From Fistulifera solaris (taxonomy: Eukaryota): a DNA stretch of 64,000 bases. The stretch lies in contig AP026123.1 of assembly GCA_030295235.1 (NCBI GenBank), positions 1,488,001-1,552,000 on the forward strand. Reading direction: 5' to 3'. The notes below the pieces were generated by a model. That model did not search any database and was not told where the DNA came from. It worked only from the letters and a program-made list of their open reading frames with translations. The translations under genes were made by a program, and so were the position numbers. Positions 1 to 64,000 of the stretch are shown here, piece after piece. How positions within the stretch are numbered: the stretch's first letter is position 1; the number at the start of each line of letters is the position of its first letter.

Positions 1-1638
1 GAACTTAGCAGTAAGCGCTAGTATTTGGGAGCTGGAGAACCTCTGGAATTTAAAAGCTTTAAACGATTCTTCCCTAGCTGTTATTCCTACTTCAACATTA
101 GGTGTCGTTGCTTCAATGGTCATCATCCGTCACTACGAGAAAAGCATGATTTGAAACATGAAGACGATCTTGAATATTGAAGCAGTACTAGTGATTCCGG
201 TCATCAAAACGATCGACTACCAGGGCCCAATGATCCCGCGCGGTGGACTTCCATGTACATAGGTTCACATCTTGAGCCTCTGATCGCTCATCGATACTTT
301 ACTATGCGGGGAGGCCATTTTAATCGCTCCCAACTGCGTCGATCATCCTTTGTAGTTGTCAGGTCTCTCTGTGTCGAGCAAGATCAATCGACACCTCGTT
401 AGAACAACGTACTTTCAATTCTACAGGCAGTCCATTCCGTTTTCCGTTTGATTCGCTGGGTAGAGATCGTTTGGGTGGCGCCTTTTTGCCATTCGGTAGT
501 TGTAGAACAAACCCATCAATCCTAGTTCAGCACATTAAGACAACCGTTGGCATAGAACACAAGCTTGAACTGCCGTCTCGCGAGGCCCAATTATCCTTCG
601 TCTCGCACTTCAACAACTTAACGCCTCTCGTCGAAGTAAGAATAAATAAATAACTTTGATGTTATATTTTAAGTCCTATCCACGTTATAGGTGGTTACTT
701 ATTTCATTAATCCGCTAGAACTGATTCAGACTGGTTGCCTCAAGAGACATCCGCTGGCTGACCGGGAACCACCCCCAAGATTCTCATCTACGGCGCGGAG
801 CGCACCAAGATCAAACCGACCCACTACCGTATCGAACCCAGCCCCTCCACAAACGAACCTGGAGAGTAACCATCTGTGCTCGTTGGCTAGTGATTCGAGC
901 ACGAACAGCAAATGCGACAAAGATTAATCCGACGAACTAATCTCCTGCTAACTTATCGTCAAGCTATATAGGCATGCTGGTTAGTTATTTAAAATTGAGC
1001 CACGCCCCGATGGCGACCGTAATGTATATCAACGGTCTCTCTGTCGAGGCGAGGGGCGTCGACAAATGACATAAAAAACAAGAAGAAGACGACAGGGGGC
1101 GCTTTTTACGTCCCGTAGCGCAAACATAGTATGTTATCTACTATGTGTGATAATATTGTTACAAAGACTACCAAGGACTGGAGGATTATCCTTCCAGAAG
1201 TCGACGATTTCTTCACATGTTATTGCAGAAAAGAATGGGGCAAAAATCATGGGCAACCGCCTTGCATTTTTCGGCCAAAAAACACGGTTTGGATACACTA
1301 GCTACAAAAGTACAGTTTTATGTCATGTAATTATTTAGTGTACAGGTTGTTTTGGAGCGGTACTACTTTTGTTTTCATGTCGTAGTGTGATTAAAAAATG
1401 TCGTCGAGGGTGCACGGACAGACTGGACCCACATAAAGGATTCGTGACTAAAACTGATAGAAGCAAAGCATCCGGGACAGAAACCTTGTACGTAGAATTA
1501 CGTAGAAAATGTACTGGGCGCGGTTGGCTTATTTCTCCCACCGCAGCAGTAGCTCCGCGCTGGTTACGATGATCGATCGAAGCTTGATCATTCAATGAAT
1601 AAACATATTTTCTTTTGCATTGAAAAATCTCATAAATC

Positions 1639-3770
1639 ATGGACTTCTCTTCAATTCCTCGTGCCATCGACAGCTTGCAGCGCCGGCAGCCACCGTTGGA
1701 TGCGGCGATCTTGAGACGGCCGAACAGATGCGCAACGCGACCGACCCGGAGCTCGTGACGCGTGCGGCAGAACGTTTACTCGAAGATGCAACGCGATGGG
1801 AATCCTTAGCTGTTGGTTTGCTCGTAGCGACGGAACTTTTAACGCAAACGAAGAAAGGAGCTGTGTACATGGAAGGACCTCGTGTCCCTTCGACGGATAC
1901 CGCACCGATCTACACTCTCCCCGAACTCAGCGAGGAACAGCAAACGCAGCTTTGCAACACGTTGCACCGTATTTCGATGGAACATCTAGAGCACCCGGAA
2001 CCCCGTGTTCGTACCATGGTAGCCAAAGCGATTGCTGCCTATGTCGTCAAGAGCTCGTCGGAAGTTCGACAGGGATTGCATGCACGTCTCATAGGGTCGA
2101 TTCATCAGCACATTCAACAAGGACGAGACGATGCTGCTTCCAAATACAGTCGCAGTTCGACGGGAGCCTTGGATGATACGACGGGTTGGAGAGCTCTTGA
2201 AACGAACTGGCAGTGTCTGGCGTCTCAGATCAGCGCTATGGGCAGTGATTACTGGCGCGAATTCCCCTGCACGGATGATCTCCTCAGTGATGTGGAATAT
2301 TCCTGCGTGACTCATGTCAATCGCCATGTGCGTGCGGCGGGTATGGCCGTTCTAGAGCAAGGCGTCATTGCGGCTGCGGAGTACGATGACATTTTGCAAG
2401 GCCCGCTGCGAAAGACGATCAAAGCCGTCATCAAGACGGGCTTAGCGGATAACTGGTCCCAAGTCCGCATGGCGGCTAGTGTGTTATGTCGCGTGTTCTT
2501 GATCACTTTACAGAACAAAGGAGATACTTTGGACGACATCTTTCCCGTCTTGCTGCCGCGGATGTGTCTGAACCGCTTTTACCTCGCGCAAGGTGTCCGA
2601 TTGTACAGTCATGAAACCTGGAAACTAGTTTTCCCTACGCAAGGACTCGAGCTCGTGGTGCAATATTTGCCGGCGGTCGTGCGCTACTACGTTCAGATGT
2701 GCGATGCTGACAACCACGCAGTCCGTGAAGCCGCGTGTCAAGCCATTGCCGAACTGGCGGTGCGCCTGGGCAGTCATCCAGAACACCGAGAAGTTTTGGC
2801 GGATCATGTCTCTACTTTACTACAGGCGCTCATCATGTGTTTCCACGATGAGTCGTGGCCTGTACGCGATGAAGCTTGCATGGCCACGGGCACGTTGTGC
2901 AAATGCTTTCCGGAAGATTGCCGTCCTGAATTCAAGTTGCTGTGGGCGCGTTGGACGGAGCAGCTGACGGATCAGATTTGGTCCGTTCGTCGTGACGCTG
3001 CTGTTGCTTTGGGTGACGCATTAGATGCGTACGGTGACGAAGTGTGGAAGCTGTTGGAGAAAGACCTAATTCCCAAGATATTGCCCGCCGCGCGCGATCA
3101 GCCCGCAATGACGGCTGCTGAATACAAGGCCCATGTCAACGACATTGAAAAGCACACCGGAGCTCAGCTTTACAGCTGCGGTAGCCTGGCACCGAAATTG
3201 GGAAAGAATCGCAAAGACGGCGCGGGGCGCATTGGTTGTTCTAGTTGCGGTATCGATCGTCCCAAAGCGCCATGGGAGGCTACCGATGGGTGTATCTACT
3301 TGCTGAAAGAATTGTGCATCAAATCTGAAACCCACGCCGAGCTAAATGATAAAGTTCTGCTTCCACTTCTGACGGAACTTGCCGATGTGTGCCGTGTTCA
3401 GCATTTTCCGCAGTCTGATGAACTTCGCACGACTTTGTTCAAACAACTTCCGGAAATGGCTCACGCTTTAGGGAAGCAGCGCTTCAAAGGTTTGTATCTG
3501 GAGGTGTTCCAGGACCTCATGTTTCGTACGATTGAAAGTCGAAGTGCATCGGCACTTGCTCAGCATGCTGCTCGTCAATGCGCTCTCGAATTGGCGCATT
3601 TGATTGGCCCCGCAATCTTTCGTGCTCGACTCGCAGATGAGATGCAACAGCGCGCCTTCGATGAAATCATGCGTGAAGAGAAAAGTGGAGATGGCAAAAT
3701 GATGGATGACCCGGCTTTCTCGCCATTCGGACCTCCAGGGTTGATCGGTTCTGCCCCTTTTCCTCATTAA
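1639..3770 (+). CDS. HEAT/ARM-repeat protein, uncharacterised
   Basis: ORF of over 700 codons with repeated HEAT-like motifs (DNWSQVRMAAS, DNHAVREAAC, DESWPVRDEAC, DQIWSVRRDAA). Likely true ATG at 1639 (MDFSSIPRAID...), joined by a 1-nt frameshift near 1712. Confidence 0.8.
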
Positions 3771-3948
3771 AAGTTAAAACTTACATAATATTATATTGTG
3801 AAAAATTTAAGACTCTATCGGCAATTATATATGTATAGAATGCTCACTTTCTGCCAGTCAAGCTTGTCGAAATACAAAATATCCGAGGAAAAATCCGCTG
3901 TCCTTGGAAGAACTACCAGGTGTGCTCGTGAAGCTTACAGCGCCACCA

Positions 3949-4359
3949 TTACTTAACACAGTTACTCGCATTTTTCTTTTGAAGAAAAGCCGGAAAGAAA
4001 GATGTAGCATTCTTCTGTGGGGGTAAAGACGCCTGTTTCGGTGGCTTAGGAGCTTGCTCTAAAGCTCGTTTCTCGTCTTCCTTGGGTGTCGTGGCTGGAT
4101 CCCCACGAACGATTTTCGACGACTCGTCTTCGTTCATCGCTGGAGTCTCATTCAAAGCCGGAAAGGTACCGAAAAATTCCCCTTGTCCACAACTTACGGA
4201 AGGCTGTCGAGCGCGGCGACTCGGAGTACTGGGCACGCTCGATGATCCGCCGAAGAACGCATTGCTTCGCTCATCTCCAGCATAAGTGAGACTTGCCGTC
4301 TTCACTCTGCGGCGTTCGCGCGTTGGGGTGCAAGGTGGTTTGTCCCTGGTGTTTTCCAT
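3949..4359 (-). CDS. hypothetical low-complexity protein
   Basis: ATG-initiated 136-aa ORF rich in P/S/T/K that fits the gap between neighbouring genes. No recognisable domain. Confidence 0.45.
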   Translation of the reverse strand: MENTRDKPPCTPTRERRRVKTASLTYAGDERSNAFFGGSSSVPSTPSRRARQPSVSCGQGEFFGTFPALNETPAMNEDESSKIVRGDPATTPKEDEKRALEQAPKPPKQASLPPQKNATSFFPAFLQKKNASNCVK

Positions 4360-4897
4360 AGCAAAGAAAGGTTGCTCTCACTTATGCGGCTGTAGTTGCT
4401 TGCTGAAGAAGATTTTGTGAAAAGATAGAAGATATAATAGAGAACTGGCGAAAGAGTGAGAAAAGAGTTCTCGCTTTTTTTGTGATTGATTCTTGACACA
4501 GGTTTCTTGGTTCTTGCATGACATTGTACACTTACTGCTACGGTACAAAGGATCGTATCTATTTGGAAAGATTCTTTGTTGACGCACCTCTTTATTTTGT
4601 TGATGTGAGAATAAAATAAAAAGTACTTCAATAGAAGCTAGGTGGGCGAAGAGGTCGGAGTGGCATTAACGTTCAAATACTTAGGACTTAAAGCCTACTT
4701 TTTATACTCCGCTTGTCCTACTATAGCCGCAACAGTATACGACTTTTATCGCGACTGGATTTCAGTCATGAGGAAGACATCATGCAGCCATTCAAACTCA
4801 TTCCAACCGTCCGTCACACAAGAAATTTGTCCTCGCAACATCCTCACCTCGAACAACATTAGATCGAGAAGCTTATTCATTATAATATTGAATCAGC

Positions 4898-5668
4898 ATG
4901 ACCAAATTCCGACCCTGCATAGATCTTCATCAGGGACAAGTGAAACAGATTGTTGGTAGCACGCTTACCACCGAAGCGACGGACCTGGCTACCAATTTTA
5001 GCACAAACAAGCCAGCATCGGAATATGCGGCTCTTTATGCCAAAGACCAACTGACCGGAGGTCACGTCATTATGTTAGGACCGGGAAATACAGAAGCAGC
5101 GCAGTCGGCATTGAAAGCTTATCCCAATCATTTGCAAATCGGAGGAGGCATTGATGAAACAAACTGTCAAGAATGGATCGATTTGGGAGCTTCTCACGTC
5201 ATTATTACCTCTGCAGTGTTCAAAGATGGAAAGGTATACTGGGAGAAACTAGAACGTATTGTTGATTCGATAGGTAAAGAAAGACTGGTGTTGGATCTTT
5301 CTTGTCGCAAAAAGGATGGGGTCTATTATGTCGTGACGGATAAATGGCAGAAATTTACGGATTATCCTGTGACACCCGACAATCTCAAGGACTTGGCTCA
5401 ATATTGTGATGAATTTTTGGTGCACGGAGTGGATGTGGAGGGAAAGCAATGTGGGATTTTGGAAGATTTGGTCGAACTGTTAGGAGAACACTCGCCAGTC
5501 CCTGTGACCTACGCTGGCGGCGTTCGAAGTGTTGAGGATTTAGATTTAGTGCAACGACTTGGCCAGGGTAAAGTCGACATTACTGTCGGAAGTGCTCTTG
5601 ATATATTCGGAGGATCATTTCCTTATGACGACGTTGTAAAATGGCACAAGGAGAGAAACGCAGAGTGA
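4898..5668 (+). CDS. HIS6: ProFAR isomerase (histidine biosynthesis, eukaryotic His6 type)
   Basis: FRPCIDLHQGQVKQIVG, GGHVIMLG, LQIGGGI, LVLDLSCR, EFLVHGVDVEG, VTYAGG and TVGSALDIFGG motifs. Intact 256-aa ORF. Confidence 0.95.
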   Translation: MTKFRPCIDLHQGQVKQIVGSTLTTEATDLATNFSTNKPASEYAALYAKDQLTGGHVIMLGPGNTEAAQSALKAYPNHLQIGGGIDETNCQEWIDLGASHVIITSAVFKDGKVYWEKLERIVDSIGKERLVLDLSCRKKDGVYYVVTDKWQKFTDYPVTPDNLKDLAQYCDEFLVHGVDVEGKQCGILEDLVELLGEHSPVPVTYAGGVRSVEDLDLVQRLGQGKVDITVGSALDIFGGSFPYDDVVKWHKERNAE

Positions 5669-5817
5669 CAACCTTGGACGCGACGGTAAATTTTAATTAC
5701 TAGGTTCCACCCAGCTACGCCCAGAATAATCCCTGCCTTGCTATTAAACTTCGAATAAAATATGCTAGAGGTATTTCTCTTTTTTTCCTATTAGAGGCTG
5801 CTGTCGATTGTGATGAT

Positions 5818-6244
5818 TCACGGCTTGTTGCTTGCACTCTCGAGAGCCCTTTCTCTGGAAGCCGCCAGAAGCTGCTCTTGCTGGGCTCTATCTTCGACGG
5901 TAAAATTCGTCGAGCCTTTTCTTTTTCCTTTTTTCTGCCGGTGGCTTGGTATCAACCGCTTCGGTGGCTACTTCTATTAGATGCTGCAAACCCATTTCTT
6001 CCAGAGCCTGTTCCACGTGAGCTGTTTTCGCAATCAAACAATCTTCCGGTAACTGCAACTCACTTCCCAATCGCTCTAAGAAGCGCTCGTGGCACAAGAC
6101 AAGATATTGCAATGCCGCTGCGGTCACCTGGATGTCGCCGCTTTGTTCTAAGATCGATTCGACGCCACGACAAGACCAATTCAATCTTCCTGGAATGTTC
6201 GGAGCTTTTCGCTTTCGCAGTTTTAGACTCTTTGATCCGATCAT
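5818..6244 (-). CDS. histone-fold protein, NC2-beta/Dr1-like
   Basis: Histone-fold-like core ending AHVEQALEEMGL. After a frameshift near 5900-5935 it continues TVEDRAQQEQLLAASRERA..., resembling the Dr1 C-terminal 'QQxLFxxAR' helix, to a stop at 5818-5820. Confidence 0.55.
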
Positions 6245-6669
6245 GTTATTATTGAATGACACAGACACCGTTTGAACAATTACACGTTAAGAAAAAGAAT
6301 AAATATGGAGAAGATACGCATCAGAAGCAACAACCCGCCCTCGTCCTCGTCTCATTGCGTTTCACGTTTCGTCCGCCATTTGTCGGGGTTCGTGACTCAA
6401 CATGATTTCGAGTCGGGAGTTGAGGTCAGAATTCCATTTTTTAACTGTCAGAATTGTACTCTTTGAATGAGATTGCGCTGGCATTTATGTCGCTCGTTCG
6501 GAAGAACGAACGCTCGTCCCGTTTTTTCACTCCGTCGCATTTGCTGCGTTTATTATTTTGTAATAATGCAGACCGGTGAAGGCAAAAAGTGATAATCCAT
6601 CAATTCGGAATTTATTGTTGAGCAACAAGCTTTCTATCGACGCAAGGCTCTACATTCGATCGATCGAGA

Positions 6670-8686
6670 ATGTCAAATTTCGCCTACCCGCACATGCGGG
6701 CGGCGGAAGTCAACCACAATGGTCCTCGGTCGAAGTGTGATCAAGTCATTTATGAAGCGATCGCCAAGGCCTGCGAGATTGTCGTATCAAGTCGGGTAAC
6801 GCACGCGAGTGATGCGGGGAGCAGTCGCTTCAATCTGCATATTCCGGAAATCAGTCAAGTGCGATCGATTTTGCAGGCCTGGCGGCTGACGCTTCATGTA
6901 CCGATTCGTCTGGATGTTTATTATCAGCACGAAGGGGATCGGCGCGAATTGCTGGAACGGTGGTGTTTAGAATACAAGCCTACTTCGACCGAGCATTTTA
7001 TTCAGACCGAAGGAGTCGTCACTCAGGATCCTATCGTGCAACTGAGGCACGTTTGCAAACGAATTGTTTTATGGCTGCGAACTCTCTACTGCTGGACGAG
7101 ACTTTTGCCCGCGCAGGCATTGAACAAGAAAGGTGTCAAGTCACCGATTGGATTCTCCATTTACGTTAACTCGGAGAGAAAAGATGATATCACGGATTTA
7201 ACCCAAAATCAGGGCTTCCGATGGCAACGGCAGCCATCGTCAGTTGTTTCCCCCTTACGGCGAACTCGAATGGAAAGTCATTTACAGCTCTTCCGTCTCC
7301 CGGTTAGTAGCACTGCAAAAACCAACCAAATCCGTTGCTATATCGATTCCGGTCTCAAATACTCCCAGTCAGTCGGAATCAGATGGAAGGCAGATGATTC
7401 GACATTCTGCACCATCTCATTTCGCGACGATGCGAGCTAAGAGCTTCAACAGCTCGAACGATCATCATCTTACAAGACCAAGACTCATCAATGATCAGCA
7501 AAACACATACGATCCCTCTTCTTTCGTTCGTCCCGTGCACCATTCTACTACGGCGGCTGGATTTTCCCCGCACGGCGTATTGAAACGGCGTCATACCTCG
7601 GTTGGCCAAGAGAGTGCTCCTACGGTTGAAACAGGGAACCCTCAGGCCCCCGAGCGCATTCTCTCGGGTCTGTCTTTGGCGATGATGCCTTTGAATCAAG
7701 ACGACGATGATGACGATGACGAAAGCTTTAATATTCCAAGTGACGAACCAGAGCTGCCGTCCGATGCGGTAATTCGGCGACATGCGGCGTTGCATCAAGT
7801 TCCGTTGCACGTTCTGGAGCAACAACAGTCACATCATCACCCTGTACCTGCTTCACGGGAGTATGGCTACGGCTACAACAATCATATCGCGTGGCAAACC
7901 ATTCAACCTTCCATCTCAAAGCCAGTCGTCGGTCGCTCCTTTTCCGATCTGAGCGACAACAACAATACCTACAGTAAGACGCCAACTTATAGCTCGTCAT
8001 TCCTGGGAAGCACTCGGCCTTCCGCTGCATTTTTGGGTGCTACACCGCCAACTATTTCAAGCTTTCCGCGCCCTGGATCGACCATGATGACGCCTCCCTT
8101 CAAACCACGGCCGATGGGTTTTGTGCATGAACCGTTAAACGTCTCTTCGCTTATTCCTCCTCAAACCGGTGCCGCGCACAGCGTTGAGAACAAGTCTGGT
8201 CCTTTGCAACCGCAGACCTCGCTTGATCTGTTGCATTCGAGTCCATTTCAGCAACAAGCGCAACTCACGTCGTTGGTATCGTCATTTGCGGCATTCGCCG
8301 ATGGGACGGGTCTAAATTCATCGTTGGTGGATCGAACTCTGTGGAATAGTGGAGCACCGTCGCGCAGCCAGAGGGAAGACGACGAATTTTACGAAGAAGA
8401 TATTCCCTTTGCAGTCGAAGAAGATACGGTCAGCGCAACAATGAATCAAAGTCCTGGCTCGTCCCTCATGTACGCTTCATCTGCAGTTGCATCCTTTGCT
8501 CAGAAATGTACGGCGAGCCAAAGACTGAGCATTTTTGAGAGTGATGCGGCCGCTGATGTCGCAACCCCTCTGACGGACAATGTGGCCGACAAGCTGTCAG
8601 AGTTTCGGTCTTTTGATGCTTCGCTGCAGGCTTCAAGTAGATATGCAGGTGGCAATTCTTCAGCGGCTGTTTCCTTGCGAACATGA
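6670..8686 (+). CDS. ATG13: autophagy-related protein 13 (N-terminal HORMA domain plus disordered S/P-rich tail)
   Basis: IVVSSRV..RFNL, LLERWCLEY and KRIVLWLRTLYCWTRLLPA match the Atg13 HORMA pattern. ORFs 6670-7440 and 7244-8686 join by a frameshift at the tttccccc run near 7250. Confidence 0.8.
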
Positions 8687-9250
8687 TTTTTTCTGAGAAT
8701 GGTTTACGAATGATTTTATATAACTAGATGTATCTCAATACGCTTTGGTCGAAATCAGGATAGCATGATCATGCATGAATAAGTCTAGGTCAAACAAGAG
8801 GTAAACAAGAAACAAGACAGTGTGTCGCAATCTGCTTGTACAAGTGATAGTCTACTTTAATCGTTTCGTGTAAGCCTTAGAACCGTGATCGTGAAAACTA
8901 CTCGTGACTCATGACTTAGTGATAAGTGATGAACGTTGAACGCTGGCACGTGTTTATGTTCTACGAAAAACCTGTTATAGAAAAATGTACAAAAAGACGT
9001 ATCGGTTTCTTTTTTGTGCTTGCATTGCAGTACCGCGGTACATAAGCTTATGGTAAGAATTAAAATCAACGTTAAATAACCGTTACTGTGGATACTAAAA
9101 AATTAGCATTGACGCATCACATTCGGAATTCGGCCAAGAGGAAAATTATTACACTTTGGATACGAACTGGCCAACAACAAGGAGCGGAACATCGTTATTG
9201 CATCCACTTTCAGTGCGATTGAAAGAAGTGCTAAATTTGTGTTTTAAATC

Positions 9251-10184
9251 ATGAGGAGGCGCAAAACGACAAGTACGCCATCGTATCATGGCGATGAAAA
9301 GGACGAGATAAAATCGAAGGGCTCGGGTAGAGAGAGCCGCTTGGTTGTGTATGGCATTGCTATTTGCGTGTTGTATGTGCTTGCCCCCTCGGTCCACATA
9401 TCATGCGAGCATTACCTTTGCTTTTGAGTGGCAGAAAGCATGAGTTTTCCACCATTTTTCGTTATGACATACCATGGGCATGGGCAAAAGATGCGCACCG
9501 AGAAGTGTTTCCGGAAATGACCCCTACTTCCTTAGGTTCGAATTTCGACATTATCATTCAAGAGTACGATGCATACAGAAAGTTATATGGAGAAGCAACG
9601 AGTTTCGCTGATATTGACAAGAAGTATCAAGGTTTCAAAGACAAAGAGCCTTGGGGATCTCAGTTTTTGCGAGTTTATGGCGTAGACACGTGTTACGCAG
9701 ACTACTTTCCCAAAACAATGGAACTTTTCAATCATTGGGAGTATGAAGCTACTTCGATTATGATTTCCAGGCTTGCACCGGGTCAGACACTACCGGCGCA
9801 CCTTGGGCCTACCAAACTAGTCCTTCGCCATTTGATGGTATTGAAAGCGGACTTCGAACCCGAGCCTTCGGCCATCCATATTGGACCATGTTATACAAAA
9901 CCACAAAGCTGTGAACTAAAGAAGTACCCTTGGGAAAAGAAGGCCAGGAGCGTGTATTTGATGACTCTTTCTGGCACATGGCAGATAATCCCACACATAA
10001 GGAACGGATTGCACTGTTCACCGACGTGAAGCGTGAAATGAAAGGGTGGCGAGAGCAGCTGATTTACGATTTGATTATGTACGTCATCAGAGTCAGTACG
10101 TTTGAACCAAAGCATTCTATTGTGGAAAACACGAATCGTTTTTGCGAGGCTGCAAAACGCAAGCAATCGGGCCAATCAAGCTAG
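9251..10184 (+). CDS. aspartyl/asparaginyl beta-hydroxylase family (2OG-Fe(II)) protein
   Basis: ISRLAPGQTLPAHLGP..LRH..L and W..GQERVFDDSFWHMADN...RIALFTDV motifs, plus an N-terminal TM segment. Frameshifts near 9385 and 9935. Confidence 0.8.
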
Positions 10185-10369
10185 GTTAAAGCGTATTTTT
10201 GAGTGAGTTCAATAATTGTAACGTGACAGTCATCACCAAAACTCTACGCTCAATTTATTGCCTTTGGATGTAGATATTACTTCTACAGGGATTTAATGTC
10301 AAGCTACCTGAAATCTAGAGAACACGGGTGGAGCATAGAAGGCTCGCGTTTACTAATTGGATCATGGAG

Positions 10370-10762
10370 TCATGGCGTGCCAACTTTTGTGCTATCCTTG
10401 ATCGAAATGACAACGTCGTCACTCATTCCCTTTAAAAGCATCTGACCTTGATAATCGATGACCCCTCGTTTCTTTGCCGATTTTAGTGTCCCTACAAGAG
10501 CTTCGTAATAATTTGCAACTTGGTCATCGTCAAACAATTCTCCGAACTTGACCTGCGGCGAACCAGGTTCACCTATGCGTTGAATGTCCTGCACGAGTTG
10601 TCTGATTTCCTCATTTATGCGTTCCTTGTTGATTGAATAAGGGAATATGTTGAAATGAAAGGGAAATCAGATACTGTAGGCCAAGGAACAAGTACGGTAA
10701 TAATACGCGGTTCTCCCTACCTCCTGTTCCTTAATGACTTCATTCGATGTGACAATAGGCAT
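10370..10762 (-). CDS. Costars family protein (ABRACL-like)
   Basis: Exon 1 10762-10721 (MPIVTSNEVIKEQE), GT-AG intron 10720-10625, exon 2 ERINEEIRQLVQDIQRIG...VKFGELFDD...EALVGTLKSAKKRGVIDYQGQMLLKG. Confidence 0.9.
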
Positions 10763-11255
10763 TATGACTATTTAATTCGCTTTGCTGTAAGCTTTTTTAT
10801 CCAAGAGCCCGTTGCTGTTCTCACAGGTTGATTTTCATACCTCTTTGGCGTTGGATTAGAAAATAGGTCTAATTATGTCCGCCCCGTTATTGTTTTTGTT
10901 GTCTCTCTTTGTTGTGTGTTGTGTCTTTCGTCGTCCGTTGTAGGTTTTCAGGCTTTTAGCGGACAGCGGACAGGACTTGCTATCGAGTCCTCTGGATCCT
11001 GGATCTATAGAGAGAGCTAGTAAGCCGACAAATCCTAGAGTAATTCGACCGATTGTACTTTCTTGAGAAAAAAATAAGCGAGGGAAAAGCTCACACATAC
11101 TCCATATTTGATATAGACGTCTGAGTTTGAGCAGATGGTCTTGTAGCCCGAAATCGACGCACGTTGTAAGATAGGGCGCATCAAAAAGGATTAATGATTA
11201 CTTTGATTACTGGTCGACCAAGATGAAACGGGCTGGCTTGGCTCGGGCCGGGCTA

Positions 11256-11820
11256 TCAAGACGAAGCTTGCTCGTCGTAAGCTACTATAGAAGACTCACT
11301 GATATCAATGAAACGTTCCAATGAAGCGACGAATAAGTCGTAACTTTCCTTGAGCTCACTGGTGCTCAACTTTCTTCCCCCTCATTCCAACACTAGCGAG
11401 CGAGTCCAACTTCTCTAAACTGGTGATCATGGTCTTGTAATTTGTTAAGATATTGTCCGCATTCGGCCCATCTTCCGTTGCTTTAATTATAGTGGAGCAT
11501 GACTTGCGTAGATCCGAGATTGACTCCAACCGAAGAGCTGCTTTGATCCCTGTATAGTCATTCAACAAAACGGTGTCTTCCAGGTTGGTAATTTTCTTTC
11601 GAGCACGTTTGATCGCCCTCAAGGCTGCTGGTGCAGCAAGTTGACTCGTGACGTCGGCGCGGGCTAATGTTGGTACAAGCAGTACAGAGGCAACTGACAT
11701 TGAGCGTCCAAAGTTTTCAAAGAGAACTCGCCGTGTTGGTGGTCTTTCCTGAATTGAAAAACCGTTGGCAACGATGACGGAACAAGCCGCCAGGAGCAAA
11801 ATGGAAGAACGCGATGACAT
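11256..11820 (-). CDS. plastid thylakoid-lumen protein, PsbQ-like helical fold
   Basis: Signal peptide ending ANG-F, twin-Arg (TRRVLF), hydrophobic stretch and ARA cleavage site, then amphipathic helices. A frameshift near 11378 extends it (RKLSTSELKESYDLFVASLERFI...) to a stop at 11256. Confidence 0.6.
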
Positions 11821-12325
11821 CCTGTTCTGTCGTTCGAAGTATGTCATTTGGCAACCCGACTAGCTTCTTTTGTTCGTAGTGTGAAGACTGGAAATGGGCA
11901 GGAACGTCGACTTATATCACTGTATTCACGGGAAAACATCAAAAACAACAAAAAGGCGTTGCGGGTGCGAGTGCTGCGTTGACGATGAGTCATTCGACTG
12001 TCCTTGGTCCGGCTTCTCGGATTTCCACAACGATTGTCAAGACTGCAATGCAATCTGGTGCTATCCAATCTTCCTTCGTTCTAAGAACCTCTCCCTCTAG
12101 AGAGTCTAGGGTCTACTCTATGTTGTTTTCACACCACCAGTAAAGGAGGAATGCTGGGGAGTGGAGAACCAGAAGAATCATCATCGCTCTCTACCTCTAC
12201 CGTCTTACCTGGTACGTACCCTGTATTGTGTCCTGGTAGGAAGTTTTTTCCTTGGTTTTTCATCATAGTCCATTTTTTCCGAAAAGCAGGCAGAGTTTCT
12301 GTATATTTTATTACAACCTGTCCGG

Positions 12326-12405
12326 AAACGACGATAATATTCTGCCTCGCCGTAGGCTCTACGTAGAAACTTGTACTGAGAGGCAGAATTTTAACGTCCT
12401 TTCCC
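12326..12405. repeat. dispersed ~80-bp inverted-repeat (hairpin) element, copy 1
   Basis: Near-identical to 46398-46478. Arms ATTCTGCCTC (12339-12348) and GAGGCAGAAT (12380-12389) flank a shared 31-nt core. Confidence 0.85.
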
Positions 12406-13439
12406 CGCAATTTTCGGAACGAACACAGAAGTTCTACATGAAAAATGCTCCGTATGCATAATTTCTGAAAACTACACTGAATTTCTGAATGAGAATTATT
12501 ACGGAGTAGAGTATAATTCTCGTTTCCATTCTAGCGTCGCAGCTGCTTGTTGCTTTGATCATAGAATCATACATCATAGAGTCCGAATTTCGAAAAGGCT
12601 ACTAGTCCATTCCGCATCATTTCTGGAAGAAGACCCGTCCTCGTAAGCCTATTACCATGTAACCTTACAAGTATCCGTCCGTAGTGGTGACAAGCAGTCT
12701 CGACTCTTGACTTGATGATCAATACTACGGAGTAGCTATTACCTGTTACCTGTTAACCTATAGGTTTAAATTTTAAACTTGAGCCAGCTACTGATCGTGA
12801 AAGGCATTTTGTCCGGTTTGGTACAGGTGGGACGTTATGAAGTTTACAAATTACAAAAGACCTTGTCCATCAAGAAGAGAAGTCGAAATCGGACACGAGA
12901 CACGAGACACGAGACTTGCTAAATAATTGCCGCTTGCAAGCAATTAAGGACTTTGCCAATTTCACATGCGACACGCATCCTAAGATCAGATCCTCATGCA
13001 TTCGAATTCGCCCTTGTGTTGAGTTTTACTGCAGTTTCTCATTACAATGATAATGTTGGCGTCGAGACCCTATGCCACAGTCTATTGGTAGAGAGAATAA
13101 TATGCTCAGATCAGTAACCATGCTATGAAGCATTGAACGGAGGCAAGAGTTTGTAATGTTGCCATTCAGTCGATAAGAAAATAGATCCCGACCAGCTTCT
13201 CAACTTTCTAATTATTTCTGATACCCGGCTTTCATTCCGCTGAAGCGGCTAATAATAAAATCTCTTTATCAAATAATCACCTCATAAAGATCTTTTAGAA
13301 AAACCTGGAAGAAGCAACAGAATGATAGATTGCGGACAAATGCCAGTTGTACCAGGTACAGAAGGTTTCGAGCATCTCCGCTCCGGTATGAAAAAGTGGC
13401 TTTTGAACAAAAATAACGCGCAACGAATCATAGAACAAT

Positions 13440-13443
13440 AAAA
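13440..13443 (-). terminator. putative Pol III T4 terminator of the permuted tRNA
   Basis: TTTT on the minus strand, 8 nt after the end of the 5' half (trailer TCTGAATC-TTTT). Confidence 0.55.
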
Positions 13444-13451
13444 GATTCAGA

Positions 13452-13533
13452 CCGTAGTCAGGCGCCTTACCATTGGGCCAACGGGAATGTTCGACGATTT
13501 CCCGCCCGGGATTCGAACCCGGAATCTCCTGAT
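13452..13533 (-). tRNA. circularly permuted tRNA-Arg(ACG): 3' half 13533-13498, 10-nt spacer 13497-13488, 5' half 13487-13452
   Basis: Minus strand reads ATCAGGAGATTCCGGGTTCGAATCCCGGGCGGGAAA-tcgtcgaaca-TTCCCGTTGGCCCAATGGTAAGGCGCCTGACTACGG. The swapped halves give a 72-nt cloverleaf: acceptor TTCCCGT/GCGGGAA, D stem GCC/GGC, anticodon stem CCTGA/TCAGG with loop CT-ACG-GA, T stem CCGGG/CCCGG with loop TTCGAAT. Confidence 0.92.
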
Positions 13534-13570
13534 ACACTAACTGAACGCTGTCGATAACAGGAGCAATTGG

Positions 13571-13578
13571 TTATATAA
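13571..13578 (-). promoter_or_regulatory. TATA-like box upstream of the permuted tRNA
   Basis: TTATATAA lies ~38 nt upstream of the 3' half on the minus strand. Confidence 0.5.
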
Positions 13579-13739
13579 ACACCACACTTGAGATCCTCTC
13601 TTGACTGAAATTTCAAGTAATGCGGTAGAGGGTAAGTGGATGGTACACTTTCTCCCAGTCATCCAGTACCGCACAAGTACGCGATGCGACAAATAATAAT
13701 TCTCTCATCGCCCTTCCGTCGACCCAAGTAAAAAATGAA

Positions 13740-14145
13740 ACAGCAAAAGTATGATCTCACTGGATGTGAACTGTCGAACGGTTGCCGAAGTAGGGCAAAG
13801 GAAAAAGGAACAGAAAAGCAGCCGTCAGCCAGCCGTAGTCCAGCCGTAGTCGTATTGGTCTCTGTCATAAAAAAGCAAAAAGTACGATCTCGAATGGATG
13901 TGAACTGTCTATCGAACACGGGCGGACGAACGCAACGCGAAACGACCGCGTAACGCGTACTGTAAACCAAAAGAACCGCGCACCCAGCACAACCACAACC
14001 CACAACCCACAACGGCCGACCTCTCCGCTCCGTTTTCTCCACCCGGCTCCCCGCTCCGAACTCTGAACTCCGACGGTGATTTTTTTCTGTGAAAAAAGAA
14101 TTAGCAAAAAGTACGATCTTGGCTGATGTGAACCGTCCGTCGAAA
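13740..14145. repeat. three diverged copies of a ~40-bp motif (GCAAAAAGTAYGATCT..GATGTGAACYGTC..TCGAA)
   Basis: Copies begin near 13742, 13874 and 14103. Confidence 0.7.
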
Positions 14146-15173
14146 GAAGGTCGAGCAAATAATGCGAAACGGGACAAAGACCGCAGCGAGCTTTCCTTCG
14201 AGCTTGATGAGGAGGAGCTTGCTTCGAGCAGCATGAGCATGAGGGCCCTTGATACGACATAAGACATGATGGATTTCCTTTGACGCAAGCAAACGAAGAT
14301 CCAATTCCTGAAAACTTACCTGATGCTCACAAAGGTTTCTGCAGGCGTGGCTGTTAGGGAAAGCAATCAAAGGAAGGCCCTGGCTATCTTTGTGACTGTC
14401 GTGCCTGGCGTTTGATGGATAGTTCTTTCTTCGACCGTTTCTTTCTTTCCATGCCTTGTTTTCATTCGTCAAGTTCGTCAACAGCGTGCGAGAGAGTAAG
14501 TTGAGCCGGTGTTTAATTCGGGCCGTTTACTTACTGTCGTCCGTGCGGACCAAAATGGAAAATGGTGTCTTCGGAGAGCCATTCGGAAACAGTTCAACGA
14601 GGAGTCAAATGTCATCCGTAACTTGTTCTTTGTCGCGAAAAGGAGGAATACGAATGCGCAGCAATAATGTATAATGCGTTCTTTCAAAAGCATAGAGTGA
14701 ATGATCAATGATCGTGGTGCATGTTGCTTCGTCGTTCGAATGACATCGGCATGAGGCATGAGGGAACAGAATGCAAGATGCCAGATCCAGATGGCCACGA
14801 GAGGGGGAGAAACGTCAAAAAATGACCCGAACGAGAGTCATTTCGAGTATGTACCAAAATGTAGAGAAAGATACAGTTTGTGAAGTTCACACGTCACTCG
14901 TTTTGAATTTTGAATACTCCGGTACTGTACCTGGTACAGTACATCTTTTATTTTTGGCATTCCATTCGACGAAAACGAAAAACTAGAAATCTCTTTCTTT
15001 TTCCGAAGCCCTCGCAACAACTCGCAACGAAGATACGAAAGACGACTGACGTTCCCAATTACTCCGTATTTCAACTTGCACACGCTGAGCTTCTTGTTCA
15101 TTCTCAGACACAATTATTCGATCATTGTTCAACTTGTGTTTAGCTAAATCTACAAAAGCCTTACAAGTGAATC

Positions 15174-18100
15174 ATGGCGTCGTTTGCACCTACCAAGGTA
15201 CGTCATTTCGAGACGAATTCTCATTCGACGCGAACGAAGACACGGTAGCGAATCTCACAACATTCTTTTTCTTGAATCAGGCCAAAATGGAGGCCGAAGG
15301 CATCTCTCCTTCGGCTATTTCGGCTTTCGAATCGACTTTTAACTCGCTCGTATCAGGAAATACTGGTTTGATTCCCGAAGACACCATCTCACCGGCGCCG
15401 GACCTCGACAACGCCGAAGACTTCTCGAAAAGTATTACGGTCGATCCCGCCTTGCTCAAGGAAACCGTCGTACTCAAGCTCAATGGAGGTCTCGGTACCG
15501 GCATGGGTCTGGACAAGGCGAAATCGTTGCTCAAAGTCAAAGGCGACGATACTTTCTTGGACTTGACGGCCAAACAGGTCATGCAAATGCGCGAGGAATA
15601 CGGAATGAAGGTCAAGTTCATGCTCATGAACTCTTTTTCGACATCTCAAGATACTTTGGACTTTTTGAAAACCAAGTATCCGGGTCTGGCGTCCGAGGAA
15701 GGCCTCGAAATGATGCAAAACAAGGTCCCCAAATTGAATGCGGATACGCTCGAGGTACGTACGTTCGACATGAATCTCCGTCGTATACGTTTGACTCACA
15801 CTTCTCTATTCTTCTTCTCAGCCCGCCGTGTGTGAAACGGACCCCGACAACGAGTGGTGTCCTCCGGGTCATGGTGATTTGTATGCGGCCTTGGTCGGCT
15901 CTGGATGCTTGGACAGTTTGCTGGCCAGTGGCTTCAAGTACATGTTCGTGTCCAACTCGGACAACTTGGGGGCGGTCTTGGACTTGGCCATCTTGACCTA
16001 CTTTGCTCAAAAGGGTTCTTCGTTTATGATGGAGTGCTGTGAACGGACCGAAAACGACAAGAAGGGTGGCCATTTGGCCGTTCGCAAGGCGGATGGTCAG
16101 TTGGTGCTGCGCGAATCGGCCATGTGTGCCGACGAAGACGAAGAAGCCTTCCAGGACATTACCAAGCATCGATTTTTCAATACCAACAATCTGTGGATCC
16201 GCTTGGATATTTTGGAAGCAAATTATTGACAAGAACGGTGGCTTCATTCCGTTGCCGATGATTAAGAACAAGAAGACTGTCGACCCCAAAGATGATTCCT
16301 CGCAAGCGGTCTTTCAGTTGGAAACAGCCATGGGAGCTGCTATTGAATGCTTCGATGGCGCCACGGCCATTGTGGTGCCTCGTACACGTTTCGCGCCCGT
16401 GAAGAAATGCAGTGATTTGCTCCTTCTACGAAGTGATGCGTACACTTTGGTGGATCACAAGCCCGTTTTGAATCCGGCGTGTGGCGAAGCAGCTCCGATT
16501 ATCGACCTCGACAGCAAGGCGTACAAGCTAGTTGGTGCGCTCGAGGAAGCAACTGCGGGCGGCGTTCCGTCTTTGGTAAATTGCAAGCGTCTCAAAATCA
16601 AGGGAAAAGTTCGCATGTCGTCAAAAACGAAATTCATTGGTGACGTCGCCATCACCAACAGCAGCTCGGAGAGCAAATTCGTTCCCACGGGTGAGGTCAC
16701 CGGAAGTCACGACTTGACCGCCGCTGTCGGCATGGGTAAATTGTGCCCTACTATTGTCTCGACGGCGCCTATCGATGGACAAAAGCCGGGTACTTCCGGT
16801 CTTCGCAAGAAGGTCAAGGAATTCATGCAAGAGAATTACCTCGAAAATTTTGTCCAGTCGACGTTTGATGCTGTGAAAGCTAGTGGAACGGACGTTACCA
16901 AGGGATCTTTGGTCATTGGTGGAGATGGTCGCTACTTCAACGACCAAGCCATTCAGACGATCATCAAAATGGGTGTTGCGAACGGTGTCAAGCGCTTCTG
17001 GATCGGACAAGATGGTCTCTTGTCGACTCCTGCCGTTTCAGCTGTTATTCGAGAACGCGGACCGGGCTGGCAGTCGGCTTTCGGGGCATTTATTTTAACG
17101 GCCAGTCACAATCCCGGTGGACCAGACGAAGATTTCGGTATCAAGTACAACTGCGAGCACGGCCAGCCGGCACCGGAAAAGGTTACGGATGAAATTTATG
17201 CCAACACATGCACTATCAAGTCTTACAAGATTTGCAAGGACTTTCCTACAATCGATGTGTCCATTCCGGGTATCACCAATGTCAAGGCAGATGATGGAAG
17301 CAGCGAGGTCAATGTGGAAGTGATCAGCGCTACCGACAACCATGTTGAGTTGCTCAAATCGATCTTTGATTTTCCTGCGATCAAAGCGCTTCTCGACCGA
17401 AAGGACTTTACGATGGTGTACGATACCATGTACGGTGTGAACGGTCCATACGCAAAGAAGGTTTTCGTTGAAGAGCTTGGGCAGCCTGAAGAGATTTGCA
17501 TGAACGCTACTCCCAAGGATGACTTCAATGGTGGTCACGCCGACCCTAACCTCACCTACGCTAAGGAACTAGTGGCAAAGATGGGACTTGACCGCAACGG
17601 AATGAAAATTGATGTCCCTGCAGGAAGTGCGATTCCGGATTTTGGGGCTGCCGCTGATGGGGATGGCGACCGAAACATGATTCTGGGCAAGCAGTTTTTC
17701 GTCAGTCCTTCTGACTCGCTAGCTGTCATTGTCGCAAATGCTGATGCTATCCCATTCTTCCGCACTCAGGGTGGACTAAAAGGTGTCGCCCGTTCGATGC
17801 CTACTTCCGGGGCAGTTGACCTTGTTGCTAAAGATCTGAACTATAGTCTTTTCGAGACACCGACAGGTTGGAAATACTTTGGCAATCTGATGGATTCGAA
17901 GGAATTGTTTGGAGGCGAGGACTACACGCCGTTCATTTGCGGTGAAGAATCCTTCGGTACAGGATCGAATCACGTTCGTGAAAAGGACGGAATTTGGGCT
18001 GTTTTAGCATGGCTGCAGATTCTAGCGGTGGCCAATCCAGACGCCTCTCAACCACTAACTACAGTCGAGGATATCGTTACCGCTCATTGGCGAAAATATG

Positions 18101-18504
18101 GACGAAACTACTACTCCCGCTGGGATTTTGAGGGAGTTGATAAGGTCAAGGCGACTGCGATGATTGACAAGATGCGTTCGGATGCTGAAGCTAACACCGG
18201 AAAGACTGTCGGAAAGTACAAAATTGCCAAGGCAGACGACTTTACGTATGTTGATCCTGTTGATGGAAGTGTTTCGAAGAATCAAGGCATTCGATTCCTC
18301 ATGGAAGATGGATCTCGCATCATCTTCCGTTTGTCTGGCACAGCCGGTTCCGGTGCCACTGTTCGTATGTACATCGAGCAGTATGAACCGGAAAAGATCG
18401 ACATGGTTGCTTCCGAGGCGCTGAGTGATTTGATTCGTATCGCCTTGGACCTTTGCGACATTAAAGGGTTCGTCGGTACCGAGGAACCTACTGTCATTAC
18501 TTAA
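15174..18504 (+). CDS. UGP/PGM: fused UDP-glucose pyrophosphorylase / phosphoglucomutase
   Basis: UGPase motifs LKLNGGLGTGMG, WCPPGHGD, VSNSDNLGA and LETAMGAAI, followed by PGM motifs GQKPGTSGLRKK, TASHNPGG, DGDGDRN, CGEESFG and FRLSGT. Introns 15198-15280 and 15755-15821; frameshift near 16215. Confidence 0.95.
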
Positions 18505-18646
18505 GCTGCACGTGTAGCTCTTATTTGAGAACCAGTAAGTGTTTTAAAAAAGACAAGCCGTAGTGCAATATAGCTATTTCTATACATGTTGTTTATGAAA
18601 TTTTTATCAGGTTGAATGGCTTTCTTCGTCGAGTCGTCTTGCTCGC

Positions 18647-19234
18647 TTAGAATCTCGTTTGTCTTTTTTTCTCTTTTCGCTTCGAATGTTTTTCTCGTTT
18701 TCGTGCTTCTTTCTTTTGTTCCTTTTTCGCCTTTTTTCTTTTTCTCTTCCTTCTTTCCCTCGAAGAATCATCATCGGCTGGGGGTGCGAATAAGTCCTGT
18801 CCCTTTTCTATTGTAAATTGATTGGCTAACTGTTGGCCTTCATACGCGTGACCGGGAGCGGCCTGTTGTTTCTCTTCCAAATGTTTGGGCAAGCGATAAT
18901 TTTCGACGTGATCGATGCGGAGCGGTCGGTCTAAAATCTTGACACCAATGAGATTGTCGACTGCCAAAATACAGGACTGGGGGTCTTCGTACTTGACAAA
19001 GCCAAAACCTTTCGATTTACCGGTTTCCTCATCTCGAATCAAATGTGCGTCCTCTATTTCTCCGTACTGACTCAAAATGCACAATATATCACCCTCGGTC
19101 AGCTGATGGTCCAAATTTCCGACGTAGACCCAAGGGGCATGCGCAAACTGCGAGTGCCACGAACCGGCGGTTCCGGCCAGGCCCCGTTCTAATTCCTGAG
19201 CATTGATCTTCTCGATTTCTCGGATAGTATTCAT
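18647..19234 (-). CDS. RBMX2: RBMX2/Snu17 (Ist3) RRM protein, RES splicing complex
   Basis: MNTIREIEKINAQELERG..SWHSQF..WVYVGNL..LTEGDIL..SQYGE..RDEETGKSKGFGF..ILAVDNL.G..RIDHV, with a Lys/Arg-rich tail. Confidence 0.9.
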   Translation of the reverse strand: MNTIREIEKINAQELERGLAGTAGSWHSQFAHAPWVYVGNLDHQLTEGDILCILSQYGEIEDAHLIRDEETGKSKGFGFVKYEDPQSCILAVDNLIGVKILDRPLRIDHVENYRLPKHLEEKQQAAPGHAYEGQQLANQFTIEKGQDLFAPPADDDSSRERRKRKRKKAKKEQKKEARKREKHSKRKEKKRQTRF

Positions 19235-20026
19235 TTTGGTCTTACAAAAGCTTCAAGTGCAGAAAACAAGACTTCATCGCCTTTCTTTGAGATGCAATAA
19301 ACCAGTTGCATTATTTTTCCGCAGCGGCCGCCTCATGGCTGAATCAGTCACGGTTCCCTTGAACCACCACTTTGGGTCCATAGTAAATACAGCAGATACC
19401 GTTTCGCAAGGCTCTTCGTGTAAGGCAAACGCTGCTAAAGAGTATTGGATTGCTTACAACGACAAATAGTGACTAAGATATTTTGCTGAACGAACGAATT
19501 GTATAGGCAGCATTGTCGTTCGAAAGGCTATTGATTCTCACCTGAATTGCAGTCGTGGCGAAATACGGGAAGCACTTTGGTCGATAGTAAAATACGGCAC
19601 AAAACGTCAAGCAAGGCTCTTCGGCGTAAATATATAATGACGTGTAATGAAATGCTGCTAAAAAATATAACAATCTAATAACGACAAAATGAGTTCAAGA
19701 GAATTGCTGAGAGAACAAATTGTAGTCTGGAAGCGTTGTCGCTCGAAAAATTTGCTTCATGACTGAACTTCAGTCGTGGATAAGTAACAATACAGTTTGT
19801 GCTATAGTAAATTTGAGGGAGAATCTGAAGTGAATGTTTTTCGCTTCTTCGTTTTTCGCGATTGAAGACTCTAGTATTTTCTTTACATCACCAATAAGTA
19901 CATCACTACTCCTCCGGCGTCTGGCTTTTAAAAAGGTGACTTGTACACTAACAGCGGAAAGGATGCTTTTCACTATCCAACACTGGCTCATTCACATTTA
20001 AAGTTCGAAATAGTCAGTATTAGCTA

Positions 20027-20841
20027 TCATTGATTATCGAGTAACGATTGCTTTTCCCCACTACGGCCATTCTTTTCTACCGACGTCCAAGCATGGCGAG
20101 AAAATCCATGTTGGGCCGTCCGTTGAATAATAGGCGTCCGAGGATGAGGATCTTCTTCCAGAAAAGATGCGGGATAGTAACCTTTTCGAAATTCGGACTC
20201 TCGACTCAAATAAATCAAAGCAACGGCGACCAGAAAATATAAAAATCCCAAGAGCGCTTCCAGTATTCCTTTCAAGCTCCAGCAAAGAGATGCCATGAAG
20301 AAGAGCAGAGCGGGCCTTCCGACGGGGTGAAACAACACGCCAAAGTAATCTTTCAGCATTTGTCTCGTTTCCATACCACGATACGTCGTCCACGCAGTTC
20401 CTTCTGTCACACCGGATGCAAACGAATGTTCATCGTCGCCATTATTTGTATTGACGCTGCTCCGTAACGGCGACGAGAGGAGTAACGCATCGGAAAGACC
20501 GAGCAAAAAGCCAGAAACGCCAAGTAGACGGACAGAATTAACCGCGTCCATTGTAACATTATTAAATGCCACAGCCACGTCCACAGCAGCAAGAAAATGG
20601 TGGCCAAGGACAGAACAACAACGGCCGTCCGCAGTTGTTTAATACTTTCGTGTACGGCGCCACAAAACGAGTATTCATACGAGTTCGTCAGACCGATATT
20701 GGGTCGGAGTCTCGCGTTTCCGTACCACCAACTGCTTGGTACATCATCATCGTGCCGTATAGTAGGTGTTGCTACGGATCTGCCTCCTGTTTGATAAGAC
20801 CGTAACAAAGGATCGTCTTGTGAAGGATGCGGAAATGTCAT
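20027..20841 (-). CDS. COPI-associated / TVP15-like membrane protein
   Basis: Multiple TM helices with ILSVYLAFLA and YFGVLFHPVGR..LLFF motifs. Two ORFs joined by a frameshift near 20505. Confidence 0.6.
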
Positions 20842-21813
20842 TTCTAGTATTGAATACTCCGTATCAAAATTTCCACCGAATCAAACTGGGCCGTAGAGCA
20901 GGGAATACAATTTGTGGAGCGTGAAATTAAGCTTAAATTGAATTGTTGGTTGTTGTTGTTGTGTGGTACCTTCTTGTCGCGAAAGTTGAAACGTGACGAG
21001 AAGGATGACGAAGAGAATAAAAGCAGAGCGAAAAGCGCACAAAAAGGATCCAAATTGGTTTATCGTCAACAGGGTTACTGGTAGGGTATCGGTTCACGAG
21101 TGAACCAAACAGAACCTATTTTTGAAAAATTGGGTTTTGATAAAGCGACCCCCAAGGCTTTTCGACATCCTAAATCAAAATATGGTTGAAAATATTGCAG
21201 ATGGCTATTGCATTGGATTCAAGATAATTATAGCTCAATGTGCTTGCAAAATGAGCGAACGTAATGTCGCCAGGTTATTGATTCATGACTGAAAGCAGTC
21301 GGGGCGAAAAAGGTCGTCTACACTTTAGGTCTATATCAATAGAAGAACGCCGTTTCTTCACCGTAAAAAACTAGATTCAAGGGTTATCGACGCGCCAGTC
21401 TTTTGGTCTCATCATAAGAAACTGAATACAGTTTTTAAACGCGCAGAATGAACGAAAAGAAATGATTCTGGATTAATAATCCTGATCTGATTCATGACTG
21501 AAACTTAGTCGTGGTAAAGTTGATAAACCTTAGTACACTTTGCCAATTTGCTGCATACAAGCTGGACCAGAGAAAAGAATTTTTCGTTGACGTCTGTCTG
21601 ACGCAGCGTGACCGGTCAATCTTCTCTTTGCATCTACAGTTGCCGATGGATTTCTCTCCACCATGATCTTCAAAGTTCCCCTCGTTCGAACGGCAAAACG
21701 CTTTCAAGTCAAAGGAGAAAGTGTTTTTCATGCCACGAAAGTACATTATTTATGACGAATCTTTTCCAAGAAAGCAAAATATTTATTAAAACTCATTTCT
21801 TCTTTGATTGCAA

Positions 21814-24404
21814 ATGACCAACTTTCTCCCCACTTACATCGCCTCGCGGTGGCTCGCCGGCGGTGATTCCGAGTTCGGCGTGCACATTGAGTACACGGAT
21901 CTCTATGGAGCGGTCGTCTTCTTCGTGTGCATCTACTGCGCCGGTCAGTTTGCGTCGCGTGTGTTAACTATGCCGGCGTTAGTCGGCGAGATATGTTGTG
22001 GTATTCTGCTCGGTCCGCAACTGGCAGATTATGTCCCCAATCCGCAAGCGTGGGTCCTTTTCGGAGAAATCGGGTGAGTTTTCTTTTCGCAACAAGGTCC
22101 CGATTTCATCTTTTCTGTTTCTGATCCCTGCCCATCCCCTGTCTATTACAGTTTGATCCTGCTTGTTCTGGAAGCGGGTATTGATATCGATGTGTCGACG
22201 CTCAAACTCATCGGAACACGAGGTTTCTTGATTGCAGTAGTCGGAAGTGTTCTTCCGATAGGTATCGCTACCTCCTTGGCGTTAGCTCTCAACGGAACGG
22301 GCGATGTCAAAGCCGCCATTGCGGCCGGAGCGTCGTTTGCTCCCACGAGTCTGGGCATCGCCCTCAATATTCTCCGTGCGGGTGGGATTCTCAATACTCC
22401 CGTCGGTCAATTGATTATTTCGGCCGCGGTCATTGATGACATGATCGCCTTGATCATTCTTTCGCAACTGGAGTCATTGTCGGGGACGATCGACGCAGCT
22501 AGTATTCTTATTCCTATCGTGTCGGCGTTCTGCTTTTTAATTGTTGGGGGATATGTGTCTCTTTTCATCATTCCGCCTTTGCTCAAGGCGTACGTCTTGC
22601 CACGTTTCGACGATGCCGAACATGGACGGGTAGAGATGATCGTCATGTTTGCCTTTTGCTCGGCATGATGCCGGCAACCTATTACGCCAAGGCCAGTTAC
22701 TTGATGGGAGCTTTCGTGACCGGTTTGGCTTTTGCACGTCCCATGAGTTGCATGTTACTTTTGTTCGACAGTTCAAGCGTATTCTCCAATGGTTGATGCG
22801 GATATTCTTTGCCGCGAGCATCGGCTTTCAGGTACCGATCAAGGACTTTGCGGACGGAGTTGTCATCTATCAGGGATTGCTTTTCGCTTTGGCTCTCCTC
22901 GGAAAGCTGACGGTAAGTCATATACTCATTTCTATCAAAAGTCTAGAGCGGGCTCTCATGCATAATGTCTTCTTTTTCTCGCATTAAGGTCGGCTTCATG
23001 GTGCCCAATTTCACGCAGAGTCGCTCGTTTACAGAACTGCACCTGAGAGACTGTCTCATTACTGGCTTCAGTATGGCAGCGGAGGGCGAGTTTGCGTTTG
23101 TGATTGCTGTTTTCTCGGTTGATAGTGGATTGATTAGTGAAAAGCTGTATGCGTCCGTAGTTTTGGCTATCCTAATTTCGACCGTGATTCCCCCCTTTCG
23201 CGTTGCGATTTACGATTTCGTATTATAACAAAAGGGCTGAGAAAATGATTGAGAAGATTGCCAACGACGAGATGGAGCGTAATCATTTGCTCGAGGGAGA
23301 AGAAACTTTGGTGCAACAAATTCAGCTCAAGCGCGCGGTCTTTCTGTGTATTCAAACTCAGTCTCTCGGTCGCTGGGGGCTAATGCATGAGCTCATGTCA
23401 ACCATGGCAAAACTCGGGCTGGACGTTATTGATCACAGAGCTTGGCGTGAGTACTTGTGTGCTAGTTCTATGCCAGATGCCCATTTAGCGTCTCACCTGT
23501 TGTCTTTCTCTTAGATCCAAGAGGTATCGATACAACGTTGGTAAATGAAGTGTATACAAAAGATTCGATTCTTTTGGATGGAACAGGAAAAGCCGAGGAG
23601 TCTCTGAAGGAACGCCTCGTTGATATTGAATCAAAGATTCGACAAGTTGTTGGTGAAGAGGCTACGGTCAGAGTCCAGCGGTGGTATCCTGGTGTTGTCG
23701 AGGAGATCATAGAGCGAACTGAGGAGCGATCGAAAAAATCAAAACCAAAGATATCTCTAGAGCAGAGGCTTTTATCCGAAGCCGCTGCGCAACTTGATCG
23801 TAAGCAGACTCTCCAGATTAACGCCACAAAACAAAAATCGGTTGAAGAAATTCTAAAAATGATGGATGGAGAAAAAGACCCCAAAAATATTGCTTTCTCG
23901 CCTTTGGAGCTCGGAAGCAAAGAGCAGGCGCCTCGACGAAGAAGGCGGCAGAAAATGAGGAGCACGCCCGTGATTGGGGGCGACCTATTTTCGGAGATGG
24001 TCGGGGAATCTCATGCCGATGAGGAAGAGAAGAGCGATGCAAAGGACCGGAAGAAATCAAAGAATCCCTTTGATTTTGGAGTTTCAACCGGTCACAGAGC
24101 AGAGATCATTGTGGACGGCGAATCTTACGATGTCACCATTAGTAATGATACAATCAAGTCACTCCGTACTGGATTTAGCGGTGACATGCTTGACAGTCGT
24201 GGTGTTTCCATCCATGGAGTTTCCTTAAGTCCATCGTCTGGCACGGTAGCTAGTCAGTTGAAGGGGTATGTCCGTAATATGGGAGCCTTGCAGATGATTG
24301 AGGAGGAGGGCGGTTCTGAAACATCAAGCACGTCGGGGCTCACGTCTGCGACGCATACTGATGTCAAGAAAACCAGAACAATTGATGGGATGCCTCCTGT
24401 GTAA
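21814..24404 (+). CDS. cation/H+ antiporter (CPA2, Na_H_Exchanger family) with long cytosolic C-terminus
   Basis: MPALVGEICCGILLGP, GEIGLILLVLEAG, APTSLGIALNIL, AAVIDDMIAL, FFAASIG and EGEFAFVI motifs. Introns at 22074-22151, ~22913-22988 and ~23447-23514; frameshifts near 22660-22730 and 23195. Confidence 0.85.
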
Positions 24405-24493
24405 TGATTTGTAATATGGTCTGTAGGTCTTATACCAAAAATACATATCAGCCCGTTGACAGCCGACATCAATCGAGTACTTGAAGTAACTTT

Positions 24494-26290
24494 CTATCTA
24501 GTATCTGCATGTTTTTGCCGTTCTTGAAACTCGGCCAGTTCCTTCTCCTGTTTCTGAACGCGTTCTAGCAAATCTTTTTCTGCTTGCTGTTTCTCATTGT
24601 TCAGTGCCTCGGCGTCTAATTCATTCACGAGGATTTCAGCCCCATCTGGTACACCATAATAAGCAAGGGTGCACTCGTCGCTGTCCATAGCAGACGGAAA
24701 TCCTTGATCGGGAGATGCTCTATAGTGAAGGACTTGTAGGTCCAGGTCCAACCCAAAATATCGTGAACAGAGTGCTTTCAGACGACCGACCGTCAAGTCT
24801 GCGGGAAAACGTCTAACCAAAGGCTCCATCGTGCAGGAGTTCGCAGCCATCGACCGGATGGTCACACTCACTATTGAGTCAATCAAAGCCTTACTAAAAC
24901 CATTCGTGCCCGAAATTGGCTGCGCTCCTTCAACAAAGTCAGGGTGATTTGTAGTCCAGTAAACGTACTGTGGGTTATCATCTGGTTTCCGGGAAGTACT
25001 CGTTGAATCTGTCTCTTGAATCTCTTGCTGCATTCGTCGAATAGTTCGAACATACCAGCGCGCTGCATCTTTCCGTTCGGAATTCGTAATAAGACTCCCG
25101 TTCAGCATTTGCAGCTTGGGTAAGTGAGCGATCGTAGTCATGCGGGCTCCACCCGTTCCCAAACCGTTTTGAAGAGGACAATTTCGTAGACGCAACCGAT
25201 TCAGCTTTGGTAAACGATGCAGTGGAATGGTCAAATCCATCCAATTTTTCCATCCCGTGCCAGCCAGTTGTAGATTCTCAAGCGACGAAAAGTGTTGTTC
25301 GGGATTGAAACCGTCCCAGTTCTCTAAAAGAGGATTGTCATCTAAACTCAGTGATTCGAGTTTCGGAAGAAAGGCCCAAGCCAGAACCTGGCTATTTGAG
25401 TTGAGTTCACAATGTGTACAGTCCAGGAAGGTAAGATTCGCAAAGACCGCGGCGAGAGATTTGGCGTCTTCGCTTCGACATTGAATCGGACAGTCCGCCA
25501 GCGACAACTCTTGCAAATGCGGAAACACGTGCCCAAGTGCCATGATTGATTCCACTGACTTGATCTCGGTCTGTCGTACATTCAAATGAGTCAAAGAGGG
25601 GCACTGTGGCATGTCATCTGGGAACTCGACGTCGCCCAGGCGGTTACACGCTAAACTGAGATTGCGCAAGTTGGGGAGGACATGAAGGAGTGTGGCAACA
25701 TCTTTCCAGTCGAATAACAGATTCCCGGCTAAATCCACTTCTGTGAAATGATTTAGTGTTGACCAAGATTCACTCATTTGTACGGAAGAAATACCCCAGC
25801 GTCGTAGCGACACGGTCGTCAAATCTTCGAGCTGCTGTTGCGATCGAATTTTCAATTCTCCCAGAAATTCTACAACTTTATCATTCCGTCCAGAAGCCGT
25901 TTGTACAGTATGTGGTAGTAAATTGTGGGGAGCAACAAGCTCGTCGGAGTTGAGTGTCACATATCGCTCTCGCAATAACATTGGCGACAAAGCGACTCCA
26001 CAATCCACTTTTCCGATTCGTAAGAAACTCCCTGATGTTGGATGCGGGGCGTGAAAGTGACGCACTAAATTTCCTGTCGAGCGATCAACGACGCTTCCAT
26101 CATGTTTCCCGCGCGAGAAATCATCCCAAACGACGCCACAATAAACTTCGGTGGGGTCTTTCGCCGAGGCGACTGGTCCGACGTAGACGACGGTTGCCGT
26201 ACATCCGGAAGCGTCCCTAATTCTTGTTTTTCCGATGTGCCAGGTACGATTCGTTACTTCATCCTGTATTATATTGCTTGATCTGTCCAT
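24494..26290 (-). CDS. TBCE: tubulin-specific chaperone E (CAP-Gly, LRR, ubiquitin-like)
   Basis: CAP-Gly GVVWDDFSRGKHDGS, leucine-rich repeats, and C-terminal UBL (LTVGRLKAL...TLAYYGV). Intact 598-aa ORF. Confidence 0.92.
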   Translation of the reverse strand: MDRSSNIIQDEVTNRTWHIGKTRIRDASGCTATVVYVGPVASAKDPTEVYCGVVWDDFSRGKHDGSVVDRSTGNLVRHFHAPHPTSGSFLRIGKVDCGVALSPMLLRERYVTLNSDELVAPHNLLPHTVQTASGRNDKVVEFLGELKIRSQQQLEDLTTVSLRRWGISSVQMSESWSTLNHFTEVDLAGNLLFDWKDVATLLHVLPNLRNLSLACNRLGDVEFPDDMPQCPSLTHLNVRQTEIKSVESIMALGHVFPHLQELSLADCPIQCRSEDAKSLAAVFANLTFLDCTHCELNSNSQVLAWAFLPKLESLSLDDNPLLENWDGFNPEQHFSSLENLQLAGTGWKNWMDLTIPLHRLPKLNRLRLRNCPLQNGLGTGGARMTTIAHLPKLQMLNGSLITNSERKDAARWYVRTIRRMQQEIQETDSTSTSRKPDDNPQYVYWTTNHPDFVEGAQPISGTNGFSKALIDSIVSVTIRSMAANSCTMEPLVRRFPADLTVGRLKALCSRYFGLDLDLQVLHYRASPDQGFPSAMDSDECTLAYYGVPDGAEILVNELDAEALNNEKQQAEKDLLERVQKQEKELAEFQERQKHADTR

Positions 26291-26568
26291 ATTACGCTCT
26301 CATCAATAATCTCGAACGTATTATCATTAAGCCATGAAGCACAAAGACAATAAAAACGATGATAAATGATAGTGGGGCGCGGTCAAGAAAAAAAGCGAAA
26401 GTGCGCGACTATGACAACGTCGTCTGGGCGTCGACACGCCATTCCTTGCTAGAGGTGCGCATACTATGCTTGGTGCGCGTTCCAGCAAGATCGAAAACAA
26501 TCCATCGTAACAAACTACAAGTGCTTTACCAAAACTGCCAATGATTTGTTGTAGCAAACGATACAAGC

Positions 26569-26866
26569 GTCATCAATCGGAGATCGGAGTTCAAGCAGTA
26601 GAAAAGACGAAGCATGCAACGCGTTGAAAGTCTACGTTTATCTCACGTAGCTCTCGTAGGAATTTTATCGATGTAGGGGTACCTGGATATCGAAGTAATT
26701 CGGTCACCTTATTTTGCGAGTCCTTTTCCCTCAAGCTTTGAACTTAAACTTCATCAGCATACCTTATTCGAAGCATCAAGCAATAAGGGTCATCAATCGG
26801 AGTTCAAAACGTAGAAAAGACGAACAATGGAACGCTTCGCAAGTCTATGTACATCTCACGTAGGCC
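26569..26866 (+). repeat. dispersed satellite family (~214-220-bp unit), about 1.4 diverged units
   Basis: GTCATCAATCGGAG..GTAGAAAAGACGAA..GTCTA..TCTCACGTAG occurs at ~26569 and ~26789. Core TTTATCGATGTAGGGGTACCTGGATATC is shared with 46515-47212 and 61810-62419. Confidence 0.75.
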
Positions 26867-27054
26867 TAGTGCCGAATGAACTGCAATGAAAAGAAACTCT
26901 CTCCCTGGTATCGCATTATCTCAACAGCAAGAACAAAGAGTTTGCTGGGCCTTAATAACGTTCAGTCTTCTTAATAGAGTAGTATTCTAGACCCGTAAAT
27001 TCAATAACTTTGTTTCGTTCTGAATTCTGACTCCTGCGTCGTAATCTTTGTAGC

Positions 27055-27984
27055 TTAGAGACCAGGAGACTCCATTGCGTCCACATTTTCCTTGGTTTTG
27101 CGAATTCTCAATACTTCAATCTCCATGATGAGACTTTGATCGAAGCGCTGGGCCATGCGTCGCTGCTCTGCGTAAGAGGTAGGGAAAGGCTGCTTCGTGC
27201 TGTCGAAACACGCCTCTGCAGCAACCATTGTTGCGGTGGGTACTAATACATAATCCGTTTTTAGCTCGCCTCCCTTCCCGGAGCCTCCTGGGCCTCCATC
27301 ACATTCCCTACCTGGTTTCCGCCAACCATCTTGTGGAAAGACTGCAATTCGTCGAACGCCGCTCTCTCTCATTCCAATCAAAGCGTTATTTAACGCACGA
27401 ATGTTGTTGTATCCTCCGACAATCGTTACGAATGTTTTGACACCTGGTTTACTTTCGTCGTCTTCCAAGCCATAACCTCTCGAAAAGACGACGGTCCCTT
27501 CCCCGGATATACCATCATAGCTGCGCTTGCCTAGCTTTAGGACTTTGTAAAACAATTCTACTTCATCTCCATCGGCAACAAGATCACCGTTCCCTTCTTT
27601 GATATCAATGTATTTAATCCCAGACGGAGTAATTTTGTAAGAGACTTCACTCGCTGCCGCCAATTCGCGTTCGGCTTGTTCGCGCTTCTCGGCGGCAGCT
27701 TGGCACTCTTCGACGTTCGTACATTTGGGTTTGTCGGTGACAGATATTTTCGGAGGTGGAGCGTTTCCTTTTACGAGAGCATTTGCTGGAGTTGCTACGA
27801 GCATGACACTGGCAGCCGCGAAAAGATCTCGTCGAGTCCAGTATCCTGCATCAGTCAGTTCATCATTATTTATATTTGTGAAAAGACTGGTTGGGTTCTT
27901 TGGTCTGGGGTGAAGCGAAAGGAAACACGTCACTTCCCGACAAGTCAGACATAAAGCAGCAAGGCAAGCAAAAAGACTCCACAT
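27055..27984 (-). CDS. thylakoid-lumen FKBP-type peptidyl-prolyl isomerase
   Basis: Signal peptide, TRRDLF..PANA Tat motif, SGIKYIDIKEGNG, GMRESGVRRI and LIMEIEVLRI. Confidence 0.85.
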   Translation of the reverse strand: MWSLFACLAALCLTCREVTCFLSLHPRPKNPTSLFTNINNDELTDAGYWTRRDLFAAASVMLVATPANALVKGNAPPPKISVTDKPKCTNVEECQAAAEKREQAERELAAASEVSYKITPSGIKYIDIKEGNGDLVADGDEVELFYKVLKLGKRSYDGISGEGTVVFSRGYGLEDDESKPGVKTFVTIVGGYNNIRALNNALIGMRESGVRRIAVFPQDGWRKPGRECDGGPGGSGKGGELKTDYVLVPTATMVAAEACFDSTKQPFPTSYAEQRRMAQRFDQSLIMEIEVLRIRKTKENVDAMESPGL

Positions 27985-28103
27985 GACCTGCAAACTGTTT
28001 CTCTTTAAGGCTGAAGCGAGTGCGCTGTTGTTGTTGGCTTTCACGGCTAAAAGTTTCAACAGTCGCGAAAAGATCTCGCTGTGCGCTGCGATGATGAAAG
28101 ACG

Positions 28104-28550
28104 CCAAAAATTCTGGACCAGTTTTAGTTTCACGTTCCCAGAAAATCTGGGGGTTTGGTTTTTCCGTCTCCAGAAAAATAAAATCTGAACCAGCTGTATT
28201 TTCCCTCTCCCAGGAAATCTGTGAGTGTGGTATTTACGCTGGTCCAGAAAATCTGGACCACTTGTATTTTCACGTTCCCAGGAAATCTGGGGTGTGGTGA
28301 TAACATTGGTCCAGAAAATCTGGACCAATTGTAATTTCACGTTCCCAGTAAATCTGGGAGTGTGGTATTTACAGTGGTCCAGAAAATCTGGACCAAACTT
28401 TCACGTTCCCAGAAAATCTGAGTGAATGGTATTTACACTGGTCCAGAAAATCTGGATCTGTCGTTCCCAGAAAATCTGGGGGAGTGATATTTACACATTT
28501 GTCCAGAAAATCTGGACCTATTATGTTTTCACGTTCCCAGAAAATCTGGA
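28104..28550. repeat. minisatellite, ~7 units of 60-68 bp, each with two palindromic CCAGAAAATCTGG cores
   Basis: (G)GTCCAGAAAATCTGGA(CC) at ~28241, 28308, 28376, 28440 and 28500, alternating with TTTCACGTTCCCAGAAAATCTGGG. Confidence 0.92.
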
Positions 28551-28697
28551 AGGGCTGCGCATTGGGAACTCGGCACTTAACGAACCGCAACAGATTGCGT
28601 TGCGATTTTTTGCGAGGTGATGGGAAAGCACACGCAGAGTGCCGACATAAAATATCCTATTCTGACCTCCGTCTTCATCAGATACCAGAAGCTTACC

Positions 28698-29486
28698 ATG
28701 AAAGCGTGGTTCTATTTCTTGCTTTCGCCACTCGCGCTGCCCTCTCTTTGCGACGCGTGGACGACGGGGCAGCCACTGAGAGGGGCGGTGACGTCCAAAC
28801 TGCTGGCTCGTCGCGACGACTACAGTGAGGTTACTCGACGAGACACCTTTACAAAACTTTCTGGCCTGGCTCTCTCGGCGATTGTCTTACCTGTCTCTGC
28901 AGAAGAGGGTGAGACTCTTTACGAGCAAAAGTTCATTCAACAATACGAAGATTTCAACAAGCTGCCGAGTGGTGTTTCGTATCGAGACGTAAATTTAGGG
29001 AAGGGGCCGGAGGCAAGCAAAGGCGACCGTGTCGTCTACGATTGGAGTGGATACACGATCGGATATTTTGGACGTCCGTTTCAAGCCAAAGGTGGTCCTC
29101 AGGTACGTCAACTCGTGTGTAGTCTTACCTATTTGTGTCTGATTGTCCTCCTTTCTCACCCAACTATTCAGGGAGGAGCCTTTGATAAAGATCTAGATTA
29201 CGAACGCACTGTGCTCGGTTCCCATCAAATCGTACCTGGCCTAGAAGAAGCATTCTATGGTATGCAAGCGGGGGGCGTTCGGCAAGTCGTTGTTCCTTAT
29301 AAGGTATCGTATCCGGCAGATGATTTGAAGCACGAAAAAGTTGGCCCCAAACCTAGCACTTTTTCGGGCATGAGAGCTCTCAACTTTGTATTAGAAAACC
29401 CTCGACTCGACCGGACGTTATTATTTAATGTAAAAGTTGTGCGCATCGACAAACCCAACGGTTCTGGAGGGTTTACAAGAGGCTGA
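28698..29486 (+). CDS. FKBP19: thylakoid-lumen FKBP19-like PPIase
   Basis: VVYDWSGYTIGYFGRPF, GPKPSTFSGMRALNFVL and RTLLFNV match plant FKBP19. Signal peptide plus TRRD Tat motif; in-frame 69-nt intron 29103-29171. Confidence 0.88.
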   Translation: MKAWFYFLLSPLALPSLCDAWTTGQPLRGAVTSKLLARRDDYSEVTRRDTFTKLSGLALSAIVLPVSAEEGETLYEQKFIQQYEDFNKLPSGVSYRDVNLGKGPEASKGDRVVYDWSGYTIGYFGRPFQAKGGPQVRQLVCSLTYLCLIVLLSHPTIQGGAFDKDLDYERTVLGSHQIVPGLEEAFYGMQAGGVRQVVVPYKVSYPADDLKHEKVGPKPSTFSGMRALNFVLENPRLDRTLLFNVKVVRIDKPNGSGGFTRG

Positions 29487-29542
29487 TAGAGCGCACTCAT
29501 ATATTGCTATAAATCTAAAAATTCTTCAATTAGGTTTCCTCA

Positions 29543-32500
29543 TTACAAAATTGGTCTAAGACGTTTCAAAGCTCTTTCCAGAAAAGAACTTAAAATCTTC
29601 GCATCTTCCTCGTTCTTACAAGCAATTATTTCAACGTCACTTCCGTTGCTTCGTGGGGTGCTCAGCAGTATAAGAACACTCCAGACAACTTCGTCTTCCC
29701 CCCTGCGTATTATTTCTAACTTCCACGCTCTCGACATGTTTCAGCCTGATCAGGAGCAGTTCTTGTCCTTTCGATCCTAGAACTAATAAACGTTTCACTG
29801 TTACTAGAAGCAGTCTGTCGCCCATGTCTAAATGATTGAAATATTCCTCACCAGCCAACCGAGTCCTCATTAAGAGCGAAGACGCGGCTGCATCTGCCAT
29901 GTTATATGCTCGTAATGACCGCTCGCGCCCATATAATGCCCGACGCGGTCGAAGGGGCGTCAATTGACTTTGAACTCCGGTTGCTCCTTCGACAGAACCC
30001 TTCACTCCAAGCATCACATCAGCGATCCCATCGGAAATGCCGATGATAGGTTTCACCAGAAGACCGAGCAACCCTTTTCCAATGCCTTTTGCGAATCCTT
30101 CAAGTCCTTTTCTCTCTGCGCCGCGTATCGGTGCCTTCACCACACCAGTCACCCCTTCAAGAAAACCAGTGATTAGCTTTTGAACACCGCTTCCTAATCC
30201 TAAAGCGACATTGATATCATCGTGGTCGCGTAAAATTTCTCCGCGATCGCGTTTTTGTGCGTAACGTCGATCTAAAGTCAAAACTGCCATATTCTTCGAA
30301 AACGTCTCGGTCAACATTGCTGCCGAGTCGGCGAATCCACCGACTGTGTGTCGCGCTAGTGAAAACGTGCCACGAGCAACGCCATCAACTAAGTAGCTTG
30401 CATCCATTTCCTGTACACTGCGTTGGAACCCTTTAACTGGCTCAAGAATCAGGTCCTTGACTCCATCTCCGAGACCACGAGCCAAACCGATCGGATTTCC
30501 CAGTGCAGCCAATGATCCCAGTAAGGCAGGAACGTTTTGCCTCAAAGAATTGAGGTAGTGCGCCCCGAGCTGAGATGAGAGTTGGCTACCGGTAGCGATA
30601 TGATTCCTCAAAACGACCCCACCAAAATTTACCGTCGCACCGTCGAGGCGTAATAGTGCGTCGACAACGATGCTCTTGAACACGCCACGAAGAACCGCAA
30701 CAGCTGTTCTGTTTGTGCGACCTACCCTAACCCCTAAAACAGCTGCACTGGACCTTTCGAGACGGACGTCTCCTTTTCGAATGGCTTGATGAATTTCCGA
30801 ATTCTGTTTTCCTTCGAGAGCTGCCTGGGGACCCGTCAAGGCTCTCGCCGGGGCAACAGAGAGCTTTATGTTGTGAGGAAGAATAGTGAACCCAGAAAAG
30901 AAAAATTTTTTCAATCCGATTCCCCTTTGTGCTCTGGCTTCCAAGCCTCTCACTTTATTAATTATGTCCGGTGCTGGCCACTTAGTATCTAAGATTTCGT
31001 TTTGTCTTTGAAAGTAACTCTCTAGCTCAAGCGCAAACTTTTGCAGCCTTATAAGAAATGCAAGATCGACTCGAACTCCTAGATCTCTAGGTGCAATAGT
31101 AACAGATCGTAGACACTGTGAAGTCGAAATTGAGCCAGGAAAAATGCATTGATCTCCACGAAGAAGAAAACTTACCACTGTTCCCGTTTTGTGTTTCGGT
31201 GCAAATGACAAGCCAATCACAAGAACAGGAGGAATCTGCTTATCACAGTCAGCAGATCGTGGTTCTGTTAAGAATGTTCCACCTTGACTAAAGGCTTCCC
31301 GTATCGCACTGACGGCCACTGGAAACGGAGCATTTGATATCATATTGTCCATTTGAAGATCTGTGATGGTTATTATCACAGCAGCATTTGTTGTGCGGTA
31401 TTTATTCCATGAAGCAATCCCATTAACGTTTTTCAGCGTTATTACGGCTATCTCAGATGGAGCCGAGTCGACTAGACTAACAACGACACCTCTCAAGGAC
31501 ACTCTGAGTGAAATTTGTAAATCCGCGTTTTGTTCAACATATGTTTTCGAATTTGGTGTGCTCGCGTTGATCTTTCGATATAGCTTTTTGTTTATCACCT
31601 CCATTTCCGTTGGAAGTTTCTCTTTGCGACGGGAAATTACAGTCTCGCTAGCAGCGTGAGCAATCAATTGAGAAATCGCTGACAGTTCATTCTGTTTGGG
31701 GTGCGTGTCGAATATACTGTCGTCAATGCTAAAAGGATTGACCAAAAAATTGTCTGTATCTTTTTCTATCATGCTGAAAAAATTTGAGCGGTCACTGGTA
31801 GCCAGCAAAAAAGTTGTAAGCAAGTTCTTACCTTAAATTCAAGACCGTTGTTGGGCCGTCTGTTGTCACAACCCCGAGAATTCTTACTCGGTCGAGGTCT
31901 GATCGAAGCGGGGCCTCAAGAAACTGTAGCTTTGTTGGGTTTAACCTCACCCGGGTACCTATTGACGAAAGACATAAAACCTTTGTTGTTTCGATCCCTG
32001 CACGCGTATTGAGAGGAGACAGACCGAGTCGGACACGCAAAAGCTCCGCAATCGTAGCGGCTTTTCTACCTGTATATTTCCCTTGACGATAAGGAACATC
32101 CAGGGCGAAGCAAGAGTTCGTGGACGGGCCAACCATGGTTCCCTCCAAACTCGATAAGTCTCCTGTATCACTTGAGGGGTTGGCTAGAACTCCGTCTTGA
32201 GCAATCCAGACAGGGAAAGTTGAGCAGTTTTCAATTCGAAACAGGGCACCATCTCCAGAGTTCTCTTCTTCCTCGAAGGATATGTTTATACCAGTACCCC
32301 CCGTCCCTCTCCGTATCTCAGAACCCATTTTGACAGAAGTAACCACTGTAAAGTGTTTCGAGTCCGAAATATGGAAAGCCTTCTTTTGTTGAATTCGGAT
32401 CGGTAAGGCACCTATTGTAAGTGGATCAAAACCGCCGCTCCATTCGTATCGATGTTCGGAACCAACCACATCCAAAGGTCTGACCCTGCAATGGTGTAAC

Positions 32501-35500
32501 AAAACGCAAATCAGATATTGAAAAATGGTAGCATAACGATGAGCTTGTTCTTACGATAGCAGTTCCGGACGTCGCGAGTCAGCCCAATGAAATGGTAAAG
32601 CATCACCAGGAGGTATTTCAACAGAAGAGGTGTCTGAAGAACCCATTTGTTTAACTTCGAATCTGATAGATTTTGATTGATTAATCAGAAGAAAGCGCGA
32701 TGTGATAGTGAGTGATTTGGAAAGCTCACCCCAGGGTCCTTCAAGCGGGTGAATTGCATAGCAAAGTTCAAAGACTGAAGAGGAACACGAGACAGGCTGC
32801 ACTTTACTTTCCACTATCGTCTGTTCAGGCCAGCGGGACGCCCGTGCACGCATGGCGCCAAAAATCCTTCCAGAAATATTAGGTATATCAGAAGTAAGTG
32901 CCCATCGACCACCATTTACTTGAATGCCTAATTTCGCATTAGTAAAGTTTGATTTCCCTTCTTTTGTATTAACATCGGATAGATTTCGTCTCGGTTGATA
33001 ATACCCGTGGACTCCGGGCACGTGCATTTCGGTGTTACGAAATCCGCTACGTTTTCGGAACCACCGTCGTCGACGAAATCGATGAGTAACATTAAAGGTT
33101 CTAGTGCCGACAAAGTCGTTTAGATCTGCAAACGACTCAAACCCATCATCTGATAGACTACCTGCGTAGTCAATTTGCTGTACGCCTCCCGTCAGAAAAC
33201 GATTGGACTCCCAAACAATAAATATATAATTGAAACGTACCCAATCTTTATCCTTCCAAAACCACTTGGCAGTATCGACGCACGGGTCTATTTCTCGGGG
33301 ATCATTAACTTTGTTATTTGGGTTTTCCGTCGCCCACCACCTGGTCTCGCCTTCATTCATTAGGTCAACATACTCAAAAAACTCCTCTACTACGAATGGA
33401 ACGGTTTGCCCTGCAATACGGGTAATATCAGCAACTAAACCGCTTGAATTTTTAAGCCTTTTCATTTCGACGCCGCTATCGAAGAGTAATGATATTTCCC
33501 TCAAAGCAGCCTCGGCTGCTGATAATTCATCCTCTACTAAGTCCTGTTTTGCTTCATTATCGAAACTCGAAGTAGCCTCCCACGGGTAACCAAATGCAAT
33601 GTCCAGCGATGTGCAATTTGTCAGCCATAGCTCAGCGAACAGCGCGACTTCTAAACCACACTCCTTTTTTATTATTCGCAAGGATAAATCATGAGGGACT
33701 CCAAACGAATCTTTTAGGTGAACATAGCGAACTGACTGGCCTTCGCTGTTGTCCGATGTACCTTCGATTATTGGGTGTTGTAAGGAGTCCAAGGTTTTCT
33801 GCTCGTCCAAAGAAATAGAGACATGATCGGACCAATGAGCAAATCCAGACGGGCGGAAGCGAGCGGTGATTCCCACAGTTGATCTAGCAAAGATCTCAAT
33901 CTTCTCACCGCTTTCCAGAGGAACCGGTTTTCCAGAGTGTTCCTGGGCACGTGATATTGATCCATCGAAAGCGGCGCTTTCGGGATCACTACTTCCCATT
34001 CTATGCACACCGGTAAAAGGTTTCGCAACGATACGGAACTGTCAATGGTAAGAGTAAGTATACCGTCTCGCTTGACAGTTCCCACCGAAAGCCAACCAGA
34101 CGGTGACACGCCTCCTTCGTGTAAACATTTTAAGGTCCTATTCGAATGAGAGCTGAAATCCAAACCGTCTTCTGCGGACGAACGGACTAGAATTGTATAG
34201 CTGTATTCTTCAGATGTTCTTATACCGCAAACCCAGGTCCCATTTGTCATATCTAGCCAGACGGGGAGATAGAAATACGACTTTGGGTACACCATACCCA
34301 CTGCCTTCATGTCGACTTCCTCTGTATGAGGCCGATCAGCGGTCGAAAAAGAGAAAAGCTACTTCAACAGGTTCGCGAAGAAGCGAAAGTATTCGAATAG
34401 AACTTCCGAGTGTTATGATTGTTTTCTCTTCTACGAGCTCTACACACCAGGAGAGCATCTGGTGGCCTTCCGTGGGACGTCGGCTCCCAGAAGAGTTCTG
34501 GTCATTTGCTGTGTGGAAGCGAATCGGAAGAAGCATTTCTACTGGTCCTTCAATCTCCTGGCCAGTCAAAGGCTCGACGACTATTCCCGCAACAGTCTGC
34601 AGGGAAACTAACTCAATTGGAATTTTCGCAACTGGAGAAATATCTTCGTCCTGTACGTCATTTGTTTCAACTCGAAATAATATGTCCTGACCATTTCCCA
34701 CCATATGGATCACGGACGGATCGTAGCTTTCGAGTCCGCTGAACTCACCCACAGACAGAAATGGGGCTTCAGTGGGATTTTGGTACTCCGTTTTGACATG
34801 CTGTCTTTGCCGCACAAAGGCGGCGGAGAGGCCAGTCCGATTCCGAAAGATAAAAGGTCTGGTTGACCCATGCTTCTGCTTCCGGGCGTAGACGAGCGCA
34901 GCGGTAGCGGCGCTGCGAACGTTCTTCACCTGATCGCCTTCCTTTTCAGTGTGGAGGGCTTCATCTTGGTCTTCTATAGATTCGAACGACTGGGTAAAAT
35001 TCAATGCATAGGTGCTCCATGATAAAAACTTGCTGATAGCCTCAGCTGCAGCGCTGGTAATATTGATTGCTAGCCCATCATCACTGTCACTGAATTCCAG
35101 CGTTAATTGTCTTGTATTCTCTCTGTCATCTCGAAAGTCAGCAGAAAAAAGCATCCGTCCTTGCTCAAAAAGCGGTTCCCAACACCAGATCCGAAAGTTA
35201 TAGTAATCCACACCGATAGACGCCGAAATAGAAAGACGTATGAATTTCTCCTCTTTTCATCTACCTTACAAGCTAAGCGCGAAGAAGAAATTTCAGCTTT
35301 TAGCAAAGGAAAGTCTCGCTCAACAAGCGAAAGGACTGCGGACGAAAAGTTCACGTCGAATGTTGAATTGCGGTCAACAACGGTGTCGGGTACTAGTAAG
35401 ACTTCTTCAGAGACCGCTTTCCGTCTAGCTAAAGTCAATGTGATGGGCCTCTCAAGAATCAAAATCTGATTGACGAAGCCAAGAAAGTCTCCATCGTTGT

Positions 35501-38500
35501 AATAATCAGTTGGTTTTCCATTGATGCCATGGATAACATCTCCAACACAAACACCTTTAGATTCGGTAGCTGGTTTTACGCTATCCACAATGACAAGGCC
35601 CCCTTCTTTTCGCAAACCAAGTCCCAACCTTTCTGTTTCAAAAACAACGTCATATTCATCGACAAGCTCCTCAGTCCTAGTCTCGATATTTGACGACCGC
35701 GACCATTTCTGAACGACAGAGCGGACCAGGCTTAAGTCGTCACTCCCAATAACGATAGATAAGGGGTCCACGTTTACGCTAAGTGCTCGTTTAACTCCAC
35801 CTCGAGGACTTTGAAAGTGCTCGAACTCCATTCCAACGGTAAGGGGCAATAGCAACGGAATATAAAAGTCTTCGGTCGTATAAAGAGGCAACTCAAGATT
35901 CGTATCAGTGGAGCAGGTATCTTCAATGATTTGAAGGTGGTGGATTCTTGGCGTTAAAATGTCGCTGACATCGGCATGGATGTAGCTTGAAATATTCTGG
36001 AGGTCGGCGTTTATCCTCGTCAAACTGCCACTTTTTCCGCTTGCGTCGTCACCATCAGAAACATCGGTACGGAACGCCCCGTTGGCAATAGCAAGGCTGG
36101 GTAATCAAATTGAGAAAATAAGGAAATATGGTTGGTCGTAACTACACGGTCCAAACTTACCCCCTTAGTACCAAAGCTTTCGATCTTGGATCGCTTTCGT
36201 CCGCAACAAAGATGAAACGTGGATAATGGAGTACGAATCGAACTTGCATCAGCCCACTTCGTGATCGATTCTTTTTGTCCTTAGATCTTGCATTCTCTTC
36301 GCGACAACTCAATTTGCACCCATCGGGCAACGGCCATAGACACATCAAGAAACTTGCTGTATCTTGCACAAAACTTTGGAGCACGACCACACTCAGGTCA
36401 CTTAATACCATCGCAACTTTCGTCTCGCCCGATAAGGTCTTGTCGACCTTTAAAGAAAAGTGTGTAGAAGGATTGTCGACATCGTTACGCTTCTCCGGGG
36501 GTGAATAATTTTCTATAACGACGGATGCTTTTCGTTGCATTGGGTCACTCGCTTCTACCCACCTTTCACCAAGATCGAAAAGATAAATTTGATCAAGAGA
36601 GAGATTGCACGACATCTCGCCGTCGGAGCCTTTACCTGCAGTAAGTTGCAGTCCTCGACCATGAAGGAAAAAGAAATCCAAGTGTGGCTGATGACTAGCT
36701 GTGGCGCGCGACAGAGTGATTAGAAGCCTACCAAGAGATAAGCGAAAGTCAAACGATGTCGGCTTGACTCTTTTAGAGCCACCGAATTGGACATGACGTG
36801 CACTGGACGCGTATGAGACAGGAGAAGGTAGGTCACTTTCCTCTTTAGCAGAATCACTATTCCGGGCTTGCTCCTTTTCCCACTGTGTCTCAAGATTATC
36901 CCAATCCTGGTTTTCGATGGACCGCATCAAGTTATGATTAAACACGTTTAGTAAGATAATGTAGTCGTGGTAAGAAAAAAGAAGCTCCACATCTGATATT
37001 TCAGCATACAAAGAAAGACAGGAAAAACTCCTCTCCGCCACTATTGCTAAGTCCACCTTTTTGAGAATGGTACTACCAGCTACCATCGTCGTACATTCCA
37101 AGCCCTGGATTGATGTCTTCAGCAGACGTTTTCCATCTTCTTGACCAACGTCGCTAACCCAACTTTCTAATAAAACATCCCCTGCGAAGCACGGTGTTAG
37201 TTTGTCGTCTAAGTGAGAATAAATCGCGCCTAGATTTGAGAGAAGTACTAACCAAGTTTCAACTCGATCCCTTCATTTGTTAATTCGTCGCTTGGCAGCG
37301 AAAACGTGGGTGATTCCATGTCAAGATGAAAATAGCTTCTCTTCTCTATTCTCTTTTCACAAAGCCTTTTGCTGCTCTCGAGGTAGCCCCCATACCCTTT
37401 CCGGGCATACCATTACTGAGGTAGTCCACAAGCTCTTCTATGTGATTTCGAACAACTCTGACATCGAGCGATGACATCGATATGTCGATAAAATCGTCGA
37501 TTCTTCCCGCATTAGAAGCCAGGTGGCGTTGCAACCAGTCTGGAGCCGTACTATTGTCTCCAACAGCACTTCCCAATTTATAGGTCCTGTAAAGCACATT
37601 TAAAAAGTTCCTCTCATTGTGGCACGTATTGATGAACTTCCTCTCTGGTGAACCAATCATACACGCGTCTAGAACGAAGGACTGCAGATCCTTCACTTGA
37701 CCCTGTATGAGGGAGCCATCTTCATCGTTCATGACATCTAAGTAGCACGAGGAGAGAGCTGATCGGACCAACCTCCTTTTCTGGTGTTCCTTGTTAAGGC
37801 AAATCGATAATCTGTGACATTCAAATGTACCCCGAGATGTTTTCGCTGCATCGCCGCCCTGCTGTGTGGTGACTGTAAGGTTTTCCTTGCCGATATCAAT
37901 ATCTCCTTCCTCGATAATCTTTTCCTTGAAACGCTTCAAGAATCGACCCAAGAACCTCTGCACTGCAATTACCATTGACGGATTATATTGAATATCAACG
38001 CAACCCAAAATGATGCTATATACGTGGGCTGCGTTGGCCAGACTGAGAACTTCCACAGCAAGGTCGTGACAGGGCAAAGAATTTTCGCCTAATTGAGTAA
38101 TATCGAGTTCGGTTGCTTGCTTGTTCTGGCAGACTGTTACAGTGGATGAGGGTCTAAGCCCCAAAACATGTCTAAAAGGAGACATACTTCCTTGTAGACA
38201 ATCGAAGACATCTAGTTGCCGAACTCGCAAATGTAGCGAGTTCTCGATAGAAAGACATAGAAGTCGAATCGTCCAGACTCATGCCGTCCCACACAGTCCG
38301 TTCTTCGGTTCTAAAATCAATAACATCGCTTGAAACTTCAATAAGTTCTTGCGATCCTGAAAAATGTCTCCCACTGTCATCTACAATGACGACATTTGTA
38401 CCTTCTAAAACCAGCAGAAATCTTTTCAACGATGGTCGTCCACATAACGTTTCCTTATTCTCTTCTGAGGCTTCCATGCCTTCTGCACGAGAAGTCGTAA

Positions 38501-41500
38501 AATTCATGTAAGCATGCAAGTCTCTTTTAATACGAAGAACAACATCAATTCCAATCAGCATTTCAGAAAACGATATTCTTGTTGTGAGCTTGCTTATTGA
38601 AACCTTGTCGGAATGCATGGGACAAGAGCATTGTTTTTGACGGTCGCATTTGTTGGAAGTGGCAGTAAGGGACCATGGCTCTATTAGGGAAGTCATTTGA
38701 AAGCTGCTATTTCGCGCCAACCCCATTTGGACTTTGTCAATGACATACTTCCTCCGTACTGATCCGTCGTTGGATGCGTGCGTAAAATCGATGAGATGAA
38801 TCAGAATTTTTGCTGCAGCTTCGTAGTCGCCCAACAAAATCTGTGATTCTTTCACAGTAAGTGCGAACGTATGAGTAGCCGACACTGGAACGTTGCTTGT
38901 GCAAGGGAAGCACATTGATTCTGCTTGCATGGGAAGCCAACTCATCCTACTGTCCACTTGAAGTTCGTCCTGTTTTGGTGGCCCCCACCTATTTTATACC
39001 ACCTATCGCCTATCTGGATTACTTCGTTAGGTGAAAGAACTGTCGGCTCTGGCAAAACATGAAGAAATTCGATAAATGCCGGAAGGCCGATATATCGGCG
39101 TGTATTCGAGGGTTCTCGACGACCAAGGTACGACTTGTGTTGGCTGACTTAGTAGTAATTGAAGAATAGGAAATTCTGGACCAACATTGGTTGGCGCCAC
39201 TTAACAGCGTTCGAGGACCAGAACGTGTTTCGACGGCAACTTGCAAGGAACAGTGAAGAAGCTGTTGGCTGATGCGATCTGCATTCTTCGTGAAATTCCA
39301 ATCAAATCCAGAAAGAATAAAAACTGAGTATTCTTCAAAATAATCATTACGAGCCAAAAGCTTGACCTGGGGAACCGAAAGGGTCACGTCGAATGTGGTG
39401 GGAGACAAGTCCTTCTGGTCGTATCCGAACTTGACAAGAAGACTAGCAAGGTAGCTCTGTAACGCTGACGGCGTTAATGATTGTAAAGCTACCCATTCTT
39501 CCATATTTCTGGATTCTTCTCCTATATTAGAAGATATTACATGCCGAAAAAGAGCGAAATCTTCTTTTCGTATAGCGAGTTCAAGGCTGTCGAATGAACA
39601 TTTGACGCACCACTTCGGAAAATTCACACTGGCTGTTCTCCCTGCAGGCCAGCTGATGTTGACGAGTCCGTCGGGTGCTTCATCCTCTCCGCAAATGATA
39701 CTTCCGTCCGGATTCGATAAGAGAATGTTCCTTGAAGAGACAGACACATTATTGAACCATTGCATGAGAGGTCCACGAGTAAGATGATGATTTTCCGAAG
39801 TACGCATGGGCCCACATTCAAAGCGATTTCGAATCCAGAGCTCGTCGCTCTCAAAACGGATAAAGTCGGTTGAACAGCAGGAAACAGGAATCAGGATGGT
39901 TGGGGACTCAACGTATATTGCGAATGCATTCACACCAAATTTCTCTATCGCGTCAGTGGCTTCCTCTTCGAGCTGCGCTGGGTCGAAGGGCTGGGGTCTT
40001 GTCGCTCCCCACACTTCGTATCCCACGACGCCTTCAAAAAAGTAGTCGATTATTTCCAGCCACAGCTGCTGTAGGTACACGAATTTCATTGGACTCAGAT
40101 TAGCTTCGATCTTCGAATCATAACCGTAAAGATTCCCTTTGGGGATATCCACCAATACACAGTCTTCGACAATCCCATCGTGTTTGTCTGATGTCGAAAG
40201 GTATTTCCGAAGTCTCGGGTTTTTAGAAATATTTAACTCAAACAAAGAAGTAGGCTTTGATTTACTTGCATCCGTCTTCAATCCAATGAGTTCTCTGTAC
40301 AAAGTCTTATTGTCGAAACTTTCTGGATCTGTAAGGGAAAAATTCTCAAACACTGCCTTGATATGGTAGCCACCCTTCGGCTTTCTTTGATAATTCACAC
40401 GGCAGTGCTCCATTTCAACGGCGAAAAGACGACGGTGACGTACTTCCTTGTTAAAATTAATTCTCAACCTTTTTATCTCAAAGGTGACCAGAATTGGATT
40501 ACTACCCGCGGGCTGAGAGGCTTCAACATTTCGAGAGACATCAACGTCTGATAGTAAAGCAACTTTCGGGTTCTTACTCAACGGAGCCAAAAGTAGGCCG
40601 CGAGGACTCCCGAGAAAGGGTAACGATCTGAATTGAGGCGTTCCCGTGTCGTCTTCGGTCGTCAAGTCCATTGACGACGACACCACGGATTCACTGATCT
40701 CGGATACCATGAACGTGTCGACGCTGCTATATGAAACCACAGACTCCGCGTCGACGAAATCGTCTTCATCTGCGTCGAAATAAAAGGACGAGTCAACTTC
40801 AAACCTCGCGCCGTCCAAATCACCATGAGAACCTTGCATTGCCTTGTTTATTATTCCGATACTGTCTGGATTCCATTCGATGAAGAGCTCGTGAAATTTA
40901 ACGATGAGGTAATTGGTCATTTCGGAACGACCTTGGCCGCTATTCGATAGCTCTGTGCCATACTGGACCGAAACAAGATCCGAAGATCGACCCGAGTGGG
41001 TCAGCTTAGATCGGTCTGCCTGTACAAGTGTTGGATCAATAGAGGCAATCATCAAGGAGAAATCGTTACCTGCTCGTTGGTACAAGTCTCTCATGGTGAG
41101 CCGATGCAATGACATGTTGGAAGTAAGTATGGTCCCTCTCGAAAGGGTTTCCGAAACGAATGAAACTTTTATCTCTGTCAAGTTTAAGTCGAAAAGAGGG
41201 ATTGAAGATGCCTCTGCTTTTCCACCAAATTTTCCGGTATCCTTTTCCACGTAAAGTTGAAGCAGAGGAACCTCAAACTCGAAAATGACCTTTTGATAGG
41301 TTGAAGATGGTTTGGAATGCAGACCACCTACTGGATTCACTTTAATTTTGATCGAAGAACCAGCACCCCATGTCGGACTCATTTCTTGTCGCCGAGCATG
41401 CCACTGCTGACAAAGGCTGCGAAAAAGTCCAATCGTACACGAACTCAAATTGAATGCGAGTCGAGGAAGCTCGGCGAAAATCTTTATTTGAGTTTGATCC

Positions 41501-44085
41501 AAGCTTCCTTTAGAGGCCATGTTTTCGATTTTAAAACTAACCCCGAATGGCTCAATAATGGAGCCCATCGAGCGCTTAATGCAATCTTCCCGGGTTGTCA
41601 ATGCCAGGCCCAAAAGTTCTCGATAATTATTCACTGAGCAACGCAACACTTGTATTTGAGACAAGTCAAGTTTCCAATATTGATCGACTCGCTCGCTATC
41701 CATTGGGTTGAATGCCTCCGTTACGGTTGTAAATTTGAGACGACCAAGGTCAATAACGACCATTAGACTGCAGTCGGCGGAACTTTCTGGGAAGAGGACG
41801 TTTGGCCCCGCCAAATCAAGATCCACCGAAAAATCATGCTCCTTGTGGATCATTGCTAAATAAAGACGTTTTTGCTTTTCGTTTTTCCATTTTCTCAACT
41901 GCACAAGTGTATGATGATAGTCATCTTTAAAATCAAGGTTTGCTGTTTGGAAGATTCTTGTTAAAGCTTCAACAGGTTTCGTGACGTAAACAATTTCCAG
42001 GGGATGAACCCGCACCACAACCGAAGTTTTGGAAGCGAAGCTCATTGATTGTTGTTTTGTGTAAGCTCTCTGTATTCGGACTGCAATAGTTTCCTTGAAG
42101 AATTTGTTGTTTATTTCAAAGCCGTGCCTGTGCTCGGCATCTTCAAATTTGGTCCTTGAGCTCACAAGATGAGGGAGGGCTTTACTTTGATCGGAAGAAG
42201 TGAAGACCATACAATCTTCAACTATCAGATCGCCCACAAGGTTACTAATGCTCCATGATCCATCGCAGAAAACTTCTAGCTCTTGTAACAAAGCGAAAGA
42301 GAGACGCACCACCGGCTGACGTTTCCTGCATCTATACCTATGGTCATCGATACGCAGACTGAACTCCGCGCATTTCATTGATGTCGTACAGACTGGCTTA
42401 AACTCCCCGTTGGCGCTTGACGAAATTTCTTTTGATGAATTTTCGCGGTAAAGGAGCTCGGCCATTTCGATGAAGGCACTTTTTCTGTGTTGAAGTGAAA
42501 GCACGTCTTCTGCCAGTAAAGATGTCCTTAAATTCCGGTCAAACTTCAACATATCTCCTGATAATATAAGCGATTTGTCACGGGTCCCTCGTAGAGCCTC
42601 GTATGTATGAATGCGGAAGGCCACGATTTCGGCAACAGTGAGTTCAGCTTCAAGTCTCGTGAGTTCAAAATGACAGTCCAGCTGGACTTCCTCTTTCTCC
42701 AAGAAACATATTTTGATAAAAAGTTCTGTACAATTTTCGCTTTCCAAGAATTTGAGCTACTCCAAGCCATCCACGCCGCCGTTTCCGCATAATAGCAGAT
42801 GTTCGTTGGTCCTTGCCTTGCGAGTCAAACGCGACTACAACCTGCAACGCGTAATGCCACCATTGTCGAGGACTCAATAACGGCGACTGAGTTGGTCTCA
42901 GTTCGCTGAGTTTTGCCAAAGTCTTTTTCATTGATAAACTCTGATTGAAATCATTCCAAACTGTAAGAGACTTCCTCAAGTATCCAAGATCTTCTAGAAG
43001 GCTTCGTGAAAGTATGATTTGGCACGGTGGAAAGTAAACGTCAATCGTTGAGCAGCGTGGTGGAGAAGCGTCCGCAGGCGATCCAGAAACAGCTTCAGAC
43101 ATGGTTGTTTCCGAAGACAAGGCGATCTGAATCGAGGGTGAAAAAGGGTCGAGAAGGTACGTATGTCGGGACTGAAAAGTGCTCTTTTCCGAGTCCGACA
43201 TGAATGACGCAGGTAGTGCTCCTTCCTCTAGACGCCGAAATGCTTCACGATAAAATAAATCTGGACTTGCCATAATGCCGCGAGCAGTGCGGGTTTTCAG
43301 ATCCGAAGCTAGTATACAGCTGCTATCCCAGTATGCAGCCAAATCCTTGAATGCCACAACTCGATCACGTGTCGAGCTCGAAGGGTCTTTGCTCGCGGAA
43401 TGAACCATGAACTCACGCAGTACTACACCGACTGAAAAGAAGGACGGTAACGAAACGGTGGGTTGTTCGAACCCAGATTCCTTGCAAAACCCAGACAATC
43501 CCCGGGATCTTCGTATCGGACATGAACGTTTCGCACGGTGACGACTAAGTTGGATAAAATTTCCGCCACTCGTTCGTGGATCCATACAGCCAAAAAAGAC
43601 TCTTTTGCTGCTGGTATTGACGCTGAAGCAGCCCGTTTCAATAAATGTTTGTTGAGAGCGGCTTGCACCGCTTCCTCTAATTTTCGTTGTTTCTCTTCAA
43701 GGGAAGCATCCTCTAACTCCTTGGATCCAGTCTCGTCCGAATCATCAGTCCTGGCTTCCTTTCTCGGCGTCACGAGGATTTGAATGTCGGAAAGAACCAC
43801 CGTGCATTGCAGGTCGTCGTCTAGTGACGACTCGCTCGTACGCCATCGTAACCTGGACCGCAGGAATTTCCAGGGTATCCGAATCTCCAAGTTCCCAATT
43901 CTTCCGTAGCATAAATGAATCGGACAATCAGTGACCCAATGATCTAAAGCATCACGACGCAAGGCCAAGTCATTTAATACGAGCTCTCCATTCCATGCGG
44001 ACAAGCGTATTCTATCTTTGTCGAATCCATCAATCAAGTGGCCGAAATGCGTTGTCAAGACGTCTGTCAGGTATCGTTCAAACAT
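29543..44085 (-). CDS. VPS13: VPS13-family lipid-transfer protein (multi-exon, frameshifted in this assembly)
   Basis: Chorein-N start (MFERYL..FG..I.GFDKDRIRLSAWNGELVLNDL), P..SPRQWWHYA, FFAT-like YFDADEDDFVDAE, VAB-like repeats (RNRTG, RNLLPV, FRIENCS) and ATG2-C-like GVTGVVKAPIRGAERKGLEGFAKGIGKG..RPRR. Successive minus-strand ORFs linked by short introns and frameshifts. Confidence 0.92.
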
Positions 44086-44647
44086 CGCTCGGTCTTATTA
44101 TTATCAGTAAGCGTTTCGATTCCAGCGCAAGTTGTAAATGCGTGTTCTTATAACATTCTTTCATTACAAGAACCTGGTAAGTTATGGAGAAACTCGTCTT
44201 TCAATGACATCAACATACTCCGTGCGATCGCATTCATCGCAGCAACCGCATGGCGGAAACGAATGAATGAGGTGCGACAGCGGTTACTGTAACGGTGGTG
44301 AAAGATTATGTAAAATACGTCATATTACACGTTGACGTAATAAATAAATCGCACTACTACATAAATGACTTTACTCGAATACCGGACTCTGGCTCCTCGA
44401 CCACCACCCATCAATATCAATTTGCCCATCGCAACGAAACAACCCATTTCTCGCTTGCTCAGACTTCTATGAATGGTCGCTGTTTCTTCCGTTCTATTCA
44501 ATACAACAGCCAGGCTTTGAACCACTCTAGAAAAAAGCAAAAAGAAAGGCGCTTCGTCTCTAAAGTCTTGGACCGGAAATGCCAGCTCGCAAGATATTCG
44601 ACCTACGATACAAAGGGTTGATTTTCCTTGTTGTGTTGCTTTTCGAA

Positions 44648-46165
44648 ATGCTCGGGCTTCAGTTCCGAATAGCTCGGTGTACCCGGGTATCTGCCTTTCA
44701 TATCCGCCCAAGGTCTTCATTTATTTCCCGTGTAACGCGCTCGAATACACTGCGCTACCTTGCCACACGCTCTTACACAATTTCTGCCCCAAATCAATCG
44801 CACAACGAACAAATTTTGAAAAACGACGAGTTACTAAATTGGCGAAATCATCCTGCTTTGAACATTTCAATTTCATTTCCGACTTGGATAATACCGGTTG
44901 CAGGCAAGGGAATCCAGAAACTCTTAAGCGAACCACTACTACAACCTTACTTGGCAACTCGCCTCGATATCTTGGAACACACGCATCAACGGCTGAAAGT
45001 CGTTCAAGACTACCACACAGATGGCCAAAATCGAAATACGACTCATAAAGTTGTTCTTTTGCATCCAGATACCCCTTCTCAAGAGCACCTTCCCTTGGAA
45101 GTGCAGCAATTGATGCGCGATTACAAAGTCGACTCTCCCGGCCCCTTGATTCCTGTTTCATTCAATTACAAACAATTTACTGCATCCTACGTCTTAACAA
45201 AGCTTCTGCCACCGGAAGCGCACCCTCCACCAACTTCCTTTGAGACCATCGGACATGTGGCACATTTGAATTTACGGGAAAATCACCTTCCTTACAAACG
45301 ACTGATAGGAGAAGTCTTGTTGGAGACGCTGCCGACGATTGAAACAGTCATACACAAAGTGGGAGAAGTCACGGGACCGTTTCGGACGTACGATTTTTCG
45401 GTCTTGGCGGGTCGCCCGGACACGGCCGTCAAAGTGACCGAAAGTGGTATTCAAATGCATTTTGACGTGGCAGAAGTCTATTGGTCGGCACGCTTATCAG
45501 AGGAACGGCAACGCATTTTGAAGTATGAGATTCAGCCAGGAGACTATATAGCTGACGCATTTTGTGGAGTGGGAGCTATTTGTCTTATGGCTGCTGCACA
45601 GCTCAATTGCACAATTTCGGCCAATGACTGGAACCCGAAAGCAGTGGAATATCTGAAGGCGAACACTGTGTTGAATGGGGTGGAGCAAAACTTCAAGAAG
45701 CTATCCTGCACTGACGCTTACGACTTTCTAATGGACCTCGGTCTCGCGGATGATAAGAAAGAGACCAGGCTTCCCGATCATGTTTTGCTCAATTTTCCAT
45801 TGGAAGCCCCGCGATTTTTGGGAGCACTTCGTTGGTGGCCCGTCAAAAGTCCATCGAATTTGAAACGGAGCGACAAGGCTGAAAAGGATGAAACGCACCG
45901 TACCCCACGTGTGCACGTGTATACGTTTGCCCGTGCGGACCCCGAAACCAATCGGAGCGCCGAGGACGTAGCAGTAGATTCAATTGCTTCCAATCTGCTT
46001 CCCATGGGAGATTCGACTTATCGTAAAGATGAACTTAACAATGATTACGGGTGTAAGGTCAATGTTCATGACGTAAGAGATGTAGCGCCTGGAAAGGTTG
46101 TCATGTGCGTCAGTTTCAGCGCGACACCAAGACTGCTACGGTGTATGCAAGGGGATTTTTCCTAG
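44648..46165 (+). CDS. TRM5: tRNA (guanine-37-N1)-methyltransferase, Trm5/Met-10 family, probably organelle-targeted
   Basis: PTSFETIGHVAHLNLR, IGEVLL, FRTY..VLAG, VYWSARLSEER, DAFCGVG, ANDWNP and VHVYTF motifs. R/S-rich N-terminal extension. Confidence 0.9.
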   Translation: MLGLQFRIARCTRVSAFHIRPRSSFISRVTRSNTLRYLATRSYTISAPNQSHNEQILKNDELLNWRNHPALNISISFPTWIIPVAGKGIQKLLSEPLLQPYLATRLDILEHTHQRLKVVQDYHTDGQNRNTTHKVVLLHPDTPSQEHLPLEVQQLMRDYKVDSPGPLIPVSFNYKQFTASYVLTKLLPPEAHPPPTSFETIGHVAHLNLRENHLPYKRLIGEVLLETLPTIETVIHKVGEVTGPFRTYDFSVLAGRPDTAVKVTESGIQMHFDVAEVYWSARLSEERQRILKYEIQPGDYIADAFCGVGAICLMAAAQLNCTISANDWNPKAVEYLKANTVLNGVEQNFKKLSCTDAYDFLMDLGLADDKKETRLPDHVLLNFPLEAPRFLGALRWWPVKSPSNLKRSDKAEKDETHRTPRVHVYTFARADPETNRSAEDVAVDSIASNLLPMGDSTYRKDELNNDYGCKVNVHDVRDVAPGKVVMCVSFSATPRLLRCMQGDFS

Positions 46166-46397
46166 ATGAACTTTAGCTATGACAACGTAAGCGATCACTT
46201 TATCAACTAAGAAGCAGGCAGCTAGACGGGATTCGAACCACCAACGACATGATTACCAACATTTCTAAACATGAATCGAAGAGTAGACATTCGTAACATT
46301 GCATCTGTTGTCTTTTTCATGTTTGGTGTTCCAATTTAATGTCGATTCTTGCTAATAGTCTCTGTGAAGGTATGTTGAAGAAAGGTTCGATAGAAAT

Positions 46398-46478
46398 AAA
46401 CGACGTTAAAATTCTGCCTCGCCGTAGGCTCTACGTAGAAACTTGTACTGAAATGCAGAATTTTAACGTTCTTTCCCG
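46398..46478. repeat. dispersed ~80-bp inverted-repeat (hairpin) element, copy 2
   Basis: Perfect 15-bp arms ACGTTAAAATTCTGC (46403-46417) and GCAGAATTTTAACGT (46455-46469). Same core as 12326-12405. Confidence 0.85.
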
Positions 46479-46514
46479 AGAAAAACTTCGATGAGGTCGA
46501 GTTCGATGAATGCC

Positions 46515-47212
46515 AGGTGCTACCTACATCGATAAATATCCTACGGGGCCTACGTGAAACGCACCTAGACATTCGAAGAGTTGTATCTTCAATTCTTTTT
46601 ACGTTTTTATTTCGATTTGATTGTGAACATCGTCAACGAGTGTGAATTAAGAATGTTGACGAAAGGTTTTGTGGCATTTGGTGTCAGCATACCCGAAAAA
46701 TGGTGGTTGTCGGATTTCGCAATATCCGGGTACCCCCTCTGTCGATAAATTTCCCCACGGGGCCTACGTGAATTGCACGTAGACATTCGAAGAGTTGTAT
46801 CTTCGATCCTTTCTACGTTTTTATTTCGATTTGATTGTGAAAATCGTCTACGAGTGTAAATTAAGAATGTTGACGAAAGGTTTTGTGGCATTTGGAGTCA
46901 GCATACCCGAAAAATGGTGGTTGTCGGATTTCGCAATATCCGGGTACCCCCTCTGTCGATAAATTTCCCTACGGGGCCTACGTGAATCGCACGTAGACAT
47001 TCGAAGAGTTGTATCTTCAATTCTTTTTACGTTTTTATTTCGATTTGATTGTGAAAATCGTCTACGAGTGTAAATTAAGAATGTTGACGAAAGGTTTTGT
47101 GGCATTTGGAGTCAGCATACCCGAAAAATGGTGGTTGTCGGATTTCGCAATATCCGGGTACCCCCTCTGTCGATAAATTTCCCTACGGGGCCTACGTGAA
47201 AAGCACGTGGGC
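46515..47212 (-). repeat. tandem satellite, 214-bp period, ~3.3 units
   Basis: TTAAGAATGTTGACG at 46647, 46861 and 47075, an exact 214-bp spacing. Units are nearly identical. Confidence 0.95.
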
Positions 47213-47339
47213 ATTCCTGCACTGCATCTATCGTTGCACTCCGACAAAGATTACAACAAGGAAGCAATAACCTCTTGACAATCGTTCTGCATTGTGTCCA
47301 AGAACATTTAATGGAGAGGCTATCCTAACGCTCATAAGC

Positions 47340-48704
47340 ATGGCACAAGAGTCTGACAGCGACAGCGAATACTCGCTCTCCGCAGCACTGGAAAACATGA
47401 ACATTGACAGTGACTTTAACGTTTGGACGTCTTTTCGCGGATCGATGGGGCATGAAGTTTTACTATCCGGTGATATTCTTGAAGACAACAATCCAGAGGA
47501 AAAGGCTGACATCGCAACTTCTCCTTCCGCCGACGAAGTAAACCCCAATCAGAAATTAGAACAGCAAGATAAGATCTGGTCAGCGAGATGGAGGCGCGAC
47601 GAAATTTACAGTCCGTTTTACATACCGTCCGACACCGAGAAAGACGAATTACGAGATGTGGAAAAATCATTTCAAAGTCCGAAACGCTTCAATCTCCTTG
47701 ACACATTAGTATCCATGACCACGGCACAACCAGAAGACGCCCAAGTGTTGTCCCGCCTTTTACACCCATCAGAACCTCCATACAGCATCCTTCTAAAACG
47801 AGGACCCTGCATGTGGAAGCGGCAAAAACAAGAAAAGGCAGCTGAAGCAGAAGTGATCTTACTCACACAGGGTTTAGTGGTGGCTCTAGTGGCAACGGAG
47901 AAGAAATCTGTCTCGAAACAACTCGCCAAGGCAACCGAATGGTCCAAGGTAAAATTCATTCAACCATCCCCTCACGACGCCGAAAAAGCATGGCAAGTTT
48001 TACTGGAAGACGATATATGGACATTCACATGTTCCTCTGCAAAGCAACAACAGTACTGGCTGCGAGCCTTCGAACGGGTGCTGGTAGAGTATCGCATGCG
48101 AGCTCACGCTCCAGTCGAGTTGGGATGGCAATACAAATGCGTCCATAAGCCTGCCTTTACTATGGCCGTAACGGATGAAATGGACATTGTTCGACCGAAC
48201 GAGAAATTACTGACAAAGCTCGATAGCTACAACGGCTACACACCCTTGCATTATGCTGTAAGGTGCAACAGACCCAATGCTGTTCGGACGCTACTCAAAA
48301 TTGGATCCGATCCTAACTATCCCGATTCAGATGGTGCTTCCAGTGTCGACCACGCAATCAGGGATCCCGCTTCCTCAACCATAATTGAATTGTTGCAACA
48401 AAGCGGAGGGGTTTTTAATGACGTCAACCAGGGTGCGCTCTTCGGTCAAGTGGCAGCAGTTACCGAGAAACGCGAAAAAGAAATCGCAGCTCAAAAGGAA
48501 CGAGACCTCGAAGAAAAGGAGAAAGCAGAGAAAGCGAAAGAGAAAATGGCCGAAAATTTGCGGCTATTACAAGAGCGCGGGGAGAAAATAAACGAAATAG
48601 GCGACAAAGCTTCTCACCTGAATGAAGAAGCCGGCAACTTTCGTTCCATGGCACAACAGCTTAAGGAAAAAACGAAACAACAGAGCAAATGGCTACCATT
48701 CTAG
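47340..48704 (+). CDS. PH-like + ankyrin + C-terminal R-SNARE-motif protein without TM anchor
   Basis: PH-like (VILLTQGLVVA...WTFTCSSAKQQQYWLRAFERV), ankyrin (NGYTPLHYAV..VRTLLKIGSDPN) and R-SNARE (MAENLRLLQERGEKINEIGDKASHLNEEAGNF) segments; ends SKWLPF. Confidence 0.75.
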   Translation: MAQESDSDSEYSLSAALENMNIDSDFNVWTSFRGSMGHEVLLSGDILEDNNPEEKADIATSPSADEVNPNQKLEQQDKIWSARWRRDEIYSPFYIPSDTEKDELRDVEKSFQSPKRFNLLDTLVSMTTAQPEDAQVLSRLLHPSEPPYSILLKRGPCMWKRQKQEKAAEAEVILLTQGLVVALVATEKKSVSKQLAKATEWSKVKFIQPSPHDAEKAWQVLLEDDIWTFTCSSAKQQQYWLRAFERVLVEYRMRAHAPVELGWQYKCVHKPAFTMAVTDEMDIVRPNEKLLTKLDSYNGYTPLHYAVRCNRPNAVRTLLKIGSDPNYPDSDGASSVDHAIRDPASSTIIELLQQSGGVFNDVNQGALFGQVAAVTEKREKEIAAQKERDLEEKEKAEKAKEKMAENLRLLQERGEKINEIGDKASHLNEEAGNFRSMAQQLKEKTKQQSKWLPF

Positions 48705-48758
48705 AGTAAGAATAGACGTCACTAGTGTGGAACACTATAAACTTGCCGTTTCTATTTT

Positions 48759-49520
48759 CTAGGCTTTCTCTTTGAGGGTGCAAAGAATGTTGACCATCTT
48801 CACGACAGAGTAAGGCTTTCCCTCAATCATCACGTCATTTCCAGCGTAATCCTTGAATTTGACGTAATCGCCTACTTTCACTGGACTGGGGGTAAATTGA
48901 CCTTTACTGGCCATCCTTCCTTCTCCTACTTTCACGACACGTCCCTCGCACGGCACATCATCTTTCGTTACCTGGGAAGCAATTACGACACCTGATTTGG
49001 TTTGCATAGGATCACCGCCGAACCTTTCGTCAAGCTCAACCAATACATAATCTCGTACAGGAGTTACTGTGTCGAGTTTCATCGTCACACCCGAATACGC
49101 GAGCAAAACATCATCATCGCGAATCATTTGGCATTCTTCGCCCTTATACTGAACTGCTTTTCCGTCAAATTTTCCATACAATACCGACATTCCTGCTTCG
49201 ATGGGATTGGTGATACGCACACCTGTGAAAGGGTGGAGCTTTCCCGGCCCAGCCTCGAGCACCAACCCTTCCGTGGGTTTCTCTTTCGATTGATCGGGAA
49301 GGAGAATACCCCCACTTGTGGCGGTCAAAGTGTCCTTTACTTTAACAAGGATAAAATTTCCCAGAGGAGTGATCGGTCCGCGAATATCTTTCCCATCCAA
49401 TGTGAATGTCGACAAGGGCGATGATTGCAGATTTGTTTGAAATGATGAAGCAGGCGAAACCGAGATCCAAGCGTCAGCTACACCTAGCAGAAGTGTCGAG
49501 AAGAAAACCGATAGTTTCAT
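48759..49520 (-). CDS. CPN20: plastid co-chaperonin 20 (tandem GroES domains)
   Basis: Signal peptide ending ADA-W, then two GroES repeats (PLGNFILVK..TSGGILLP..; PVRDYVLVE..TKSGVVI..VKVGEG..VKVGD). Confidence 0.92.
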   Translation of the reverse strand: MKLSVFFSTLLLGVADAWISVSPASSFQTNLQSSPLSTFTLDGKDIRGPITPLGNFILVKVKDTLTATSGGILLPDQSKEKPTEGLVLEAGPGKLHPFTGVRITNPIEAGMSVLYGKFDGKAVQYKGEECQMIRDDDVLLAYSGVTMKLDTVTPVRDYVLVELDERFGGDPMQTKSGVVIASQVTKDDVPCEGRVVKVGEGRMASKGQFTPSPVKVGDYVKFKDYAGNDVMIEGKPYSVVKMVNILCTLKEKA

Positions 49521-50132
49521 AGCGGATTTATCAGCTGTGATTAAATTATTTAGCCTTTATGGATACAGTGCTGGTCAAAGCCGATGATGTCGATTGATCA
49601 AGAAGGTTGATCGATTGAAATGCAATTTATGGCGCACGTCGTCTTTTTCTGTTTTATTTGCGTTTGATGTTTTTTGCGTTTGATCTTGCGTCACCCGCAT
49701 CCGCATGCGGACGACTTTTATCGCACTGTCGCACCGACACGTGGAAGTCCTACTGGAAATTGGAAATAATAATCGAGTACCAGTACAATCCGTCGAAACT
49801 ACACTGTAACTTAATCTACGACGTCGTAGCGTGAATAAAGACCAGAAAATGGCTGGTTTGAAAGGTGCGCAGGGACTGGCTGTACAACTCCGTAGACTTT
49901 CTACAGTTAGGCGCAACTTTGACCAACCACCAACGGACTGACTATCAGCATGCTGAAAAAAGCAACAGGAACGTAAATAACAAACAACAGCAAAGAAAAG
50001 GCTTTGTTGATTAGAAGAGCACTCGTTGTTGCCTAACATTCATTGACAACATCAAAAGCAAAGCAGAATTTGTCGTTTACGCTTAGGAAGCAGCTGTTGT
50101 GAATCAAGGTCACTAAAAAGTAGTTCGCAAAA

Positions 50133-53100
50133 ATGAGTTCCCTTCGTCTGGCGTTGAAAAAGTCCATGGAAGAAGCCAAAGGCGGCGGGAAAGGAATACC
50201 TTCCAAAAATCACGCTACAGATCTCGGAGATGACAACGGTGAAGGTCGCGATGGGGGCGAGACACCACGCAAACGAGGCCGACCGCGGAAAAATCCCCCT
50301 CCCAGAGATGGAGGGAACGAGGAAAACTTTAGCAGCGAAAATGAGTTCTCTGTGGGTCATGCAGACGACGACGGGTCAGAGACATCCGACCGCAGGCGAA
50401 GTTCAAATCATGAAGCAGCGAATCGGATACAAAAGCAGTGGAAGAAACAGCAGAAAATAAAGTCGAACGAAGAAGGCAAGCAATTTGTGTCCGACAAAAA
50501 ATTGAGCGCACCAGAATACAATGAACACATGGCTTCGGATCAACCCAGAAAGAGTTCTTCTTCTCCCATACCCCCTACGAACGCTCATTCTCGTCCTAAT
50601 TCACCAGCGGTAACCGAAAAGACATCGGTCTCATCTGCAGCAGCACAGGGAAAGAGTGCTATGCCGAAAACTGGAAAACCGAGAACAGTCCCGCCTCCGT
50701 CGCAGCATCTCGCTTCGTGGCAGACGAACCATATTGCCCCAAAACGAGCGAGAAAAAGTGTTGTTCCCGGTTTGAGAGTCAAAGTACGCTTCGCACTGCG
50801 AAAAGAGGGCGGCAAGAAAAAGAAAAAAGTGGTTTGGAGGCTCGATTGCGGCTGTCAGCAAGGAAGGCACCAAGGTGAAAATTATGTACGATGATGGAAC
50901 TCATGAAATCACGAAATTTCCTGACAAGGATATCGTCATCGATGACACGGAAAATGGAGAACACAAGGCGCCGTTAGCTGTCATTGAACTGTTCTTGCCA
51001 CCTGAACAGGAGGAAGCGGAAACTGGAGAGAAGGAGGAACGTGCAGAGATAGCGACAGCGGAGAGTGCTACGCGACCGAATGCAGACAATAACGAGTTTG
51101 GTGACAAGTCGAAGTTGACTGACACACACAATTTTATTCAGTCTGATGGTTTCGTAAAACAAGATGAGACTGCATCTCAGCCGACCAATAACGACGCTAA
51201 AGAGTTTGCTGAAATCCCAATAAAGTACAGCGACCAGCACCCAGACGGTATAGCTGCGAAGAAATTCGACCTGGAGACAGACGCACCTGACAATTTAGCA
51301 AGTGAACCTGTTTTGCATTCCGTTCAGCAGTCTGCCAGTTCTCAACACGCGCCCAATGATTCGTCTCTTGTGAAAGATGTGTACATGGATAAGCCAGAGC
51401 AGTCGACCAGTACTGATTCCCCAGCGGAACAACCACTTTTTAAAAGGAAAAGAGGCCGCCCGCCAAAAGTTCGCCCGTCTTCCGACACCGATACGGTTCG
51501 TTCAAACCAGCATTCTGAAACAGCTTCATCTGATTTTACAAAACCTGCGCCGTCTGATATGGGCCAGCAAGCGAGGGGACCGCTTAGCATTAAAATTCCC
51601 CTTGGTAAGCTTGAGCATCACCTTCCAGGAAAATCTCCGAAAGCCGGTGATTCATCTGAGTTTCTTGAAATGTACGATCGTAAAGTTCAAAGTCTAAAAG
51701 GCATCAAACGAAAGCAAAGCAGTTCTTCTTTTGTTGGTTCCAGCAACGCTTCTTTGGATAAAGTTGATGATGAAATTTCGGAAAGCCATAACTTTCAATC
51801 TTCGCCACTTCATAAAAAGAAGATCCGGAAGTTGCTCGAGGGATCACAGTCAGATATTGCTGCTCGTACTGCTGACGATTCCCTTGTACTCTCCGAGCCG
51901 GCACCTCTCGACGAATCGTTAGTTCCTATAGCATCAAATAGCGCACCACAAACTGATCATAGCGTTGAAGAAAACAACCTGGACGCGGGCGATTCGAGGA
52001 ATACACCCGTGCCGCCAACGTCGCGCGAAGAGTCTGAAACAACACCTACACGCCCTCGTGGCAAGCCTGTGTCTACCGAAGGGGCCCCGCTCGTAAGATC
52101 CGGCAGACGAGCAGCCCATCAAGCGAACGAAAGGATTGTTGCCAAAGTGGAGTCATCGGAACACTTGTTGAAGCTAAAGAAGAAGAAAGCTCAAGGCGAT
52201 GAAGCGGACGACCTTTCTGTCAAGCAACCTGAATGGGTACAATGCGACAGATGCAGCAAATGGCGAGTAATTCCAAGCAACTTTATAAATTCGCTCCCCA
52301 CGCAGTGGTATTGTGAAAGACAATATACACGACCCAAAACGAGCGAGCTGTGACGCACCAGAGCAAACACTCAAGGAAGTGAACAAAGAGAGGAGGAGAG
52401 AAAAGAAAAAGAAGCAAAGGATGTTGGAAGCAGCCGCAGCGGCCGAGACAGAGAAACGCGAAAGAGTCCGAAGTCCTTACCCCGTCGAAAACACTGATGA
52501 ATCGATGCAGGCGAAGCGGTCTTCGCCTGACCTCGGTGCGTTTTTAGAGAACGAGGAGGATGAAATGAAATCTGATCGAAAAGGAGGTCCATTTGGGGGA
52601 AAAAAGGGCCGGCCTGCTTATGCATCCAGCGATACATTAGATGCAGCTGCTGATTCTGTTCCTGAAATCCGGCGTGGCCGTGGCCGTCCCCGTCGCACCG
52701 CGGCTCAGAGTGATAAAGAATCCGGAAATCTGTCGAGTAAAGGGAACAATGACGATGCTGACAATGTGGAATGGGTCCAATGTGAAAAATGTGATAAATG
52801 GCGAAAGTTGCCTCCGCATATTTCCGCAAGCGAGTTACCGGACGTGTGGTATTGCGACATGAATACGTGGAGTACGAGCCTGACTTGCGATGACCCAGAA
52901 GATAAAGCGGATGGCCTATTGGATGTTGGGTTTTTGGGCACTTCTGGTGCTAGTGGGAAATTATCGTACAGAAATCTCATCTTTGGCAATACAGGAAGAA
53001 AAGCGAATAGACCGATTTCGGAGCGAACGAGAGCTGCCGAGTCATTGTTTGGGACAATCGAAGAAGGCGAAGATGTTGCACCGGTTGTCAAGTACTCAAA

Positions 53101-53673
53101 CTGTTGTGCTTTCATTTCGCGTTCTAAAGCCGTGTCTGGTAGCGAAGAAAACACTGGCCCGTCGCTCTTTGATGTCATACAGAACTGCAGCTTTGTATCG
53201 GAACTCCGTTCAATTCAGGAAGCGAACTCTGTTACGGGCCGTTACAACGAGACAAATTCCGGTGATTCTCTCATTTTCGGGCAAACGTATGAAACCTTAC
53301 CTTTTGAAATGAAAAACCCTGTAAAGAAGCTTGTAGTTGAAGCACTTAGCTCATCGGCAGCATCAGGCGAGGAAATCACAGAAAAAGTCAATTCAAGAAA
53401 CTGCCAGCTGCTATCAGAGGCTGATGCACGCGCTCTCTCATACTGCACCATCAACGTGGTCGTCACTACTTTATGTGCTCTTGCAAAGAGGGCGTCTTAG
53501 AAGTCGTTCACCCCAGCGGTGCGATGTGGACGACATCAGATTGGAATCCACGCTATCGCATTGTTCGCCCCCCTTGCGCTCCGAAGCGTGAAAACTGCAA
53601 AAGCGATTCCCAAAGGAAAGATACTCGATTTATGAAAATTTCTAAACCTTGGAAGCACATGGCGATGCAATAA
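50133..53673 (+). CDS. chromatin protein with Tudor-like domain, AT-hooks and two zf-CW domains
   Basis: RKRGRPRK, RKRGRPPK and RGRGRPRR AT-hooks; GLRVKVRF..WFGG..KIMYDDG; WVQCDRCSKWR..LPTQWYC and WVQCEKCDKWRKLP..LPDVWYC. Frameshifts near 50825, 52318 and 53487. Confidence 0.8.
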
Positions 53674-53722
53674 AATAGATTCTTGATAAATCTATCAAAT
53701 ACTTCTCATTAGTATACACGTT

Positions 53723-55921
53723 TTAGAACCAAGTAGAGTGTCTATCAATCATCCCGCTGATTTTGGGAAGAAATTGGTGTTTGCGGGAACCGGATGAACT
53801 ACCCTTTTCCTTAGCTAGCATTGAATCGAGTCGCTCCAAGATGTCCCTGAATTTGGGTCGATTGTGCATGTCAGCGTCCCAGCACTCTGTCATTAAAGTC
53901 GTGAGCTCCTGGGGCCATTTTCGACTCAGAGCTGGTCGCTCCCCTCCATGGACTATTCGTTCGTAAAAGGACTCTCTGTTGAGCCCATCAAATGGTTTCT
54001 TACCAGAGTTGAGTTCCCAGAAAATAATACCAAAGGAATAGACATCTGCGCTGGAGTTATATGGTAGCCCATCCGCCACTTCAGGTGCCATGTATCTTAA
54101 ACTTCCAGTTTCGCCACTCATTTGGTACACATTGTCGCAGTCAACATTTGCATTCTCAATGATTCGAGCCAATCCGAAATCGAGCAATTTAACACTTCCG
54201 TCCAACGTAAATCCTATGTTGTCTTTCGGTGTTCAAATAAAAGCAAAGTGAAAGGGTCTGGAATGTGAGTTGACACGAATGAACGTCGGAGTGAAAATGA
54301 ATAGAAGCTTTCACCTACCAGGCTTTAAGTCTCGGTGCAAAACGACACATCCCGGAACAGCTGATTCGTGGCAGTACCTCATTCCCTCGGCAATAGATCG
54401 TGCGATTCGCAGAACGTCAACAAATGGAAATTGCTTTTTTCGCCAGAATCGCCGTCTTCGGTCTCTTATTCGCGTATCATATCCAAGCATTTGCGCCAGC
54501 GTGCCACCGTCCAGCCGCTCTAAAACAATAAATCGAACTCCTCTTGTAGTTGTTCCTGCACCAAGCAGCTCTACTATATTAGGATGCTGCAGTCTCGAAT
54601 GGATGTCTAACTCACCCTCCATCTCGTTGATGGCCACGACGACATCTTGACACTCTGGCTTGAGCGTTTTGACGACTACAGGCTTATCCCGAAAAACAGC
54701 GGTGTGAATCCAACTGTTACCACCATCCGTAAGATACTCGACATTCTGCAATTGACGCCACTGCAGATTCAGTTCCGCGCCGGTTACGGAAAATTTGTCC
54801 ACTCTTTGATGACGAATCGATATTCCCGCCCCTGCGTTCGGGACGTGTTCCGATTTTGACTGTATATTCGACCCGGTCACTACGCCACGATTAGTTCGTT
54901 CATCACTACTCGGGAGCGCCCCAACTACATCGCGGCTTGTCAGCCCTTCTATGTGCAACGAATTGACTGCGGCTACCCCTGCGGAAAGAGACATGTGAAC
55001 GAGAAACTCAACGGATGTGGGCCGAACAACCATCCTGAATCGCAAATAAAAAGGATTATAGCGACGTACAACAGTGAAACACAAAAGGAAGAACATTCTT
55101 CATTCGAATGCGGCCACTTACTTTCGTATGCTGAAAAAGATGACCGTAATATTCGTGTTGCTGGCATCGTGACAAACAGGAACAGCCACGGCCGTCCTTA
55201 CATTACTAATGGAAGCCTTCAAAGCTTGTGCCTCCCGCGGTGTGTGCGACGTCACCCATACCACGTCCCCGGCTTCCTTGGCGCGTTTGCACAAGGCCGG
55301 ACTGAGTCGATGGGTGCGCTCCGAACTTTGTTGCCCATAATAGACGTCCACCAAATCATTTCGTACCGAATCTTCCAGAGCGGTGGGACGAAGGTGTGAA
55401 TTGGTTAATTGATGCGTTTTGGGTCCCGTTCGTAACCATATTTCGGCAATGTCGAATCCACACACTTCGCAGCAAGCCGCTAGTACAGCCTCCACCGCGG
55501 CGGACGGTTGACAAAGTATTCGATCCTGATACAACGATTGTTTCGCCGCTAGTGCGGTCAACGCTACAGATGGTTTCGGAACAAAAGCCGGATCTTCTTC
55601 CGCATTTTGTTGCTGCTGCTCTTGCATCAGAGCGAATTGCGTCGCCAACGAACCGTCGGTAGATCCAAGGGTCCAAGGGGTATTCATTGGTTGTTGCTGC
55701 TGTGCTTGGTAGAGTGCCTGATGCTCCGGCCGGGATGCCAGTCCTTCCATGACACTATTGGTGGAGGCTGTGGAGACGGAAGAACCCGTCATCGCCTCTC
55801 GCGCTTGTATCGGTTGTGTCGGCGGTCTCATAATGTTGTGCTGCGCGGAAGTAGGCGCTTCGGCTGCTTCTCCGTTGGAAGGCTGCATCGGTGATAGTGC
55901 AGCAGTCATCGCTGGTTGCAT
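53723..55921 (-). CDS. tyrosine-kinase-like protein kinase with N-terminal GAF-like region
   Basis: VVVK, HPNIV, HRDLKP|DN, DFG, GSLRYMAPE and DVYSFG motifs. Introns 55121-55035 and 54318-54223. Confidence 0.88.
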
Positions 55922-56977
55922 TGCTCAAGATATCTAGAAACGTATATTGGTTTCAATAAAGGTGTCAAAATCGAATCTCGAGGATTCGGTGACTGTTAAC
56001 GGTGCGAAGGCGGACAGCGTTTCTCGAGCTGCGCCAACAGAGTCCTGCAAAACGAAATGCTCTGATGCACTCTGCAAGAAGCCTTATCGAGCAAGTGTAT
56101 TGTAATATCACCCCTCGAGATTCTTAAATAGCTAATTGTCAAGTCAATAATTACTCTTCAGCAACAATAAGCGTCTTTTCTGTTGAACTGCGTTGAAGCG
56201 AGTAAAATCGGAGGGTGCTGTGGAGGTGGAGGGCGCGAGGCGCGAGGGAGGAGCATTTTTCGAGGAGTGTCTTACGAGTGCCGGATGCCAGCCCAGACTA
56301 CTTTATACGTGACAGTTCGTAGTTCGTAGACGTTGACTTTCTTAGCTGTCGTAGTACGTTGTGCGTCCGCTAGGAACAAATGCACGGAACCTTGCAAATC
56401 AATTGAAGCAAAGACAGCTAAACATGTCTTGTACTTTTGCTGTTTCCTAAAACAATACCATTACCTCGAGCTCATTTGCAATTAGCGCCTCGATTTTTTA
56501 CGTCGAGAATCGTTGTGAATAGTTCCATCTCCAGTTTACTGTAAGCGAAAGTGTAGATTACTTTTATCACGACTGCATTTTAGTCACGAGCAATTATATC
56601 GTGAGCTCGACCAAATAAAGCTTGATTCGTCGTTCTGTTAGTCAAGTCTACTAAAAGTTCCGTTTAAGTTCAAGATTCGCAATTGGCTATGCGAGTCAGG
56701 TTCATCGTACGAGAGCGATGAAGTAATTGTGTTTGCCTTCTAACTACCGGAGTACTTACTACACGCCGTCACCATTCTCGACAGATGGACGTACGGAACG
56801 AAGGACACAACTGATTGAGTCACTTGTTCACCGTCACCATCGCCCGCTACAAAACGAGTGAATGCTCTCCATCCAAAAACATTCCGACGCAGCCACAACA
56901 TTCGCGACGACCATCGCATTTCCAAGGATCGCATTGCGTTTATGCTCCTATTATCGTACATTTACGGAAACTGCACA

Positions 56978-59011
56978 ATGACGACGAAGCATCTTTTTTG
57001 CAGAAAACGACCGCTGGATAGATTCTCTCAAGCCATCGTTCTGCTGCTTTGTTTCACTTCCGAAGCATTCTTGTTCGGTCAGCGGCAATCCTACAATGGG
57101 ATTCAGCTTCGCCCTTTGTCTTTTGTGAGCGTTCCTGTCGCTTTTTATTCGAAGATGGGGGACGAGGACGAAGAAGATTTCGTAGAAGCCGTTTTGCCCT
57201 CCAACGAGCTTCCACTTTCTCCGTCCGAAGTCGAAAGTCTCACCGTTTCGGCACTGAAACAACAACTTCGCCTTCGAGGACTGAAAGTTACTGGTCGAAA
57301 ATCGGATTTAGTCGAACGACTGCTTCAGGCAACGGGGTTTTCAATTGGTGAGGAGGTAAAAAACAAAGACAAGGAATTTGTGGACGTTTCAGCATTTTTG
57401 GACGAGGAAGATGTTGGTAAATACGTCAAAACAATATCCGGTGGACAGGATGTTGAAGAGGAAGACAATCCCGTATCGGCTTCTGAGCCAGAAGTATGGG
57501 GGACACAAGCACGAATTGTCGAAGAATACGAAGGTCGGCGGATTGTCGTTGACAGTCTCACAGAGAATGTGGTCGAATTTATTGGCTCCAATCAATCATA
57601 CCAACTTGCATATGTGGTCGCAACCAGGGACGCATTGAAACCATTCCTGGCGGGAGGGGCTAATAGTAATCAAACGAAACTATCATCCGAAGAAAAGCTT
57701 CAGCAAATACAGACAAACCGCGAGAAAGCGGCGAGGCGACCTGTCTCTTTGGACGACATGGCCGGCCTGGATGAGGGCGATGAAACAGGTATATTTGAAA
57801 ACGTTTTGCAACGCGATTACAGTGATTGGGGCAAATACACTCCAACAGGCGCACAGATCTCCGCTACTGAAGTAGCTGGAGTACTGCTACTGAGCGACGT
57901 TTACGGTGCCTTCACTGAAGATACGAAAACTCTTGCGGCAAAGATTGCTTTTGAATGTCAACCCATCGTGGTTATGGTGCCTGATTTATTTAATGGAAAC
58001 CCATGGACCGGGCCGATAGGCGGGGCGAACAATGATGGACAATCTTATGAGACATGGAGGGCTACACATTCCGATCTACAGGTTAGCATTAATATTCGTG
58101 CAGCAGCTGCTTGTCTGCGAGAGCGATATGGAGTTAGTTCTGTTGTACTATGGGGCACCTGCTATGGTGGCGGCCGCGCGCTCGAAGCAGCGGTTGGCTG
58201 GTTGCCGAACGGTATAATACACGACATCGACGGAAGGCTTGGTCCTCCCCGGTGGAACCCATGGCAGTCGTTGCATGGTATCCCACTAGGTACGATGCTC
58301 GAGCCTTGTTTGGTGCTAAAGAACAAAGGAAGGACGCGGAGACATCGCTTCCTTTTGCCAAAAATCACCAAATGGCAGTAATGGGTGTTTTTGCAGAAAA
58401 TGACAATCTACCTGGGGCGTCCCCTAAAGATGCCGAACTACTCCGCAGCCTTCTTTCAGTTGATGAAAGAATCAAAGATCATATGGTCAAAGTCTTTCCA
58501 GGACAAGAACACGGCTTTGCGCATATTGGGATGAGTGAATCAGAGGAACTGGATGAGAGCGACCGCTTTTTAGATGATGAGTTTGGGGGCTCGCCTAATA
58601 TGTCTTTTTGGTGATCGAGGCGACGCTGAAGTTGCATGTCTGCTTTCAACAGCATTTATGGAGACGTACAGCCGTGTTTTCTTACCTACGGTTGGTCCTC
58701 CAATAAGTCTTGACGACCAAGAATCGAATTGGGGAAGAAACATTGCATTCAATTCTGATCTTGTACAGATGGCCAGAGCTCGTGATATTCGGTCCGAACT
58801 ACAATTTCAGGCGGAAAATTTTGTGGAGGAGCCCCTTGGGGGTATTCGTGTCGACCCCACAGACGATTCTCAAGAGGCCGAGCTGGCAAAACTGTTGGCT
58901 GCAATGCAGAGTCCTGATATTAAGGACGGACCATTAAAAATTGAACCGGATGATGATCTGCCAACAATATACGCCAAGCTGGCTAGTTCTGACGATTTTG
59001 AGATCTTCTAA
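56978..59011 (+). CDS. plastid-targeted SAP-domain + dienelactone-hydrolase-family protein
   Basis: Signal ending SEA-F; SAP domain (LTVSALKQQLRLRGLKVTGRKSDLVERL); DLH motifs LLLSDVYG, VPDLF, GTCYGG, FAEND and FPGQEHGFAH. Frameshifts near 58250 and 58608. Confidence 0.8.
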
Positions 59012-59056
59012 AATTTGTTTTATAAGACAAAAGGCAAGATCGGACCAAAGATTCTT

Positions 59057-61564
59057 CTACGGACCAATGTTTGCGGAGGCCAGAACTGTGAGCTGATTCA
59101 TACACAAAGGGCTGAGCTCAGGAGCTTGAGATGGACTTGATACAACAGCCATCGTGATCTGCTCTCTCATTGATTTATTAGTCAGCATCAGAAAAAGTAA
59201 GGATCCTCTGGAGATGTGATAGCACGTGCAAGCGTTAGACATTGGATAGCCCCGTTCCCACTCATTGATGGCAGAAGTTTGCGTAACAAACATGCTTGCT
59301 GGCAAAACTGAGCATTTTGAAGATCTTCGTAGAAACTCTTTGACTTTGCTGTTTGCATTCCATCTCGACTGATAATAATGCCAGCGAGAGACTCTGGAAG
59401 TGATGACGCTGTAGAAGTCTTGAAAACTACTCTCGTCGGCGGTTGTCTACCATGCTGAAGGACTGCGTTCTGTAATCTGCATATGCCCAGAGATACATTT
59501 GGAGTCGTTGCGATGTCATAGATAAGCAACACATAGATGTAGACATAACGGTCCGCGGCGACAAGCTCGGCCAAAGCCACCACGATATCTCTGGCGGCAG
59601 CCTCTTCGTCCAACACTGATGTGCAAATCAGTAGCAGTGCCCCTCTGTCCGCTAACTCCATATCAACACCGCAACCTTCTAACAGAGGCGAATCAATGAA
59701 GCGAATATCTCTCAAACATGAACGCGACTGACCTGAATAAGACTGATGCCACTGGTTAGCAGTAACAGCACAAACAAGATCACCCCATGTTTCGAGAAAA
59801 CTCTCGGTGCACAAGACTTGTATCGGATCTTGACTGGGAACAACATTGATGCTAGCAAAGGTTTCCTGAGCGGCCGGATGGCTGGTAGCGGCAATCATTG
59901 GTTGCCGACCGGATATTTCTTTTTGACTGTTAAGATTTGAACCTTCTTCTTTGCTTGTGGAATTGATACCATGCATCAGTGGTCGATGTAGCTCGTGGTG
60001 CTTTGCAATGCCGGATCTGAATGGTAATGACGAGGAGCTGGGCTTTGGTGCCGTGCGTTCGAAGGGATTTTTGCCCAAGGAAGCTTGTCGACTATGAGAT
60101 GGAGGAGCTTCTTTCCATTGCTCGACCGTGCTATTGCTGGGTCGCTCTTGTTTCCTCGATGAGGCTAATGTCTTTCCTGAAGAAAGAACGTTCGAAGATA
60201 GTTTTATTCCGAATGGCAAACGAAGACTCTGGTGATGGCTGACGTGAGTGTCGGAGCATTTTTCTGGAATCATGTGCTGACGAGGCTTCTTGGAGTTTTC
60301 ACCATGTGGAACCCCGGTTTCAGATTCATTAAACTCATCAGTTCTCTGCCGCTTTCCATTAGATTCATTTAATAAACTGTCATGCTCTCTGCATTCTATG
60401 CACTCAACACGTAAGCTCTCGGCAGGCAAAGTCGATGTGCCCTCAAGTGATGTGTCACTGAAAGTTTGCTCAAGGACCCTCTTACTCTGCTCCTGTTCGG
60501 CGGCTTCTCGTTCGACGCGCTGCGCTTGCTTCTCCCTTGCTTTCTCAAGTTTTTCGGTCACGGCGCTTGCGCTTTTCTTCCTTCCTTTTTCTCTTCTGAG
60601 CCTTAGACTCAATGTCGTTCTTGTAAGTGCCGTGCCTGGAAGTAAGACCGGTAGTTCTCTCAGATTTCTCTTGACATAGTTCAAAGACTGATTCGGTTTC
60701 AGCTGACCGAGAAACGTGTAGTTCTTCTCCGACAGGTGGAAAACTAACAAGGTTGCTTGCCGTCGCGAAGACGAGAGCATCACTTTCATGCTGTTGCTTG
60801 AATGGGCGACGCACTTCTTCTTCGGTCTGGTTGGACAATGTTTCGTGAAACAGTCTCTTCCGGAGATTACTATCATTCGCTGCTTTTACGGCAAGATTGA
60901 TGGCAAATAGCATCACCTCGGTGTCTGGGCCCAACTGAGGCGGGTCGATCGAATGTGAGCCCTGTAGTGGAAATTTACCGTCCCTATGTTGGTACCTGTA
61001 CGGAACAATCGCACAACAGGACACCTCCTTATTGCATCTGTCTTCATCAACGTAGAATGCCTCCAATGTTTCTGTCGATGAATTCTGTTCCAGCTGTGAA
61101 GTACAGGGATCGACTTGCGCCGGGAACGAAGTTTGTTGTTCTAGATCACCCCAAGGGCAGCTTGCGATTCGCTTAGTTGAGGCTACTGATGCAATTTTAT
61201 CCATGAAGAATTTGAACTGGAGCTCTGTCATCCCTTTCTTGGCCGTTTCTTGAATGCAAACACCCTGGGGCGGAAGGGAGACTGATTGCTCAGAGTGACC
61301 ATCCACTGTCTTCTCACGATGGCAAAGTTGAGAAAACATCAGCTAGATATGATAGCTTTTTCAAAACAATGAATTACATACCTGGCTATCCGCCCCCTTC
61401 GCTTCAACTGCACCTGCTGGGGTAGTCGATGTTGGCTCGAAGTTTTCATCTCCGCGGATTTGACTTGCTTGGCGAATGAAGAGCACGTCCCGAGATTTGC
61501 GTGAACTCTCTTCGTGAACCGAGGCTTCCCGTTGATAATCGAAATTGAGCGCACGGAATTTCAT
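59057..61564 (-). CDS. hypothetical protein with C-terminal XPF/ERCC4-like region, possibly SHOC1/Zip2-like
   Basis: Chain of minus-strand ORFs linked by frameshifts. C-terminus has VDMELADRGALLLI..YVYIYVLL..VVFK and an HhH-like LLRKLLPSMSGNGAIQCL. 5' end uncertain. Confidence 0.4.
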
Positions 61565-61809
61565 GATGTGGTCATTTATTCTTTGAACAACAACTGTTTC
61601 TTGGATCGATGAACGGCAATGCTCATTTTGTTTTTTGTCGAATGAATAACTTCCTCAAAAAATAATAATATCGTTGACATCGTCTGCGCGTCTACCGTAA
61701 CGGCATTGATGACGTCAAAGATGAGTCGTCGTCACTCGTCACGTCAAAGAAAAAAAACTCCAACAAAATAATAGACTCTAGTCTAATTATTAACAGCCAT
61801 GTCAATATT

Positions 61810-62419
61810 TATGTGCCCAACATCGCTTATGCGTGCCATGTGCCATGCAACAAAAACCAAATCGATCTTGGTTGGACAGTGAAACACAAATGAGTAAAAA
61901 GATACAACGCTTCCAATGTCTACGCGCTTTGCACGTAGCCGCCCTGGGAAATTTATCTCTGCAGGGGTACCCGGATATTATGTTTTTCTCCATCATCCAC
62001 TTTTCGCATCTACATTGCACAGATGTCAACGTTCCCTTGTCCACCGTATTAGCTTCGTATTCGGAAGTAATAGCCGCCTTCGAGTTGAAAACAAAACGTT
62101 GTTGGTACAAATGTAGCAGCGCTTCGAATGTCTACGTACTTTCACGTGGCTCTCGTAGGGAAATTTATCGACAGAGGGGGAACCCGGATATCGAGTAAAT
62201 TCGATCACGCCATCTTTCGCGTCGCTTGGACGCCAATGTCAATGTTACTGTGCCCAACATCGCTAATGCGTGCCATGTGCCATGCAACAAAAACCAAATC
62301 GATCTTGGTTGGACAGTAGTGAAACACAAATGAGTAAAAAGATACAACGCTTCCAATGTCTACGCGCTTTGCACGTAGCCGCCCTAGGAAATTTATCTCT
62401 ACAGGGGTACCCGGATATT
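61810..62419 (+). repeat. dispersed satellite family, three units in an A-B-A pattern
   Basis: A ~170-bp near-identical direct repeat at ~61811-61979 and ~62249-62419. AATTTATC..AGGGG.ACCCGGATAT cores at ~61950, 62162 and 62390. Confidence 0.9.
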
Positions 62420-62470
62420 CTCTAATTTTTACATTTTTTATTTTTGCGCAGCTCTTTTCATATTGACACG

Positions 62471-63860
62471 ATGAACCTTCCATTCTTAGTAGCATGTCTC
62501 TTCATTATTGTGCGGCAAACACTATCATTTCGCTCTCCTCAAACTTCTCTCCAACCTTTAAGTCGCAGAGGAGCAGCGGGTAGGCCGCTGGATTATGCGA
62601 CAGGATGGCCGCAAAAGTTCCCCGCCAAAGATCATTGCTCGCGGTGTGGTTTGTGTGAAACAACCTTTGTTTCACGTGTCAAAGATGCTTGTGCGTTATT
62701 ACCTGAGACCGGTATGAGTCGAATGCACGACTTGGAAGTCAAAGTGCACGGTCGTAGCCGGAATACGCACCATGCAATGGACACAGCCGACGAAGGTCGA
62801 TTTGGTGTTTTGCACGAGGAAATGAAACTGGTAAAGGGCGTCGGAATGAATGACTCTCAGTGGACTGGAGTCGTAACATCGATTGCTCTCTCGATGTTAG
62901 AAGCAAAGAAAGTTGACGCAGTTGTCTGTATTGCCGGAGAGCAGGATAGTTGGGCTACTCCCGAAGCGATTGTAGCAAAATCTGCGGAACAAATTTTGCG
63001 TGGACGAGGTGTAAAACCTTCTTTGGCTCCCCAGTTTGAAAGTCTTGGATGAAATTAAAGAAGATAGATCGATTCGAAAATTGTTATTTTGTGGAGTAGG
63101 ATGCTCCGTTCAAGCTTTTCGAGCTATTCAAGATGATCTTGATCTTGACGAAGTCTACGTGCTGGGAACGAATTGTGTCGACAACAGCCCGACTCCCAAA
63201 GCAGCTGAAAATTTTGTTCGGGTGGGACTTGGCTTGAAAGATATTGAAGAAGTGAAGGGTTATGAATTCATGCAGGACTTTCGCGTTCACGCAAAGACAA
63301 GTGACGGGTACTTGACGAAGCCGTACTTTTGTTTACCGGGAGTGATTGCTAAGCCATCCATTGCAACATCTTGTTTGGCGTGTTTCGACTACACAAATGG
63401 GCTAGCTGATGTCGTGGTTGGTTACATGGGAGCACCACTGGACTCTGGAAGGCGTATGGACGAATCCTTTCAAACTTTAACAATAAGGAATCAGAAAGGG
63501 GCAGACATGATCGAGACAACCAGAAAACGTGGCCTACTATCAATTGGACCGACAGCAACGGGAAAAGGGAGTTTTGAAGACTTTGCTTTGTCCACATTGA
63601 AGTCAGATGCTATTGTACAGTCGATGATAGGAGGTTCAATTATGGAAAAGGGATTGCCCGATTGGCTTGGTACTATGCTGGCTTTCTTGTTGCAAAGAAT
63701 TGGTCCAACGGGCATAAACTTTGCGAGGTACAGTATCGACTACCATATCCTCCGAAACTACATGCATGTTGTTGGCGAATGGGGAGAAACTTCCGCCAAG
63801 AAATTTGTCCCTGCATATGCCCAGAAGATCATCAAAAGTATCTCGAGAAAGATTCCATGA
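62471..63860 (+). CDS. FrhB-family plastid reductase (HCAR / ferredoxin-dependent divinyl-chlorophyllide reductase-like)
   Basis: Signal peptide ending TLS-F; PAKDHCSRCGLC, QWTGVVT, GVKPSLAP, GVGCSVQA, VLGTNCVDN, YEFMQDFRVH, SCLACFDYTNGLADVVVGYMG and FARYSIDYH motifs. Frameshift near 63030. Confidence 0.88.
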
Positions 63861-64000
63861 CAAATCTTTTGTCACAGATCCATCAGAACAGCGAATACAG
63901 TAGCCGTAAATCTAGAGACCCCTACTAAACTAGTAAGCAGAGATCCTTCTGTAGTTTCCTTGAATGTTCCAATTTCACCCCTCATGTCATAACTCGCGTT

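Follow-up and report, generated by a model that had tools for sequence, protein, structure and literature searches.

A probable circularly permuted tRNA-Arg(ACG) gene with a relaxed splice junction in the nuclear genome of a raphid pennate diatom

A tRNA-Arg(ACG) gene in circularly permuted order occupies positions 13533-13452 on the minus strand of the 64-kb stretch of DNA analyzed here (the window), its 3' half being followed by a 10-nt linker and then by its 5' half. We judge it to be real and probably functional, a type II permuted tRNA gene with a relaxed junction resembling a bulge-helix-bulge (BHB) motif. The fuller reading that we favor, and hold to be rather probable, is that of a functional nuclear gene of a raphid pennate diatom, with an HBh'-like junction and processing like that described in Cyanidioschyzon merolae. 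The gene has the anatomy of this class, its leader and trailer are able to pair, and the same design recurs in relatives. The isoacceptor in question, tRNA-Arg(ACG), decodes CGU, CGC, and CGA.

The window is gene-dense and eukaryotic, with a GC content of 45-49% and Pfam matches to VPS13, synaptobrevin, tubulin cofactor E, zf-CW, and the TRM5/TYW2 methyltransferase. Its ORF at 16093-18504 encodes UDP-glucose pyrophosphorylase and phosphoglucomutase domains and is 99% identical to a Fistulifera solaris protein; among the 120 matches listed for this ORF, those noted with an organism name were all from diatoms, mostly raphid pennates (Seminavis, Epithemia, Mayamaea, and Nitzschia). An atlas search likewise indicated Bacillariophyta, and one made with tubulin cofactor E resolved no phylum.

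Reading along the minus strand, a TATA-like box (TATATAA, 13571..13577), presumed to be a Pol III promoter element, lies 37 nt upstream of A38, and the 37 nt between the two form the leader. The 3' half (13498..13533, 36 nt) extends from A38 to the discriminator A73; it is followed by the linker TCGTCGAACA (13488..13497, 10 nt) and by the 5' half from U1 to G37 (13452..13487, 36 nt), which carries the anticodon A34-C35-G36 at 13455-13453. After G37 the trailer reads U-CUGAAU-C, and a T-run (TTTT, 13440..13443) beginning 9 nt past G37 presumably serves as the Pol III terminator. CCA is not encoded, A73 being followed by TCG. When the two halves (13487-13452 and 13533-13498) were rejoined by script, ARAGORN reported a 72-nt tRNA-Arg(acg) with a full cloverleaf: seven acceptor pairs (one of them G:U), a D stem of 3 bp, anticodon and T stems of 5 bp each, and the standard 7-nt anticodon loop CUACGGA. 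Rejoining with the next trailer base included adds a U and yields an 8-nt loop that ARAGORN cannot assign, and G37/A38 is thus the only sensible junction.

As it stands, the 64-kb window gave no tRNA with ARAGORN and no match with Rfam at gathering thresholds. Doubling the window in 170-nt segments produced eight ARAGORN matches, seven of which were overlapping segments over the permuted tRNA-Arg gene. A second candidate permuted tRNA, in the segment at 1756 inside a HEAT-repeat ORF, was absent from the neighboring overlapping segments and was rejected as an artefact of the artificial join.

The order of the halves, the rejoined cloverleaf, and the combination of TATA box, T-stretch, and absence of an encoded CCA all place the gene among the type II (37/38) permuted tRNA genes. 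Permuted tRNA genes are described as having both a TATA box and a T-stretch (PMC3978253), and the linkers of those published are 7-74 nt long (Table 1 of PMC3978253). The type II permuted genes of C. merolae (Gln-CUG, Leu-CAG, Thr-CGU, Thr-AGU, and Gly-CCC; Soma et al. 2007, as cited in PMC3978253) have in common with the window gene an upstream 3' half, a 37/38 junction, a TATA-like box, a T-stretch, no CCA, and a predicted pairing of leader with trailer; their intervening sequences are 7-31 nt long, as against 10 nt here, and those of the prasinophyte and Bigelowiella natans genes 11-64 nt (PMC3978253). Arg(ACG) is absent from the 34 permuted genes tabulated in 2014; Ostreococcus tauri has a permuted Arg(UCU), not Arg(ACG), and the isoacceptors thus differ from that of the window (PMC3978253).

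A first-pass annotation, made from the letters of the window, had proposed that leader and trailer pair into a BHB-like splice junction, and all of its coordinates and letters proved correct, letter for letter. TTCAG of the leader (13545-13541) is the exact complement of CTGAA in the trailer (13450-13446), and G13546:U13445 adds a G:U pair, so that the outer helix h' comprises GUUCAG (13541..13546, leader positions -13 to -8) and CUGAAU (13445..13450, trailer positions +2 to +7). Closer to the tRNA, the leader has U-UAG (13537..13540, positions -7 to -4), of which TAG at 13539-13537 lies opposite C32 (13457), U33 (13456), and A34 (13455) and can pair with them, with a mismatch between U13540 (U-7) and C35 (13454); the central helix H proposed on this pairing is one position off the canonical register. 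Unpaired are three nucleotides on the 5' side, G36-G37/U (13451..13453), and four on the 3' side, UGU/A38 (13533..13536), the slash marking the predicted cuts that would free the 3' end of the 5' half and the 5' end of the 3' half, respectively. In its strict form (hBHBh'), a BHB has two 3-nt bulges, a 4-bp helix between them, and flanking helices of at least 2 bp (PMC3978253), and on this strict definition the window junction failed, its central helix being 3 bp plus a U/C mismatch and its 3' bulge 4 nt. Relaxed motifs (hBH, HBh', or "no H") have only some of these elements, with one 3-nt bulge, the central helix, and one flanking helix, the cut sites being unpaired. Among these forms, the window copy comes closest to HBh': its h' is good, its 5' bulge has the canonical 3 nt, its H is weak and shifted, and its 3' bulge has 4 nt.

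Relatives were sought in metagenomes with a search pattern specific to the permuted order (a T-loop motif, 20-50 nt, and a D-loop motif). Six metagenome loci matched, and four of these (L001, L003, L005, and L006) contained the same permuted tRNA-Arg(ACG); L003 is near-identical to L001, leaving three independent relatives. The other two (L002 and L004) were rejected as bacterial tandem tRNA arrays, and both matches in prokaryotic genomes were likewise tandem tRNA arrays, of Planctomycetes; viral contigs gave no match to the pattern. Each of the four related loci rejoins to a 72-nt tRNA-Arg(acg), across linkers of 18 nt (L001 and L003), 6 nt (L005), and 4 nt (L006), and outside the acceptor stem their tRNA bodies are identical to that of the window. 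The acceptor stem covaries: at three of its seven pairs both bases have changed, and pairing is kept in 97.1% of cells. We take this covariation to be direct evidence of selection on the stem that would close over the linker.

Both nucleotide and translated similarity of the relatives to the window is limited to 13452-13534. The flanks are unrelated, and the relatives, having nothing in common with the window outside this interval, are not positional orthologues. In addition, in two sequencing runs, contigs cease to align at 13452 and at 13533/13534 and continue into unrelated sequence. Because similarity is confined in this way and contigs break at the same places, the borders of conservation coincide exactly with the predicted cut sites, G37 and A38. 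Outside these borders, TATA-like boxes end 52 nt (L001) and 39 nt (L005) upstream of A38, and a run of 4-6 T occurs within about 20 nt after G37 in the four related loci (three of them independent).

The junctions of the relatives vary. In L001, leader GAGCAGAC pairs with trailer GUCUGCUC in an outer helix of eight perfect Watson-Crick base pairs (nine with a G:U pair), which starts exactly one base after G37 and six bases before A38; this spacing is the canonical one for a 3-nt bulge, a central segment of four positions, and a second 3-nt bulge, and two of the four central positions pair (G-3:C32 and A-4:U33). In L006, leader GUAG pairs at all four positions with C32-C35 and leaves a canonical 3-nt bulge, UA/A38. 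The leader strand of the L006 outer helix doubles as the 3' acceptor strand of an upstream tRNA (Rfam tRNA, 47 bits) whose gene ends 7 nt upstream; since that strand belongs to another tRNA, this helix was not counted as independent and may be incidental. L005 has only G-3:C32, A-4:U33, and two or three outer pairs. Overall, L006 has a complete hBH and L001 a complete Bh'. The one feature common to all four independent flanks is an AG facing C32-U33, at -4/-3 in L001, L005, and L006 and at -5/-4 in the window. Because the spacing is the canonical 3 nt in all three independent relatives, the 4-nt bulge is particular to the copies of this organism and not typical of the family.

The first-pass annotation had argued that complementarity outside the mature sequence favors a functional gene, and this argument gains from the relatives, in which such complementarity recurs with different flanks. 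Recurrent complementarity, covariation of the acceptor stem, and similarity that ends at the predicted cut sites together speak for a family of functional genes in which the two ends meet at 37/38. To judge from these few flanks, the family holds the ends of the permuted transcript beside the anticodon stem by varied mixtures of central and outer helix, and in this it resembles the published relaxed motifs: the junctions of C. merolae include hBHBh', hBH, HBh', and "no H" forms (PMC3978253; PMC3728597), and the 37/38 junctions of published type II permuted tRNAs are relaxed hBH motifs (PMC3978253). Two side observations concern the same loci. CUCAG is common to the leaders of L001 and L005, which may reflect common descent rather than selection, and the T loop of a neighboring tRNA-Arg(UCG) in L006 contains an insert of about 16 nt, a hint that the enzyme of at least that relative handles non-canonical sites.

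Taken without constraint, the leader-trailer duplex of the window (-5.6 kcal/mol) was not remarkable (shuffle p = 0.09), and only L001 stood out by the same RNAduplex measure (p = 0.003; L005, 0.20; L006, 0.28). Cognate duplexes averaged -7.3 kcal/mol and non-cognate duplexes -4.0 kcal/mol, one non-cognate pair reaching -7.2. The geometry specific to a junction was scored by adding the length of the uninterrupted outer helix to the number of pairs formed opposite positions 32-35, the best of six bulge geometries being taken (3-4 nt for the 3' bulge, 2-4 nt for the 5' bulge). The window scored 9, in the geometry with 4 nt in the 3' bulge, 3 nt in the 5' bulge, three pairs in H, and six in h'. 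A score of at least 9 was obtained in 0.7% of 20,000 shuffles (p = 0.007) and at 593 of 127,778 natural positions (0.46%) on both strands of the window, taken at the same 82-nt spacing; the junction-specific geometry is therefore rarer than chance, with p about 0.005-0.007. In the strictly canonical register the window scores 1. The HBh'-like reading (H of 3 bp, B = G36-G37-U, and h' of 6 bp) lies within the top 0.5% of natural positions, and its modeled H probability is ~0.

Among the relatives, L001 scored 11 (shuffle p < 5e-5, natural-sequence frequency 0.0006), L006 scored 8 (shuffle p = 0.03), and L005, in which junction pairing is weak, scored 4 (shuffle p = 0.14). When leaders and trailers were exchanged between loci, 11 of the 12 combinations scored lower than the cognate pair, and the remaining one (L006 leader with L001 trailer) equaled the cognate L006 score of 8. 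Combining the natural-sequence frequencies of the window, L001, L005, and L006 by Fisher's method gives roughly 1e-5, a value drawn from only four independent flank pairs.

These numbers also bear on a different account of the junction, namely, that the permuted tRNA is functional and the 6-bp helix incidental, the endonuclease measuring from the tRNA body with help only from the pairing of AG with C32-U33. We regard this as a genuine though minor possibility. It would match ordinary eukaryotic pre-tRNAs and the hBH-type permuted genes of green algae: eukaryotic enzymes use a ruler mechanism together with the anticodon-intron pair (PMC4090602, PMC3978253), and green-algal type II junctions are described as hBH, with no h' (PMC3978253). 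The outer helix is weak or absent in L005 and overlaps the upstream tRNA in L006, and the unconstrained p of 0.09 for the window points in the same direction, as does a presumed transcription start right at the border of the helix. In TATA-dependent Pol III genes, transcription begins about 30 nt from the first T of the TATA box. By this spacing, the window transcript presumably starts near 13549-13546 and only just includes the leader strand at 13546-13541; placement of the start site is the weakest link for the outer helix. The TATA boxes of L001 and L005 lie 15 nt and 2-3 nt further upstream than that of the window, and their leaders are comfortably long. An incidental helix is nevertheless hard to square with a geometry score found at only 0.46% of natural positions, or with a perfect 8-bp helix (9 bp with G:U) that sits exactly in the canonical register in L001; moreover, without the helix, only the 5-bp anticodon stem would hold the free ends of the permuted transcript.

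Folding of the window copy supported part of the proposed junction. The unconstrained minimum free energy fold of 13560-13440, which the first-pass annotation had suggested as a check, recovered both the cloverleaf across the linker and the GUUCAG/CUGAAU helix; it preferred, however, a different inner helix, and its overall stability was not unusual (-37.6 kcal/mol, z = -0.96, with 29 of 200 shuffles folding at least as well). With the cloverleaf fixed, the energy was -26.6 kcal/mol for the cloverleaf alone and -31.9 kcal/mol with the outer helix added, the contribution of the latter being -5.3 kcal/mol. For any of three assumed start points, the outer-helix pairs had probabilities of 0.69-1.0. 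By contrast, the 3-bp central helix (C32-A34 with UAG) had a pair probability of ~0 under the same constraint, and the BHB-like conformer as originally drawn (outer helix plus G-4:C32, A-5:U33, and U-6:A34) reached -30.3 kcal/mol versus -37.6 for the best fold. In the latter, the inner helix consists of U33:A38, A34:U-1, C35:G-2, and G36:U-3 (pair probability ~0.82), is not of BHB form, and would enclose the 3' cut site in a stem. An upstream hairpin, which may lie outside the transcript, accounts for about -2.2 kcal/mol of the best fold, and the advantage of this competing fold over the drawn conformer is about 5-7 kcal/mol.

Nearest-neighbor models perform poorly on helices of 3-4 bp between bulges, and the textbook 4-bp central helix of L006 likewise loses to a shifted pairing when a long leader is folded; the low central-helix probability in the window is therefore a reason for caution and not a refutation. 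In these models, the outer helix is solid and we regard it as credible; the central helix would be only one possibility, for an enzyme to select, and a textbook-like central helix is not demonstrated. That the relaxed geometry implies a tolerant tRNA splicing endonuclease, as had been suggested, is a reasonable inference.

The source organism carries more than one such gene. The four sequencing runs used are assembled contigs, apparently from DNA, the best of which covers genes and spacers evenly. Run X1 contains 94% of the sampled words of the stretch searched, and in it the tRNA is covered at a depth of 93 and the flanks at 16, and the linker letters vary among the contigs that span the linker; the genome thus has several permuted copies. 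A mismatch-free contig covering 13492-13539 has a depth of about 50 versus 16 for the flanks, i.e., about three times as much, and about three copies therefore appear to share the last six letters of the leader. In a further paralogue of the same organism, the leader ends in AGUGC, with AG at -5/-4 (contig ends read by eye), and the shifted register appears, on these letters, to be common to this organism's copies. Three wetland-metagenome copies, also read by eye at contig ends, are more varied: one has G-3, and two have an AUG-type pairing to 33-35 and no partner for C32.

The presence of several copies raises the question of whether the window copy is an impaired or decaying paralogue, mis-cut or poorly cut, with tRNA-Arg(ACG) being supplied by other permuted copies or by an unseen ordinary gene. 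Its canonical register does fail, with a score of 1, its 3' bulge is 4 nt, and the alternative fold is favored by about 5-7 kcal/mol. A 7-nt loop requires a cut three bases after the G:C32 pair, a cut two bases after it being the other option, and if the endonuclease measures a fixed distance from the central helix, one U too many would remain, giving the 8-nt anticodon loop that ARAGORN cannot assign. Decay is unlikely, however, in view of a tRNA body that is flawless and matches the relatives outside the acceptor stem, an acceptor stem that is fully paired, and a promoter and terminator that are intact. Also against it, about three copies appear to share the last six leader letters, and a further paralogue keeps AG at -5/-4.

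It is very improbable that the locus is something other than a tRNA gene, whether a small RNA (Y RNA-like or other) containing a tRNA-like module or tRNA fragments that lie side by side by chance. The weak scores to Rfam RF02553, YrlA (window, 24.8 bits; L001, 29.4; L006, 23.7), are far below the gathering score of 69 bits and so place none of them in that family, which is bacterial whereas the window is eukaryotic; the match is explained by a shared order of T arm, acceptor, and D arm, and a full anticodon arm with ACG, a covarying acceptor, and an exact 72-nt cloverleaf would be unexpected of a Y RNA.

For the functional permuted gene that we prefer, the limits of transcription, the cleavage, the circularization, and the use in translation can be proposed by analogy with C. 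merolae, in which it was shown experimentally that the terminal BHB is cut and ligated to give a circle, which RNase P and tRNase Z then open at the linker (PMC3978253). In the diatom, Pol III would start about 25-30 bp downstream of the TATA box and stop at the T-run, yielding a transcript in the order leader, 3' half, 10-nt linker, 5' half, and trailer. The tRNA body would fold across the linker, and pairing of leader GUUCAG with trailer CUGAAU would hold the two ends together beside the anticodon stem; the AG of the leader could pair with C32-U33, much like the anticodon-intron pair of ordinary pre-tRNAs. The tRNA splicing endonuclease would then cut after G37 and before A38, and a ligase would join the halves into a circular RNA, from which RNase P and tRNase Z would remove the linker; CCA would be added thereafter, and the product could serve in translation.

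Compared with C. merolae, the window junction has a 4-nt 3' bulge, a 3-bp central helix, and a shifted register. C. merolae is, moreover, a red alga in which the circular intermediate was shown experimentally; the host of the window gene is a diatom, and its circular intermediate is a prediction. The permuted genes listed for Ostreococcus, Micromonas, and the B. natans nucleomorph are all type II with 37/38 hBH junctions, except for Ser(CGA) of O. tauri at 15/16 (Maruyama et al. 2010, as cited in PMC3978253), and these hBH junctions fit an ordinary eukaryotic endonuclease reading the mature domain (PMC3978253). Going by the published description, the green-algal hBH has one 3-nt bulge and a 4-bp H, whereas the strong element of the window junction is the outer helix h'. 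Ordinary pre-tRNA introns at 37/38 have an A-I pair and a 3-nt bulge at the 3' splice site (PMC4090602, PMC3978253), a layout also seen in L001, L005, and L006 (G-3:C32); the window differs in having its G at -4 and hence a 4-nt bulge, and its "intron" is the joined trailer and leader, so that splicing would circularize the RNA instead of joining two exons. The permuted tRNA-iMet and tRNA-Tyr of Thermofilum pendens are alike in their permuted order and in the leader-trailer BHB as the predicted signal (Chan, Cozen, and Lowe 2011, as cited in PMC3978253); they differ in being archaeal, with a junction at 59/60 in the T loop, a strict hBHBh' or "no H" motif, and an alpha2-beta2 endonuclease (PMC3978253).

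On the published record that we consulted, permuted tRNA genes come from one red alga, a few prasinophytes, a chlorarachniophyte nucleomorph, Auxenochlorella, and one archaeon, and a full-text literature search (diatoms, stramenopiles, and Phaeodactylum) found no published report of permuted tRNAs in diatoms. The locus is thus an addition to a known class, in a lineage for which no earlier report was found, and a diatom family of permuted tRNA-Arg(ACG) genes would add a major and well-studied algal group. Standard annotation of diatom genomes would then be missing an essential isoacceptor; ARAGORN and Rfam both return nothing for the window. We suggest tentatively, with rather more doubt than belief, that raphid pennates and their uncultured relatives in several metagenomes make tRNA-Arg(ACG) only from permuted genes, with an endonuclease that accepts non-textbook junctions (e.g., a 4-nt 3' bulge, a central helix of 2-3 bp, or the ~16-nt T-loop insert in the tRNA-Arg(UCG) of L006). 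If true, Cyanidioschyzon-like, structure-driven tRNA processing would extend to stramenopiles, and an isoacceptor invisible to linear tRNA finders would be explained. As a natural series, these junctions (of which those of L006 and L001 are strict, that of L005 is weak, and that of the window copy is shifted) could be used to probe whether the endonuclease needs a ruler, the anticodon-intron pair, or a helix tying the ends together. A 2022 study of diatom tRNA-Arg, whose tRNAs were gathered by annotation, BLASTN, and tRNAscan-SE and whose main text does not contain "permuted" or "ACG", found C or U at position 20 in nuclear tRNA-Arg (PMC8975779); the D loop of the window tRNA, in which we read U20, is consistent with that finding.

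When contigs of run X1, a sequencing run, were aligned to the window, depth at positions 13454-13514 was ~93 over the permuted tRNA-Arg(ACG) gene versus 16 in its flanks. The letters of the linker between the 3' and 5' halves varied among separate contigs that spanned it, and in one paralogue the T stem was different. The source genome thus harbors several copies of the permuted gene. The scan of doubled 170-nt window segments with ARAGORN returned a lone further tRNA-Arg(acg) call, in one segment (window 1756-1925) lying within a HEAT-repeat ORF; because the adjacent overlapping segments lacked the call, it was judged to be an artefact of the artificial join.

At L006, one of the metagenome loci with a related permuted tRNA-Arg(ACG), a second tRNA gene is found on the minus strand (L006:101-188), ending 7 nt upstream of A38 of the permuted tRNA (L006:93). 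It matched the Rfam tRNA model at 47 bits, well above the threshold (gathering score, 29), and its loop, CUUCGGA, was the basis for judging it to be Arg(UCG). In the T loop it has 21 nt where the model has 5; the ~16 extra nucleotides amount to an insert, and its position is non-canonical. No tRNA was called at L006:101-188 by ARAGORN, and a clean T loop could not be derived by removing the insert. The two Arg tRNAs of this locus may share one dicistronic transcript.

All three permuted tRNA loci also gave weak matches to the Rfam YrlA (Y RNA-like) model, at window 13432-13544 (minus strand), at L001:377-494 (a further metagenome locus) and at L006:6-107, with scores of 24-29 bits versus a gathering score of 69. 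The tRNA-like module of YrlA places a T arm, an acceptor-like stem and a D arm inside an outer stem, which is the order of the permuted tRNA. The YrlA model might work as an accidental screen for such genes.

Enzymes of the TRM5/TYW2 class modify G37 of tRNAs. A 528-amino acid ORF on the plus strand (window 44579-46165) has Pfam matches to a TYW2 N-terminal domain (E-value of 1e-18) and a TRM5/TYW2 methyltransferase domain (7e-17). It lies 31 kb from the permuted tRNA, which bears G37, and their occurrence in the same window is probably a coincidence.

In a further plus-strand ORF (window 16093-18504), a UDP-glucose pyrophosphorylase domain, represented by its C-terminal part, is combined with a full phosphoglucomutase. 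Throughout the best 120 matches listed, its homologues were ~850-1070 amino acids long with the identical domain set, and the organism-named ones noted among them were from diatoms. The gene itself probably extends beyond this ATG-to-stop ORF. Two long minus-strand ORFs (window 32551-33999 and 39019-42552) matched the adaptor-binding, N-terminal and middle regions of VPS13, and are probably exons of a single, very large VPS13-like gene.

Follow-up and report, generated by a model that had tools for sequence, protein, structure and literature searches.

A probable circularly permuted tRNA-Arg(ACG) gene in the nuclear genome of the diatom Fistulifera solaris and its relatives in metagenomes

Can a tRNA gene whose 3′ half is encoded upstream of its 5′ half be a working gene of a diatom nucleus? 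This question is raised by a short locus on the minus strand of the window, that is, of the whole 64-kb stretch of Fistulifera solaris DNA analysed here, in which the two halves of a tRNA-Arg(ACG) stand in inverted order around a linker of 10 nt. We consider it highly probable, judging from the locus and from its relatives in public sequence collections, that it represents a working nuclear gene of the circularly permuted type II, in which the break falls between positions 37 and 38 of the tRNA.

Anatomy and detection of the locus

Read along the minus strand, the locus comprises a TATA-like box, a leader, the 3′ half, the linker, the 5′ half, a trailer and a T-run. The 3′ half (13498..13533, minus strand; 36 nt, positions 38–73, from A38 to A73), which was read from the sequence and agrees with the ARAGORN call on swapped halves and with covariation, consists of ATCAGG, the variable loop AGATT, the T arm CCGGG-TTCGAAT-CCCGG, the acceptor strand GCGGGAA and the discriminator A; its T arm contains a B-box-like GGTTCGAATCC. 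The linker TCGTCGAACA (13488..13497, minus strand; 10 nt) was read from the sequence and leads from A73 to U1. The 5′ half (13452..13487, minus strand; 36 nt, positions 1–37 without position 17, from U1 to G37), identified from the sequence and by the swapped-halves ARAGORN call, consists of TTCCCGT, TG, the D arm GCCC-AATGGTA-AGGC, G26, CCTGA and the loop CTACGG, and so ends in CU-ACG-G. CCA is not encoded.

The flanking signals are likewise on the minus strand. The TATA-like element TATATAA (13571..13577), located at −44 from A38, is a putative upstream promoter for RNA polymerase III (Pol III). The leader (13534..13546), predicted to be cut away at maturation, is made up of GUUCAG (13546..13541), UUAG (13540..13537) and UGU (13536..13534). 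The trailer (13440..13451), read from the sequence and its fold, has the form U-CUGAAU-C and is followed by TTTT (13443..13440), a T-run starting at +9 that would serve as the Pol III terminator. The linker itself contains neither a TATA-like sequence nor a T-stretch, both signals being situated outside the two halves and the linker.

An earlier note on this DNA, made from the letters alone, had described a 3′ half, a 10-nt spacer and a 5′ half on the minus strand with the break at 37/38, and a re-reading of the sequence found its coordinates and every feature correct. Once the halves are exchanged, they form the cloverleaf that it had listed, with an acceptor stem of 7 bp (U7.G66 among them), anticodon and T stems of 5 bp each and the conserved nucleotides U8, A14, G18G19, U33 and T54–A58 (TTCGA), all of which are present. 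The D stem is composed of 3 bp and a C13.A22 mismatch, the anticodon is ACG and the D loop has U20. According to the available part of Igloi (2022; PMC8975779), U20 or C20 is the rule in the nuclear tRNA-Arg of diatoms but, fungi apart, uncommon elsewhere.

In its encoded order, the locus gave no tRNA match with either the Rfam model RF00005 or ARAGORN, and ordinary scans of the whole 64-kb window detected no tRNA by ARAGORN or by Rfam at gathering scores. The same model gave 54.6 and 54.3 bits to two ordinary-order loci, L001 and L006, used as positive controls. Since no tRNA was called anywhere in the window by the two programs, no complementary halves adjoin the locus, which agrees with the earlier contention that it is not a pair of adjacent normal genes; the blank results of both programs likewise bear out the expectation that standard tRNA scans miss permuted genes. 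When the halves were exchanged by coordinates with a script, ARAGORN called tRNA-Arg(acg) [1,72], of 72 nt.

As a control for chance, 6389 overlapping 120-nt segments of the window were each concatenated with themselves, which makes a 37/38-permuted gene resemble an intron-containing one, and were scanned by ARAGORN with introns allowed. Only seven segments matched, all of them overlapping the permuted locus, and in four of these the call was Arg(acg), with 37/38 as the site of the ‘intron’. The permuted locus was also the sole match of a brute-force scan around the 26 T-loop-like anchors of the window, and neither the doubled-segment scan nor the anchor search found any further permuted tRNA in the window. 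One T-loop-like GGTTCGAATCC motif on the minus strand near 46230 (46220–46245) was considered and rejected as a tRNA fragment, having no matching T stem.

The permuted gene is located in an ORF-poor stretch; about 125 nt upstream of it lies, on the same strand, an unannotated ORF of 218 aa. The ORFs of the window are of eukaryotic nuclear character and include HEAT-repeat, VPS13-like and CAP-Gly/LRR/ubiquitin-like proteins and a UDP-glucose pyrophosphorylase/phosphoglucomutase fusion. The ORF at 16039–18504 (plus strand) shares 99% identity with a Fistulifera solaris protein and 76–85% with many others, several of them diatom-named. This match and the eukaryotic nuclear ORF content confirm that the host is a diatom nuclear genome, as had been surmised from the sequence.

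Relatives in metagenomes and in public sequencing runs

Relatives were searched for in a metagenome collection with a 29-nt probe from the core of the 5′ half (U8..G37), which favours neither gene order, and the loci found were examined with 500 nt of flank per side. The probe gave 25 matches in 24 loci, of which 18 are permuted and six ordinary in gene order; grouping at >95% identity leaves 12 permuted and three ordinary groups. The same 29-mer had no match in viral contigs and none in bacterial and archaeal genome contigs. In encoded order, ARAGORN called Arg(acg) in five of the six ordinary loci but gave this call to no permuted locus, while after swapping of the halves it called tRNA-Arg(acg) [1,72] in all 18 copies so treated (the Fistulifera copy and 17 from metagenomes). 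An ordinary-order copy that received no ARAGORN call, L023:79–135 (minus strand), has a 5′ acceptor strand pairing at 4–5 of seven positions, an Rfam match limited to model positions 8–63 and no T-run nearby, and is probably a pseudogene.

Sixteen of the permuted loci, L010 among them, have the 3′ half directly upstream, a linker of 4–18 nt, the 5′ half and then a trailer; the linkers have no common sequence. In the two others, L013 and L018 (oriented positions 364–529, locus minus strand), which are 99.6% identical and come from two different metagenomes, the 3′ half is interrupted after T54 by an 86-nt insert that is C/A-rich and unstructured, starts with GTAAGT and ends with CACAG. This insert may be an intron, either of tRNA type or spliceosomal-looking, or else an insertion that disables the gene; the fold of L013 gave no sign of the intron type.

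Locus L010 carries two permuted Arg(ACG) units in tandem with a period of 96 nt (L010:479–720, locus minus strand). Its middle part, composed of a 5′ half, a 19-nt spacer and a 3′ half, reads as an intron-containing ordinary tRNA both for the Rfam tRNA model (43.6 bits) and for ARAGORN, which mis-called it Val. By its layout, L010 looks like the tandem-duplication intermediate that has been proposed for the origin of permuted genes.

Two sets of loci, L005/L011 with L009 and L007 with L016, can be aligned over about 1 kb with 65–83% identity in the flanks, and keep their halves: the sole difference between the halves of L005 and L009 is at the acceptor pair 5-68 (C5-G68 versus G5.U68). Judging from these alignments, the loci appear to be orthologues, or else paralogues of long standing, in organisms related to each other. 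A Pfam search of 12 flank ORFs from metagenome loci gave no match, tblastx between related loci revealed no frame-specific conservation and tblastx of the metagenome loci against the window matched only the tRNA.

The assembly of the locus was checked by comparing Logan contigs of four public runs, here X1, X2, X3 and X6, with positions 13200–13800. X1 is probably DNA, as its intergenic coverage is even. Its single contigs span 13200–13521 and 13510–13800 with no differing letters, the second with a single inserted base at 13744, and a 48-nt contig covers 13492–13539; X1 is possibly the window's own assembly data, so that its agreement is not independent. X2 is a wetland metagenome from a separate study, in which two contigs (1918 nt and 94 nt) show the same half–linker–half order and no contig joins the exact locus to its own flanks. 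Further contigs of X1 and X2 carry the 5′ half, the linker and the 3′ half in permuted order within unrelated or diverged flanks, and in these related contigs every listed letter difference or deletion falls within 13488–13496, in the linker. As a separate observation, X2 contains 53% of the sampled words of window positions 12000–19000, and its contigs match 13200–13298 exactly and 13721–13800 exactly save for one inserted A that is also found in X1; such flank matches imply that the wetland sample contained an organism very closely related to the source.

One X1 contig matches 13510–13544 and 13631–13691 with 88 other letters in between, and would look like a homoeologous copy in an allopolyploid genome; the F. 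solaris assembly preprint, in the part available, reports homoeologous gene pairs with a median identity of 91%. Summed contig depth is about 100 over the gene versus 16–19 in the flanks, an excess of approximately fivefold that fits several gene copies and is not a copy number. A ‘goes back’ joint, the mark of an ordinary-order copy with these halves, was listed for none of the X1 and X2 contigs, which can miss copies; this is a weak indication that an ordinary-order gene is absent from the organism. X3 and X6, recorded or guessed as RNA and represented by contigs, which cannot show RNA ends, gave nothing on this stretch.

Covariation, processing signals and rival explanations

Covariation was analysed in an alignment of 15 distinct permuted copies, two pairs of which are near-duplicate. 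Over the four cloverleaf helices 94.9% of cells are paired versus 86.1% in shuffles, none of 500 shuffles reaching the former value, and pairing falls to 30–58% when the partners are slid by 1–3 columns. The acceptor stem is the most telling helix in this respect, because it requires the upstream 3′ half to pair with the downstream 5′ half: across the linker it is 99% paired, with two-sided changes at four of its seven pairs. Pair 1-72 is G.U in 14 copies and U-A in the Fistulifera locus, and pair 5-68 occurs as U-A, C-G, G-C and G.U. The T stem shows two-sided changes at two of five pairs. The anticodon stem, the 5′ strand of which is fixed by the probe, is invariant in the alignment and hence uninformative as to covariation; both of its strands are conserved, together with an intact CU-ACG-GA loop.

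Processing signals were counted over 13 non-redundant permuted copies. The leader 4-mer in register −3/−4 before A38 is fully complementary to C32–C35 (CUAC) in seven copies and complementary at three of four positions in three more, including the Fistulifera locus (UUAG), whereas at other registers of the same leaders full complementarity is found in 0.9%; a G stands opposite C32 in 11 of the 13 copies. The position of this 4-mer is that of the predicted central helix of a bulge–helix–bulge (BHB) motif. The eukaryotic splicing endonuclease uses an anticodon–intron pair at the 3′ splice site, and it is there that the leader 4-mer sits. The pair is named by Yoshihisa (2014; PMC4090602, as available in part). 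A T-run of at least four T starting between +2 and +20 follows the 5′ half in 12 of the 13 copies, the exception being unit one of the tandem in L010. A regular expression for TATA-like sequences gave a match no more than 70 nt upstream in seven copies, five of them at −42 to −45 (the Fistulifera element at −44 included), and none in the other six.

The minimum-energy fold of the Fistulifera locus contains the acceptor, T and anticodon helices and a 6-bp helix between leader and trailer (GUUCAG with CUGAAU). With the leader–trailer pairing, G36, G37 and U+1 would be unpaired at the first cut, and U−3, G−2, U−1 and A38 at the second. The predicted BHB is a relaxed one: its central helix has three pairs and a C.U mismatch, its leader-side bulge is of 4 nt instead of 3, and the minimum-energy fold favours a different local pairing over this central helix. 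The fold of the 121-nt stretch is no better than that of shuffles (z = −0.96). Across loci, the leader–trailer duplex is only slightly better than mismatched combinations, the mean energies being −5.15 and −3.98 kcal/mol respectively, with 240 of 5000 permutations as low. This outer helix is uneven, reaching −16.3 kcal/mol in L008 and being absent where the T-run begins 2–5 nt past G37.

The aligned copies show, as far as comparison of their letters can, that selection acts on the permuted form, because the acceptor stem covaries across the linker, the leader is complementary to the anticodon loop and T-runs follow the 5′ half. With the order of the halves and the swapped-halves call, this comparative evidence from metagenome copies upholds the initial assignment of the locus as a type II circularly permuted gene.

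The alternative that survives best is that the locus is a dead relic, left when an intron-containing tRNA-Arg gene was duplicated in tandem and the outer halves decayed; it would not be transcribed, or not be matured, and ordinary-order genes elsewhere would supply the tRNA. Tandem arrays of the kind required do exist, as L010 shows by its 96-nt period and a middle that reads as an intron-containing tRNA; ordinary-order genes with the same 5′ core occur in other environmental organisms (six of the 24 loci), and the RNA-type runs X3 and X6 were silent on the stretch. However, the halves stay intact while linkers and flanks diverge, which is not the behaviour of a decaying relic, and neither compensatory acceptor changes across the linker, nor a leader 4-mer complementary to the anticodon loop, nor a T-run after the 5′ half in nearly all copies would be expected of one. 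Moreover, the organism has several permuted copies, and no ordinary-order contig was seen in X1 or X2. We therefore regard a relic as unlikely.

Somewhat less likely still is a non-coding RNA of tRNA-like build that functions in its encoded order and does not decode, for example a Y-RNA-like molecule in the manner of the bacterial YrlA. The idea takes its support from Rfam: at relaxed thresholds the only match to the locus is YrlA (RF02553; 24.8 bits, E = 0.0037, 13432–13544 minus strand), and the permuted metagenome loci likewise gave only sub-threshold YrlA matches (L008, 29.4 bits; L003, 28.8 bits). All of these scores are, however, far below the gathering score of 69, so that membership of the family fails for the Fistulifera locus. 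YrlA and the locus have in common the linear order of T arm, acceptor-like stem and D arm, and the weak match to the covariance model reflects only this common order. Unlike the locus, YrlA has no anticodon arm that would complete a tRNA on permutation, and it is a bacterial and phage family according to its Rfam description. In the permuted copies, both anticodon-stem strands and the anticodon loop are conserved, and swapping yields a standard tRNA in every copy so treated.

Finally, an assembly artefact or a chance meeting of two unrelated tRNA fragments is so improbable that it may be set aside: although X1 is possibly the source of the assembly, and although no single X2 contig links the exact locus with its own flanks, the contigs of X1 and of the separate study X2 agree on the order that the earlier note had wished to see guarded against misassembly, and 18 metagenome loci from many assemblies share it.

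Proposed maturation and comparison with known permuted genes

If the locus is a working permuted gene, as we think highly probable, its tRNA would be produced through a circular intermediate. RNA polymerase III would start downstream of the TATA-like box and stop at the T-run. The leader and the trailer would fold with the anticodon loop into the relaxed BHB, the tRNA-splicing endonuclease would cut after G37 and before A38, and tRNA ligase would join G37 to A38 to give a circle of 82 nt. RNase P and tRNase Z would then cut the circle at U1 and A73, thereby releasing the 10-nt linker, after which CCA would be added. A34 would presumably be deaminated to inosine, a modification usual for eukaryotic tRNA-Arg(ACG). 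The steps are proposed by analogy with Cyanidioschyzon merolae, as described in the available text of the review by Soma (2014; PMC3978253). Of the earlier suggestion that an undescribed maturation route might operate in this lineage, the novelty of the lineage appears to stand; the route itself would be the known one of splicing endonuclease, ligase, circle, RNase P and tRNase Z.

Table 1 of the same review comprises 34 permuted genes, 11 in C. merolae, 19 in Ostreococcus and Micromonas, two in the nucleomorph of Bigelowiella natans and two in Thermofilum pendens; these are the lineages that the earlier note had named. Arg(ACG) does not figure among the 34 genes of that table, and neither does any stramenopile. 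In the parts available, this review and a 2026 paper on algal tRNA repertoires (PMC13578239) attribute permuted tRNA genes to six unicellular algae (one red, four green and one green-derived nucleomorph) and one archaeon; in the latter paper, which names the same lineages, the diatom Phaeodactylum is cited only for its small number of tRNA genes. The available portions of the PlantRNA 2.0 and tRNAscan-SE 2.0 papers mention no diatom or stramenopile permuted tRNA. As the earlier note had supposed, full-text searches of the literature found no report of permuted tRNAs in diatoms or other stramenopiles, unless one is present in Maruyama et al. (2010) or in the supplement of Igloi (2022).

The closest parallel is with the type II genes of C. 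merolae, for example Leu(CAG) with an intervening sequence of 9 bp, in which, as in Fistulifera, the 3′ half lies upstream on the same strand and the junction is at 37/38 (PMC3978253, in the sections available, as for the comparisons that follow). C. merolae permuted genes have a TATA-like sequence upstream and a T-stretch downstream, and their intervening sequence is devoid of signals. In both organisms a short intervening sequence free of promoter and terminator joins the acceptor ends, a TATA-like box precedes the gene by no more than about 50 bp, a T-stretch follows it, and CCA is not encoded. Leader and trailer can form a BHB-like motif in C. merolae and may do so, in a relaxed form, in Fistulifera. 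The two differ in that C. merolae is a red alga whereas the Fistulifera gene belongs to the nucleus of a diatom, a stramenopile, and in that expression and the circular intermediate were demonstrated experimentally in C. merolae and are predicted for the Fistulifera gene.

The permuted genes of Ostreococcus, Micromonas and the B. natans nucleomorph, for which the table cites Maruyama et al. (2010), are almost all of type II, with linkers of 5–64 bp and AT-rich upstream regions, as in Fistulifera. They belong to green algae or to a green-derived nucleomorph and represent another set of isoacceptors: the Arg gene listed for O. tauri, with an 11-bp intervening sequence, has the anticodon TCT in contrast to ACG in Fistulifera. 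In T. pendens, for which the table cites Chan, Cozen and Lowe (2011), the permutation of tRNA-iMet and tRNA-Tyr is resolved by the intron-splicing machinery, as we propose for Fistulifera; this system is, however, archaeal, with the junction at 59/60 in the T loop and strict BHB recognition, whereas the Fistulifera junction is at 37/38. The layout and the presumed mechanism are known, and the lineage, the isoacceptor and the environmental breadth appear to be new.

A diatom nuclear case with many environmental relatives would extend permuted tRNA genes to the stramenopiles, a major and ecologically dominant group, and would add an isoacceptor required by all eukaryotes to read CGN codons. Since ARAGORN and Rfam miss the gene, diatom tRNA inventories and analyses of codon decoding may be incomplete. 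The occurrence of one tRNA in ordinary-order, tandem, permuted and permuted-plus-insert forms offers natural material on the origin of permuted genes, and bears on how the eukaryotic splicing endonuclease handles junctions that lack the usual geometry of the mature domain.

A broader reading can be offered more tentatively, and we think it somewhat more apt to fail than to hold in its entirety: in Fistulifera, together with a wide range of uncultured relatives, permuted genes alone would encode tRNA-Arg(ACG), an essential tRNA whose A34 is presumably modified to inosine; the layout would have originated within the lineage when an intron-containing gene was duplicated in tandem, L010 being a surviving intermediate; and L013 and L018, with their additional T-loop insert, would be further-disrupted forms. 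Were permuted genes indeed the sole source of tRNA-Arg(ACG), diatoms could not do without the circularisation pathway.

Three further features of the window were recorded in passing. On the plus strand, 15089–18504 contains the ORFs of the UDP-glucose pyrophosphorylase/phosphoglucomutase fusion, with 99% identity to a Fistulifera solaris protein. On the minus strand, a run of long ORFs at 32551–42747 matches the N-terminal, middle and adaptor-binding domains of VPS13 and is probably one large VPS13-like gene broken by introns or frame changes. An ORF at 44579–46165 (plus strand) has a TYW2 N-terminal domain and a TRM5/TYW2 methyltransferase domain, which belong to a family that modifies position 37 of tRNAs; a connection with the permuted tRNA gene, 31 kb distant, is improbable.
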